Part shown: positions 1-8,116 of the stretch, in pieces
How positions within the stretch are numbered: the stretch's first letter is position 1
How the letters are laid out: every line of letters starts with the position of its first letter
Virus record (IMG/VR): IMGVR_UViG_2622736468_000006
Location: 1-8,116 of that record
Length of the DNA stretch: 8,116 nucleotides
Direction: 5' to 3' (one strand)
Source: a virus
Taxonomy: Duplodnaviria > Heunggongvirae > Uroviricota > Caudoviricetes
The notes under the pieces: model-generated
What the model saw: only the letters and a program-made list of their open reading frames with translations
Told to the model about the DNA's origin: nothing
Database searches by the model: none
Position numbers and translations under genes: made by a program

Positions 1-42
1 AATGTAAGTATCATTTTTCATTGTTATATCTTTTGAATATTT

Positions 43-50
43 CTCGTTAG
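43..50. repeat. Left copy of 8-bp target site duplication CTCGTTAG flanking IS1
   Basis: CTCGTTAG at 43-50 directly abuts the IS1 end and is repeated exactly at 819-826 abutting the other end. IS1 is known to generate 8-9 bp duplications. Confidence 0.85.
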
Positions 51-65
51 GGTAATGACTCCAAC

Positions 66-569
66 TTATTGATAGTGTTTTATGTTCAGATAATGCCCGA
101 TGACCTTGTCATGCAGCTCCACCGATTTTGAGAACGACAGTGACTTCCGTCCCAGCCTTGCCAGATGTTGTCTCAGATTCAGATTATGTCGCTCAATGCG
201 CTGAGTGTAACGCTTGCTGATTACGTGCAGCTTTCCCTTCAGGCGGGATTCATACAGCGGCCAGCCATCCGTCATCCATATCACCACGTCAAAGGGTGAC
301 AGCAGGCTCATAAGACACCCCAGCGTCGCCATAGTGCGTTCACCGAATACGTGCGCAACAACCGTCTTCCGGAGCCTGTCATACGCGTAAAACAGCCAGC
401 GCTGGCGCGATTTAGCCCCGACATAGCCCCACTGTTCGTCCATTTCCGCGCAGACGATGACGTCACTGCCCGGCTGTATGCGCGAGGTTACCGACTGCGG
501 CCTGAGTTTTTTAAGTGACGTAAAATCGTGTTGAGGCCAACGCCCATAATGCGGGCTGTTGCCCGGCAT
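66..569 (-). CDS. insB: IS1 InsB frame, the catalytic part of InsAB' transposase reached by a -1 frameshift from insA
   Basis: The 167-aa translation matches canonical IS1 InsB and overlaps the insA 3' end in the -1 frame. Confidence 0.95.
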
Positions 570-763
570 CCAACGCCATTCATGGCCATATCAATGATTT
601 TCTGGTGCGTACCGGGTTGAGAAGCGGTGTAAGTGAACTGCAGTTGCCATGTTTTACGGCAGTGAGAGCAGAGATAGCGCTGATGTCCGGCGGTGCTTTT
701 GCCGTTACGCACCACCCCGTCAGTAGCTGAACAGGAGGGACAGCTGATAGAAACAGAAGCCAC
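488..763 (-). CDS. insA: IS1 InsA, the transposition inhibitor / DNA-binding N-terminal part of the InsAB' transposase
   Basis: The 91-aa translation ([32 protein letters not shown]...) is the canonical InsA with its zinc-finger-like CxxC...CxxC and HTH. The start codon is GTG on the minus strand. Confidence 0.95.
506..514 (-). other. IS1 programmed -1 ribosomal frameshift motif (A6C slippery run) in the insA/insB overlap
   Basis: Plus strand reads GTTTTTTAA, i.e. TTAAAAAAC on the coding strand, inside the insA-insB overlap. This is the known IS1 frameshift site. Confidence 0.85.
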
Positions 764-818
764 TGGAGCACCTCAAAAACACCATCATACACTAAATCAG
801 TAAGTTGGCAGCATCACC

Positions 819-826
819 CTCGTTAG
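819..826. repeat. Right copy of 8-bp target site duplication CTCGTTAG flanking IS1
   Basis: Exact repeat of 43-50 immediately outside the IS1 terminus. Confidence 0.85.
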
Positions 827-1066
827 CCCGCGCCCAATCTGGAATTACGGGCTTTCTACACCATCCATATGGTCATCACAGATCCATTAGCCGATCCACA
901 TAAAGTTTAAATTTACTATATTTATCATGATATTATCGACAACCCCACCCTCCCTCTAGATCCTTTTTACTGAAAAAAAGTGAAATCCCTTTCATTCATT
1001 TCAGTTTATATTCTCCGCAAAGCCGCCAGTACTGGCGCGGGCTGGCGATATGTTTTGAAGAAAAAT

Positions 1067-2239
1067 TTAACTGAAAAATTTTATCGATCCAGAAACCGCA
1101 GGCGGGTGCGGTGTAGTGCCGTTTTTGTCTGCGAAAGATTTATTTTGTCTGCATGTGGCTACCTCAGAGCGTCGCTGTGAATTTGATCTTATTGCGGTGT
1201 CGCAGTGGTTATCCTGCGGCGTACATCCATCCCATTGCGATACAAAGCCACCTTTGCTGTGTACTGCGTGGAAACGTGATGGCGCAGTGATGGTGTAAAA
1301 CTCACCGGCCAGCCCTTCTTCATTGGCCATATCTTCAAACCCTCGCATTCTTACCATTAGTTCACATCGACGGATCGCCGGATTTGCAACGCTGCGGTGC
1401 ACCATGCTGTCCAGTGCAATGCGCAGCCCCTCATCATTCAGCAGTTCAAACTTTTTAAAGAACTCCAGATTCCGCTTTTTCTGGTCTATCCATTCACCCA
1501 GTGTTTTGCGGGATACATAAGCGCTGGCCGCTTTTTGTACCTGTCCCACCGCGATGGCCATATGTTCGCGCTGTGTATCACGCGCACGTTTAAGACGCAG
1601 GTACCACCATTCCGGCGCCATCATGCGCAGTATCCCTGATTCCGCCTTACGCATTTCCAGTTGGCCTTCATTTGCTTCGTGTTCAACCCAGTACGGCGGC
1701 TGGTTATTCAGCATCAGGCAACACGCACAAAGATGGCGGTATGATTCCAGGGTGCGGCGGTGCAGCTCTCTGGCGTCGTCAGTGCCGGAATCAAACTGTT
1801 CGGTGAAGTCATAAAGTGACTGGGAAATCCAGCCAGATACCTGGTCAGCCAGTTTTTTAAGATCAGGACGGTCTAGTGACAGCAAGCGTTCCAGCGACTT
1901 ACCAAAAGGAAGATCAGCAGCGTCAGCGGCCAGCGAGTAACGCGCAGCCACTTTGCGCAGACGTGGCAATACACTCCCGCCGATAGTTTGGCGCAGGAAT
2001 GTATTGGCACGGCGACGCCCGTCACGACCAGCAAACAGCTTTTCGTAACGACGGCCAAAATACCCGGCTAACCAGTCGGGTATCTCATGAAGGTACTGTG
2101 AGCGCCATTCGTAATCCTGCGGGTTAACCGACCACAGGCGGCGCTCGGTGATCGTGGCGTCTGTAGGCGTACCCGGTGCGAACGTTTCACGCCGCCAGGT
2201 ATCGACGGAGTGATGTTGGCCATTGGCTACAGGAGTCAT
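1067..2239 (-). pseudogene. gpA-like rolling-circle replication initiator (P2/186 A family), N-terminal ~390 codons only; likely truncated
   Basis: ATG at 2239-2237 overlaps the dam stop as ATGA. The translation contains FYTITAPSRFHAVH, resembling rolling-circle initiator motifs 1 and 2, but no paired-tyrosine (Y..KY) catalytic motif. It ends at 1067, about half the length of characterised P2/186 A proteins (roughly 700-760 aa), and the DNA downstream (819-1066) has stops in every frame. Confidence 0.6.
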
Positions 2240-3096
2240 GCGCAAGCCATCGCTATAGAATCAAGCGGCGACTTCAGAATTAACTCTGCGGCAACTTTCT
2301 GGCTTGCAGCTGCGGCACCAACACTACGCGGGGCATTAATGCGAACGGCTTCAAATCCGGCGTACAGGTAATGCACCATTTCCAGATCGGCATTAGAGGC
2401 CACAACCGGTACACCTTTTCTGGCCAGACGGCGCAACTTACGCGCCAGCCTCCCCTGATCCATGTGCGAAAAACCGCGCTCATGGTAAGCGGTGAAATTG
2501 TCGCTTTCAGTCAGATAAGGCGGATCACAGTAAACAACGTCATTCCCGTCCCGAACCAAATCGAGCGTTTCTGAATAGTGGGCAGTAATGAACGTTGCGC
2601 GTTTTGCTTTTTCAGCAAAGGCGCGGATTTCATCAGCGGGGAAATAAGGCTTTTTGTACTTACCGAACGGGACGTTGAACTGGCCTCGACGGTTATACCG
2701 GCACAGACCATTGAAGCAGTGCCGGTTCAGGTACAGGAAACGCGCAGCAGCTTCTACAGATTCCGAACCAAAGGATTTACCTGACTGGTTGAAAGCATCC
2801 CGCACAGCATAATAGAAAACTGCGCGGCTTTCTTCATCACCTAACGAACCGGCAGTAAACAGACTTTCCAGCTCATTGAGCAGCGCATCAGTGTGATACG
2901 CCATCGCCTTATAAAGATTAACCAGATCAGGATTCACATCTGCGATCAGATACTCGTCATAATCTGTATTCATCATGACGGCGCAGGAACCTGCGAACGG
3001 TTCAACCAAGCGTTTACCTTCTGGAAGGTGCGGACGCAGCTTAGGCATAAGGCGGGCTTTGCTACCCACCCATTTAAGCGGAGTTTTAACGGCCAT
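2236..3096 (-). CDS. dam: DNA adenine methyltransferase, Dam family (orphan N6-adenine MTase, predicted GATC specificity)
   Basis: 286 aa from ATG 3096-3094, preceded by GGAGG five nt upstream. Motifs: EPFAGSCAV (SAM-binding motif I), LYLNR...NGLCRYN...[14 protein letters not shown], and the catalytic VYCDPPY (motif IV). Collinear with E. coli Dam over its whole length. Confidence 0.9.
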
Positions 3097-3415
3097 AATG
3101 ACCTCCGCCAACTAACGACTCTGTTACACCGTTTGAAATGATGTATTCCAGCACTTCAAGCGGTGACAGCGAACGGATAGATAAAACCACCCAATTTTCG
3201 GCATCAGCGATAATTTCATTCACCGGCAAAACATGGGTGATAACTGCCGCCCACTCTCGCCCGGTGTATTTCCCGTGCTTCCACTCGCACAATGAAAGAA
3301 CATCACCGGTTTTATACCCGCGATCATTTTTACGCAGCTCGGCCTTTTTCTGACCAGCCACCACAGCATTAAGGTATTTCGGCGCAATTTTTACCGCATG
3401 GATTTTGATTGTCAT
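3086..3415 (-). CDS. ASCH-domain protein (PUA-like fold, DUF3850-like), function unknown
   Basis: 109 aa from ATG 3415-3413, which overlaps the exonuclease stop as ATGA. Carries the ASCH signature GxKxxExR (AGQKKAELR) followed by NDRGYKTGD. The track start at 3466 is a TTG and was not used. Confidence 0.65.
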
Positions 3416-4008
3416 TTTGCACCGCCTTGCGCTAAAGCTTTGATGACACCTAATGTCATTTTGCAATCAGCTAAAGCACGGTGTGCCTTCCCCTCGATCA
3501 CAACTCCTTCATGCGCGGCGGCATCAACTAACTTATGCCATTTATAACCGTGATATTTCCCCGGCTCGCCACGATATTCTGCATATAGTTTCATTGCGCA
3601 AACAGAATGAGCAGCAAGCATCCATGGCGCACCTTCAGAAGGTCTTCCATTCAATGCGTAGGTCTGACGAATTAACCGGAGATCATAATCGGCGTTATAG
3701 ATAACAAAGCCAAAACGTCTAATAAGTTCTTCCACTGCGCCGCATATATCTGTCCACGCAGGAGCATAGGCAACCATTTCATTTGTGATCCCATGAATGG
3801 CAATTGCTTCATCAGGAATAGGCTTAGTAGGTTTAACAAGCGTGTTAAGCAGAATAAATCCATGGCTATCAATGATGCATATTTCTACTATTTCTGCATC
3901 ATCACCCAGCCCCGTGGTTTCGGTATCAATAAATAGGCGATCATCGTCAAGCCACTGTTGTGCTAACAGGCTGATAGAATACTGCAATTGCTTTGTATTC
4001 AATTCCAT
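3412..4008 (-). CDS. DnaQ-like 3'-5' exonuclease, DEDDh family
   Basis: 198 aa from ATG 4008-4006, with AGGAGG six nt upstream. Exo I motif FIDTETTGL, Exo [12 protein letters not shown], Exo III HRALADC. The track start at 4029 is a TTG and was not used. Confidence 0.85.
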
Positions 4009-4232
4009 GCTGCACCTCCTTTGCTGCAAATCGCCGCTGCTTCTTCGCGGATTAACTCAACGATTTCCGCTGCGCTTAAACCTTCATTGGCTGCATGAGT
4101 AGCCAGCTTATCCAGACGGGTGGAACACAGATCAGCAGTTGCGGCTTTACCTTCCTGCGTGGCTTTGGTGAGCATGGCCAGCAGGTCGGTGCCTGATTTT
4201 GTTGCGGGTAAATCCTGACGTGTCATGTGCAT
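3999..4232 (-). CDS. Hypothetical phage protein, 77 aa, Ala-rich
   Basis: ATG at 4232-4230 with GAGGA seven nt upstream. Its 3' end overlaps the exonuclease start by 10 nt. No recognisable motif. Confidence 0.5.
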   Translation of the reverse strand: MHMTRQDLPATKSGTDLLAMLTKATQEGKAATADLCSTRLDKLATHAANEGLSAAEIVELIREEAAAICSKGGAAWN

Positions 4233-4299
4233 TTTGGTTTCCTCAAGGCAAAAGAATCCCCGGCCACTTGAATCGTGGACAAAAAATTCAGGCAGTTAA

Positions 4300-4701
4300 T
4301 TAGTGAAAAGTGGGTTGTACTGTGGCGGCTGAGTAGTTCGGTGCCGGAATCAGGTGCAGCTCATAGGTTATCCGCCACCACTCCTGGATCAGCGCTTTTA
4401 TCTCGCCAACTCCCAACGCCCCGGCTGTATAGAAAATTGCACGAATCCCCGCCAGCGCTTCTATCTGGGCTTCTTTGCTTTTCGCTTCGCGATATACGCA
4501 GCACCAGAAAGCAGCATTGATCGCCAGCCAGTGACGCGGATTTGTCATGTGTTCAGTGTCGTTGAAGAAGAACGGATGCAAAGCGATACGCCCATTTTTA
4601 CTGGTGCTTTTCTCTGCAAACGCTAATGCGTAGTTATGCGGGACGCCCCACACAGCCAGCTCTGCCCCTAGTGATTTACCTTCAACCGAAATAATGGACA
4701 T
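4300..4701 (-). CDS. Hypothetical phage protein, 133 aa
   Basis: ATG at 4701-4699 overlaps the upstream stop as ATGA, with AGGGG eight nt upstream. The ORF fills the whole interval without internal stops. No family recognised from sequence alone. Confidence 0.55.
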   Translation of the reverse strand: MSIISVEGKSLGAELAVWGVPHNYALAFAEKSTSKNGRIALHPFFFNDTEHMTNPRHWLAINAAFWCCVYREAKSKEAQIEALAGIRAIFYTAGALGVGEIKALIQEWWRITYELHLIPAPNYSAATVQPTFH

Positions 4702-5129
4702 CAGTGATTCCCCTGTTGCTGTAACTTCTGGACAATATGAGGTGCAATCACCATCTGCACCCCGCTGCTGCTATAAATTGGATGAACCTTCTTGATTGGG
4801 CGGTTCGCGGTACGTTTCGAAAAATCGCTGTCACGTAAACTGCCGAAACCTTCAAACGTTAACCGCGCCCGTGAAATGCCCTGGCGCAGTTGAATCATGT
4901 CCCGATAGCCCAGGCGTTCATAAAGCTCACGCCAGCAGCACTTGCTTAAATGGGCTTTAAATGCCCCGGTACCAGAAGTAACCGCAGCAGCATGAAGTAC
5001 TACGCCGCGCCACTCCGGTGTCAAGTTGTCCCACCATTCAGCGGCCTCGCTGCTTTCGCTGAAGTATTTGCGGCGGATCTGTTTTAAATGCTCCAGCCCG
5101 CGCTTTTGCTGTTCCTGGCTAATCGCCAT
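4701..5129 (-). CDS. Hypothetical phage protein, 142 aa, basic
   Basis: ATG at 5129-5127, immediately preceded on the coding strand by a G9 homopolymer. The stop overlaps the next ATG. No family recognised. Confidence 0.55.
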   Translation of the reverse strand: MAISQEQQKRGLEHLKQIRRKYFSESSEAAEWWDNLTPEWRGVVLHAAAVTSGTGAFKAHLSKCCWRELYERLGYRDMIQLRQGISRARLTFEGFGSLRDSDFSKRTANRPIKKVHPIYSSSGVQMVIAPHIVQKLQQQGNH

Positions 5130-5133
5130 AGCG

Positions 5134-5142
5134 CCCCCCCCC
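5134..5142. repeat. Homopolymeric tract, C9 on the plus strand (G9 on the coding strand)
   Basis: Nine consecutive C at 5134-5142. On the minus strand this reads TAG-GGGGGGGG-CGCT-ATG, lying between the stop of the 57-aa ORF and the start of the 142-aa ORF. Confidence 0.9.
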
Positions 5143-5315
5143 TATAGCCCCATCAGACGACGCCACCACGGGCGACGCGGCTGCTGGCCATTGAATTTGT
5201 ACATGTGGCCAGGGTTCCAGCGCTGACCGTTCGGCAGTTCAATCCAGCCCGTTGAACCACTGGGCAATTGCATGGCCGGTGATTCGTTTTTCAGGTAAGT
5301 GACAAACGCTTTCAT
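5142..5315 (-). CDS. Small hypothetical protein, 57 aa, in the position occupied by fil-like genes in 186-type phages
   Basis: Not in the supplied track. ATG at 5315-5313 with GGGAGA upstream, directly after the cII stop. Translation: MKAFVTYLKNESPAMQLPSGSTGWIELPNGQRWNPGHMYKFNGQQPRRPWWRRLMGL. Stop is TAG at 5144-5142. Confidence 0.45.
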   Translation of the reverse strand: MKAFVTYLKNESPAMQLPSGSTGWIELPNGQRWNPGHMYKFNGQQPRRPWWRRLMGL

Positions 5316-5324
5316 GGTTCTCCC

Positions 5325-5828
5325 TCACATCAGGCCGGTGGCGTTGGTTGTGACCAGATCCACCGCAGCGGCCAAAACCGGCGCAGAGTGAATACGGCTT
5401 TCAACGGTATAAGCCAGCACGGATAAGCTACGGATTGCATCTCGGGCGCGATCCAGAATTTGAGTACGGCGGGCGGCGGTCATATGGCCAGCTGATACGG
5501 CTTCCCCAGCAATCGCGCCCACACTGGCTGTGGCGCTCAGTGCACACAGTTGTATGTTGCCTTCTGTTGCATTGTTCACCGGTACGGATGGAAGGCAGTT
5601 AATCTGCCCCAGCATCCCATCCAGTAAACGCGCATCTTCGGTGTAATCCGTGATAGCCAAAAGTTCATCACAGGTCAGGCGGTGCGGTTGCGCTGGGTTC
5701 AGTTTATTACGCAGGATCTGCGGCCTCATACCAACGGCAGCGGCCACATCTTCAAGATTGTGCTCAATTGCAAATGCTCGGCAAGCCGCATCAAAGTGCG
5801 CATGTTTAGAGGTCTGGTAATCAAACAT
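5325..5828 (-). CDS. cII: Phage regulatory protein CII (186 CII / CP76 family), lysogeny-establishment activator
   Basis: 167 aa from ATG 5828-5826, with GGGAGAGG upstream. The N-terminus (MFDYQTSKHAHFDAACRAFA...ILRNKLNPAQPH) matches my recollection of the 186 CII family. It is the second gene of the lytic operon, after the cox/apl-like gene. Confidence 0.75.
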   Translation of the reverse strand: MFDYQTSKHAHFDAACRAFAIEHNLEDVAAAVGMRPQILRNKLNPAQPHRLTCDELLAITDYTEDARLLDGMLGQINCLPSVPVNNATEGNIQLCALSATASVGAIAGEAVSAGHMTAARRTQILDRARDAIRSLSVLAYTVESRIHSAPVLAAAVDLVTTNATGLM

Positions 5829-5858
5829 TGTTTGCCTCTCCCTAATCCGTAGGATGGA

Positions 5859-6080
5859 TTACGCGTTAAGCGAAATGTCACATTCGCTTAAAGCCTGAAT
5901 AGTGAGCGCGGCCATGTTGACTTCGACCAGGCCTTTCTTCTGCTTACCCTTCGGCTTAATAGGTAATTTCCCGTATTCGATCAGGTTCCTGGCGGTTTCT
6001 TTGTTGGTACCAGTACGGCGGCAATACTCGTCTAAAGGCAGGTATGGCTCTGGGATGATGATTGTAATGTTCGGACGCAT
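5859..6080 (-). CDS. Cox/Apl-type small HTH protein (excisionase and switch regulator)
   Basis: 73 aa from ATG 6080-6078, with GGAG eight nt upstream. It is the first gene of the minus-strand operon, divergent from the repressor gene. The segment IPEPYLPLDEYCRRTGTNKETARNLIEYGKLP resembles the Cox/Apl N-terminal HTH. The track's longer version starts at a GTG at 6140. Confidence 0.6.
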   Translation of the reverse strand: MRPNITIIIPEPYLPLDEYCRRTGTNKETARNLIEYGKLPIKPKGKQKKGLVEVNMAALTIQALSECDISLNA

Positions 6081-6199
6081 GAGGCAAACTCCATAAGTTA
6101 ACCTGTACGGCAATACAGGGCTGTAACTGTCAATATTCACTTAAACCTACAAAGCGGAGTTTAAACTCACTTTGCGCAAGATTTCAAGGTAAAACTTTC
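6081..6199. promoter_or_regulatory. Lysis-lysogeny switch region between the cox/apl-like and cI-like genes; expected to hold the lytic and lysogenic promoters and their operators
   Basis: 119-bp intergenic region between divergent start codons. Contains a CTGT-N8-ACAG motif, a TTGACA hexamer on the minus strand (6133-6128), a 10-bp direct repeat and a 12-bp palindrome. Exact promoter hexamers could not be assigned with confidence. Confidence 0.6.
6103..6118. promoter_or_regulatory. Candidate LexA (SOS) box, or repressor operator: CTGTACGGCAATACAG
   Basis: Fits the LexA core CTGT-N8-ACAG with dyad-symmetric CTGTA/TACAG arms; located 23 bp upstream of the cox/apl-like start. Resembles the E. 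coli sulA box (CTGTACATCCATACAG) except in the central four positions. Confidence 0.35.
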
Positions 6200-6778
6200 G
6201 TGAACCTACAAATTGAGTTTTCTCATGGCGGAGCTGAGGTACTAGATAGAGTTATCCAAGCGTATGGATTCAACACAAAACTAGCCCTAGCCGAACATCT
6301 TGATATAGCAAGCAGCAGTCTGGCTAACCGGTATAAGAGGGATTTTTTTCCAGCTGATATCGTTGTTAGATGTATGGCTGAAACAGGAGCTACTCTGGAA
6401 TGGCTTGCGACTGGACAAGGTAGAAAGTTTAACGATGACGAATTAGACATCATGAAATTGCCACGCAAGAAGATTGTGGACGGAAAACTCTATGAGTCTG
6501 GTTTCCTAATGCTCGATAAGGTTACTTTTTTACCTGGCAAACCTTTACCGCAGAATCCTATCTGTGTGATTGATAACACAATGCAATACATTGTTGATCA
6601 ACACTTTACTGAAGTTTATGACGATGTTTGGCTTGTCGAAGTTGAAGGTAAAACCAGCGTTAGAACACTAACACGCATCCCTGTGGGAAAAGTTAGAGTA
6701 AGCGGCGTAGGTATGGCTTTTGACTGCGGTATTGACGATATAAAAATCATCGGCCGCATTGTTCTGACGATTGAATGA
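6200..6778 (+). CDS. cI: Immunity repressor, 186 CI-like (N-terminal HTH, no LexA-type peptidase domain evident)
   Basis: 192 aa from GTG 6200, the only in-frame start upstream of the HTH segment KLALAEHLDIASSSLANRYKRD. Sits directly upstream of int with its stop 1 nt before the int ATG, and divergent from the lytic operon. Length and arrangement match 186 CI. Confidence 0.75.
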   Translation: MNLQIEFSHGGAEVLDRVIQAYGFNTKLALAEHLDIASSSLANRYKRDFFPADIVVRCMAETGATLEWLATGQGRKFNDDELDIMKLPRKKIVDGKLYESGFLMLDKVTFLPGKPLPQNPICVIDNTMQYIVDQHFTEVYDDVWLVEVEGKTSVRTLTRIPVGKVRVSGVGMAFDCGIDDIKIIGRIVLTIE

Positions 6779-6779
6779 A

Positions 6780-7820
6780 ATGAGTGTTCGTAAACTTCCG
6801 ACAGGCGAATGGATCGCCGACTTCTACACCGTCAACCGTAGTAATGGTAAGAACGGGAAGCGCATACGTAAAAAATTTGCCACGAAGGGGGAAGCCCTGG
6901 CATTTGAGAACCATACGCTTCAGAAAGTAGACAATGCGCCCTGGCTGGGTGAAGGGAAGGACAAACGAACTTTAATAGACCTGATCACAATGTGGTATGA
7001 ACGCCACGGAGTAGCTTTGCGCAATGGTCAAAAGCGTAAAGACGCTATGACCTGGGCGGCAGAGTGCATGGGATTCCCGCTAGCTACAGAGTTTAATGCC
7101 CAGCTGTTCACGGCCTACCGCGCAAAAAGGCTTGATGGGCATTATGCCCGCACTAGCAGAGTATCCAAGGTTTCCCCGAAAACAATGAACCTTGAACATG
7201 CTTACTTCCTGGCTATGTTCAACGAGCTGAAACGAATCGGGGAATGGTCAGCCCCCAACCCACTGGAAAACGTCAGACAGTATCGTACTGATGAAACCGA
7301 AATGGCTTTCCTCACTGCTGAAGAAATTGAGCGGCTTTTGCTGGAATGCAAACGAAGCAAAGTAAAATACTTGGAGCTAGTCGTAAAAATCTGTCTTGCG
7401 ACCGGCGCAAGATGGAATGAAGCGGCAACGCTGAAAAGCTCTCAGATCGCAGGCGATAAAGTTACGTTCGTTAAAACCAAAGGGAAGCGCAACAGAACAA
7501 TCCCCCTTGATGATGAACTTCTATCCGAATTGCCTGAAACGAAAGGCGCTCTGTTCCCCAAACCCTGCTATAACGCGTTCCGCTCTGCTTTGGAACGCGC
7601 AGGCATTGAACTCCCCTCCGGCCAGCTTACCCATGTACTGCGCCATACATTTGCCAGCCACTTTATGATGAACGGCGGGAACATTCTGGTTCTGCAAAAA
7701 ATTCTCGGCCACGCTGACATCACTATGACAATGCGTTATGCCCATTTCGCCCCAAGCCACCTTGAAGATGCCGTGCGACTTAACCCCTTAAAATGTCGCA
7801 AAAATGTCGCGATAGCTTAG
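6780..7820 (+). CDS. int: Tyrosine recombinase / integrase, P2 Int family
   Basis: 346 aa from ATG 6780 (the track begins at TTG 6771). C-terminal catalytic signature present: LATGARWNEAA, HVLRHTFASH, LQKILGH, MRYAHFAP (catalytic Tyr). The N-terminus (MSVRKLPTGEW...GKRIRKKF) is collinear with P2 Int. Confidence 0.95.
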   Translation: MSVRKLPTGEWIADFYTVNRSNGKNGKRIRKKFATKGEALAFENHTLQKVDNAPWLGEGKDKRTLIDLITMWYERHGVALRNGQKRKDAMTWAAECMGFPLATEFNAQLFTAYRAKRLDGHYARTSRVSKVSPKTMNLEHAYFLAMFNELKRIGEWSAPNPLENVRQYRTDETEMAFLTAEEIERLLLECKRSKVKYLELVVKICLATGARWNEAATLKSSQIAGDKVTFVKTKGKRNRTIPLDDELLSELPETKGALFPKPCYNAFRSALERAGIELPSGQLTHVLRHTFASHFMMNGGNILVLQKILGHADITMTMRYAHFAPSHLEDAVRLNPLKCRKNVAIA

Positions 7821-7854
7821 AAATACTGCCGAATACTCACAGATATTAACTAAC

Positions 7855-7884
7855 GTAACTTATTGATAACACTGTAACTTATTG
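7855..7884 (+). repeat. Two 11-bp direct repeats GTAACTTATTG (7855-7865 and 7874-7884) in the attP-like region downstream of int
   Basis: Exact 11-bp direct repeats 19 bp apart, 35 bp after the int stop. An AATACT pair also occurs at 7822-7827 and 7832-7837. Consistent with arm-type Int or IHF sites. Confidence 0.4.
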
Positions 7885-7907
7885 TTTTTCGTAGATAGTT
7901 GATGCTT

Positions 7908-7929
7908 TATAATATAGCCTGTGCTATAT
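7908..7929 (+). promoter_or_regulatory. Candidate promoter -10 element (TATAAT, 7908-7913) overlapping a perfect inverted repeat ATATAGC-N4-GCTATAT (7912-7929)
   Basis: Perfect consensus -10 hexamer about 75 bp upstream of the small ORF at 7988, with only a weak -35. A 7-bp-arm perfect inverted repeat overlaps it. Confidence 0.3.
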
Positions 7930-7987
7930 CTGTATGTAATGCAATCATCCCTCAAGGATCGACGGGATTAGCAAGTCAGGAGGTCTT

Positions 7988-8116
7988 ATGAATGAGTTCA
8001 AGAGGTGTATGCGCGTGTTTAGTCATTCTCCCTTTAAAGTACGGTTAATGCTGCTCTCTATGTTGTGCGATATGGTCAACAACAAACCGCAGCAAGATAA
8101 ACCTTCCGATAAATAG
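7988..8116 (+). CDS. Small hypothetical protein, 42 aa (MNEFKRCMRVFSHSPFKVRLMLLSMLCDMVNNKPQQDKPSDK)
   Basis: ATG at 7988 preceded by AGGAGG (7978-7983, 4-nt spacer). Ends with TAG exactly at the window end. Not in the supplied track because it is under the length cutoff. Confidence 0.4.
   Translation: MNEFKRCMRVFSHSPFKVRLMLLSMLCDMVNNKPQQDKPSDK

Follow-up and report, generated by a model that had tools for sequence, protein, structure and literature searches.

The 8,116-nucleotide stretch of DNA analysed here (the window) is the int-proximal quarter of a P2-family prophage (Peduoviridae) with a Quadragintavirus-like early module. An internal deletion of ~22 kb very probably (about 0.9 by our estimate) fused codon 343 of gene A with a non-coding stretch near the opposite prophage end, and so produced a defective prophage with an A' pseudogene. 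The original prediction had described a decayed remnant that had lost its replication and morphogenesis functions, and comparison with intact relatives bears this out: ~22 kb are missing, and the replication origin has gone as well. The remnant measures 8.6 kb including a copy of IS1, compared with a 30.6-kb phage genome. The features discussed below are collected in Table 1.

A megablast search of the window against 5,426 complete E. coli genomes identified the relatives on which this conclusion is built. Positions 1206-8116 are 99.55% identical at the nucleotide level to the intact 29-kb prophage of E. coli AHB29 (NZ_OZ547246.1, ~1836.5-1865.5 kb), which likewise lies between mntR and mntS and shares its integration site, gene order and early operon with the window. 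Gene order and early operon are also shared by phage ESSI2_ev040 (LR597638, Peduoviridae; Quadragintavirus ev040), whose A protein is 99.6% identical to that of AHB29. Compared with both, the window copy is short of ~22 kb, in which the 3' half of A, including ori, is followed by ogr/delta and by genes for head, tail and lysis. Over 1206-5831 the window is 95.7% identical to ev040 at the nucleotide level, and with three quarters of the genome missing a genome-wide criterion for Quadragintavirus is inapplicable.

The sequence to the left of gene A has a different origin. Positions 819-1215 match the LH13-b prophage at its far end with 99.0% identity (L003 5001-5398), and 958-1215 match the corresponding end of the AHB29 prophage with 92.2% identity (L004 4001-4258). 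In intact relatives the counterpart of this DNA is flanked by the cargo slot and by the last gene of the tail region, ~22 kb away from gene A, and no annotated features lie under the far-end match in the genomes listed. A three-way comparison in register shows that the window tracks the far-end sequence to 1211 and gene A from 1212, so that the open reading frame consists of 343 authentic codons and 47 read-through codons. The crossover falls within a shared TA at 1210-1211, inside TGG(T/G)TA(C/T)CCT, where the far-end sequence TGGTTACCCT meets the gene A sequence TGGGTATCCT. The junction partners are separated by 22,036 bp in AHB29 and by 21,839 bp in LH13-b; at 21.8-22.0 kb, therefore, one junction accounts for all of the losses. 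The original prediction had the gene cut short and followed by non-coding DNA. The truncation stands, but the breakpoint is at 1211/1212, 144 bp upstream of the stop codon. Similarly, the DNA in which the prophage was thought to end is indeed non-coding, but it is the mntR-side end of the same prophage and not sequence outside it.

Table 1. Positions of features in and beside the window (window coordinates unless a contig locus is named)
Feature	Coordinates	Strand	Basis
Prophage far-end DNA, just downstream of the cargo acetyltransferase gene	1..50	+	100% match to LH13-b L003 4959-5008
IS1, 768 bp, insA (763->488) and insB (569->66)	51..818	-	Pfam DDE_Tnp_IS1 1.4e-77; InsA Zn-ribbon, HTH_Tnp_IS1
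Non-coding DNA from the far (attL/mntR-side) prophage end	819..1211	.	identity to LH13-b and AHB29 far ends (see text)
Foreign tail of the fusion ORF, 47 codons (residues 344-390) and stop	1067..1210	-	far-end non-coding DNA read through
Deletion junction, imperfect microhomology	1206..1215	.	three-way in-register comparison
A', 5' 343 codons of a 673-codon rolling-circle initiator gene (replication endonuclease, Phage_GPA)	1211..2239	-	Pfam PF05840, alignment, motif positions
Dam-type DNA adenine methylase, intact	2236..3096	-	Pfam MethyltransfD12 1.5e-66; length as in AHB29
Rest of early operon, intact: DUF3850/ASCH, RNase T-like 3'-5' exonuclease, DUF2732, two hypothetical genes, fil, cII	3086..5828	-	
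73-aa gene, first of early operon, cox/apl position	5859..6080	-	position and annotation
186-type CI repressor, intact	6200..6778	+	Pfam Phage_CI_repr and Phage_CI_C; length as in intact relative
Tyrosine integrase, intact, 346 aa as in relatives	6780..7820	+	Pfam Int_N and Phage_integrase
attR core GCTTTATAATATAGC	7904..7918	+	empty site L009 against both source-contig flanks, 15-bp overlap
Host gene mntS, right chromosomal flank	7988..8116	+	mntS annotation in relatives; Pfam MntS
Cargo hexapeptide (serine) acetyltransferase gene	left of window, source contig L005 12240-12779
attL core copy	~702-716 bp left of window start, L005 12942-12956		same empty-site alignment

The integration site and what the remnant retains

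The mntR-mntS intergenic site is the home of this P2-like prophage remnant in E. coli. In 5392 of the 5426 genomes mntS and mntR are adjacent, which is the empty site. The window is an exact substring of CABEEG010000004.1 (assembly GCA_901482365.1), a contig of 3.5 Mb and the only one with an exact match to the 390-aa A' protein. On this contig the prophage extends ~0.7 kb past the window start: to the left of IS1 come the cargo gene, encoding a 179-aa hexapeptide acetyltransferase, then attL, and then the host genes mntR-ybiR-ldtB-ybiT. Late genes are absent from the 8,116-nt window, as the original prediction had stated, and also from the locus to its left on the source contig, which carries IS1, the acetyltransferase gene, attL and mntR. 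A prophage that simply continued beyond the window can be set aside, since host genes follow the acetyltransferase gene.

Aligning the empty mntS-mntR site to the source contig defined the att core as the 15-bp sequence GCTATATTATA(T/A)AGC, with copies at L005 4322-4336 and 12942-12956, and both att cores are thus present in the remnant. No repeat of the core is found inside the window because attL lies outside it. A 13-bp candidate core, CATTTTTGCGACA, proved to be a chance candidate and was rejected once the empty-site alignment gave the real one. Judged by its sequence, then, the locus is a defective prophage: its phage-derived genes are bounded by att repeats, most genomes have the site unoccupied, and ~22 kb of replication, packaging, morphogenesis and lysis genes are absent compared with AHB29, LH13-b and ESSI2_ev040.

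The core (window ~7895-7930; L009 755-790) sits in the divergent intergenic region of mntS and mntR, within the overlapping palindromes ATATAGC-ACAG-GCTATAT-T-ATATAGC, which we take to resemble repeats of the MntR-operator type. Integration leaves the first palindrome beside mntS, changes the second and parts mntR from mntS by 8.6-30 kb, with a possible consequence for manganese regulation. A literature search on Quadragintavirus returned nothing relevant to the mntR/mntS locus.

On the int side of the junction the retained genes are intact. The integrase, cI, the cox/apl-like gene, cII and the other early genes as far as dam are as long as in an intact relative, in agreement with the claim that integrase, repressor, switch and accessory operon were apparently intact. 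Over 1212-8116 there are 34 variable columns in comparison with AHB29 and strain 573, with no frameshift or stop in any gene, and the only indel is an intergenic change in poly-C length. This poly-C tract (5134-5136, between the 142-aa hypothetical gene and fil) carries 3, 2 or 0 extra C among near-identical relatives. The 73-aa gene in the cox/apl position has no Pfam match, and its function is therefore assigned from position only; 'Cox transcriptional regulator' is the name given in ESSI2_ev040 to the gene in this position, in a module that differs between the two elements. A mosaic boundary lies near 5831, where the cII-to-A module shared with ESSI2_ev040 gives way to a differing cox/cI/int module: the ESSI2_ev040 module (L006) is unrelated or distant to window 5832-7820, with only ~73% identity over part of int.

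Beyond the deletion, at the attL side, this prophage group has a variable cargo slot between attL and the tail-fibre end, and window 958-1215 is its conserved inner flank. The slot holds a serine acetyltransferase only in the source contig (L005 12240-12941) and LH13-b, an AAA ATPase and the acetyltransferase in AHB29 (L004 1435-3820), an AIPR (abortive-infection-type) protein in strain 573 (L002 4017-5753), and a reverse-transcriptase-domain protein with the acetyltransferase in 160-11H1 (L010 1726-3820). In its cargo the window copy resembles LH13-b and not AHB29.

Why such an element should be kept is a separate question from how it arose. Among the E. coli genomes with this A type (n=31), 28 carry a full-length gene, one gives a divergent partial alignment and two are cut to the 5' 620-640 bp. 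The latter two have decayed at the very site occupied by the window remnant. The copy in E. coli 573 (NZ_CP102853.1; L002 10283-11045) has A' joined to part of a tail-fibre gene and keeps five genes of the tail region; in E. coli 160-11H1 (NZ_AP031375.1; L010 4386-5501) A' adjoins a portal fragment. Like the window copy, both keep int, cI, cII, dam and the cargo slot, but their junctions differ and they have no IS1; they are independent deletions.

Selection for the remnant, through immunity, Dam methylation, the cargo acetyltransferase or possibly interference by A', would be compatible with an origin by deletion. None of the 11 retained phage genes is damaged, nor is either att core, three independent decayed copies keep the int-to-dam side and the cargo slot, and none of the 31 genomes keeps only the 3' or late side. 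In incomplete prophages generally, genes for replication, packaging and release are lost preferentially and integrase is enriched (PMC7744054), a pattern that the decay seen here fits. However, at 99.55% identity to an intact prophage the deletion may be too recent for decay to be visible, a sample of three is too small for a test, the early region served as query in the first searches and so introduced an ascertainment bias, and no relative sharing the junction, among complete E. coli genomes and GTDB species representatives, attests to persistence. We regard maintenance by selection as possible but unlikely. Less likely still is a stronger version, in which the locus is a selected and still mobile mini-island, and decay at this site repeatedly spares int and cI, the early genes as far as dam, and the cargo slot beside attL for the benefit of the host. 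Were it true, the possible benefits would be homoimmune exclusion, methylation and the acetyltransferase cargo, and the N-terminal half of A might, on derepression, hinder the replication of incoming related phages. The general remark of the original prediction, that retained genes of cryptic prophages are often under host selection, is neither supported nor refuted by the data.

Classical cryptic prophages of E. coli K-12, for example CP4-57 and the remnant of P2 at its own attachment site, are likewise derived by deletion and keep the integrase or an att-proximal segment. They are older, more eroded and fixed in their lineage, whereas the window remnant is near-identical to circulating intact phages and comes from a single assembly.

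The junction and the neighbouring IS1

The two parental sequences at the junction are equal at 8 of 10 positions, and at 11 of 16 over 1200-1215. They are the same in four full-length A genes and two far ends, and the microhomology therefore does not stem from the choice of references. At the crossover itself just 2 bp are identical, which makes the microhomology weak evidence on mechanism. The deletion was probably a single illegitimate-recombination event at this short imperfect microhomology. A single step is what we infer from the single junction; successive deletions that erased earlier junctions would also be compatible with it.

The region between IS1 and the end of the open reading frame (819-1066) had been described as some 250 bp of AT-rich DNA with stops in every frame, and this description holds: its 248 bp have 41.5% GC compared with 49.3% for the whole window, there are 2-9 stops per frame in all six frames, and open stretches do not exceed 45 codons. 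A scan of 800-1400 for terminators and promoters gave weak consensus matches only.

Positions 51-818, which the original prediction had passed over, are a complete IS1; position 819, where its description of the region began, is the first base after the element. The insertion has the length (~768 bp), InsA and InsB, terminal inverted repeats and target duplication (8-9 bp) of IS1, and it begins and ends with GGTAATGACTCC... and ...GGCAGCATCACC. The 8-bp target-site duplication, CTCGTTAG, is found at 43-50 and 819-826. In LH13-b the site is uninterrupted, with a single copy of CTCGTTAG and both IS1 flanks contiguous, and window 1..50 was thus contiguous with 819 onward before IS1 inserted. The insertion point of IS1 is 43 bp beyond the downstream end of the cargo acetyltransferase gene.

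Elements of the IS1 type are known to provoke deletions next to themselves, and a copy just 385 bp from the junction invites the explanation that it gave rise to this one, whether by such an adjacent deletion or through recombination with a second IS1 copy. The evidence makes this very improbable. An intact 8-bp direct duplication flanks the element, its two flanks are contiguous in LH13-b, and the junction at 1211/1212 is not at an IS end but joins two unique prophage sequences. A simple insertion 385 bp away is therefore not the maker of the deletion, and IS1 was rejected as its cause on account of the intact duplication and the distance. Its insertion, whether later or earlier than the deletion, was an unrelated simple transposition.

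The junction is known from one assembly alone. It is shared by none of the complete E. coli genomes or GTDB species representatives, and an exact 30-mer across it had 0 matches in GTDB representative contigs. One could therefore suspect an assembly artefact in a strain that really holds an intact prophage. Such an error is hard to credit: the window is contained exactly in a contig of 3.5 Mb, a 10-bp imperfect microhomology is too short for a collapse, and two other complete genomes have analogous but different deletions.

The gene A fragment

The gene A open reading frame runs on the minus strand from 2239 to 1067 (stop at 1067-1069) and encodes 390 aa from the ATG annotated as the start in relatives, in accordance with the predicted stop and length, or 392 aa if an upstream TTG is counted as the start. 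Alignment of the 390-aa product with P2 gpA, 186 A and the full-length relative, a comparison of the kind that the original prediction had proposed, places the end of homology at residue 343. Residues 1-343 match the 673-aa replication endonuclease of intact relatives, and divergence begins at residue 344.

The N-terminal region and Rep motif 1 align with P2 gpA and 186 A (HUH Rep superfamily; Pfam PF05840) at 31-34% identity. Rep motif 1, of the FuTuT type, is present as FYTITAPS at residues 314-321, and aligns with FITLTAPS of P2 (from residue 323) and FYTLTAPS of 186 (from 319); in the full-length relative it also starts at 314. The HUH motif (PHWHMLLF), which starts at residue 380 of the full-length relative (380-387), 398 of P2 and 385 of 186, is absent from the window product. 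The tyrosine motif GY(I/V)AKYISKN is absent too, as had been predicted; it occupies residues 436-445 of the full-length relative and starts at 441 in 186, and tyrosines 437 and 441 of the relative align with Y450 and Y454 of P2. The last tyrosine of the 390-aa product is Y315, so the tyrosine-free end, put at ~55 residues in the original prediction, in fact covers the final 75.

The two tyrosines of motif C form the active site of P2 A (Odegrip and Haggård-Ljungquist 2001, as cited in PMC3986222), and ori lies within gene A (Liu and Haggård-Ljungquist 1994, as cited in PMC3986222). When the nick sites annotated in P2 and 186 are mapped onto the full-length relative, both fall at codon 603, where it has the conserved sequence GGAGTTCTGTCAATAACTGT, and a search of the window for GGAGTTCTGTCAATAACTGT with up to 3 mismatches allowed gave 0 matches. 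Finally, the PF05840 match of A' (4.9e-54) covers profile positions 2-216 of 321, compared with 3-320 in the full-length relative. Four of the five initiator features tested on A' (HUH, tyrosines, nick site and full Pfam match) thus failed, and only Rep motif 1 was found, from which it follows that A' is no functional member of the initiator family. Next to P2 gpA and 186 A, the window product stops short of the HUH motif, of the counterpart of Y450/Y454 and of the ori nick site inside the gene, and is a fragment and not an initiator.

That the frame is the native full length of a short gpA subfamily still working as an initiator, as its long open ORF and strong Phage_GPA score might suggest, has next to no chance of being right, given a Pfam match that stops at position 216 of 321, the missing HUH and tyrosine motifs, residues 344-390 drawn from DNA without an annotated gene at the other prophage end in relatives, an exact protein match on one contig only, and tblastn relatives that all reach ~residue 610. 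Indeed, the A relatives, which range from 99.6% to ~34% identity and include P2 (761 aa) and 186 (694 aa), are all long and have HUH and tyrosine motifs downstream of the breakpoint. By these features the A' frame is a pseudogene, with 343 authentic residues that hold Rep motif 1 only and then 47 nonsense residues.

The stop codon of dam and the start of A overlap as ATGA (2236-2239), which suggests translational coupling from dam to A, comparable to that annotated for orf84/A in 186. Since A' is the last gene of the CI-repressed early operon, its product, if expressed at all, would be made only on derepression. Window-specific substitutions are ~4-fold denser in the 638 bp of A' at 1602-2239, with 5 (3 of them non-synonymous) compared with 10 in the remaining 5.9 kb (Poisson P ~0.017). 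Relaxed constraint or a recombination patch could lie behind this, and it was not used as evidence, the counts being too small to tell drift from such a patch.

Consequences for the element and its annotation

The deletion removed the HUH and two-tyrosine motifs of A, the origin sequence inside the gene (in P2 and 186, in its 3' part), the Ogr/Delta-like late activator, and the portal, terminase, scaffold, capsid, head-completion, tail, lysis, baseplate and tail-fibre genes; in AHB29 and ESSI2_ev040 the deleted interval also carries a small hypothetical gene. With initiator, origin, activator and the virion and lysis genes gone, the element should be unable to replicate, activate late genes, package DNA, lyse the cell or produce particles. 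With the att cores, int, the gene in the cox/apl position, cI and the early operon kept, the element may still confer CI immunity and be excised by Int.

Decay of this kind is well known, and as an ordinary defective prophage the element is of little importance beyond annotation. There, the 390-aa open reading frame should be entered as a pseudogene in which part of a gene runs on into non-coding DNA, and not as a replication protein, and the locus as an 8.6-kb defective prophage carrying IS1. The remnant provides a base-resolved example of a P2-family prophage disarmed by a single ~22-kb deletion and, together with the two independently decayed copies at the same rare site, may offer material for the study of prophage decay dynamics.

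Follow-up and report, generated by a model that had tools for sequence, protein, structure and literature searches.

The genes for a 3'-5' exonuclease (exo), a small DUF3850 protein and a Dam-like methylase (dam), found side by side in the early lytic operon of a P2-family prophage (186/ESSI2_ev040-like, Quadragintavirus), are probably independent and swappable cassettes. Here, the window denotes the whole stretch of DNA analysed, 8,116 nucleotides in length. Its source is a defective P2/186-type prophage of E. coli. A preliminary description of this DNA had proposed that the three genes, joined by overlapping start and stop codons, form a dedicated unit. The features needed to evaluate this proposal are as follows.

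3999-4232, minus strand: DUF2732 gene, homologue of P2 orf80 and 186 CP81 (Pfam DUF2732, 3e-12)
3999-4008, minus strand: overlap of the DUF2732 gene and exo, 10 nt
3412-4008, minus strand: exo, predicted 198-aa DEDDh (DnaQ/ExoX-like) 3'-5' exonuclease, orthologue of phage 186 CP83
3412-3415, minus strand: stop/start overlap of exo and the DUF3850 gene, ATGA, read directly from the sequence
3086-3415, minus strand: DUF3850 gene, 109 aa
3086-3096, minus strand: overlap of the DUF3850 gene and dam, 11 nt, read directly from the sequence
2236-3096, minus strand: dam, predicted 286-aa orphan D12-class N6-adenine DNA methyltransferase, Dam-like
2236-2239, minus strand: stop/start overlap of dam and gene A, ATGA, read directly from the sequence
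1206-2239, minus strand: 5' part of gene A, about 345 codons, replication initiator, truncated
819-1205, strand not given: DNA joined to the gene A breakpoint, of which 958-1205 matches the far side of the prophage
1-818, minus strand: presumed IS1 (InsA/InsB ORFs at 66-569 and 488-763; terminal inverted repeat at 796-818)

The ORF map, together with Pfam matches to Fil, DUF2732 and GPA, indicates a P2/186-type early lytic operon, with divergent cI-int and with apl/cox-cII...DUF2732...A on one strand. Gene order (int-cI-apl-cII-fil...DUF2732...A) is the same as in phage 186, and the gene starts are those of the RefSeq annotation of phage ESSI2_ev040. Four consecutive overlaps, of 10, 4, 11 and 4 nt, connect DUF2732, exo, DUF3850, dam and A. 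The last three of these are exactly as the preliminary description had read them. The exo stop codon (TGA, 3414-3412) overlies the DUF3850 gene ATG (3415-3413), seen as TCAT at 3412-3415 on the plus strand. The DUF3850 gene ends with TAA at 3088-3086, dam begins with ATG at 3096-3094, and the dam stop codon (TGA, 2238-2236) overlies the gene A ATG (2239-2237). A Shine-Dalgarno sequence, GGAGG, precedes the dam start at 3106-3102, and GGAGG also occurs upstream of the exo start. Note that the coupled run begins one gene before exo, at DUF2732, which had been missed. Elsewhere in the window, orf142 and orf133 share 1 nt at position 4701. A candidate internal promoter at the exo/DUF3850 junction (3415-3387) was dropped; it was one of two matches, with 5.6 expected by chance.

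Profile searches upheld the identities given earlier to all three genes. The exo product matches Pfam RNase_T (1e-18; 68.9 bits against a cut-off of 24; profile positions 1-162 of 164), PHROG 192 'DNA polymerase exonuclease subunit' (1.8e-55) and the PADLOC DEDDh model (7.6e-31). Among solved structures it is closest to ExoX (4fzx, 1.4e-8) and Pol III epsilon (3e-5), and it shares 73% identity with 186 CP83. All three Exo motifs (DxE; NxxxD; Hx4D) are present in the translation, as DTETTG, YNADYD and HRALAD. We conclude that exo is predicted to encode a DnaQ/ExoX-type DEDDh 3'-5' exonuclease. The dam product matches Pfam MethyltransfD12 (PF02086; 1.4e-66; 225.2 bits against a cut-off of 22) over profile positions 1-251 of 253. 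Residues 7-273 align with E. coli Dam (2g1p; 5e-61); by eye, roughly half of the aligned positions are identical. The AdoMet-binding FxGxG and catalytic DPPY motifs occur as EPFAGSCAV and VVYCDPPYL, aligned with those of E. coli Dam. In E. coli Dam we take K9, Y119, N120, L122, R124 and P134 to be the GATC-contacting positions of the 2g1p structure. All are identical in the prophage protein, apart from Y119, which is replaced by F, and the specificity is probably GATC. This sequence is neither depleted nor enriched, with 32 sites in the window (31.6 expected) and 10 in the module (6.8 expected). The gene is flanked by DUF3850 and gene A, with no adjoining gene for a cognate restriction endonuclease, and is not part of a type II restriction-modification system. 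The best PADLOC model is the orphan methyltransferase (3.8e-93), just above the type II methylase model (4.1e-90), in keeping with the orphan status suggested before.

For the 109-aa protein, called ASCH-type in the preliminary description, profile searches identified a full DUF3850 domain (PF12961; 1.3e-22; 80.2 bits against a cut-off of 22.9; positions 1-77 of 77), a family of the ASCH/PUA-like superfamily. Matches to Pfam ASCH (5.2e-5; 24.3 bits against a cut-off of 21.2) and PHROG 986 (1.9e-38) were also obtained. The AF2 model (pLDDT 85.5) has a minimal ASCH/PUA-like beta-barrel, a C-terminal helix and a disordered tail. In Foldseek searches this model matched PDB 3iuw (E 9e-9; TM 0.93 target-normalised, 0.68 query-normalised), YqfB, PH0355 and ZmASCH, all with probability 1.00; similarity to YTH was weak (E 0.07-0.2, TM ~0.4). 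The GxKxxExR motif, defined as the ASCH cavity motif in PMC6803910, is found as G21-Q-K23-K-A-E26-L-R28, and its K, E and R do not vary among 14 distant homologues. Across distant phage homologues, the invariant residues are H6, K9, K23, E26, R28, D31, R32 and D38. Hence, the protein is predicted to belong to the ASCH superfamily, with a PUA-like fold. No biochemical function has been reported in the literature for any DUF3850 protein. An amidohydrolase of the YqfB type, acting on N4-acetylcytidine, was considered. The YqfB catalytic triad is Thr24-Lys21-Glu74, with Arg26 forming the oxyanion hole (PMC6972931). In a weak phmmer alignment (E 0.7), the Lys and Arg are kept and the nucleophile, Thr24, aligns with Glu26. 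Since the nucleophile is not conserved, this activity was rejected. A search for homologous proteins returned only close, single-domain enterobacterial relatives.

The junction sequence that follows DUF2732, GCAGCAAAGGNGGTGCNGCATGG, does not change with the next gene, be it exo, dam, DUF3850 or an unrelated gene of 196 aa. The latter, in the exo slot, has the same first and last residues. The DUF2732..A(+orf91) segment of ev040, P2, 186 and Wphi has 19 annotated junctions in all, and every one of them overlaps, by 1, 4, 10 or 11 nt. We conclude that overlapping junctions are the norm in this part of the operon and no special mark of exo-DUF3850-dam. The same overlaps join whichever genes fill the segment, and the supposition that coupling marks a dedicated three-gene unit is not supported. 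Across 155 loci the slot contains 61 protein families, including zf-dskA_traR, C5 methylase, PAPS_reduct and DUF5405. Alleles, defined as clusters at 85% identity, reassort freely; exo alleles E0, E1 and E2 occur with DUF3850 alleles D0 and D1 on a single dam allele. That same dam allele is accompanied by DUF3850 in 25 cases and lacks it in 50. Hence, the slot genes are independently swappable cassettes.

Co-occurrence was measured in a census of 289 P2-family loci, sampled through gene A. None of the three genes was present in 147 loci. The remainder had dam only (71), DUF3850 only (39), DUF3850 and dam (12), exo only (9), exo and DUF3850 (6) or all three (5), so that seven of the eight possible combinations were seen. 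DUF3850 and dam coincide in 17 loci; the partner is missing from 45 of the 62 loci bearing DUF3850 and from 71 of the 88 bearing dam (OR 0.83, p 0.64). After dereplication the odds ratio was 1.7-2.1, which is not significant. The preliminary description held that finding the two genes unlinked across related phages would speak against its proposal, and this is what we found. Conversely, exo and DUF3850 are the only associated pair of the trio (OR 5.2, p 7e-4; dereplicated OR 11 and 17, p 0.0014 and 0.017). They always adjoin, with a 4-nt overlap and in either order. A pooled table that included loci fetched by means of DUF3850, in which the odds ratio for DUF3850 and dam was 5-7, was discarded for the census anchored on gene A. 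This was because the fetched loci had been chosen by the motif of one subfamily, and because obviously lineage-driven combinations (dam with either a small membrane protein or the zinc finger) came out as equally 'significant'. The scan for DUF3850 used two sub-alignments, since a very diverse alignment had no sufficiently conserved stretch; assignments in loci L009, L011, L036 and others are HMM-based calls. A match in L106 covered only 32 residues and is doubtful. An ORF in L169, grouped with the family by single-linkage clustering via a shared out-of-frame leader, was rejected.

Beyond this segment, DUF3850 was found in 511 of 50,697 phage records (about 1%). Outside the P2 family it lies among unrelated neighbours resembling those of nin regions. 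Of 181 non-redundant neighbours there, 3-4 were methylases, none was a D12 methylase and one was a 3'-5' exonuclease. The label in a Vibrio phage record is the sole hint that ORFd of retron Ec67 may be a DUF3850 protein.

These results suggest the following picture. The slot, bounded by the conserved DUF2732 gene and by the rolling-circle initiator gene A, holds none, one or several non-essential genes. These are drawn from a small pool of Dam-type and C5 methylases, PAPS-reductase-like proteins, DksA/TraR zinc fingers, DUF5405, DEDDh exonucleases, DUF3850, a small membrane protein and proteins without an assigned role. Cassettes are exchanged exactly at start codons. As a note in the 186 record implies, stop/start overlaps, and Shine-Dalgarno sequences inside each preceding gene, may keep ribosomes engaged into A. 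Each slot protein most likely acts alone. Dam would methylate GATC on fast-replicating phage DNA, and may shield it from GATC-specific restriction and the consequences of under-methylation. DUF3850, as a small basic ASCH-fold protein, may bind or process a nucleic acid or nucleotide.

How do other explanations compare? In the unit of the preliminary description, all three proteins would act on methylated or nicked DNA, and the ASCH-like domain would read the N6-methyladenine made by Dam. The trio does recur, as DUF3850-exo-dam, in a second and distant P2-family lineage with 44-54% identity to the window proteins. Furthermore, at least five gene orders have DUF3850 and dam side by side, or with only exo or A between them, and the lineages concerned share no more than 40-55% protein identity. 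On contig L097, a non-P2 IMG/VR record, a DUF3850 fusion protein lies beside a D12 methylase fragment. ASCH domains have been predicted to read m6A and tied to adenine methylases (PMC4738411), and the PUA-like YTH domain binds m6A, with the Foldseek similarity being weak (E ~0.07). A facultative functional link between DUF3850 and dam would fit the varied adjacencies, the L097 fusion and the PMC4738411 report. However, unbiased sampling revealed no association between DUF3850 and dam, 186-like phages carry exo and DUF3850 without dam, and 56 of 59 P2-type loci have DUF3850 with no D12 methylase within 7 kb. Listeria, Enterococcus and mycobacteriophage genomes also commonly carry DUF3850 without a D12 methylase in the vicinity, and alleles reassort. 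No experimental support for ASCH as an m6A reader was available as of 2024 (PMC11037411). We consider the three-gene unit very unlikely.

Logically, the one statistically supported pair could itself be the unit, and Dam a mere neighbour. In such a case, the basic ASCH-fold protein (pI 9.07) would bind substrate for, or stabilise, the acidic exonuclease (pI 5.46). The two would be a nucleic-acid-processing system of P2-family phages, in which the minimal ASCH barrel, with an enzyme-like array of invariant residues (H/K/K/E/R/D/R/D), gives substrate recognition or a second catalytic step. A weaker variant has DUF3850 reading Dam methylation. DnaQ-type proofreaders are accompanied by small subunits. 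The pair occurs in three lineages (ev040-like, 186-like and L296-type), with the ATGA overlap, in both orders and also without dam. Against this, each gene also occurs alone (exo only in nine loci, including 186), the alleles of the two genes reassort, and exonucleases are almost absent next to DUF3850 outside the P2 family. The association may also stem from co-transfer of neighbouring cassettes, and the dereplicated samples are small. We consider a two-gene unit unlikely. Alternatively, DUF3850 might be an accessory of initiator A, for instance at the nicked origin or on displaced single strands, with the adjacency to dam incidental. In the P2 family DUF3850 is always 0-3 genes from A. In P2, Wphi and 26 of 71 P2-like loci it immediately follows A, the two genes overlapping at ATGA, and it immediately precedes A in six others (L118, L167, L148, L270, L285 and L302). 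In other phages it is found in replication/recombination (nin-like) regions beside SSB, DnaB, NinB or YopX. However, the slot is very short, and proximity to A is therefore almost unavoidable. Moreover, 227 of 289 P2-family loci have no DUF3850, and T7-like phages have it between tail-tube genes. We regard such a role as very unlikely. Independent cassettes remain our preferred reading.

The preliminary description also saw the module as feeding into the replication gene. The overlap into A is real; the gene A found here, however, is truncated and inactive. Pfam Phage_GPA (4.8e-54) is matched over only profile positions 2-216 of 321. Homology to full-length A stops at 1205/1206 (codon ~345 of 673), and the open frame continues through unrelated DNA to a stop codon at 1067. 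The conserved EPHHDGTPHWH block (A-alignment positions 373-383) is absent from the window's gene A and lies beyond the break. The gene, as read, would not encode a functional HUH-type initiator. Blastn identity to ev040 begins exactly at 1206. In intact relatives, the segment matching 958-1205 is ~22 kb away, on the far side of the same prophage. For example, in NZ_OZ547246.1 window positions 958-1210 correspond to 1836478-1836730 and 1206-8116 to 1858762-1865669. The element at 1-818, which we take to be IS1 from its protein and inverted repeat sequences, terminates with ...atcagtaagttggcagcatcacc at 818. A deletion of ~22 kb next to IS1 has cut gene A, and the late genes are deleted. Since gene A is truncated at codon ~345, the module is a fossil.

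According to the GenBank note for phage 186, A appears to be translated only if the upstream orf is translated to its end, and the same record has a terminator within the 5' part of A. By analogy, the run in the window may be translationally coupled into A. A consensus scan for terminators like 186 tR1 (in the gap at 4233-4299) and tM1 (in the 5' end of A) gave seven matches, with 5.7 expected, which is the level of chance. Similarly, no RNA structure was detectable at the equivalent sites (z-scores of +0.8 and -0.1). With no equivalent of tR1 or tM1 detectable in the window, the polarity argument is therefore borrowed from 186.

As such, the finding has little weight. The exo-DUF3850-dam-A arrangement is already known from the annotation of a RefSeq phage with 99% identity; Dam in 186-type prophages has been known since 1990, and a link between ASCH domains and adenine methylases was proposed in 2016. 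The locus does illustrate cleanly how cassettes are exchanged precisely at the start codons of a phage operon with presumed translational coupling. In addition, DUF3850, present in ~1% of sequenced phage genomes, is a 77-aa domain with eight invariant charged residues. The association between exo and DUF3850 is one modest lead, and a concrete and cheap pair for biochemistry. If the two did form a unit, it would be used in rolling-circle replication or against host defence.

Our final comparison was with known systems. No known PADLOC anti-phage defence system has all of its components in the window; DUF3850, DUF2732, orf133 and orf142 had no match, and exo and dam matched generic models only. 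The closest relatives are ESSI2_ev040 and ev015 (Peduoviridae, Quadragintavirus), where gp28-gp32 share 99.1% nucleotide identity over window positions 2236-4008. ESSI2_ev040 has the same order, DUF2732-exo-DUF3850-dam-A, and the same overlaps. There, the genes after DUF2732 are annotated as DNA polymerase exonuclease subunit, RNA-binding protein, DNA methyltransferase and 'nicking at origin of replication'. In ev040, unlike in the window, gene A is full-length (673 aa) and the late genes are retained. The apl/cI/int module is not common to the two, with no blastn match beyond 5828. Phage 186 (CP81-CP84, orf84, A) also has DUF2732 first, then non-essential genes with 1- or 4-nt overlaps, then A. 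The difference is that a DksA-type zinc finger, DUF5405 and a PAPS-reductase-like gene replace DUF3850 and dam, neither of which 186 has. Its exo, CP83, is marked 'not essential' in the record. P2 Orf91 is, like the window protein, a 109-aa DUF3850/ASCH protein (Pfam 1.1e-16 and 1.8e-10; 46% identity) with an ATGA overlap with A. However, it lies downstream of A, and P2 has neither dam nor exo. Wphi orf91 is a DUF3850 gene without dam, and a C5 methylase lies about 600 nt further on.

E. coli Dam and the window's dam share the D12 class and the FxGxG and DPPY motifs; the window's gene is prophage-borne and lies in a lytic operon. Dam methylase function in the 186-related retron Ec67 prophage is attributed to Hsu et al. 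(1990), as cited in PMC7826664. The beta-barrel and GxKxxExR motif of DUF3850 are common to YqfB (ac4C amidohydrolase), ZmASCH (ssRNA ribonuclease), the TRIP4 ASCH domain (DNA binding) and 3iuw, a structural-genomics protein from an E. faecalis prophage. Unlike YqfB, ZmASCH and TRIP4, DUF3850 is a 77-aa domain with the additional invariant residues H6, K9, D31, R32 and D38. Fusions with a ParB-CTPase are on record (bioRxiv 10.1101/2025.10.10.680097). Finally, repeated fusions and operons of ASCH with adenine methylases have been reported as predicted associations (Iyer, Zhang and Aravind, 2016). The window resembles those cases in having an ASCH-type domain next to a Dam-type methylase, and differs in that its DUF3850 stands alone and is not fused.

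The exonuclease gene (exo), the gene for a 109-aa protein and dam lie within a longer series. Each gene was read as an open reading frame from the sequence and has a profile match.

Genes from DUF2732 to A in the window
3999-4232, minus strand: DUF2732 gene
3412-4008, minus strand: exo
3086-3415, minus strand: 109-aa gene (DUF3850)
2236-3096, minus strand: dam
from 2239 downwards, minus strand: gene A, the replication initiator

The overlaps are 10 nt (DUF2732/exo), 4 nt (exo/109-aa gene, as ATGA), 11 nt (109-aa gene/dam) and 4 nt (dam/A, as ATGA). GGAGG Shine-Dalgarno sequences precede the exo and dam starts, each inside the preceding gene. The gene starts are those of the RefSeq annotation of Escherichia phage ESSI2_ev040 (Peduoviridae, Quadragintavirus), to which 2236-4008 is 99.1% identical. 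Hence, the three overlaps in the preliminary description are real and correctly placed. The limits of the coupled run were drawn too tightly, since DUF2732 and exo also overlap and so, by 1 nt, do orf142 and orf133 farther upstream. The exo-DUF3850-dam arrangement is already in public annotated records and is therefore of low interest.

Pfam searches bear out the original naming of all three genes. The exo product is a DEDDh enzyme (RNase_T, 1e-18); among solved structures, ExoX and Pol III epsilon come closest. Its phage 186 orthologue, CP83, which the 186 record marks as non-essential, shares 73% identity with it. The dam product is a full-length D12 methylase (Pfam, 1.4e-66; E. coli Dam, 5e-61) with both FxGxG and DPPY motifs. 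Residues that we take to contact GATC in E. coli Dam are also present. As proposed, this looks like an orphan enzyme; among PADLOC models, an orphan methylase fits best, and dam has no nuclease gene among its neighbours in the window.

The best label for the 109-aa protein, previously described as ASCH-like, is DUF3850 (PF12961, 1.3e-22), and the ASCH threshold is also passed. An AlphaFold model (pLDDT 85.5) superposes best on 3iuw, with a target-normalised TM of 0.93, followed by YqfB, PH0355 and ZmASCH. The ASCH hallmark, GxKxxExR, is present. We aligned DUF3850 domains from Listeria, Enterococcus, Klebsiella, T7-like, T1-like, Vibrio, Sphingomonas, mycobacterial and P2 phages. Eight residues of the 77-aa domain, all charged, are invariant in 14 distant phage homologues (H6, K9, K23, E26, R28, D31, R32 and D38). 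These look like an active site or ligand site. A YqfB-type amidohydrolase was rejected because the YqfB nucleophile, Thr24, is replaced by Glu. The literature records no function for any DUF3850 protein; the sole substantive item is a preprint on ParB-CTPase fusions (bioRxiv 10.1101/2025.10.10.680097).

The window encodes int, cI, apl, cII, fil, two unknown genes, DUF2732, exo, DUF3850, dam and A. These genes make up the immunity region plus the early operon of a 186-like prophage. The preliminary description had the module feeding into the replication gene. Here, A is a truncated fragment and not working. Identity to ESSI2_ev040 begins at 1206, the cut being at 1205/1206. The Pfam match covers profile positions 2-216 of 321, and the invariant EPHHDGTPHWH block falls past the breakpoint. 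The DNA matching 958-1205 sits ~22 kb from this point in intact prophages (NZ_OZ547246.1). Therefore, a deletion has taken out the 3' half of A together with every late gene, and the element is what the deletion left. A full match to 819-957 occurs only in strain LH13-b. The remnant adjoins an insertion sequence.

1-818: presumably IS1, going by its protein and inverted-repeat sequences; InsB ORF 66-569, InsA ORF 488-763, terminal inverted repeat ending at 818

At the other end, 5829-8116 (apl, cI and int) has no blastn match to ESSI2_ev040; identity is 98% over 1206-5139 and 89% over 5189-5828. Relative to the closest sequenced phage, the immunity/integration module has been exchanged. Two genes of unknown function, orf133 and orf142 (4300-5129; PHROGs 3935 and 33841), have no Pfam match and, unlike exo and DUF3850, are kept in 80 of 80 close relatives.

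Overlaps are not special to the trio. Every one of the 19 junctions between DUF2732 and A (and on to orf91) in annotated ESSI2_ev040, P2, 186 and Wphi is an overlap, of 1, 4, 10 or 11 nt, irrespective of the genes joined. Furthermore, the sequence after DUF2732, GCAGCAAAGGNGGTGCNGCATGG, is unchanged before exo (the window), dam (loci L002 and L003) or DUF3850 (L016, L024 and L045). The exo position can also be filled by an unrelated 196-aa gene (L082:4414-5004; also L026, L044 and L089), whose product has no convincing Pfam match. Its ends, starting MEL and finishing GGAK, are exonuclease-like, and cassettes therefore appear to be exchanged via conserved junction sequences. The stretch from DUF2732 to A acts as a cassette slot whose contents change at start codons. 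Slot contents comprise 61 protein families over 155 loci, including a DksA/TraR zinc finger, DUF5405, a PAPS-reductase-like protein, a C5 methylase and a small membrane protein. In two loci (L095:5297-7170 and L096:5297-7458), a C5 cytosine methylase-like or PAPS-reductase-like gene lies between dam and A. Hence, the slot collects several DNA-modification-type genes.

Did the three genes travel together? The preliminary description took exo, the ASCH-type protein and Dam to be one functional unit. P2-family loci were sampled via gene A, and so without bias regarding exo, DUF3850 or dam. Four samples together gave 289 usable loci: one ev040-like, one P2-like, one 186-like and one with a single genome for each species.

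Gene patterns among 289 P2-family loci
none: 147
dam only: 71
DUF3850 only: 39
DUF3850 + dam: 12
exo only: 9
exo + DUF3850: 6
all three genes: 5
exo + dam: 0

DUF3850 and dam are not associated (raw odds ratio 0.83, p 0.64; dereplicated 1.7 and 2.1, not significant). Nor are exo and dam (raw 0.75, p 0.8; dereplicated 0.62 and 0.51, not significant). By the test that the preliminary description set for itself, the functional-unit reading fails; what remains of it is a modest association of exo with DUF3850 (raw 5.2, p 7e-4; dereplicated 11, p 0.0014, and 17, p 0.017). Alleles tell a similar story. Against a single dam allele and a single gene A allele, nearly every pairing of three exo alleles with two or three DUF3850 alleles is seen; that dam allele is accompanied by DUF3850 25 times and lacks it 50 times. 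The window dam allele family occurs in 28 of 5,426 complete E. coli genomes, the full-length exo-DUF3850 segment in 3. Most likely, the window preserves, in a decayed prophage, a run of independent cassettes before A. Exo, DUF3850 and dam would each be exchangeable and non-essential, held in translational register ahead of A. In the 186 record, A translation appears to need translation through the end of the upstream orf, and a terminator is placed within the 5' end of A.

DUF3850 is present in 511 of 50,697 phage records. Beyond the P2 family, T7-like phages have it between tail-tube genes and T1-like phages among small early genes; in mycobacteriophages and in Listeria, Enterococcus, Klebsiella and Sphingomonas phages it lies in replication or nin-like regions. 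DUF3850 was also used to fetch 160 IMG/VR loci, of which only 18 have a D12 methylase within 10 kb, and all 12 close pairs are P2-family loci. The 181 non-redundant immediate neighbours include three to four methylases, no D12 enzyme and one 3'-5' exonuclease; NinB, Ead/Ea22, YopX, NinX and SSB are commoner. The lead worth keeping is DUF3850, both in its own right and for its pairing with the exonuclease.

A facultative DUF3850-dam link in some lineages is conceivable, although the family-wide statistics lend it no support. The idea is not new. Iyer, Zhang and Aravind (2016) proposed ASCH domains as m6A readers from repeated fusions or operons with adenine methylases (PMC4738411); a 2024 paper describes this as still without confirmation (PMC11037411). 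In lineages with only 40-55% protein identity to the window proteins, the two genes adjoin in several orders (DUF3850-dam-A, dam-DUF3850-A, DUF3850-exo-dam-A and dam-A-DUF3850). A distant P2-family lineage (L296:9593-12733, L319:3417-5313 and L326) orders the families as N-terminally extended DUF3850, exo, dam, a C5 methylase (L296 only) and A, with 4-nt overlaps at the DUF3850-exo and exo-dam junctions. In a non-P2 contig (L097:123-2005), a 364-aa protein has a C-terminal DUF3850 and, 300 nt on, an ORF matches the N-terminal half of a D12 methylase. This layout fits published ParB/ASCH/Dam loci. It is the varied orders, this fusion contig and the 2016 proposal that leave room for such a link.

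Known phages are further evidence for independent cassettes, our preferred reading. P2 and Wphi carry DUF3850 after A, without dam, and 56 of 59 P2-type loci lack a D12 methylase within 7 kb. Phage 186 has exo alone, and 186-like phages have exo with DUF3850 but without dam. The Ec67 prophage, 186-related and sequenced in 1990, is a known Dam carrier. In the record of a P2-like Vibrio phage (10N.286.54.F9_PE001; L187:2495-2947), a DUF3850-bearing protein is labelled similar to 'ORFd in retron Ec67'; this label hints that the Ec67 prophage also carries a DUF3850 gene.

Follow-up and report, generated by a model that had tools for sequence, protein, structure and literature searches.

What do three adjacent small genes in the early region of a prophage encode when a reading of their sequence alone had left all of them without a family and had suggested accessory functions? 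The window (the whole stretch of DNA analysed, 8,116 nucleotides) holds a degraded P2/186-like prophage remnant that adjoins mntS and carries these genes, here called p142, p133 and p77, in a pR-type early operon. They are accompanied by genes for cII (PF06892), Fil (PF10893), an exonuclease, an ASCH protein, Dam, a truncated A, cI and int, and the gene order is that of 186 and of ESSI2_ev015. The sequence-only reading had assigned the three genes to the early lytic operon of a temperate phage, and this placement held, on the basis of family matches, of synteny with 186 (int-cI / apl-cII-fil-...-A) and of a promoter-like site. The best explanation is that the region is the part nearest the promoter in an early (replication) operon, the prophage being P2/186-like and of the ESSI-2 / Quadragintavirus type. 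The prophage in the window has lost ~23 kb as well as part of replication gene A, and the truncation of A leaves this copy unable to replicate. Intact relatives include ESSI2_ev015, ev040 and the one in E. coli LH13-b.

Table. Features of the early-operon region, with positions in the window
Feature	Position	Strand	Evidence and remarks
p77, 77 aa, DUF2732	3999..4232	-	PF10809, E 3e-12, 46.8 bits versus a cut-off of 25; phrog_128, E 1.9e-21
p133, 133 aa, neutral, orphan	4300..4701	-	every occurrence seen directly follows a p142-type gene
p142, 142 aa, basic, pI 9.95	4701..5129	-	ORF; phrog_33841, E 5.7e-41; probable single-repeat remote gpB-like homologue
fil	5142..5315	-	PF10893 (Phage_186_Fil), E 9.5e-10; upstream neighbour, sets left edge of the slot
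DnaQ-like 3'-5' exonuclease	3412..4008	-	PF00929, E 1e-18; variable cargo downstream of p77
pR-like promoter, between cI and apl	6158..6187	-	sigma-70-like, 9/12 matches; position corresponds to 186 pR
G9 run	5134..5142	-	covers the stop codon of fil together with p142's Shine-Dalgarno region; sequence TAGGGGGGGGGCGCTATG
tR1-like element: hairpin 4254-4289 and U-tract 4250-4253	4250..4289	-	predicted terminator, homologue of 186 tR1 and of the P2 post-B terminator

All three frames are present exactly as first described, on the minus strand, and RefSeq annotates the same three CDSs in an E. coli prophage that is 99.7% identical to the window. The 10-nt overlap of p77 with the exonuclease start (ATG at 4008) was likewise borne out, and p77 is predicted to be translationally coupled to the exonuclease gene. 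The p142/p133 junction had been described as an ATGA stop/start overlap of 4 nt; it actually reads cacTGATGtcc, a TGATG with a 1-nt overlap that shares base 4701. Nor is p77 coupled to p133, as the sequence-only reading had it, for a 67-nt spacer (4233-4299) with a tR1-like hairpin and a U-tract separates them. Upstream, the G-run at the fil/p142 junction varies from 5 to 9 G among related loci (counting the G of the TAG stop). Pairwise comparison with 13 relatives gave dN/dS values of 0.03-0.25 for each of the three ORFs (0.04-0.25 for p142), similar to those of cII and fil, and all three are under purifying selection. Homologues fall into 107 protein clusters for p142 and 88 for p133, with hundreds of member sequences. 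A presence/absence survey of IMG/VR relatives further showed that p142, p133 and p77 are kept in 80/80 loci, whereas the downstream cargo located between p77 and gene A (exonuclease, ASCH and in some cases dam) comes and goes, the DnaQ-like exonuclease being found in only ~10 of the 80. The three genes are therefore real, conserved members of the constant backbone, contrary to the earlier view of them as accessory.

The claim that none of the three proteins could be assigned to a family stood for p142 and p133 in direct searches, in which neither single sequences nor profiles found anything in Pfam, NCBIfam, PADLOC or PDB sequences, but not for p77, whose Pfam score lies well above the cut-off. 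The PF10809 match covers 62 of the 75 profile positions, and BLASTP aligned p77 to P2 Orf80 (34% identity, E 2e-7) and to 186 CP80 (32% identity, E 4e-7). By these matches p77 is a member of DUF2732 and the counterpart of Orf80 and CP80, the latter annotated as non-essential in 186; literature searches turned up nothing of use on DUF2732 or on the RefSeq accessions.

Its gene is the first after the tR1-like element. Alignment of 186 tR1, the P2 terminator and the window revealed a common CGGGG(A/C)TTCTTTT(T)GCC followed by a Shine-Dalgarno sequence and the ATG of the DUF2732 gene, and the hairpin comprises 14 pairs, 7 of which show compensatory changes, values that were reached in 0 of 500 shuffles. 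In this stem 90% of cells are paired, compared to 34-58% in slid controls. The copy in the window is weak (-10.7 kcal/mol, z -0.7) relative to that of the related locus L056 (-20.2). Neither a simple scan for terminators nor the folding of the spacer as a single sequence revealed the element, which emerged only from comparative alignment; Rfam, tRNA and repeat scans of the region were empty. On this comparative evidence we take the spacer element to be a homologue of 186 tR1 and a predicted terminator; the 186 record describes tR1 as anti-terminated in lytic growth.

Profile-profile comparison, bridging PHROGs and synteny link p142, previously left unassigned, to the family of P2 replication protein B (gpB), which is counted as a helicase loader (PMC12661323), and p142 is probably a distant, half-size relative of this protein. 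When aligned with hhalign, a broad p142 profile (A4) matched the gpB family (A3) over 73 columns with an E-value of 3.4e-4 and a moderate probability (38-52%). Reversed profiles scored ~15 versus the 30.6 observed, a score that no null reached, whether column-permuted (150) or block-shuffled (150). As a narrow p142 profile was not significant against gpB (E 0.05), support for the link came only from the broadened profile and from the bridging families. gpB itself matches phrog_14551 (1.2e-11), phrog_602 (1.1e-9) and phrog_5349 (1.7e-5), and in the same profile regions as gpB 11 of 29 p142-family members match phrog_5349 (best 3.6e-10) and 10 of 29 match phrog_14551 (best 8.7e-8); the p142 of the window matches only phrog_33841 and none of the bridging PHROGs at E <= 0.01. 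Among 13 P2/186 proteins (the early genes plus P2 Orf91 and 186 orf97), B alone scores against the p142 profile. The gpB Pfam domain PF26815 is present in all gpB homologues listed and, as precomputed, is carried by 0 of 107 p142 homologues, which when full-length have no precomputed Pfam domain at all. Scans of single members of the p142 and p133 families against Pfam returned scattered noise only, including a Phage_lambda_P match (E 0.2) in 1 of 29 p142 members that we discarded.

The position of the gene points in the same direction: p142 lies after cox/apl-(cII)-orf78/fil, before the terminator and the DUF2732 gene, and on the same strand as A. In a minimal operon (locus L090, with apl, fil, a p142-type gene and A) the p142-type gene directly precedes A, and in Yersinia phage vB_YenM_324 a 124-aa protein that its authors named GpB fits the p142 profile (E 2.7e-14), its gene being followed by a p133 homologue. 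Assignment to a replication family is the kind of result that had been named beforehand as speaking against an accessory role.

How can a protein of half the size be related to B? P2 B appears to have arisen by internal duplication of a small helical unit, since profiles of the N- and C-terminal halves of gpB match each other (E 3.7e-6), and the core of p142 aligns to both halves (E 1.4e-4 and 0.012); this ~55-aa unit occurs once in p142 and as two tandem copies in B. Having one repeat and not two, p142 need not act like B. The AF2 model of p142 is helical and of moderate confidence (pLDDT 74), with no informative fold match; the linker is disordered, and the C-terminal 'MVIAP' helix is conserved. 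W33, R41, L45-H46-A47 and W66 make up a conserved surface of the protein.

The remaining protein, p133, is lineage-specific and the only true orphan of the three. It has no family or fold match in the libraries searched (including PDB and BFVD) and no homology to gpB or to any P2/186 early protein; its helical bundle gave weak recurrent matches to phrog_18099 (E 4e-4 to 0.045), which is of no help because that family itself has no assigned role. The protein is well-folded, with a conserved surface loop. Genes for p133 are found solely next to p142-type genes, and p142-type genes without p133 exist in some phages. As p142 alleles that are ~97% and ~80% identical occur with one and the same p133 allele, there is no sign of allele-specific co-evolution of the pair. 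Two apparent further occurrences were rejected: a 141-aa ORF after the p142-type gene of L090 does not resemble p133 and has the look of an artefact read out of frame, and p133 matches inside A genes came from a chimeric protein (P0190). Nothing positive was found that ties p133 to replication.

Taken together, most of this is the ordinary content of a replication module, p133 being the one orphan partner. We lean slightly towards a joint reading in which p142 is a gpB-like protein and a likely loader, p133 is its helper, the spacer holds a tR1-like terminator and p77 is the DUF2732 protein. By analogy with B, for which binding to DnaB has reportedly been shown in two-hybrid or pull-down assays, p142 would most likely bind the host DnaB helicase and assist in its loading onto the displaced strand once the A protein has nicked the origin, which would permit lagging-strand synthesis without the host loader DnaC; the homology to B comes from the comparisons described above, and the binding of DnaB from the analogy. 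p133, translated right after p142, would most likely assist or modulate p142 as the phage takes control of the host replisome. Because a conserved terminator hairpin follows p133, p142 and p133 are placed in the pre-terminator segment of the transcript, which they would occupy here as B does in P2 and dhr in 186, and p77 would open the post-terminator segment. We consider it rather unlikely that p142 and p133 form a hitherto undescribed two-protein DnaB-recruitment module, in which p133 might stand in for the second B repeat or, alternatively, fit the loader for work on displaced DNA coated with SSB or with the A nickase, or that p133 is a new replisome inhibitor riding with a loader.

Several other explanations were weighed against this loader-and-helper reading. 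We give almost no credence to the idea that the frames are chance ORFs or functionless, decayed pseudogenes of a dead prophage: the prophage is indeed a remnant that has lost ~23 kb and part of A, and its tR1-like hairpin is weakened, but the frames are intact, 97-98% identical to their closest homologue clusters and 96-99% identical to sequenced ESSI2_ev phages, all have good Shine-Dalgarno contexts, and both the hundreds of member sequences and the dN/dS values across relatives contradict decay. It is unlikely, although less far-fetched, that p142, p133 or both take over the host in the manner of 186 Dhr, by shutting down host replication or another host process. Such a role would suit genes that sit in exactly the slot of dhr, between fil and tR1, the more so as the upstream neighbour Fil is, by its family match, an inhibitor of host cell division and p133 has no assignable function. 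However, neither protein resembles Dhr (hhalign E 0.16 for the p142 profile and 0.2 for the p133 profile), which matches phrog_6069 only; p142 links to B instead, and both genes belong to the invariant backbone, the p142-type gene being kept beside A even in minimal operons. The roles of loader and inhibitor are not mutually exclusive, since P2 B, like lambda P, can reportedly inactivate DnaB.

That p133, perhaps with p142, is an accessory that counters host defences or excludes superinfecting phages, as had been suggested from the sequence, strikes us as quite improbable. The sequence-only reading argued from the frequency of such roles among early accessory genes of temperate phages, and no tool result speaks for it here. 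p133 is small, early, encoded by a temperate phage and without a fold match in PDB or BFVD, as such a factor might be, but none of the three proteins matched any PADLOC model at E <= 1, the genes are constant in all relatives surveyed and the true variable cargo lies elsewhere, between p77 and A. Moreover, the exclusion genes of P2-like phages (old, tin and 186 orf97) sit at other positions, and it is the prophage that expresses them, whereas the pR operon is repressed; p133, in turn, occurs strictly together with a B-like gene. Of the three proteins, p133 alone could still act in host takeover or anti-defence, with nothing positive in favour of either role. Highly improbable in our estimate is a function of p133 as a nucleic-acid-binding regulator, for instance in setting the level of read-through at the tR1-like terminator; this would be consistent with the location of its gene directly upstream of that conserved element, with the anti-termination recorded for 186 tR1 and with the p133 model, in which residues 5-40 adopt a predicted strand-helix-helix-hairpin arrangement that resembles a winged-helix layout. 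A toxin-antitoxin pair was dismissed, as the genes have no promoter of their own, are embedded in the pR operon and have no PADLOC or Pfam support.

Among the classical loaders, P2 B is the one understood least; the boundaries of its family have so far been narrow, and we know of no solved structure. Two results would widen the B family, namely the apparent internal duplication within B and a widespread single-unit version, annotated only as hypothetical, in an enterobacterial prophage lineage. Helicase loaders give way to unrelated genes of phage origin with unusual frequency (PMC11087808). The single-unit p142 would offer a simpler protein for mapping the DnaB-binding determinant, and p133 lends itself to concrete, inexpensive interaction tests because it is a well-folded orphan with a conserved loop that occurs only beside the single-unit version. 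For annotation, the P2/186 replication-operon framework would gain two genes now listed as 'hypothetical proteins' and a terminator so far unannotated, all from prophages of E. coli, Salmonella and Enterobacter. The practical weight of this is modest, and we see no indication of a new class of system.

How does this operon slot compare with those of known phages? Its order is orf78, B, terminator, Orf80 (DUF2732), A in P2; fil, dhr, tR1, CP80 (DUF2732), A in 186; and fil, p142, p133, the tR1-like element, p77 (DUF2732), A in the window. Dhr (CP79) of 186 thus shares its position, from fil to tR1 in a cII/fil-type early operon, with p142 and p133, but it has only 66 aa and no detectable similarity to either. 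Unlike the window, 186 has no B-like gene, and this phage depends on host DnaC. Because 186 has a host replication inhibitor, dhr, in this slot, the slot alone is no proof of a loader role. The terminators of 186 and P2 agree with the spacer element in position, in the 3' half and in the Shine-Dalgarno sequence and ATG of the DUF2732 gene that follow, whereas the stem of the present lineage is longer (~14-15 pairs, with several G-U pairs) and the copy in the window contains mismatches and is predicted to be only marginally stable. p77 belongs to the same family as P2 Orf80 and 186 CP80 (PF10809, phrog_128) and has the same first-after-terminator position, with no difference of note. Lambda P, SPP1 G39P and VdhL1/2 are small proteins with which phages recruit the DnaB of the host, and phage helicase loaders are frequently swapped for unrelated genes (PMC11087808, PMC12661323); these proteins share with p142 a general layout of a globular helical domain and an extended tail, but no sequence or fold similarity was detected. 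From P2 gpB (PF26815, phrog_235), p142 differs in being more basic (pI ~9.9 versus ~8.6 for B), in its disordered linker, 'MVIAP' helix, single unit and missing PF26815 match, and in being usually followed by p133, which P2 lacks. Conversely, p142 occupies the slot of B between fil/orf78 and the terminator, the hhalign match and the bridging phrog_5349, phrog_14551 and phrog_602, which both sides match at E 1e-5 to 1e-11, tie it to B, and both proteins would share a common helical unit, [WY]-x2-[LM]-x4-R-x2-[VLF]-x-H-A-[AG] ... R-x-I-x2-L-R-x2-F.

The three minus-strand ORFs of 142, 133 and 77 aa (hereafter p142, p133 and p77) are real genes that lie where a sequence-only reading had placed them, and the same CDSs appear in the RefSeq annotation of a near-identical prophage. 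Pairwise dN/dS values against 13 relatives (0.04-0.25 for p142, 0.03-0.19 for p133 and 0.08-0.22 for p77) match the range of cII and fil. The 10-nt overlap of p77 with the exonuclease start codon was described correctly, but the p142/p133 junction, taken for an ATGA, actually reads TGATG with a one-base overlap at 4701, and the proposed coupling of p77 to p133 does not hold because 67 nt separate the two.

Features of the window (strand and coordinates)
Feature	Coordinates	Strand	Remark
mntS	7988-8116		flank of integrated prophage
int	6771-7820	+	
cI	6200-6778	+	
pR-like promoter	6187-6158	-	precedes minus-strand genes
cII		-	PF06892
fil		-	PF10893
p142	4701-5129	-	
p133	4300-4701	-	
tR1 homologue	4250-4289	-	from comparative alignment; unannotated before
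p77	3999-4232	-	
DnaQ-type exonuclease	ATG at 4008	-	PF00929
ASCH/DUF3850 gene	3086-3415	-	between exonuclease and dam
Replication gene A, truncated		-	last in minus-strand order
IS1 element	~52-819		

These genes belong to what remains of a P2/186-like prophage (Peduoviridae) adjoining mntS, whose minus-strand order is apl/cox-like, cII, fil, p142, p133, the 67-nt spacer, p77, exonuclease, ASCH/DUF3850, dam and truncated A. Closest to it among the records come the prophage of E. coli strain 573, at 99.7% identity, and the Escherichia phages ESSI2_ev015 and ev040 of the genus Quadragintavirus, with 95% identity of the DNA; among 5426 complete E. coli genomes, the segment is confined to 31. On the basis that homology to gene A ends at about base 1206 and that 820-1205 corresponds to the far end of an intact prophage, 24.5 kb off in E. 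coli LH13-b, we conclude that ~23 kb of late genes have been deleted; the prophage is dead. The 392-aa 'A' ORF (1067-2245) continues into sequence without homology to gene A. The longest apl/cox-like ORF (5859-6140, minus strand) encodes 93 aa from a GTG, near-identical genomes annotate a 73-aa CDS, and the true start is probably an internal ATG (MRPNITII...).

Direct searches of Pfam, NCBIfam, PADLOC and PDB sequences returned no match for p142; among PHROGs it matches only phrog_33841 (no function assigned), and a profile search run exhaustively over 1.84 billion cluster representatives brought up just 39 relatives. Synteny provided a lead towards the P2 replication protein B, as the position between fil/orf78 and the terminator is taken by B in P2 and, in 186, by dhr, which encodes an inhibitor of host DNA replication. 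In Yersinia phage vB_YenM_324, the 124-aa gene at that position, annotated GpB by its authors, matches the p142 profile (E 2.7e-14). A narrow p142 profile was not significant against a 29-sequence gpB alignment (E 0.05), but once distant relatives had been added to the profile, E fell to 3.4e-4 across 73 columns. The observed score of 30.6 (reversed profiles score ~15) was attained by 0/150 column-permuted and 0/150 block-shuffled gpB alignments, and B alone scored with p142 among 13 P2 and 186 proteins (the early genes, P2 Orf91 and 186 orf97). Moreover, the p142 core aligns with each half of B (E 1.4e-4 and 0.012). Independent support came from PHROGs common to both, searched with HMMER: B matches phrog_14551 (1.2e-11), phrog_602 (1.1e-9) and phrog_5349 (1.7e-5), and p142-family members, all of which (29/29) match phrog_33841, also hit phrog_5349 (11/29, best 3.6e-10) and phrog_14551 (10/29, best 8.7e-8), with the matches of B and of the p142 family covering the same profile region. 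Judged from these sequence comparisons, p142 is probably a remote homologue of P2 B with a single repeat. It falls outside the B family in the strict sense, since it lacks a match to PF26815, the Pfam family of B, and has one repeat rather than two.

In the AF2 model of p142 (pLDDT 74), a helical domain extends to about residue 108 and is followed by a disordered linker and then by a C-terminal helix, which is conserved and reads GVQMVIAP...; the family is basic (median pI 9.9). A G9 homopolymer (5134-5142, minus strand) covers the stop codon of fil together with the p142 Shine-Dalgarno region; the length of this run differs between relatives, with 5 to 9 G (G8 in strain 573), which may reflect slippage tuning p142 translation or sequencing noise.

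P2 B itself (2459-2959 of the P2 locus, L084) appears from its sequence to be an internal tandem duplication of a ~55-aa helical unit, and its N- and C-terminal halves align with each other (hhalign E 3.7e-6, probability 87%). B reportedly binds DnaB and is required for DnaC-independent lagging-strand synthesis in the lytic cycle. It has been placed among the replicative-helicase loaders (PMC12661323), and by homology p142 would have a loader-like function. One minimal early operon (L090) consists of apl, fil, a p142-type gene and A, the B-like gene being kept beside A.

p133 matches phrog_3935 (no function assigned), and sequence or profile searches found nothing in Pfam, NCBIfam, PADLOC or PDB. 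Its AF2 model is good (pLDDT 85.7, pTM 0.80), with a short strand, two helices and a hairpin in residues 5-40, then a highly conserved, less confidently modelled loop reading LHPFFFNDTEHMTNPRHWLA, and three long helices. All 80 IMG/VR loci that p133 retrieved have a p142-type gene directly upstream of it and DUF2732 ~70 nt downstream, and the same neighbours occur in vB_YenM_324, Cronobacter phage ESSI-2 and metagenomic or genomic loci (L087-L089, L094-L099). Two lineages with p142-type genes (L090-L092 and L093) lack p133, and taken together these contexts indicate that p133 is an optional partner, encountered only next to the single-repeat B-like gene. As one p133 allele occurs with p142 alleles of ~97% and ~80% identity, nothing points to allele-specific co-evolution. 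A chimeric protein of Serratia marcescens (P0190, 136 aa) has a p133-like N-terminal half and a tail matching the gpA C-terminus, probably because a deletion in a decayed prophage joined p133 to A; this chimera accounts for apparent p133 matches within the A genes of L090 and L093.

Our best guess is that p133 helps or modulates p142 in hijacking the host replisome. Alternatively, it could be an inhibitor of host replication like 186 Dhr, whose gene lies in the same fil-to-terminator interval; p133 shows no similarity to B or other P2/186 early proteins. It could also act as a regulator at the terminator that adjoins it, or serve in anti-defence, as part of the accessory role that the sequence-only reading had suggested for all three genes. 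The survey of presence and absence across relatives speaks against taking the three for accessory, 'moron-like' genes: cII, fil, p142, p133 and p77 are constant in 80 relatives, the immunity genes int, cI and apl are swapped between types, the p77-A interval is variable (exonuclease in ~10 loci, ASCH in ~20, dam in most), and some operons are cut down to fil, p142, p133, DUF2732 and A. None of the three looks like variable anti-defence cargo. Homologous clusters number 107 for p142 and 88 for p133, and their sources include Escherichia, Salmonella, Citrobacter, Enterobacter, Klebsiella, Cronobacter, Kosakonia, Raoultella and Serratia. P2 Orf91 (6317-6646 of L084) is a homologue of the ASCH/DUF3850 protein encoded downstream of A in P2 and upstream in the window, an example of cargo shuffling inside the replication operon. 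Several IMG/VR relatives (L016, L021, L028, L030, L039, L041) carry an extra ~750-nt segment between cII and fil that the window lacks.

p77 is an ordinary DUF2732 protein, as indicated by its score for that Pfam family (46.8 bits, cut-off 25), its identity to P2 Orf80 (34%) and 186 CP80 (32%) and its position, the Orf80/CP80 gene being the first after the terminator 3' of B or dhr; it also matches phrog_128, and CP80 is marked 'unknown function; not essential' in the 186 record. The placement of three genes of unknown function in the early operon was right as to location and, for p133 and p77, as to function, whereas p142 is most likely a diverged replication protein. What is new here is a probable single-repeat gpB-like protein with p133 as orphan partner. 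The overall importance is modest and lies mainly in a smaller protein through which to approach the P2 B loader family, itself poorly understood, and, with p133, in a partner open to testing.

A simple terminator scan and single-sequence folding revealed nothing in the p133/p77 spacer. Aligned across 11 diverse relatives, however, the spacer is more strongly conserved than much coding sequence and folds into a 14-pair hairpin, with UUCUUUUGCC after it. Compensatory changes occur in 7 pairs, 90% of all cells are paired, a share that drops to 34-58% once the 3' partners are shifted by 1-3 columns, and 0/500 shuffles attained any observed measure. The window copy has stem mismatches and is weak (-10.7 kcal/mol, z -0.7); that of one relative (L056) reaches -20.2 kcal/mol (z -2.0). 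The annotated tR1 of 186 and the 'putative rho-independent terminator' after P2 B occupy the same position and have the 3' half CGGGG(A/C)TTCTTTT(T)GCC in common with the window hairpin, and in all three the Shine-Dalgarno sequence and ATG of the DUF2732 gene come next, which argues that the window carries a tR1 homologue. Its location puts p142 and p133, like apl, cII and fil, in the pre-terminator segment, and makes p77 the opening gene of the post-terminator segment, which in 186, according to a note in its record, is reached through read-through.

Follow-up and report, generated by a model that had tools for sequence, protein, structure and literature searches.

Our results suggest that the run of nine G residues in front of a 142-aa open reading frame (orf142) of the window, that is, the whole stretch of 8,116 nt analyzed here, is probably a conserved poly-G Shine-Dalgarno (SD) element that was expanded by slippage, in a nearly neutral manner, within a defective 186-like prophage. 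Under this explanation, the ancestral and usual form of the element would be AUA-GGGGG(G), located 4-5 nt before the AUG, and in one small lineage of Escherichia coli prophages replication slippage would have lengthened it stepwise to G7, to G8 and then, in the window, to G9. The 3' boundary of the run would have stayed fixed, the new Gs entering on its upstream side without touching either reading frame. In this way, the ribosome would still pair at the native register, so that the expansion would be nearly neutral, with at most a mild modulation of translation.

Read directly, positions 5134-5142 are nine consecutive C on the plus strand, corresponding to G9 on the coding (minus) strand, where the order is GGGGCTA-TAG-GGGGGGGG-CGCT-ATG-GCG-ATT. 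In the list of ORFs, the TAG (5142..5144, minus strand) is the stop of a fil-like ORF, and its third base (5142) is also the first G of the run. On the other side, the spacer CGCT (5130..5133, minus strand), whose length is fixed (CGCT or CGTT) in all close homologues, places the last G 4 nt from the ATG of orf142 (5127..5129, minus strand), a start also annotated in RefSeq relatives. Position and sequence thus agree with a sequence-only reading of this DNA, which had placed a G9/C9 tract between the stop of the 57-aa ORF and the ATG of the 142-aa ORF. The same reading took the tract to be the only SD-like element there, and indeed no second one exists within 18 nt of the orf142 ATG, the next GGGG lying about 20 nt upstream. 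The run is compositionally unusual and correctly placed. A 9-nt G/C run occurs once in the window against 0.03 expected, and at least one such run appeared in only 5 of 200 dinucleotide shuffles. The window contains no other G/C run of 6 nt or more, and in 204 kb of related loci a length of at least 8 is reached solely at this site.

The comparison of the tract covered about 50 distinct homologous loci, retrieved from phage records, complete E. coli genomes, IMG/VR, metagenomes and exact-protein look-ups. In all of them, a G-rich run is followed by a spacer of 4-5 nt and then by the conserved ATGGCGATTAGCC. About 45 of the 50 homologues have G5 or G6 at the same place, Salmonella phage S.Kent 1-2-1 has G6, and in E. 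coli Combat13F7 (locus L058) the canonical GGAGG occupies this position (TATAGGAGGCGTTATG). A protein-guided scan returned a sole distant match, an Enterobacter homologue with 61% amino acid identity, which has G5 (AUAGGGGG, also written ATAGGGGGTCGTAATG; ATAGGGGG-TCGTA-ATG); an exact-pattern scan of species-representative genomes found nothing. GGGGG can pair with CCUCC, the anti-SD, if one G-U wobble is allowed, and the computed duplex with the 3' end of the 16S rRNA (ACCUCCUUA) has an energy of -9.3 kcal/mol for G5, -11.0 for G6 and -11.5 for G9. The distance of 4 nt to the start falls within the range in which SD elements lie (about 4-10 nt upstream), and G9 offers registers with spacers of 3-7 nt. 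Because of this position, complementarity and conservation, we infer that the tract acts as the SD element of orf142 (5134..5142, minus strand; homologous alleles G4-G9 and GGAGG). The earlier proposal that the run is the ribosome-binding site (RBS) of the 142-aa ORF therefore appears sound, as a G5-G6 core or GGAGG is kept at this position in the homologues. The element resembles the canonical E. coli SD (GGAGG:CCUCC) in being G-rich, in preceding a conserved ATG by 4-5 nt and in having a homologue with GGAGG itself. In contrast to the canonical form, it is a pure homopolymer, here 3-4 nt longer than needed, with several equivalent registers.

The window corresponds to the early region of a 186/P2-like (Peduoviridae) prophage, as indicated by Pfam and PHROG matches and by the gene order, with int and cI divergent from apl/cox, cII (CP76), fil and further genes up to dam and gene A. 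The genes detected are those for an integrase, CI, a Cox/Apl-like protein, CII, Fil, orf142, orf133, DUF2732, an exonuclease, DUF3850, Dam and the replication gene A. On the plus strand lie the CI repressor (6200..6778), full length with both domains matched in Pfam, and the integrase of 346 aa (6780..7820, by domain match). On the minus strand, the first gene of the early lytic operon is an apl/cox-like excisionase-repressor of 73 aa (5859..6080; phrog_575, annotated in relatives), followed by a cII-like regulator (5325..5828; Phage_CP76, E-value 9.2e-47) and the fil-like gene of 57 aa (5142..5315; Phage_186_Fil, PF10893, E-value 9.5e-10), which belongs to a cell-division inhibitor family. 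Next come orf142 (4701..5129; 142 aa) and orf133 (4300..4701; PHROG 3935). orf142 has no family in Pfam or NCBIfam, and among the PHROGs it matches just phrog_33841 (E-value 5.7e-41), a family without an assigned function. The ATG of orf133 overlaps the stop of orf142 (ATGA), and orf133 is thus coupled to orf142.

All the genes from apl to A are on one strand with intergenic gaps of 0-12 nt, and the only promoter-like match is located upstream of apl, a sigma-70-like candidate for the early (pR-like) promoter (6158..6187, minus strand; 9/12, a consensus match only). Since the genes are packed on a single strand, with this lone promoter-like match before apl and no promoter or terminator at the tract, orf142 is an internal cistron of the early lytic operon (apl-cII-fil-orf142 and following genes). 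The same arrangement argues against the reading that fares worst, in which the run would act not as an RBS but as a DNA-level or separate RNA element (promoter spacer, terminator, protein-binding site or structured RNA). Poly-G/C tracts in promoters do drive phase variation in other bacteria. Nevertheless, a tract 4 nt before a conserved ATG inside so tight an operon, with no promoter-like or terminator-like match at or near it, no repeat associated with it and no Rfam family in the window, makes this reading hardly tenable.

Among named phages, Escherichia phage ESSI2_ev015 (Peduoviridae) comes closest, with 94.6% DNA identity across the tract region. Both this phage, as an example of the Peduoviridae, and the early operon of coliphage 186 (apl-cII-fil-dhr...-A) share with the window the order int, cI / apl, cII, fil, small ORFs, exonuclease, dam and A. 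They differ from the prophage described here, of which only a remnant persists, truncated in gene A and with an IS1 adjacent. The window derives from contig CABEEG010000004.1 of the assembly GCA_901482365.1, an E. coli chromosome in which the prophage is inserted between mntS and mntR; mntS is found at window positions 7988-8116, just beyond the end of the integrase. In related genomes, the same prophage family is present between mntS and mntR, intact in some and variously decayed in others, such as strain 573.

The replication gene A is truncated (1067..2239, minus strand), and its homology to intact relatives stops at about 1206. At that point it joins a sequence from the far end of the prophage, beyond which comes an IS1. 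This break and the gene content identify the prophage as a remnant, with gene A truncated, the late genes gone, an IS1 adjacent and CI at full length. Window positions 819-1215 match at 99% an unannotated DNA of the E. coli LH13-b prophage, which is separated from its early region by about 26 kb. Together with the break of gene A at about 1206, this match to the far end indicates that an internal deletion removed the late genes. The deletion left a gene A fusion ORF of 390 aa, found in just one contig of the whole collection. The IS1 (66..763, minus strand; DDE_Tnp_IS1, with insA-like and insB-like ORFs of 91 and 167 aa) adjoins the deletion junction and may have caused the deletion. The prophage in the strain of the window is unable to complete the lytic cycle, and in a lysogen CI is expected to keep the operon silent.

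The length of the tract differs among the homologues from G4 to G9, which answers the call of the sequence-only reading for a comparison across related prophages. The shorter alleles are G5 followed by CGTT (about 22 loci), G5 followed by ACGCT (hereafter G5A; 7 loci), G6 followed by CGCT (about 18 loci) and G4 (one locus); G7 and G8 were found at two loci each, and G9 at one locus, in this lineage only. The tract length follows the relatedness to the window. DNA identity to the window is 99.75-99.88% for the G8 alleles, 99.65-99.83% for G7, 99.2-99.6% for G6, 98.9-99.3% for G5A and about 94-97% for G5. Thus, no long allele (two G7, two G8 and G9) was found in a sequence with less than 99.6% identity to the window. 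Among those at least 99.4% identical, G6, G7, G8 and G9 are all present, a length difference between close relatives of the kind that characterizes contingency loci. The intact prophage L046, carrying G8, differs from the window by 22 substitutions and the prophage L054, carrying G6, by 33; in both comparisons, each over 6,911 aligned bp, the tract is the sole indel.

These differences point to the tract as a hot spot for slippage, which is the cause we infer. The suspicion voiced earlier, that it is prone to slipped-strand mispairing, fits both the range of alleles (G4-G9) and their being the sole indel in 6.9 kb. In E. coli, indel rates climb exponentially with homopolymer length, and G:C runs of 8 bp are already outliers in the K-12 genome (PMC8510543). 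As lengths agree within lineages defined by SNPs and recur in independent assemblies, the polymorphism is heritable rather than sequencing noise. A derived base at window position 5323 is common to the G7 and G8 alleles and absent from the G9 window; on these few sites, more than one independent length change has probably taken place within the clade. Two of the few SNPs separating the close relatives, at 5322-5323, are located within the SD of fil (GAGGGAG), in the 9 nt that separate this gene from cII, and it is at 5323 that the G7 and G8 alleles have an A. Beyond G6, all the changes seen are expansions, and the only contraction is the single G4; this excess could reflect a mutational bias or weak selection for longer tracts.

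The reading that competes best with a slippage-driven expansion is that the nine Gs result from an assembly artefact, the true tract being G8, as in the nearest relatives, or G10, miscounted in a consensus built only from long reads. The caveat of a sequencing or assembly error at this site had been raised before and it is a fair one, as G9 is displayed in a single assembly, GCA_901482365.1. Among 15 billion proteins, the variants of CII (5325-5828) and Int (6780-7820) encoded in the window occur in two contigs only (VTQ31731.1, and AMB55109.1 with the locus tag AWB62_15835). We take the contig of AMB55109.1, from its locus tag, to be probably that of E. coli MRE600, a strain identical to NCTC 8164. 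The MRE600 genome was assembled from PacBio reads alone, using HGAP and Quiver (PMC4825418). If this assignment of the strain is correct, the G9 assembly would be PacBio-only, hence an error of one base would be possible. Against an artefact, the consensus is otherwise clean, with no other indel relative to the relatives over 6.9 kb, and the presence of G7 and G8 in several independent assemblies, in agreement within SNP lineages, indicates that expansion at this site is real. Given these G7 and G8 alleles elsewhere, a real G9 is entirely plausible. We therefore regard a miscount as unlikely, and an error of one base would leave the biological conclusion unchanged.

The near-neutrality of the proposed expansion depends on what the tract length could do to expression. 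The run is outside both ORFs, with the fil stop at its 5' edge and the orf142 start after its 3' edge, and the frames are unaffected by its length. The distance from its 3' edge to the ATG is constant at 4 nt (5 nt in G5A), the added Gs being upstream. The predicted duplex with the anti-SD strengthens from -5.6 kcal/mol for G4, through the values given above for G5 and G6, to -11.5 kcal/mol, which then holds from G7 to G13. The predicted accessibility of the SD and the AUG changes little with length, and the folding is little changed from G6 to G10. In a register scan, the native proximal register (spacer of 3-4 nt) was retained at all lengths of at least G6, and G9 added equally strong registers at 5-7 nt, nearer the usual optimum. 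According to these models, the site would be weaker at G4 or less and would stay on a plateau over G6-G10. As the frames are untouched, the 3' edge is fixed and the anti-SD pairing saturates, an on/off switch by length, as the sequence-only reading had proposed for downstream expression, is not supported by the models: the predicted energy is flat from G7 and the register is kept from G6 upward. Thus, a change of one unit would alter neither the frame nor a promoter or RBS spacing, the routes by which contingency loci change expression. Such energy models can miss the effects of very G-rich or strong SDs, of multiple registers and of local structure.

The possibility of a G-quadruplex was also considered and rejected at G9, since the gquad model of ViennaRNA predicts one that swallows the SD only at G11 or more; an off state of this kind would possibly arise after two further insertions only. 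Regarding coupling to the upstream gene, 7-12 nt from stop to start is short enough for translational coupling. The distance from the fil TAG to the orf142 ATG is 12 nt here and 7-11 nt in the other alleles, as in coupled cistrons. We discarded the idea that the tract fuses fil to orf142 or shifts the frame between them, as the TAG at the 5' edge of the run is read at any tract length. The start of orf142 shares the frame of fil in the G9 and G6 alleles, where it follows the TAG by 12 or 9 nt, and is out of frame in G7 and G8. Only readthrough or suppression of the amber codon at G9 or G6 would yield a Fil-orf142 fusion, the in-frame position being probably a coincidence.

A second and still less probable reading sees in the tract a contingency locus or a translational rheostat, in which frequent changes of length within a population would tune or switch orf142 and the coupled orf133, through SD strength, register or RNA structure, and would be maintained by selection. 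The length polymorphism among nearly identical prophages is what such a locus would display, and the presence of G8 in the intact prophage L046 is compatible with it. The models leave some room for an effect at the extremes, between G4 (-5.6 kcal/mol) and G6 (-11.0) at the short end and, through the G-quadruplex that would hide the SD, at G11 or more. Precedents exist as well, as G9-G10 tracts of rmpA/rmpC in Klebsiella phase-vary at high frequency (bioRxiv 10.1101/2025.09.12.675794) and the insertion of one G into a poly-G of the 5' UTR alters the translation of espR in Mycobacterium tuberculosis (PMC11898584). Nevertheless, the frame and the SD-AUG distance do not depend on the length, the predicted SD energy is flat over G7-G13 and no G-quadruplex is predicted at G9. 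Furthermore, CI should repress the operon in a lysogen, and the prophage described here is defective.

The distribution of lengths also weighs against maintenance. In about 45 of the 50 homologues the tract is G5 or G6, with one G4 and one GGAGG besides, too short for high rates of switching, and lengths of G7 or more are limited to one recent clade, so a long tract is not kept across the family. Because most homologues have G5-G6, and tracts of greater length are few, of recent origin and found in a single clade, the alleles compared indicate that a long hypermutable tract is not a maintained trait. We also considered whether long tracts are limited to decayed prophages, and this was not the case, as G8 is found both in the apparently intact L046 and in the degraded L052; from the former, relaxed selection or decay is not required for expansion. 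The more specific version in which a phage-borne rheostat works by slippage over G4-G9, with orf142 and orf133 tuned together, a weak site at G4 or below and, at G11 or above, a G-quadruplex as a reversible off state in a temperate phage of E. coli, appears very improbable.

With the contingency loci based on simple sequence repeats of Neisseria, Haemophilus and Campylobacter, and with the G10 of Klebsiella rmpA (bioRxiv 10.1101/2025.09.12.675794), the tract shares a length, nine, that slips often and a polymorphism between close relatives. Those repeats lie inside ORFs or between promoter hexamers, where one base shifts the frame or the spacing, whereas the tract is outside ORFs and its distance to the ATG is fixed; moreover, its family is mostly G5-G6, with no sign that long tracts are maintained. 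The poly-G insertion of M. tuberculosis espR (PMC11898584) is another parallel, a G-run in an untranslated leader whose length could tune translation gradually. In espR and in Helicobacter pylori tlpB the effect passes through refolding of the leader or a small RNA partner, whereas the folding of the tract barely changes between G6 and G10 and no partner is known. The G-repeat in the tlpB leader is reportedly targeted by the small RNA RepG.

The tract also coincides with a mosaic junction, seen when window positions 5134-5145 are compared with ESSI2_ev129 (L002, about 3220-3240) and with locus L057 (1720-1745). A second fil allele of 75 aa is present in phages of the ev129 type, in E. coli EcPF15 and in the Enterobacter homologue; it translates the G6 into Gly-Gly and shares 11 nt with orf142. 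The similarity between the window and EcPF15 stops at the tract. In phages with this 75-aa allele, a change of tract length would alter the C-terminus of Fil. In E. coli Combat13F7 (L058, positions 1-964), orf142 is represented by its GGAGG site and roughly its first 54 codons, joined to a much longer hypothetical gene of 579 aa. This locus adds a further mosaic variant behind the same RBS.

If the length did affect the expression of orf142, the site would be a rare case of repeat-based tuning at the level of the RBS in an enterobacterial phage, although nothing found here supports it. Under the preferred explanation, a nearly neutral expansion of the SD of orf142, the site would represent a natural and well-resolved stepwise expansion of a homopolymer (G6 to G7 to G8 to G9) in a genome, that of E. 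coli, which largely avoids such runs. As neither frame is disturbed, it would make a handy neutral marker for slippage rates and for the accuracy of long reads in homopolymers and, if the strain is indeed MRE600/NCTC 8164, this use would apply to a common source strain of ribosomes.

Follow-up and report, generated by a model that had tools for sequence, protein, structure and literature searches.

A 57-codon gene behind cII of a defective 186-type prophage of Escherichia coli: assignment to the Fil family and a probable role in blocking host division

The open reading frame located directly behind cII in the stretch of DNA analysed here (8,116 nucleotides, hereafter the window) is best read as fil of a defective 186-type prophage, coding for an early lytic protein that would be expressed from pR, translated just after cII and used to block division of the host cell. 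We put the probability of this reading at roughly 60%. The gene is already known, being named in both RefSeq and Pfam. The present analysis resolves Fil into two modules, an N-terminal core and an Arg/Trp motif at the C-terminus, each conserved in its own right and the latter being absent from Fil of coliphage 186. This two-module split supplies concrete mutants for finding the target of Fil.

The fil coding sequence (5142..5315, minus strand) runs from an ATG at 5315-5313 to a TAG at 5144-5142 and encodes the 57-aa product MKAFVTYLKNESPAMQLPSGSTGWIELPNGQRWNPGHMYKFNGQQPRRPWWRRLMGL, in agreement with the initial annotation, which had proposed an ATG-started frame of this length after cII. The same annotation saw no recognisable domain in the product, a statement that does not survive comparison with Pfam: PF10893 (Phage_186_Fil, formerly DUF2724) is matched at 38.5 bits against a curated cut-off of 25 (E = 9.5e-10), with residues 1-37 aligned on profile positions 1-34 of 56. 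The protein also matches phrog_7623 (E = 1.6e-29) and phrog_816, a 'cell division inhibitor' family (E = 5e-8), and PF10893 was present in 76 of the 76 homologues recovered in a search of 5.8 billion proteins. It is 100% identical to RefSeq WP_000643378.1, found in complete E. coli genomes under the PGAP name 'phage filamentation protein Fil family protein'. PGAP gives a Fil-family name to the ORF in every E. coli genome carrying it, and RefSeq phage records name it either DUF2724 protein or cell division inhibitor. Sequence comparison assigns the ORF to fil, of the Fil family (PF10893), as an already annotated gene and not as a new occupant of the fil slot. Its description as unannotated holds for the ORF track supplied with the window and fails for PGAP and RefSeq, which annotate the identical protein. 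The gene was missed solely through the length cut-off, and ORF tracks with a floor of 60 aa hide known phage genes. Beyond the Fil family, the searches were negative within their respective limits. Up to E ≤ 1, PF10893 was the sole Pfam family matched, and hence the lambda CIII family was not; PADLOC yielded 0 families at E ≤ 0.01 for the fil protein; NCBIfam gave no match for the ORF; Rfam contained no family matching the region; and a profile search of PDB sequences with Fil reached a best E of 0.68.

The closest relatives share both the protein and its neighborhood. Escherichia phage ESSI2_ev015, of Quadragintavirus type, encodes a protein (YP_009877600.1) that is 98% identical to the window Fil, and the loci of the WP_000643378.1 and ev015 alleles have in common with the window the order cII-fil-orf142-orf133-DUF2732. 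Copies of the WP_000643378.1 type differ from the window only in the length of a poly-G tract and at a few synonymous sites. In sister alleles of 64-66 and 75 aa, the tail is extended or replaced.

Length does little to distinguish fil from background. ORFs of 57 aa or more number 37 in the window, compared with 23.7 ± 4.3 in shuffled sequences, and a length of 57 aa is by itself not above chance. What lifts the ORF above chance is its conservation, visible in the ratio of substitutions, the codon-position pattern and the intact frame. Loci from E. coli (12) and several from phages were compared. Against the other E. coli 57-aa alleles, dN/dS is 0.005-0.10 (Nei-Gojobori counting); the window allele differs from that of locus L010 by 24 synonymous and 1 non-synonymous changes, and from that of locus L009 by 22 and 2, respectively. 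Variable sites among the 57-aa alleles are distributed 5/1/28 over codon positions 1, 2 and 3. Frame-disrupting indels in syntenic relatives, initially put forward as a possible refutation of the gene, were looked for and none was found: the ORF is intact at the fil position in every fetched relative, and the length differences of 1-4 nt all fall in the poly-G spacer past the stop. We conclude that fil codes for a protein and that purifying selection on it is strong. That it would instead be a chance ORF or a non-coding spacer, conserved on account of the other strand or of an RNA element, has a virtually negligible probability. Frames of 57 aa are common by chance and a 66-aa ORF overlaps on the plus strand, but the third-position-dominated substitutions in the minus frame, the dN/dS values down to 0.005, the existence of a protein-level family across many genera and the absence of a match in Rfam all oppose this reading, which the codon-position pattern and the occurrence of the family in many species together refute. 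The overlapping plus-strand ORF (5026..5226) is likewise excluded as a real feature by the minus-frame codon-position pattern. The view that the 57-aa form arose recently from the 64-75-aa forms, by truncation or as a pseudogene, is also rejected, because 57-aa alleles separated by dS values of up to ~1.5 share an identical tail and stop.

The start signals of fil are embedded in the end of cII. At the minus-strand junction, the sequence reads ...CTG ATG TGA GGGAGAACC ATG, which leaves 9 nt between the cII stop and the fil ATG, and the Shine-Dalgarno region GAGGGAGA (5319..5326, minus strand) overlaps the last 2 bases of the cII TGA (5327-5325). The GGGAGA pointed out initially as a ribosome-binding site right after the cII stop is present and abuts it (5324-5319), though the part conserved among relatives is GAGG, which overlaps the TGA 7 nt ahead of the fil ATG and is kept in most fetched relatives; the GAGA part differs among them. 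The cII-fil spacer measures 9 nt in all but a few fetched relatives, and cII-fil synteny holds in all fetched E. coli and phage loci. A Shine-Dalgarno region overlapping the cII stop, combined with a constant 9-nt spacer, suggests that the translation of cII and fil is coupled. Such coupling would not be universal in the family, since cII and fil lie ~300 nt apart at two Brenneria loci (L034 and L035), and at two others (L036 and L037, from Pectobacterium and Brenneria) the 1.5 kb ahead of a divergent fil revealed no CII homologue. At its other end, fil is separated from the start of the next gene by a spacer with a poly-G tract (5130..5141, minus strand). The tract counts 9 G including the G of TAG (5134-5142, read as 9 C on the plus strand); among relatives, the spacer ranges from 8 to 12 nt and the length of the tract varies. 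In the window, fil and the following 142-aa ORF (start at 5129) are in one frame with only the TAG between them, and in the longer Fil isoforms (64-75 aa) the reading frame continues across the poly-G tract (GG-RYG-D/H) as far as an overlap with the ATG of the next gene.

The tight association with cII also lends itself to a different explanation, namely that the Fil-family protein modulates the CII-degrading proteases FtsH and RseP in a manner resembling lambda CIII, or otherwise tunes the choice between lysis and lysogeny, filamentation being a by-product of overexpression. Consistent with this, nearly all relatives have the 9-nt spacer between cII and fil together with the overlapping Shine-Dalgarno region, and 19 of the 21 species loci have a CII homologue ahead of fil. 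In addition, the two proteases that degrade CII of 186, FtsH and RseP, are both membrane proteins (PMC7708051), and Fil is small with a basic or hydrophobic C-terminus, as in other small membrane-acting regulators. We nevertheless consider this explanation distinctly unlikely, given that the Pfam scan revealed no similarity to lambda CIII, that, according to the 186 literature, the phage has 'no CIII-like factor' and its lysogen yield does not change upon ftsH deletion, and that a block of division is the only phenotype on record for Fil. The more specific proposal that Fil is the 'missing' CIII-like partner of 186-type CII, targeted to the membrane and acting on FtsH/RseP or on their substrates with filamentation as a side effect, is very unlikely.

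The order of int and cI relative to apl, cII and fil in the window matches the layout of 186. The rightward early operon, here on the minus strand, starts with an apl/cox-like excisionase-repressor gene (5859..6080, minus strand, PGAP coordinates; phrog_575, E = 3e-27), followed by cII (5325..5828, minus strand; 167 aa; PF06892, E = 9e-47) and fil. A pR-like sigma-70 promoter candidate, TTGAAA-18-TAAACT (6158..6187, minus strand), identified as a consensus match only, sits between cI and apl, a position that corresponds to that of 186 pR. The gene for the CI repressor (6200..6778, plus strand; 192 aa) diverges from the fil operon, and int follows (6771-7820, plus strand). The small host gene mntS (7988-8116, plus strand) lies ~170 nt beyond the integrase gene, which places the attachment site of the prophage in the mntS region. 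E. coli strain 573 (L001), the nearest relative, has the same integrase-mntS arrangement, then opgE and ompX.

Downstream of fil, the operon continues on the minus strand with genes for proteins of 142 and 133 aa, DUF2732, a DEDDh exonuclease, DUF3850, a Dam methylase and a truncated A. The homologue of replication gene A (1067-2245, minus strand) codes for only 392 aa, compared with 694 aa for the 186 protein, and towards the C-terminus passes into unrelated sequence; in L001, gene A is a PGAP pseudogene abutting tail-gene fragments. Late genes are absent from the window. The shortened gene A and the L001 pseudogene abutting tail-gene fragments argue that the prophage is a defective remnant of 186 type (Peduoviridae) beside mntS in E. 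coli. As the prophage is a remnant, fil may be expressed rarely or never in this host.

The survival of an intact fil, identical to copies in other genomes, inside a prophage with a truncated A and no late genes in the window might be taken to mean that the gene is retained for the benefit of the host, as with dicB of Qin and kilR of Rac, to bring about a stress-expressed arrest of division or phage exclusion. Host roles are documented for cryptic-prophage division inhibitors, as for DicB (PMC6832061), and for cryptic prophages generally (PMC3105296). However, the same or ~98% identical alleles occur in apparently complete phages (ESSI2_ev015), so that phage function suffices to account for the purifying selection on fil. 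Furthermore, the intact cI should silence the operon, the clade of the window's fil is found in only 33 of 5426 complete E. coli genomes, unlike what domestication would produce, and PADLOC gave no match. Retention for the host is in our opinion unlikely.

Coliphage 186 provides the reference for the family. Its fil occupies the same slot right after cII, with a spacer of 7 nt instead of the 9 nt observed here, which bears out the initial placement of the ORF in the slot of the small 186-type genes fil and dhr. BLASTP against 186 Fil (NP_052282.1, 75 aa) aligned the N-terminal 33 aa at 36% identity (E = 2e-6), and hhalign gave a probability of 90.7%. A bridge protein, P0088, connects the two: it shares 60% identity with the first 35 residues of the window Fil and, over 63 aa, 46% with 186 Fil. 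Both proteins belong to the same small size class and share a homologous N-terminal core, yet their C-terminal halves do not align, that of 186 Fil ending in a hydrophobic stretch, SSGFLIIRIVHFVIKGVKHVTR, and that of the window Fil in PRRPWWRRLMGL. Homology to 186 Fil is confined to the N-terminal ~35 residues. The GenBank record of 186 carries on fil the note 'overexpression blocks cell division'. Since homology ends near residue 35 and the tails are unrelated, this phenotype might not carry over to the window Fil.

The two phages also differ behind fil. In 186, dhr overlaps the fil stop, whereas in the window two unrelated genes of unknown function stand in its place: one for 142 aa, directly downstream of fil (4701..5129, minus strand; phrog_33841), and a syntenic one for 133 aa (within 4300-5129, minus strand; phrog_3935). 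No similarity was found between the 142-aa protein and 186 Dhr. A Yersinia phage protein recorded as 'replication protein GpB' shares 29% identity with the 142-aa product. With no dhr homologue after fil in this lineage, a next ORF unlike 186 Dhr and a tail wholly different from that of 186 Fil, one could imagine that fil substitutes for the absent dhr, its product interfering with DNA replication of the host or with some other process instead of septation. The protein nonetheless matches Fil, no other family having been found, and its conserved core is the Fil core, which makes such a substitution highly improbable.

The Fil family is very small, 1.84 billion proteins containing no more than 33 representatives of it at 50% identity. 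When a single genome was scanned for each species, 21 species proved to carry it, every one of them belonging to the Enterobacterales, from the genera Buttiauxella, Enterobacter, Raoultella, Erwinia, Franconibacter, Siccibacter, Kluyvera, Kosakonia, Yersinia, Ewingella, Rahnella, Brenneria and Pectobacterium; the family is confined to 186-type prophages of this order. Its N-terminal core covers codons 1-35 (5211..5315, minus strand) and reads FVTYLK-SP-QL...GWIELPNGQRWNP in the window, with [FI]xxxLKxxSPxxQL...GWIELPNGQRW[NHQ]P as the consensus of the alignments, G23, W24 and G30 being invariant across the family. A variable linker connects this core to the C-terminal motif. AlphaFold2 models were of low confidence, with a pLDDT of 62.6 from a 64-sequence alignment and of 63.2 from a more diverse alignment of 36 sequences (pTM 0.22 for both); the two models tentatively agree on a short beta-hairpin at W24-W33 (WIELPNGQRW).

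The Arg/Trp-rich C-terminus remarked on in the initial annotation proved to be a genuine conserved motif, PRRPWWRRLMGL (codons 46-57; 5145..5180, minus strand), with the consensus P-R-R-P-W-W-[RF]-R-L-[MF]-G-[LI]. The strict pattern occurs in 55 of the 110 unique Fil members, near-variants are found in many others, and the motif persists in members from Yersinia, Ewingella, Rahnella and Brenneria whose overall identity is only ~48%. Over the last 14 codons, the window and L010 alleles differ by 4 synonymous and 0 non-synonymous changes; the tail motif of the 57-aa alleles is under purifying selection. The stop directly follows the motif in the 57-aa form, the subgroup of 75 aa has a longer tail that ends in RRLVGxIGGRYGD, and 186 Fil is devoid of the motif. 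Fil-family tails are strongly basic (median net charge +6).

The tail of the window Fil, RRPWWRRLMGL*, shows the same residue pattern as the C-terminus of MinD, KKGFLKRLFGG* (read from K-12), namely two basic residues, G or P, two hydrophobic residues, any residue, a basic residue, L, a hydrophobic residue and G, in both cases at the extreme C-terminus. The C-terminus of K-12 FtsA, WIKRLNSWLRKEF*, resembles it as well. The membrane-targeting sequence of MinD corresponds to residues 256-270 (PMC6803595). These are short motifs and not homologous domains, and the resemblance was noticed post hoc. In an amphipathic-helix test against shuffled sequences, Fil tails gave a median z of 0.19, and the hydrophobic moment of the motif was not above that of shuffles, but this statistic cannot discriminate even MinD, whose genuine membrane-targeting sequence also fails; only the 186 Fil tail scored (p ~0.01). 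We treat the possibility that the Fil tail is a membrane-targeting sequence of the MinD/FtsA type as a lead. A milder version of the CIII-like proposal discussed above would retain only a modular family, built of a fixed N-terminal hairpin and swappable membrane-targeting tails, in which RRPWWxRLMGL copies the solution of MinD and FtsA.

Taking fil as an early lytic gene directed against host division, its mode of action can be sketched as follows. In the lysogen, CI would keep fil silent, as the family annotation implies. Upon infection or derepression, transcription from pR would yield a message on which fil is translated right after cII, probably through coupling. In 186, a fil::lacZ translational fusion serves as a reporter of pR (PMC7708051), which indicates that the fil start of that phage is translated from pR transcripts. 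Fil would then block septation, again according to the family annotation, and cells would filament during phage development. Within the protein, two conserved modules joined by the variable linker may divide the task. First, the N-terminal core GWIELPNGQRWNP, probably a beta-hairpin and common to 186 Fil, could be the part that binds the target. Second, the cationic-aromatic tail RRPWWRRLMGL could keep Fil attached to the inner membrane face, close to the tethers of the Z-ring. Candidate targets are FtsZ, FtsA/ZipA, the Min system or a late divisome protein.

On function, nothing was found for any Fil protein beyond the one-line note of the 186 GenBank record. A survey of the literature on DUF2724, 186 fil and phage division inhibitors found no paper on the function or mechanism of Fil, apart from the use of the fil::lacZ reporter. 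Other small division inhibitors from early phage regions or cryptic prophages include Kil of lambda, KilR of Rac, DicB of Qin and Gp0.4 of T7, all of which filament E. coli when expressed and have defined targets. No sequence relation of Fil to any of these four proteins was detected, PF10893 being its sole Pfam match. Lambda Kil has been shown to act on FtsZ assembly (PMC3961180).

Two further features of the window lie outside the fil region. A cluster of the early operon (2236-4029, minus strand) encodes a 3'-5' exonuclease of the DEDDh type, a protein with DUF3850 and an orphan methyltransferase of Dam type; of these products, the first and the last match PADLOC models (DEDDh, PDC-S48 and oMTase). 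To the left of the prophage remnant, a complete IS1 of 768 bp (51-818), with its insA/insB ORFs at 66..763 on the minus strand, is inserted in non-phage DNA between the two copies of a direct duplication of 8 bp, CTCGTTAG, at 43-50 and 819-826.

Follow-up and report, generated by a model that had tools for sequence, protein, structure and literature searches.

An SOS-box-like motif in the switch region of a 186-like prophage remnant is probably one variant of a covarying stem-loop around a putative Cox operator unit

In P2-like phages, Cox/Apl-type operators consist of direct repeats at helical-turn spacing located between face-to-face promoters (PMC7498355). In phage 186, the Apl sites are direct repeats 10–11 bp apart and lie between pR and pL (PMC7498355). 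The order of elements in the 186 record is cI, pR with the CI operators, seven Apl sites, and pL, the −35 hexamer of which lies inside apl. An earlier statement that phage 186 senses SOS induction indirectly, via the LexA-controlled gene tum, also agrees with this record. LexA acts directly in the switch at the rstA promoter of CTXphi and in the Bacillus phage GIL01, where good boxes are conserved for LexA binding. Regulatory stem-loops and antisense pairs are known from lambda boxB in the early leader and from P22 sar/ant at convergent promoters.

In this study, we analyzed a stretch of 8,116 nucleotides (IMG/VR record IMGVR_UViG_2622736468_000006, positions 1 to 8,116), referred to here as the window. 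It covers the early genes and immunity region of a prophage remnant of the 186-like type (Peduoviridae) and runs in reverse relative to the 186 map. On the minus strand, a cox/apl-like gene (5859–6080, with the A of the ATG at 6080) encodes a Cox-like excisionase and repressor of 73 amino acids (phrog_575, E 1.5e-27), for which no BLASTP similarity to 186 Apl was found. It is followed by a cII-like activator gene (5325–5828; PF06892, E 9e-47), by fil (5142–5315) and, beyond fil on the same strand, by more early genes ending in a truncated replication gene beside IS1-like open reading frames. The plus strand carries the cI repressor gene (6200–6778), whose product of 192 amino acids is of the 186-CI type (PF07022 and PF16452; 41% identity to 186 CI), and the integrase gene int (6771–7820), assigned via the RefSeq annotation of near-identical E. 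coli loci; the att region and the host gene mntS come next. In E. coli chromosomes, these near-identical loci are located between mntR and mntS. Just past int, TACTGC, TACTCA, and TATTAA occur at 7824, 7834, and 7844, in exact 10-bp steps and with only a loose likeness to TATTGNC.

The starts of cI and cox are 119 bp apart. Here, a promoter scan detected a pR-like promoter on the minus strand (6158–6187; 9 of 12 matches), consisting of TTGAAA (6187–6182), 18 bp, and TAAACT (6163–6158). It is placed equivalently to 186 pR, beside the cI start, and its transcript is expected to start near 6151. For pL, on the plus strand, the predicted −35 hexamer TTGTAA (6062–6067) lies within codons 5–7 of cox, at an offset to the ATG equal to that of the annotated −35 hexamer of 186 pL. 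The corresponding codons show constraint at synonymous sites, ATT being fixed in 128/128 and ACA in 127/128 distinct genes, with nearby Pro and Thr codons free to vary. The predicted −10 hexamer CAAACT (6085–6090), again at the 186 offset to the ATG, overlaps the cox Shine-Dalgarno region of the opposite strand (GGAGT, 6088–6092) and sits in the block GGAGTTTGC, which hardly varies ahead of cox among the first 25 related loci listed. The pL transcript would start near 6097. The positions of pR and pL were predicted from the 186 geometry and from sequence. With these starts, the two transcripts would overlap by about 55 bp, and the motif described below would fall into the overlap, at about +33 to +50 from pR and about +6 to +23 from pL. 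In phage 186, it is the Apl sites that fill this overlap.

A preliminary description of the window had reported an SOS-box-like CTGT-N8-ACAG motif inside the lysis-lysogeny switch of a 186/P2-like prophage, located 23 bp upstream of the cox/apl-like start and followed by further half-sites. It had proposed a LexA operator with direct SOS wiring and, as a hedge, an operator for the phage's own Cox/Apl or CI protein. The observations themselves were confirmed: CTGTACGGCAATACAG occupies 6103–6118 on the plus strand between the predicted pL and pR promoters, begins 23 bp upstream of the ATG at 6080 on the minus strand, and is followed by CTGTA at 6121–6125 and ACTGT at 6126–6130. It is the sole CTGT-N8-ACAG in the whole window. 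The actual symmetry exceeds the reported motif by one base per side (CCTGTA-N6-TACAGG), resulting in an inverted repeat at 6102–6119 with a 6-bp stem and a 6-nt centre, for which covariation, RNAalifold, and leader folds provided the evidence. In the cox sense (minus strand), it reads CCUGUA-UUGCCG-UACAGG and ends 21 nt upstream of the cox ATG. The bare CTGT-N8-ACAG pattern alone is not significant, as shuffled sequences gave an expectation of 0.10 per window and at least one copy in 18 of 200 shuffles. CTG-N10-CAG with a heterology index (HI) of 14.26 or lower is expected 0.094 times per 8.1 kb, corresponding to about 0.001 per 100-bp switch region. The strongest evidence against chance is comparative, namely the inverted repeat kept in position in the aligned switch sequences. 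A chance motif was rejected, since the palindrome is present at exactly the same position in almost all of the 186 related loci that were compared. A second operator copy, ACCAGTACGGCGGCAATAC inside cox (6009–6027), was also considered and dropped; it encodes the invariant residues E-Y-C-R-R-T-G with varying synonymous sites (TAT 88, TAC 38), and is probably a coding coincidence.

For scoring the site as a LexA box, a Lewis-type HI matrix was rebuilt from 232 of 368 sequence-HI pairs in PSOSP Table S1 (PMC12527982) by an additive fit with a maximum residual of 6e-5. The PSOSP thresholds for E. coli K-12 are HI 13.2 and 14.8 with an 'uncertain' band between them, and among the 24 tested sites of the PSOSP table, binders have HI values up to 12.6 and non-binders of 15.5 or more (PMC12527982). 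The 20-mer ACCTGTACGGCAATACAGGG at 6101–6120 has HI 14.26, between the highest binder (12.6) and the lowest non-binder (15.5). CTG-N10-CAG is present in it, with T and A at positions 6 and 15, and the penalties arise from the G+C-rich centre and both flanks. The comparison with validated sites, put forward earlier as a check, thus ended in a grey zone, above every validated binder yet not 'well above'. The top validated binder, ACCTGTAGGATCGTACAGGT (HI 12.6), has ACCTGTA...TACAGGT arms like those of the motif and a G+C-rich centre. Scanning the window for LexA boxes revealed no canonical box and nothing better than HI 14.26. For conservation in related switch regions, another check proposed, the position of the palindrome is kept, but the core letters needed by LexA are not conserved and are found in only 8 of 53 distinct 20-mers. 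These eight CTG-N10-CAG carriers (HI 11.9–15.9) represent 90 of 178 loci, which makes CTG-type arms the commonest class. The remaining variants carry CGA..TCG, GGA..TCC, and similar letters with pairing retained. At LexA-preferred positions that are dispensable for stem and loop, no drift to the LexA consensus was observed; position 2 is always C.

For the analysis of covariation, loci of Cox relatives from genomes (25), viral contigs (80), and metagenomes (80) were used, and 186 related loci were compared. The alignment was anchored on the loop motif alone, leaving the arms unused, and contained 68 distinct 26-mers, gapless save one sequence. In almost all loci, 6 nt matching TTGNCN form the centre of an inverted repeat whose distance from the ATG is constant and whose arms differ. 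Arm types include CCTGTA/TACAGG, CCGATA/TATCGG, TGGATA/TATCCA, TGATA/TATCA, and CCGACA/TGTCG, and further CTGACA/TGTCAG, CGTGTA/TACACG, CCTATA/TATAGG, CCCACA/TGTGG, and CCGAGCT/AGTTCGG. The stem comprises 6 bp in the window and 5–7 bp in the relatives. For a 7-pair stem, 89.0% of the cells in the 68 distinct sequences are paired, compared with 67.5 ± 1.4% after shuffling. Two-sided changes occur in all seven pairs and sum up to 104 cells versus 33.7 expected, a value reached by none of 500 shuffles. When the 3′ partner was slid by 1–3 columns, pairing was 16–41% (24–30% for one column). Double changes are strongest at the outer pairs (columns 5–8 with 19–22), with 23, 24, and 21 of 68 at three successive pairs. 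At the CTG/CAG-forming positions, the commonest pairs are G-C (40/68) and A-U (43/68), where the window has U-A and G-C. Unaided, RNAalifold predicted the inner five pairs in the main family, where mismatches at these pairs are balanced between G.U (7) and A.C (5). The impression from the first 25 loci that all G.U wobbles of the main family are in the cox sense was dropped, because the counts are balanced across the 186 loci. The inverted repeat is lost in several divergent loci (L007, L015, L019, L021, L022, L189, and L193).

The same design with new arms was found in Yersinia phage vB_YenM_324 (TGAGTA-TTACCG-TACTCA) and in phage ESSI2_ev015 (TTGAATG-TTGCTG-CATTCAA). It is also present in a second family of the Klebsiella phage ST13-OXA48phi12.1 type, with a Cox protein of 41% identity and GAATAGTG boxes. 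In ST13-OXA48phi12.1, the middle box is enclosed by GTGCCTAA...TTAGGCAC, the end of which is 22 nt from the ATG, and among 80 relatives the arms of this second family covary too. The stem-loop design is thus common to two Cox families with different boxes, TTGNC and GAATAGTG. The well-formed stems of the second family contain 102 Watson-Crick pairs, 10 G.U, and 0 A.C in the cox sense, as counted with our own script, which picks the best loop length per sequence and thereby favours pairing. From this family, the cox-sense strand is suggested to be the constrained one. RNAalifold returned no consensus structure for the ungapped second-family alignment, because the loop length varies. When the leaders of the window were folded, the pR leader showed the hairpin in its centroid structure, and the pL leader showed it in its minimum-free-energy structure but not in its centroid. 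This is a short hairpin, and neither leader as a whole has an unusual folding energy (z-scores 0.50 and 0.15). An Rfam search gave no relevant match, the best being Termite-leu (E 0.81) at another position. A His-type pause signal after the hairpin was considered and dropped, since the base before GGAG is not conserved.

The centre of the inverted repeat belongs to a phased array of TTGNC units, for which 76 distinct sequences were counted with offsets measured from the loop. The loop contains ATTGCC (6109–6114, minus strand), a putative Cox box and the best conserved unit of the array, with TTGNC at offset 0 in 72/76. ATTGAC (6129–6134, minus strand) is a phased unit 20 bp upstream on the cox strand (TTGNC at −20 in 53/76). 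The middle unit due at 10 bp (6119–6124, ACAGCC) is degenerate in the lineage of the window, and TTGNC is present at −10 in 31/76. The period of the direct repeat is 10 bp, exactly one helical turn. The array thus has helical-turn direct repeats, lies between predicted face-to-face promoters, and adjoins a Cox/Apl-type gene, and its units would be bound by Cox. The suggestion of an own Cox/Apl operator agrees with the centre, with ATTGCC as a unit of the phased array, and not with the arms.

Regarding the regulator that could read the arms, Cox itself was ruled out, since the HTH sequences of the window and the related locus L008 are identical and the arms differ (CCTGTA versus CCGATA). For CI, a single N-domain cluster occurs with 3–5 arm types, that of the window with CCTGTA, CCGATA, and TGGATA, and CCTGTA arms co-occur with at least 10 CI clusters. 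Furthermore, E. coli prophages with another cI (76% identity, different pR region and operators) match the window at 99% identity across cII, cox, and the motif; their homology stops right after 6120 and the motif is shared to the base. A CI operator was therefore rejected, given that arm type does not depend on the CI N-domain cluster and that the motif is parted from cI by the mosaic breakpoint at 6120. The proposal of a CI operator was abandoned accordingly, the arms not tracking the DNA-binding domain of CI. CII was ruled out in the same way, with five arm types for one N-domain cluster. LexA is an essentially invariant host protein and thus cannot account for covarying arms. Since the arms track neither Cox, CI, CII, nor LexA, the constraint would be on complementarity itself, which points to a stem-loop in the transcript or, less likely, in the DNA.

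The place where SOS input enters was searched for in relatives of the window. In an intact E. coli relative (L029), whose motif is identical to that of the window, TACTGTATGCATATACAGTT (HI 3.81) lies 22 nt upstream of a gene for a protein of 60 amino acids. This gene comes directly after the replication gene, the same place as p95-tum in phage 186, and its product aligns with the N-terminus of 186 Tum over 48 residues (33% identity, E 5e-6). Among tum-like genes in viral contigs with upstream sequence, 60 of 62 have a box with HI ≤ 8 located 20–25 bp upstream. In viral contigs sharing the cox family of the window, a LexA box was found at tum in 19 of 20 cases, 18 of them with HI 1.5–8 and one with 8.36. 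The LexA box before a Tum-like gene in relatives indicates that the phage family uses the 186-type indirect route. The window lacks the tum cassette, since its replication gene is cut short beside IS1. Given HI 14.26, the unconserved core letters, and the separate LexA box at tum in 19 of 20 contigs, the proposed LexA operator with direct SOS wiring was not upheld.

We are largely confident that the motif is not a conserved LexA operator. With less certainty, we regard it as probable that the motif represents one of the sequence variants of a conserved stem-loop enclosing a Cox/Apl-type operator unit between the switch promoters, with SOS input via a separate LexA-tum cassette. Its resemblance to an SOS box is most probably a coincidence, and weak LexA binding in the CTG-type clade is possible. 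Since the arms appear to be selected for mutual complementarity and not for letters, the element is most likely a transcript stem-loop; the palindrome may also have a role at the DNA level, the mismatch types being balanced in the main family. The inverted repeat would be located in the overlap of face-to-face pR (lytic: cox, cII, and downstream genes) and pL (lysogenic: cI and int), and the Cox-type excisionase-repressor would bind the TTGNC units between the promoters and repress both. The stem-loop could act in the 5′ leader of cox, where 9 nt would separate it from the downstream Shine-Dalgarno sequence, or at the 5′ terminus of the pL transcript. Our best guess for its role would be leader stability or translation, or pairing between the convergent transcripts, with CTGT...ACAG as one of many allowed stem sequences. 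A role at the level of RNA, be it in the leader of cox or in how the convergent transcripts interact, comes close to an even chance without quite reaching it. Somewhat more tentatively, the stem-loop might represent a cis-acting RNA element that has so far not been described for Cox-type P2-like switches, with the pL-proximal Cox box in the loop, at a fixed distance of 21–22 nt from the cox start and in the transcript overlap. Such an element could set the switch balance after initiation by stabilizing the cox-cII leader or gating its translation; alternatively, it could act by loop-loop pairing of the convergent pR and pL transcripts or by holding RNA polymerase over pL.

Among other explanations, a functional, weak LexA operator in the CCTGTA lineage appears unlikely. 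It would provide a direct SOS input beside Tum or replacing it, e.g., by blocking pR transcripts until DNA damage lifts the roadblock. The perfect CTGT-N8-ACAG core speaks for this, but the core is missing in 45 of 53 distinct variants with complementarity kept, although CTG-type arms are the most frequent class (90/178 loci). HI 14.26 is above all validated binders and in the PSOSP 'uncertain' band of 13.2–14.8, yet under the lowest non-binder (15.5); sister variants (HI 11.9–12.9) are within the validated weak-site range, and chance would supply a site of this quality only about 0.001 times per 100 bp. The validated binder ACCTGTAGGATCGTACAGGT has matching arms with a G+C-rich centre. The G+C-rich centre of the motif is the Cox box, and there is no drift to the LexA consensus. 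The tum cassette was lost from the remnant and the window contains no canonical LexA box, which counts in favour; against it, a LexA box at tum is already present in 19 of 20 viral contigs whose arms are of the CTG type or closely related. The logic would also be awkward, since LexA bound at about +6 to +22 of pL would repress cI in the undamaged state and release it upon damage.

Slightly less probable still is a palindromic operator for a dimeric phage protein (CI with a weak auxiliary site at pL, Cox, CII, or another factor), the arms of which shift with specificity. 186 CI acts at pL as well as at pR, and the dyad symmetry, the place between both promoters, and the strand-balanced mismatches in the main family, as a DNA-level constraint would give, are in line with such an operator. 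Against it, arm types vary among phages with the same CI cluster, the same Cox HTH sequence, or the same CII cluster, and the same arms recur with at least 10 CI clusters. The motif is also unchanged, base for base, in the E. coli prophages whose cI differs, and closely related phages show more than 15 arm variants, far in excess of what known immunity specificities would produce. To the same low degree, we consider that the motif is a mere part of the Cox operator array, its dyad symmetry being a by-product of AT-rich unit ends without a function of its own. The inner pairs TA...TA do fall on the termini of the 10-bp unit ATTGNCNNAT, and no box is better conserved than the central one; the outer pairs, however, are outside the repeat consensus and yet strongest in double changes, and a slide by one column cuts pairing from 89% to 24–30%.

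A switch wired directly to LexA would have broken with the 186 paradigm, and the present evidence speaks against such wiring. HI-scan tools that call prophages 'SOS-dependent' would flag some relatives (HI 11.9–12.9) for the wrong reason. The remaining signal is robust, i.e., a covarying stem-loop that wraps one Cox operator unit in the promoter overlap of two Cox families. To our knowledge, such a covarying stem-loop around a Cox operator unit has not been described for P2/186-like switches. If the RNA role holds true, a genetic switch for which good models exist would gain a further layer at the RNA level. The natural arm variants are ready-made compensatory mutants, and CCGATA/TATCGG, which lacks the LexA core, separates the hairpin from the LexA model.

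Compared with the E. coli LexA operator (consensus TACTG(TA)5CAGTA), the motif shares the perfect CTGT-N8-ACAG core in a 20-mer palindrome, but its HI is outside the validated range, its spacer is G+C-rich, and its core letters are unconserved in orthologous sites. CTXphi and GIL01 have the wiring that was originally proposed for the window, but here the motif is not conserved as a LexA box. With p95-tum of phage 186, the relatives share the LexA box, a gene resembling the Tum N-terminus, and the position after the replication gene; their Tum-like protein has only 60 amino acids and is devoid of the DinI-like C-terminal part of 186 Tum. Lambda boxB and P22 sar/ant serve as analogies only, in that they likewise feature a short stem in which the arms covary and the loop sequence is conserved, close to an early start, or else overlapping transcripts; differing from them, the window has no N-like protein, second element, or known antisense function. 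The 186 Apl array and the P2 Cox boxes (Pe-Pc) are the closest counterparts, likewise with convergent lytic and lysogenic promoters some 50–60 bp apart, a small Cox/Apl-type excisionase-repressor gene leading the lytic operon, and helical-turn repeats in the promoter gap; with 186, the pL hexamers also share equal offsets to the ATG. No inverted repeat of this kind was found in the switch regions of 186 and PsP3, and an 8-bp inverted repeat in the P2 switch may merely reflect a repressor-operator-like repeat. The array of the window differs from that of 186 in a Cox protein without detectable sequence similarity to Apl, in TTGNC units instead of the 186 repeat, and in the enclosure of one unit by a covarying inverted repeat.

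A sharp mosaic breakpoint was detected in the switch region of the window between positions 6120 and 6121 (position 3321 of the related locus L001). In about 20 E. coli prophages, identity to the window is 96–99.7% from cII through cox up to 6120, the final base after the inverted repeat CCTGTA-N6-TACAGG, and stops there. Beyond this position, the pR region of these prophages is a different one, and their cI gene shares only 76% identity with that of the window. The breakpoint is a module boundary, which separates the pL/Cox-box side of the switch from the pR/CI-operator side.

On the pR side, two copies of AACCTACAAA (6144–6153 and 6203–6212), 59 bp apart, flank pR and the cI start, and the perfect palindrome GAGTTTAAACTC (6158–6169) overlaps the −10 region of pR. 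Both elements were found again in loci sharing the CI cluster of the window and are candidate CI operators of its immunity type.

Further repeats are located within cox. In the final codons, TTAAGCGAA and TTCGCTTAA form a perfect inverted repeat of 9 bp around an 8-nt spacer (5866–5891), at a position equivalent to that occupied in phage 186 by the FR CI site and the pE region. Since this repeat is unchanged in relatives with different cI genes, it is perhaps not bound by CI. Another sequence, ACCAGTACGGCGGCAATAC (6009–6027), resembles a copy of the switch motif carrying three extra base pairs. Because it specifies the invariant residues E-Y-C-R-R-T-G and varies among relatives at synonymous positions, the likeness is probably a coincidence of coding. 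At cox codons 5–7 (6062–6070), the synonymous positions of ATT ACA are fixed in 127–128 of the 128 distinct genes, which fits with a pL −35 hexamer, TTGTAA, predicted to lie within the coding region. Short repeats are also present at int: AAAATGTCGC forms a tandem repeat at the int 3′ terminus (7790–7810), and just past int the hexamers TACTGC, TACTCA, and TATTAA are spaced exactly 10 bp apart (7824–7849). These could be Int arm-type sites and sites for Cox, acting as excisionase, near att.

At the replication end of the window, IS1-like ORFs (30–800; InsA/InsB-like, 66–763) adjoin a cut replication-endonuclease gene (1067–2245), which encodes 392 amino acids compared to 671 in the intact relative. 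The prophage is a remnant without the region that holds the LexA box and tum cassette in relatives. In the intact E. coli relative L029, the gene for the Tum-like protein lies within 6159–6383, and related genes are present in the loci L195–L259. This protein comprises only about 60 amino acids in the phage family of the window and corresponds to the antirepressor portion at the N-terminus of 186 Tum; the DinI-like part is missing. Its PHROGs family, phrog_698, is listed there as function unknown.

A second Cox family is found in Klebsiella phages of the ST13-OXA48phi12.1 type (L194 and L260–L339), in which the boxes read GAATAGTG and the middle one is enclosed by a covarying hairpin of 8 bp. 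The distance from the end of this hairpin to the cox ATG is 22 nt in L194. The RefSeq entry for ST13-OXA48phi12.1 has the cox ORF on the wrong strand; the annotation covering cox is a hypothetical protein read in the opposite direction. In phage P2 (L340), TTTAGTGC and GCACTAAA form a perfect inverted repeat of 8 bp with a 10-nt spacer (933–958) between Pe and Pc, the left arm of which, TTTAGTGC, is similar to the operator repeats of the C repressor.

Follow-up and report, generated by a model that had tools for sequence, protein, structure and literature searches.

Genes in the window, which is the whole 8,116-nucleotide stretch of DNA that was analysed, were assigned using open reading frames, Pfam, PHROG and RefSeq. 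int and cI lie on one strand and face apl, cII and fil. The Pfam matches at the locus included Phage_integrase and Int_N, and the PHROG matches a CII-like activator and a cell division inhibitor. The apl/cox-like gene matched phrog_575 (Cox-like excisionase and repressor, 1.5e-27) and is followed by cII (Pfam Phage_CP76) and then by fil. An earlier note on this DNA had interpreted the region as the switch between lysis and lysogeny in a P2/186-family prophage, with cI as the right-hand gene, and both assignments were borne out. The locus is the regulatory remnant of a defective prophage adjoining mntS, which is ordinary for the host genome.

In the cI frame the earliest possible start is the GTG at 6200, and the same coding sequence is annotated by RefSeq in a near-identical (99.6%) relative. 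The product contains the Pfam domains Phage_CI_repr and Phage_CI_C (PF07022 at 2.5e-25 and PF16452 at 6e-31), the helix-turn-helix N-terminal and the C-terminal oligomerization domain of 186 CI respectively. It shows 41% identity to 186 CI over 178 residues, has the same length and matched the PDB entries 2FJR (8.6e-36) and 2FKD (4.6e-13). By sequence homology alone, residues 114-188 correspond to the 14-mer C-terminal domain structure 2FKD.

Homologous loci (135) were collected via the CI protein and not via a DNA motif. The comparison set consisted of 43 distinct switch DNAs with the common recognition-helix sequence SSSLANRYKRD(F/L)F. CI identity within this set goes down to 51%, and DNA identity between the two copies of the repeat described below goes down to 59%. 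The E. coli carriers that were examined are prophage remnants, and the IMG/VR contigs are integrated prophages with a late-activator gene at the far end. The features of the switch are collected in Table 1.

Table 1. Features of the switch region. Positions are those of the window; counts out of 43 refer to the comparison set.
Feature	Position	Strand	Remarks
apl/cox-like gene	5859-6080	-	73 aa; first gene of the lytic operon
Putative pL equivalent	6062-6090	+	TTGTAA (6062-6067) -17- CAAACT (6085-6090)
Stem-loop	6102-6119	+	CCTGTA-CGGCAA-TACAGG; region transcribed from both promoters
Immunity cassette	6121-6450	.	Operator DNA and CI N-terminal domain; right limit approximate
TTGACA	6128-6133	-	Overlaps GTCAAT box of putative Apl-box array
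Copy 1 conserved block	6141-6153		TTAAACCTACAAA; high column information
Copy 1	6144-6153	+	AACCTACAAA; proposed CI site 1, about -2 to +8 of pR
Palindrome	6157-6168	.	GAGTTTAAACTC; overlaps pR -10
pR -10	6158-6163	-	TAAACT; 18-nt spacer; inside 12-bp palindrome
Middle copy position	6174-6181	+	Proposed weak CI site 2; in pR spacer, adjoining -35
pR -35	6182-6187	-	TTGAAA; TTGnnn in 43/43; placed relative to cI start as 186 pR -35
Shine-Dalgarno-like CAAGG	6185-6189		CAAGG kept in 43/43
Copy 2 conserved block	6192-6213		
cI	6200-6778	+	192 aa; 186-type immunity repressor; GTG start
Copy 2	6203-6212	+	Proposed CI site 3; starts 16 bp beyond pR -35

A promoter scan of 5800-6400 gave a single promoter-like match, TTGAAA-18-TAAACT on the minus strand, which is the equivalent of pR. 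Its -35 hexamer lies 12 nt from the cI start, compared with 14 nt in 186, and its -10 hexamer reads TAAACT, TAATAT or TACACT in 43/43 switches (T1, A2 and T6 invariant). The TTGACA hexamer that the earlier note had pointed out on the minus strand is present (TGTCAA at 6128-6133). As a promoter element it was not upheld: it is without a -10 partner, TGTCAA was found in only 8/43 switches and the conserved -35 is the TTGAAA at 6187-6182. By analogy with the position of the annotated 186 pL, which faces pR at the apl start, a putative lysogenic promoter (pL equivalent) was placed at the apl start, with the apl start codon inside its spacer. This element was too weak for the promoter scan, and its conservation is inseparable from that of the apl coding sequence and the Shine-Dalgarno site.

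The 10-bp direct repeat was read from the sequence at exactly the positions previously given, and these two copies of AACCTACAAA are the only exact ones in the window. As had also been noted, GAGTTT stands 3' of each copy, copy 2 overlaps the repressor start and the intervening GAGTTTAAACTC is a perfect palindrome. The spacing from copy to GAGTTT differs by one base, with 3 nt after copy 1 (GAGTTT at 6157-6162) and 2 nt after copy 2 (6215-6220). Within cI, copy 2 takes up codons 2-4 and extends one base into codon 5 (GTG AAC CTA CAA A..). No occurrence of AACCTACAAA in a phage context was found in the literature searched.

Taken alone, no listed feature stands out statistically. Perfect 12-bp palindromes number four in the window (2.3 expected), TTGACA hexamers two (4.7 expected) and matches to AACCTACAAA with up to two mismatches seven (6.9 expected). 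Five places have a direct repeat of a 10-mer within 100 bp (0.86 expected), and at least one such place occurred in 48% of simulated windows. It is conservation among the aligned homologues, and not within-window statistics, that shows the direct repeat to be real.

When the homologous switch regions were aligned, as the earlier note had proposed, the repeat motif (consensus AA[C/G]CTACAAA) was present at both positions in 41/43 switches, and in those 41 the spacing between copies 1 and 2 was always 59 bp. The exact 10-mer of copy 1 was found in 33/43. In a lag analysis, the best-conserved self-match was obtained at lag 59 (9.6 of 12, median 5.8), with lags 29 and 30 among the next best. A middle site reads AGCTACAA in the L003 type, where the spacing is 30+29 bp, and is degenerate in the window (GCGCAAGA). 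In L003, L019, L020 and L132, motif matches stand at -98, -68 and -39. The motif is kept across hosts, from Escherichia to Erwinia, Scandinavium and Pectobacterium. The GAGTTT tails were not conserved, being present after copy 1 in 18/43 switches and after copy 2 in 12/43. Strict covariation between the copies was considered and rejected, as in many phages a copy with AACC is accompanied by one with AAGC or AGCC.

The position of copy 2 inside cI allowed its constraint to be followed at the codon level. Leu3 is encoded by CTA in 43/43 sequences and Gln4 by CAA in 42/43; for comparison, five or six different codons are used for each of the invariant residues Leu15, Leu30 and Leu34. Codon 3 is the sole cI codon with zero synonymous entropy among 104 conserved codons (mean 0.77). 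All lineages thus retain CTA, a rare leucine codon, whereas codon 2 is free to vary. Suppressed synonymous variation was not found elsewhere in cI, and copy 2 was not found at this position in other recognition-helix groups. A site in cI codons 2-4 would be an example of a protein-binding site that constrains synonymous codon choice.

The repeat belongs to a mosaic segment. The left boundary of the immunity cassette lies at 6120/6121: over 20 E. coli genomes match 5850-6120 with 97-99.6% identity and do not share the remainder. The heteroimmune E. coli prophage L139 (NZ_CM132658) offers a natural swap. Its Apl is 100%, its CII 99.4% and its Int 97% identical; its CI is 82% identical in the C-terminal part and 66% in the N-terminal part. 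Its DNA is the same up to 6120 and continues without AACCTACAAA, having instead a pair of 15-bp palindromes around the -35 at a spacing of 29 bp.

This natural swap bears on the possibility that the repeats are sites for another protein: Apl/Cox, CII, an integrase arm site or a host factor such as IHF. The CII protein of 186 binds direct repeats, and copy 1 adjoins an array of CAAT-type boxes with a spacing of about one helical turn. Recombination directionality factors also bind direct repeats (PMC7498355). Since L139 has an identical Apl and a near-identical CII and Int without having the repeat, these three proteins are excluded as the binder, and the swap within the same host species makes a host factor unlikely. 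The retention of the motif across the four host genera and the restriction of copy 2 to loci with this group's CI N-terminal domain argue in the same direction, as do the dissimilarity to the 186-type Int arm consensus (PMC3448106; 186 record) and a 59-bp spacing unlike the 10-11-bp arrays of excisionases. A binder other than CI is therefore highly improbable. The suggestion that the repeat is an element of the switch was borne out in this form: it is conserved and linked to the repressor, being co-inherited with the CI N-terminal domain.

It could also be supposed that the copies do not form a functional pair, copy 1 being part of an ancestral pR leader, copy 2 part of cI translation initiation and their identity historical. 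Sequences like copy 1 (TTAACCTACAAC or AAAAACTACAAC) are indeed present in two further recognition-helix groups with other CI types, immediately downstream of the pR -10; the remaining sites of these groups are palindromic. Relative to the siblings, about 23 bp are missing between pR and cI, so that a deletion junction could have made copy 2, and the repeat is statistically ordinary within the window. We consider this account unlikely. A CTA that is fixed beside a free codon 2 is hard to explain by translation alone, and the 59-bp spacing is invariant. The pair has moreover evolved as a set: in the L003-type lineage both copies were changed to AAGCTACA and a third copy was gained in phase, and in a distant subgroup the repeat was extended to about 19 bp (ACTTTCGyrAACCTACAAA). 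The L139 type shares Apl and the leader up to 6120 and lacks the sequence entirely. The conservation of copy 1 could nevertheless be partly ancestral or serve another function, because a similar sequence occupies the homologous place in the two sister groups.

The palindrome was weighed as the true CI operator, either as GAGTTTAAACTC or as the longer imperfect dyad CAAAGcgGAGTTT/AAACTCaCTTTG, with the direct repeats secondary. Inverted repeats are used by 186 and by the sibling immunity groups, GAGTTTAAACTC lies over the pR -10 and columns 6158-6171 are well conserved. The palindrome is, however, perfect in only 9/43 homologues with the same recognition helix, and whole subgroups have GAGTTTAATATC or GATATTAATGTA in its place. 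A palindrome screen of the operator region yielded no conserved inverted repeat in this immunity group, the best inverted-repeat pair scoring 5.2 of 8. The conserved bases are those of the -10 hexamer, TAnAnT. The half-site centres of the 12-bp dyad are 6 bp apart, whereas the sibling operators are 13-15 bp long with 6-bp arms around a 1-3-bp gap. It is improbable on these grounds that CI reads the dyad. Its conserved core being the pR -10, the palindrome is judged from the alignment to be incidental. The statement that both operator types, direct and inverted, are present here was accordingly not sustained: the palindrome is not kept as a palindrome, and its conserved part is TAAACT.

The two copies of AACCTACAAA are probably operators for the prophage's own 186-type CI, as conservation and co-inheritance suggest. 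If CI binding holds, the switch is most likely a new, uncharacterized immunity type, or specificity, of the 186 repressor family. Several uncharacterized sister types of the same CI clade were available for comparison (L139 and the IMG/VR loci L027, L004, L068, L008 and L072). They have the same switch backbone, with identical or almost identical Apl, CII and Int, and the same geometry of the pR -35 and -10, with sites phased at 28-31 bp around the -35 (28-29 bp, or 31+29 bp where there are three sites). At sites 2 and 3, each recognition helix has its own palindromes, 13-15 bp long. Some have CTACAAC at the site-1 position, and none has a second CTACAAA copy in cI. The distal site precedes the cI start codon, a consequence of an intergenic region that exceeds the present one by about 17-37 bp (in most cases about 20-27 bp). 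Yersinia phage vB_YenM_06.16-2 is another immunity type. The earlier note had warned that the operator logic cannot be guessed from family membership, which proved fair: this 186-type CI appears to use sites of one orientation, and those of the closest heteroimmune siblings are palindromes.

In the mechanism that we propose, CI sites flank pR on a phasing of about 29.5 bp, with a degenerate middle site, in a face-to-face switch of the 186 type. CI would form a wheel of dimers, as predicted from homology with 186 CI, and the helix-turn-helix domains of one oligomer would engage sites about 29.5 bp apart. The 59 bp containing the pR -35 and -10 would be held on the protein, switching off the transcription of apl, cII and the lytic genes. 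Silencing of pR would free the weak lysogenic promoter close to the apl start from convergent interference, and cI-int transcription would be maintained, following the logic of 186. The promoter-distal site would fall inside the first cI codons because the pR -35 ends 12 nt from the cI start, and the location of copy 2 in coding sequence would follow solely from the shorter pR-cI interval of this lineage, which is about 23 bp below that of its siblings.

Copy 2 would thus work as DNA and not as RNA. From the repeat over the cI start the earlier note had suggested autoregulation or translational control. Autoregulation is plausible only in the indirect sense of 186; translational control was not supported, as RNAalifold detected no conserved RNA structure on either strand in the 43 sequences. 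Control of cI translation at the RNA level, by pairing within the mRNA or by pairing of antisense RNA from pR with copy 2, would draw on the complementarity of 6163-6174 to 6209-6220 (11/12 in the window) and on the antisense RNA over copy 1 that convergent promoters should produce. That complementarity is most often 7/12 across the set and is 8 or less in 36/43 sequences. In many phages the copies differ at positions 2-3, a difference that a protein site would tolerate more easily than antisense pairing, and Rfam gave no match in 5800-6400 at E up to 1. Taken with the RNAalifold result, this makes RNA-level control very unlikely.

CI of phage 186 has operators that cover pR, and its 14-mer wheel (seven dimers) wraps DNA (PMC3675496). 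The switch described here resembles that of 186 in its two-domain fold family, repressor length and gene order, with an apl-type gene opposite cI. In both, pR adjoins the cI start, and the CI sites, proposed ones in the present case, begin upstream of the -35 and reach as far as the transcription start. The annotated CI-binding region of 186 (23011-23067) begins at the cI start codon, which it abuts because pR is right beside the cI start; copy 2 begins 3 nt into cI. The 186 operators comprise three sites of 17 bp each at intervals of two helical turns (a total of 56 bp), of which the central one is a clear inverted repeat. In contrast, the conserved elements here lack symmetry, point the same way and are separated by 59 bp, at about 29.5 bp per step, and the operator region contains no conserved inverted repeat. 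The Apl-like protein has no similarity to 186 Apl that was detectable by BLASTP.

The resemblance to P2 is one of logic only: this is a P2-family switch with convergent promoters and two same-orientation copies at the early promoter. The P2 C repeats are separated by about two helical turns, with the -10 between them, whereas the copies here bracket the whole promoter at a spacing far larger than that of P2. P2 C, like the repressors of W-phi and P2 Hy dis, reads the direct repeats O1 and O2 at Pe and not a palindrome (PMC1904268, PMC4752584). It is an unrelated protein of 99 aa; the repressor here has 192 aa and 186-CI domains.

Asymmetric sites in the same orientation are unexpected for a symmetric helix-turn-helix dimer and differ from the sites of 186 and of the siblings. 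The spacing of 59 bp corresponds to 5.6 turns of relaxed B-DNA, so that only wrapping or overwinding of the DNA would bring the copies onto one face. As a tentative and rather doubtful possibility, a 186-type CI oligomer may read asymmetric same-orientation sites at a phasing of about 29.5 bp (three turns) in place of palindromes two turns apart. Either each dimer would then contact its site specifically only once, or the N-terminal domains would lie head to tail, and three-turn wrapping would be a natural geometry for the CI wheel. Such an arrangement would bear on the mismatch between about 147 bp in the wheel model and roughly 180 bp of wrapped DNA, which is discussed in PMC3675496.

If CI binding holds, the operators break the palindrome rule of the 186 family, with a phasing of about three helical turns. 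Together with the sibling types, in which the same backbone carries swapped CI N-terminal domains and operators, they would form a natural comparison set that could show how a wheel-shaped repressor reads and wraps DNA. The set also offers repressor-operator pairs that should not cross-react and could serve as orthogonal parts.

In 186, the single sites FL and FR lie about 300 bp away and belong to a different sequence class from the pR sites; the scans here covered the copy-1/copy-2 motif. A weight-matrix scan of 43 loci, extending about 1.5 kb to each side or to the contig end, gave no FL- or FR-like copy at a conserved position. A further 36-locus search with the motif, through 10 kb on the side of apl and through 0.9-10.6 kb past the start of cI, had the same outcome. 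A near-match that recurred (4847-4856) is located in an open reading frame, and only close relatives have it. An inverted repeat at 5863-5894, in the place of 186 FR, was rejected as not immunity-specific, its DNA being 99.6% shared with heteroimmune prophages. ATTCAC at 6135-6140, which adjoins copy 1, was considered as a possible 186 A-type half-site, as it resembles the ATTCAC of FL, FR and pB, the late-activator promoter at which 186 has a further CI site; it occurs in only some subgroups with the same recognition helix and was not taken as a cognate site.

The stem-loop listed in Table 1 is part of the switch and stands outside the direct-repeat finding. It gave no Rfam match. In the alignment, 96.1% of its cells are paired, with compensatory changes in all six pairs, and its covariation of 0.715, compared with 0.265 in shuffles, was reached by 0/500 of these. 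Boxes resembling G(G/T)CAAT, a putative Apl-box array, were recognized by eye at a spacing of about 10-12 bp across 6097-6146. Phage 186 carries direct-repeat Apl boxes between pR and pL at intervals of about one helical turn. CAAT-type boxes are clearer in relatives, such as L042 with GGCAAT three times at 10 bp.

The direct repeat AACCTACAAA, the palindrome GAGTTTAAACTC and the TTGACA hexamer described in the earlier note were re-read in the sequence and lie exactly at the coordinates claimed, with copy 2 of the repeat covering codons 2–4 of the repressor gene cI. None of these features is beyond chance within the window alone: four perfect 12-bp palindromes are present against 2.3 expected, about half of the simulated windows had a directly repeated 10-mer with copies no more than 100 bp apart, and TTGACA is rarer than expected. 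Relatives were therefore needed to settle the question. The positions of all features are collected in the table.

Positions of genes, repeats and predicted signals in the window
Feature	Position	Strand	Remarks
Replication gene A, truncated	1067–2245	−	392 amino acids; Pfam GPA match stops at profile position 216 of 321
IS1 element	66–763		Left of gene A; InsA and IS1 transposase domain
fil	5142–5315	−	
cII	5325–5828	−	
apl/cox-like gene	5859–6080	−	
cI	6200–6778	+	GTG start
int	6771–7820	+	
AACCTACAAA, copies 1 and 2	6144–6153 and 6203–6212		Direct repeat
GAGTTTAAACTC	6157–6168		Palindrome
TGTCAA	6128–6133		Reads TTGACA on the minus strand
pR equivalent, TTGAAA and TAAACT	6187–6182 and 6163–6158	−	18-nt spacer
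Putative pL equivalent, TTGTAA-17-CAAACT	6062–6090		apl start codon within spacer
G(G/T)CAAT / GTTAAC / TTAAAC-like boxes	6097–6146		Between both promoters
Stem-loop CCTGTA-CGGCAA-TACAGG	6102–6119		Between predicted pL and pR start sites
ATTCACTTAAA	6135–6145		Directly left of copy 1
TTGCGCAA	6172–6179		Perfect 8-bp palindrome in pR spacer
GCGTTAAGCGAA-N8-TTCGCTTAAAGC	5863–5894		Inverted repeat in last codons of apl-like gene

The window represents the early-control end of a P2/186-family prophage inserted beside mntS in E. coli, with further early genes on the minus strand besides those tabulated; since gene A is cut short and adjoined by IS1, the prophage is defective. The RefSeq annotation of a relative 99.6% identical over the early-control region has an identical layout. 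The window CI has the two Pfam domains found in the phage 186 repressor, is equal to it in length (192 amino acids) at 41% identity and matches the solved 186 CI structures 2FJR and 2FKD. Two E. coli carriers of this immunity region were examined, and both likewise have remnants, in strain 573 between mntR and mntS. The phage collection contains no isolated phage of this immunity type, and no mention of the repeat motif in a phage context was found in the literature search.

Relatives were gathered by CI protein and not by DNA motif (11 genome loci, 80 viral contigs and 44 metagenome contigs), anchored at the conserved LDR residues of CI and grouped according to their helix-turn-helix recognition sequence. 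One group, of 69 loci with 43 distinct switch DNAs, has SSSLANRYKRD(F/L)F in common with the window. In these switches the direct repeat was found to be kept, the motif [AG][AG][CG]CTA[ACT][AT] occurring at both window positions in 41 of the 43, invariably with a copy-to-copy spacing of 59 bp. The pair persists while CI identity drops to 51% and that of the inter-copy DNA to 59%, and in a lag analysis self-matches were best conserved at 59, by a wide margin, with 29 and 30 next. GAGTTT does follow each copy in the window (3 nt past copy 1, 2 nt past copy 2), but is conserved there in only 18/43 and 12/43 switches, respectively.

Copy 2 also constrains codon choice. Leu3 of cI is CTA in 43/43 switches and Gln4 is CAA in 42/43, while five or six codons are used for the other invariant leucines. 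Synonymous entropy was calculated from a codon alignment of 41 full-length cI genes with 104 conserved codons: codon 3 is the only one with zero entropy, codon 4 is second lowest (mean 0.77) and no comparable suppression was found elsewhere in cI. Judged by these codons, copy 2 is apparently under selection at the DNA level. Its position over the cI start had suggested translational control; translational or antisense control by the repeat is not supported, as no conserved structure was found on either strand, the intramolecular complementarity of the window is lost in relatives and there is no Rfam match.

The sole promoter-like site in 5800–6400 is TTGAAA-18-TAAACT, of which TTGnnn and TAnAnT are retained in 43/43 switches. 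The gap between its −35 and the cI start is 12 nt. For pR in the annotated record of 186 this gap is 14 nt, and the annotated region of CI binding starts at the cI start codon. From these signals and this placement the site is the equivalent of the lytic promoter pR. Copy 1 spans roughly −2 to +8 of pR and copy 2 begins upstream of the −35, at a distance of 16 bp. The part of the palindrome that is conserved, its core, is the pR −10; as a CI operator the palindrome is unlikely, being perfect in only 9/43 homologues, and no conserved inverted pair was found among the 43 switches. TTGACA, present in 8/43, lacks a −10 partner and overlaps one box of a G(G/T)CAAT-like series spaced by about one helical turn (read by eye) that resembles the Apl-box array of 186. 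The series is far clearer in relatives (for example, three GGCAAT copies spaced by 10 bp in locus L042) and is probably the counterpart of the 186 Apl/Cox box array. The lysogenic promoter pL is tentatively placed, by analogy with 186, with the apl start codon in its spacer.

A natural swap bears on the identity of the binder. More than 20 E. coli genomes match 5850–6120 at 97–99.6% identity and then diverge. In one of these, L139, Apl, CII and Int are 100, 99.4 and 97% identical to those of the window; its CI is 82% identical in the C-terminal part and 66% in the N-terminal part, with a different recognition helix. L139 lacks AACCTACAAA and instead, around the −35, has TTCGCGTTTCGAGAA and TTCTCGAATCGAGA at a 29-bp spacing. 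The CI N-terminal domain is thus the sole regulator that changes along with the DNA, which makes Apl, CII, Int or a host factor poor candidates for reading the repeat and, by exclusion, points to that domain as the probable reader. In the most likely mechanism, a single CI oligomer would occupy both copies, with weaker contact to the intervening DNA, hiding the pR −35 and −10; repression of pR would relieve convergent interference on pL, as in 186, and CI would in this way be autoregulated.

The mosaic boundary, seen with loci L139 and L138, is sharp at 6120/6121. The DNA to its left (apl, cII, fil) is that shared with prophages of other immunity types, the swapped cassette consists of operator DNA and the CI N-terminal domain, and sharing resumes beyond it (CI C-terminal part 82–86%, Int 97–98% identical). 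L138 occupies the same mntS site.

Copy 1 by itself is not immunity-specific, as two groups with other recognition helices have a copy-1-like TTAACCTACAAC or AAAAACTACAAC at the homologous place, which falls between the final CAATATTC box and the GGAG preceding the pR −10. It may be an ancestral leader sequence later adopted by this CI lineage; the second copy is unique to the group of the window.

Sister immunity groups (L027/L139, L004, L068, L008, L072 and L080) have their own 13–15-bp palindromes, one in the spacer between −35 and −10 and the other upstream of the −35, with centres 28–29 bp apart; in some there is a third half-site another 31 bp downstream. Within the group of the window, L003-type members have three direct copies (30 + 29 bp), and in a distant subgroup the spacer holds an inverted copy and the repeat unit is lengthened to about 19 bp. 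Given the phasing in the siblings and the L003 type, the best reading of the 59-bp spacing in the window is a pair of steps, each about 29.5 bp, whose middle site is degenerate. The 186 pR sites have a published two-turn spacing (PMC3675496), compared with about three helical turns in the sister groups, although the 186 pB sites are 32 bp apart. In the group of the window the pR-to-cI DNA is about 23 bp shorter than in the siblings, which places the distal site inside the cI coding sequence.

Three further elements were noted. TTGCGCAA lies where the siblings have their main palindromic operator; it is confined to the nearest relatives of the window and is not conserved across the group. ATTCACTTAAA agrees with the A-type operators of 186 (FL CTTCACTTAAT, FR ATTCACTTTAT, pB ATTCAC) in their left half and spacer; it is probably not the cognate CI site, because it is restricted to some subgroups of this immunity type. 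The inverted repeat GCGTTAAGCGAA-N8-TTCGCTTAAAGC has the position of the FR operator and pE promoter in 186 and was ruled out as an immunity-specific CI site, its DNA being common to heteroimmune prophages.

A separate stem-loop has 96.1% of cells paired and compensatory double changes at 6/6 pairs over 34 distinct homologous switches, with a covariation of 0.715 compared with 0.265 in shuffles (0/500 reaching 0.715) and at most 0.143 in slid controls; it has no Rfam match. The loop nGnCAA is nearly constant. Since the arms (such as CCGATA/TATCGG, GGATA/TATCC, CTGACA/TGTCAG and TGAGCG/CGCTCA) differ between members of one CI helix group and also where the Apl helix-turn-helix is the same, the element resembles an RNA or DNA structure more than a protein-binding palindrome, and plus-strand U–G pairs mildly favour a cI-sense transcript.

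Follow-up and report, generated by a model that had tools for sequence, protein, structure and literature searches.

The small protein MntS of Escherichia coli K-12 is expressed from within the RybA RNA, which occurs as several species of 205 to ~400 nt that share a common 5' end (Martin et al. 2015, PMC4361602). Transcription of mntS is repressed by MntR:Mn (PMC4361602, PMC9806134), and in a reporter study MntR was needed for repression of PmntS by Mn (PMC9806134). The protein, whose K-12 form is identical to the one analyzed here, binds and inhibits the manganese exporter MntP (Wright et al., bioRxiv 10.1101/2023.06.02.543501), and its reported origin is the signal peptide of a SitA protein linked to MntR (Wright et al., bioRxiv 10.1101/2023.06.02.543501). 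It is an already known gene, annotated and characterised both genetically and biochemically, that is at issue in what follows, and one that acts in manganese homeostasis, which has been linked to virulence and to the survival of oxidative stress.

The DNA analyzed here (the window) is the whole of an 8,116-nt stretch of a viral record (IMG/VR IMGVR_UViG_2622736468_000006, positions 1 to 8,116; Caudoviricetes). An initial annotation, made from the letters alone, had drawn attention to a 42-aa open reading frame near its right end, just beyond the integrase gene int, and had proposed that it is either a phage moron or lysogenic-conversion gene or else the first host gene at the prophage junction. 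Comparison with sequenced enterobacterial genomes indicates that this reading frame is almost certainly mntS, which belongs to the core chromosomal genes of E. coli and its relatives among the Enterobacteriaceae and lies outside the prophage, and that the prophage is joined to it within its promoter.

Identity and conservation of the reading frame

The coding sequence occupies 7988..8116 on the plus strand (ATG at 7988, TAG at 8114–8116) and consists of 42 codons and a stop codon that forms the last bases of the window; its translation is MNEFKRCMRVFSHSPFKVRLMLLSMLCDMVNNKPQQDKPSDK. All residues of the peptide (42/42) are identical to those of E. coli K-12 b4705, and alignment with K-12 extends this identity to the whole of 7908–8116, which matches the K-12 mntS promoter and gene at 209/209 nt. 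Against the NCBIfam model NF033226 (small_MntS, an equivalog with a cut-off of 36 bits) the peptide scores 96 bits (E = 6.3e-28) over profile positions 1–40 of 41. A local Pfam scan of the 42-aa peptide returned no match; for database MntS homologues a PF26599 assignment is precomputed. The protein search yielded 136 database homologues, nearly all of them 41–43 aa long and named MntS, from Escherichia, Citrobacter, Salmonella, Klebsiella, Enterobacter, Kosakonia, Kluyvera and other genera, and the RefSeq label at the matching place in E. coli genomes is mntS, 'manganase accumulation protein MntS', in every match listed.

The residues that characterize the family are present in the peptide, namely the N-terminal MNEFKRC, H13, the P15–F16 motif, a hydrophobic helix, C27 and D28; the PF motif has been described previously (bioRxiv 10.1101/2023.06.02.543501), and E3, C7, H13, C27 and D28 are residues targeted by mutant plasmids (PMC4361602). 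Across 18 diverse homologues M1, N2, E3, K5, R6, C7, V10, F11, H13 and S14 are invariant, as are P15, F16, V18, R19, L20, M21, L22, M25, K33 and P34. The short hydrophobic centre and charged tail ascribed to the product at the outset are as described: the centre is VRLMLLSMLCDMV, residues 18–30, with a polar, charged tail beyond it, and such a centre is explained by its being the former signal-peptide h-region of SitA.

Conservation in this frame is that of a protein. The orthologous ORFs are intact in 80/80 species representatives of the Enterobacteriaceae, at 41–43 aa, and over the first 36 codons of 74 distinct sequences the variable columns number 16, 8 and 31 at codon positions 1, 2 and 3, respectively. 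Equal frequencies of synonymous and non-synonymous change had been named beforehand as a sign that the gene is not real; the two are not equal, the median dN/dS of orthologues versus the window being 0.083 in frame with a maximum of 0.24 (Nei-Gojobori), and the gene stands. Reading this DNA in the other two frames yields dN/dS values of 0.94 and 2.8. The mntS frame is thus under strong purifying selection.

Enterobacteriaceae-type mntS is found also in a few oddly labelled records, comprising a 'Candidatus Promineifilaceae' MAG, a 'Vagococcus sp.' assembly and two 'Enterobacter hormaechei' chromosomes (L040, L068, L009, L010), with MntS in the two chromosomes identical to that of E. coli over its 41 residues; these labels probably reflect contamination, mis-binning or mislabelling.

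Promoter, operator and 5' leader

The elements expected of an expressed gene can be read directly upstream of the ATG. The -10 hexamer TATAAT of the mntS/rybA promoter lies at 7908..7913 on the plus strand, and the corresponding position in other genera reads TATAAT, TAAAAT or TACAAT. The palindrome ATATAGC-CTGT-GCTATAT (7912..7929, plus strand), a perfect 7-4-7 inverted repeat with 7-nt arms at 7912–7918 and 7923–7929, overlaps both the -10 hexamer and the transcription start. The latter is placed at 7921 (plus strand) by alignment with the RefSeq rybA feature of K-12 (852725-853064, minus strand, a 340-nt ncRNA), the 5' end of which, 853064, corresponds to window position 7921 as the likely 5' end of the RybA/mntS RNA; TATAAT ends 7 nt before this position, which itself falls inside the palindrome. 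The Shine-Dalgarno sequence AGGAGG at 7978..7983 (plus strand) is followed by TCTT and then by the ATG, a spacing of 4 nt. The initial annotation had reported the 42-aa ORF, AGGAGG-N4-ATG, a perfect TATAAT and an overlapping palindrome, all of which are present at the places given, and its suggestion of a genuinely expressed, regulated small gene is supported, the palindrome over the -10 hexamer sitting where a repressor operator would. Only its start coordinate, 7899, has no significance, as it is just the TTG of a 30-aa frame (7899-7991) inside the promoter and 5' UTR; this frame and a 31-aa minus-strand frame (7860-7955) both fall in promoter/UTR DNA.

Taken by themselves, the motifs are not beyond chance, and it is orthology and conservation that make them real. 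With up to one mismatch allowed, 0.24 occurrences of ATAGC-N4-GCTAT are expected in the window, and 43/200 shuffles contain at least one; a simple promoter scan misses the mntS promoter in the window as it does in K-12, there being no -35 element at a 16-18 nt spacer. The -10 hexamer, palindrome, Shine-Dalgarno sequence and ORF are, however, conserved in ~78 distinct upstream regions of other Enterobacteriaceae; ATAGCCTGTGCTATATCT is invariant in these orthologous promoters, and AGGAGG is nearly so in the alignment of orthologous upstream regions.

The ATAGC-N4-GCTAT core is common to the mntS palindrome and to the palindrome upstream of mntH in K-12, aaacATAGCaaagGCTATgttt, which we take to be the MntR box (Patzer and Hantke 2001). 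Likeness of sequence and position makes 7912-7929 (box 2) the probable MntR operator of mntS, and MntR bound there would occlude both the -10 hexamer and the start site. According to published experiments, Mn-bound MntR represses mntS when manganese is plentiful, likely via this palindrome; as manganese falls, the 42-aa MntS is made and inhibits MntP, and the cell keeps its manganese.

The 5' UTR contains a small conserved hairpin at 7948..7966 (plus strand; stem UCC.UC / GA.GGG with a 7-nt loop), predicted by RNAalifold from 20 species; in 3/5 of its pairs CG is replaced by UA among these species, with both partners changed. Between 7834-7846 in the phage arm and 7926-7938 at the start of the mntS transcript there is also an inverted repeat of 13 nt, imperfect at 85% complementarity, which may be due to chance.

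Prophage and attachment site

Upstream of the mntS -10 hexamer the window is phage DNA. The tyrosine integrase gene int (6780..7820, plus strand; Pfam Int_N 6.7e-31, Phage_integrase 9.4e-26), annotated as 'phage integrase' in matching genomes, lies on the same strand as mntS, and directly upstream of it is the gene for the CI repressor (6200..6778, plus strand; Pfam Phage_CI_repr 2.5e-25, Phage_CI_C 6e-31), annotated there as 'phage repressor protein CI'. The prophage of related genomes has P2-family capsid, terminase and Ogr genes, tail genes annotated DUF2586, DUF2590 and similar, and a 186-type CI/CII/Int region; judged from the closest relatives, it amounts to ~32 kb between mntS and mntR. 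Among 50,697 deposited phage genomes, the best match to the integrase DNA of the window has 68% identity.

The remainder of the window, as labelled from the annotation of related genomes, includes an early region (2236-5828) with a Dam-like DNA adenine methylase, a DUF3850 protein, a 3'-5' exonuclease, a CII-family regulator and several small proteins. At the left end of the window there is a copy of IS1 (~51-818; insA/insB ORFs at 66-763, minus strand). Similarity to related prophages stops at ~1206, and 819-1205 is other DNA that is found in few genomes; the ORF of the phage replication endonuclease (1067-2245) encodes 392 aa, versus ~673 aa in related prophages. Because of the IS1 copy and the replication endonuclease cut to 392 codons, the prophage in the strain from which the window derives is probably defective.

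The phage/host crossover was located by comparing five sequences: the empty site (attB) of K-12, the junction in the window, the attL sites of two lysogens (strain 1919D3, L003; isolate AHB29, L085), and an attP-like IMG/VR contig (L086). The sole stretch common to all five is the 11-bp core TATAATATAGC, at 7908..7918 of the window (either strand), K-12 L001 3068-3078, L003 12219-12229, L085 7653-7663 and L086 ~29-39 (minus strand). Window and K-12 are identical on the right of the core; on its left, 8/25 bases match attB. The attP-like contig, the one found by an exact-pattern scan of IMG/VR, has int, then the core, then other, non-host DNA. Each end of the prophage thus has a copy of the core and the empty site has one, and a tyrosine integrase gene lies alongside, as befits an attR site in the window. 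The core consists of the mntS -10 hexamer and the left half of the palindrome, so that the phage/host junction does not lie beyond the promoter but runs through it at the -10 hexamer, a point missed in the initial annotation. The prophage, of the P2 family and with a CI/CII/Int region of the 186 type, has integrated between mntR and mntS by recombination at TATAATATAGC.

The phage arm of the attachment site (7821..7907, plus strand) supplies everything upstream of the mntS -10 hexamer; it has no similarity to the K-12 spacer, and the same sequence is found beside int in the lysogens and in the attP-like contig. Direct repeats had been noted in the spacer after int, and they are there: AAAATGTCGC occurs twice at 7790..7810 (plus strand), overlapping the 3' end of int, and GTAACTTATTG occurs twice closer to the core, at 7855-7865 and 7874-7884 (plus strand). 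The repeated motif of 7790-7810, AATGTCGC, recurs in the opposite phage arm, beside attL, of both lysogens (L085 7720-7745; L003 12288-12307), as the pair TTTTGTCGCAAAAATGTCGC / GTGTCGCAATAATGTCGC. Such recurrence is expected of arm-type integrase sites, which the 7790-7810 repeats are likely to be.

Chromosomal distribution and alternative readings

Megablast of 7780-8116 against complete E. coli genomes finds the mntS-side DNA in 5422/5426, while the phage side of the same query is matched in only 30 of these 5422. In the other 5392 the mntR-mntS spacer of the K-12 type is uninterrupted; in the 30 it is split, so that ~0.5% of complete E. coli genomes carry a prophage at mntS. Gene order was examined in the genomes of 80 species representatives, each encoding a relative of MntS. 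In all 80, opgE adjoins mntS, and in 78 mntR is found upstream, at a median of 186 bp from mntR start to mntS ATG, the other two loci having too little upstream DNA to judge mntR; no relative of the integrase of the window occurs within 1.5 kb of mntS in any of the 80. The order in K-12 is opgE, then rybA/mntS (minus strand), then divergent mntR. Prophage-free genomes accordingly read mntR, mntS, opgE, and the closest matching genomes read mntR, prophage, mntS, opgE. Both mntR and opgE are outside the window, since it stops at the mntS stop codon and has the prophage upstream. Because of these counts of distribution and synteny, mntS is assigned to the chromosome and the prophage is regarded as a rare later arrival.

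Of the two origins offered in the initial annotation, that of a host gene, the first one past the junction, is right, as the 5392 prophage-free genomes carry mntS. The other would make the ORF a piece of phage cargo at the prophage end, either a moron or a gene for lysogenic conversion; it draws on a position 168 bp past the int stop codon and beside att-like repeats, and has next to no chance of being right: a gene present in nearly every E. coli genome cannot readily be ascribed to a prophage found in 30, its place between mntR and opgE is conserved across genera with no integrase nearby, the phage/host boundary at 7908-7918 is upstream of it, and past the core the attP-like viral contig has other DNA and not mntS. 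The cargo hypothesis was rejected on distribution and synteny. A different question is whether the locus is mainly the regulatory small RNA RybA, with the reading frame incidental or secondary. The K-12 orthologue is indeed overlain by the RefSeq ncRNA rybA of 340 nt, effects of RybA on aromatic amino-acid genes under peroxide stress are credited to Gerstle et al. 2012 in the account given in PMC4361602, and the small 5' UTR hairpin shows compensatory changes. Against this, purifying selection is strong in the protein frame only, the phenotypes of overproduction do not depend on Hfq and have been ascribed to the protein (PMC4361602), being reportedly all lost with a start-codon or frameshift mutation, and it is the MntS protein that binds MntP (bioRxiv 10.1101/2023.06.02.543501); moreover, an Rfam scan of the whole window matched no family at threshold, in a window that reaches to nt 196 of RybA (205-340 nt) and cuts the RNA at least 9 nt before its shortest 3' end. 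A primarily RNA-based function is accordingly very improbable, though the locus may act in both ways. Identification of the ORF as chromosomal mntS removes the false lead of phage cargo and accounts for each of the motifs noted earlier.

Consequences of the split promoter

Because the phage carries the core, the -10 hexamer, operator, start site, UTR and gene are rebuilt on the mntS side, and all are intact in the window; upstream of the -10 hexamer there is phage DNA. Integration duplicates the perfect -10 hexamer at both ends of the prophage. Two conserved host elements are affected. One is TTAACG, which agrees with the -35 consensus at 4/6 positions, stands 15 nt from the -10 hexamer and is missing from the mntS promoter of the window. 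The other is a second MntR-like box, (A/T)TAGC-N4-GCTAT, directly upstream of the -10 hexamer in prophage-free genomes and conserved across genera, which reads TTAGCAATAGCTAT in K-12 (853078-853091; L001 3078-3091, minus strand) and ATAGCCATAGCTAT in many genera, at the same position in the upstream regions of L005-L084. Both end up on the mntR side after integration. In the phage DNA upstream of the mntS -10 hexamer the best match to a -35 element is 3/6. A consensus scan finds no terminator-like site in 7700-8116, and the region from the 3' end of int to the transcription start site of mntS (7805-7925) folds worse than 200/200 shuffles (z = +2.46). Since cI and int share their strand with mntS, with no such terminator and with low structure between, read-through from the prophage into mntS is physically possible.

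The hybrid promoter presumably still works, although, with no recognisable -35 element and without the conserved upstream elements, it could depart from the wild type in strength and in its response to Mn. A further reading, which adds to the identification of the gene as mntS and does not replace it, is that mntS is misregulated in this lysogen, being weaker, less tightly repressed by Mn, or fed by read-through from the prophage. The replacement of host by phage DNA upstream of the -10 hexamer (8/25 matches to attB), the loss of the conserved TTAACG and of the second box, the orientation of cI (6200-6778) and int (6780-7820) toward mntS with no terminator-like site between, and the open structure of 7805-7925 all point in this direction. 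On the other hand, the -10 hexamer, downstream operator, start site and UTR are intact, and Mn repression in its basic form may well be retained; a good -35 element at normal spacing is absent from the wild-type promoter too, and the loss may matter little; and the upstream box is no more than a candidate for MntR binding, and Rho-dependent termination could still occur. On balance misregulation of mntS in this lysogen appears unlikely.

At the opposite junction, next to mntR in the related lysogens, the host promoter half and the duplicated TATAAT face those prophage cargo genes that lie on that strand. In lysogen 1919D3 the facing gene is an acetyltransferase ~80 bp away (L003 12195-13012), and in AHB29 it is an AAA ATPase ~250 bp away, followed by a serine O-acetyltransferase (L085 7630-10298), so that the cargo differs between the two. 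On the mntS side, placement downstream of a constitutively expressed cI-int, without the -35-like element and the second box, could lead to partly manganese-independent expression; on the mntR side, the host promoter half and TATAAT directed into the prophage could bring phage cargo under host manganese control. Rewiring on both sides, with partly Mn-independent mntS and Mn-controlled cargo, by which the phage would both perturb and exploit the host Mn regulon, is a quite unlikely outcome and is put forward as speculation.

Whatever its regulatory consequences, the locus is a natural case in which the attachment core of a temperate phage is a host -10 hexamer plus half of a repressor operator, and in which integration swaps the upstream and downstream halves of a promoter while the -10 hexamer is rebuilt on both sides. 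Within the library searched, no paper on prophage integration at the mntS site was found, and the coincidence of a prophage core with the mntS -10 hexamer and operator seems to be unreported.

Comparison with known systems

The closest described system is mntS of K-12 itself (b4705; RybA), with which the locus shares the same protein, the DNA from the -10 hexamer to the stop codon, the operator, the start position, the UTR and the Shine-Dalgarno sequence. The two differ upstream, where the K-12 promoter continues into the 186-bp spacer with divergent mntR and the window has phage DNA.

At the level of the protein, the MntS-like SitA signal peptides of Rahnella and Sodalis have been proposed as ancestors of MntS (bioRxiv 10.1101/2023.06.02.543501). 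Like MntS they comprise 40-45 residues with a polar N-terminus, the PF motif (P15 F16) and a central hydrophobic helix. Unlike SitA, MntS is a stand-alone ORF that has no AXA cleavage motif, no mature domain and a reduced hydrophobicity, and no sitBCD genes follow mntS, the next gene in relatives being opgE.

The operator resembles the K-12 mntH box in being a palindrome with an ATAGC-N4-GCTAT core close to the start of the gene. The mntH box is a perfect 9-4-9 repeat with 9-nt arms AAACATAGC/GCTATGTTT, whereas the mntS box has 7-nt arms, ATATAGC/GCTATAT; and mntS, unlike mntH, has a second, similar box directly upstream in prophage-free genomes.

The attachment site, finally, has much in common with those of the P2/186 type. 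A tyrosine integrase gene lies beside att, a short core is duplicated at both ends, repeated motifs are present in both phage arms, and the genes for CI and Int are neighbours on one strand, that for CII being divergent according to the annotation of relatives. The window differs from P2/186 sites in its target, which is neither a tRNA gene nor one of the classical P2 sites but the -10 hexamer and operator of mntS.
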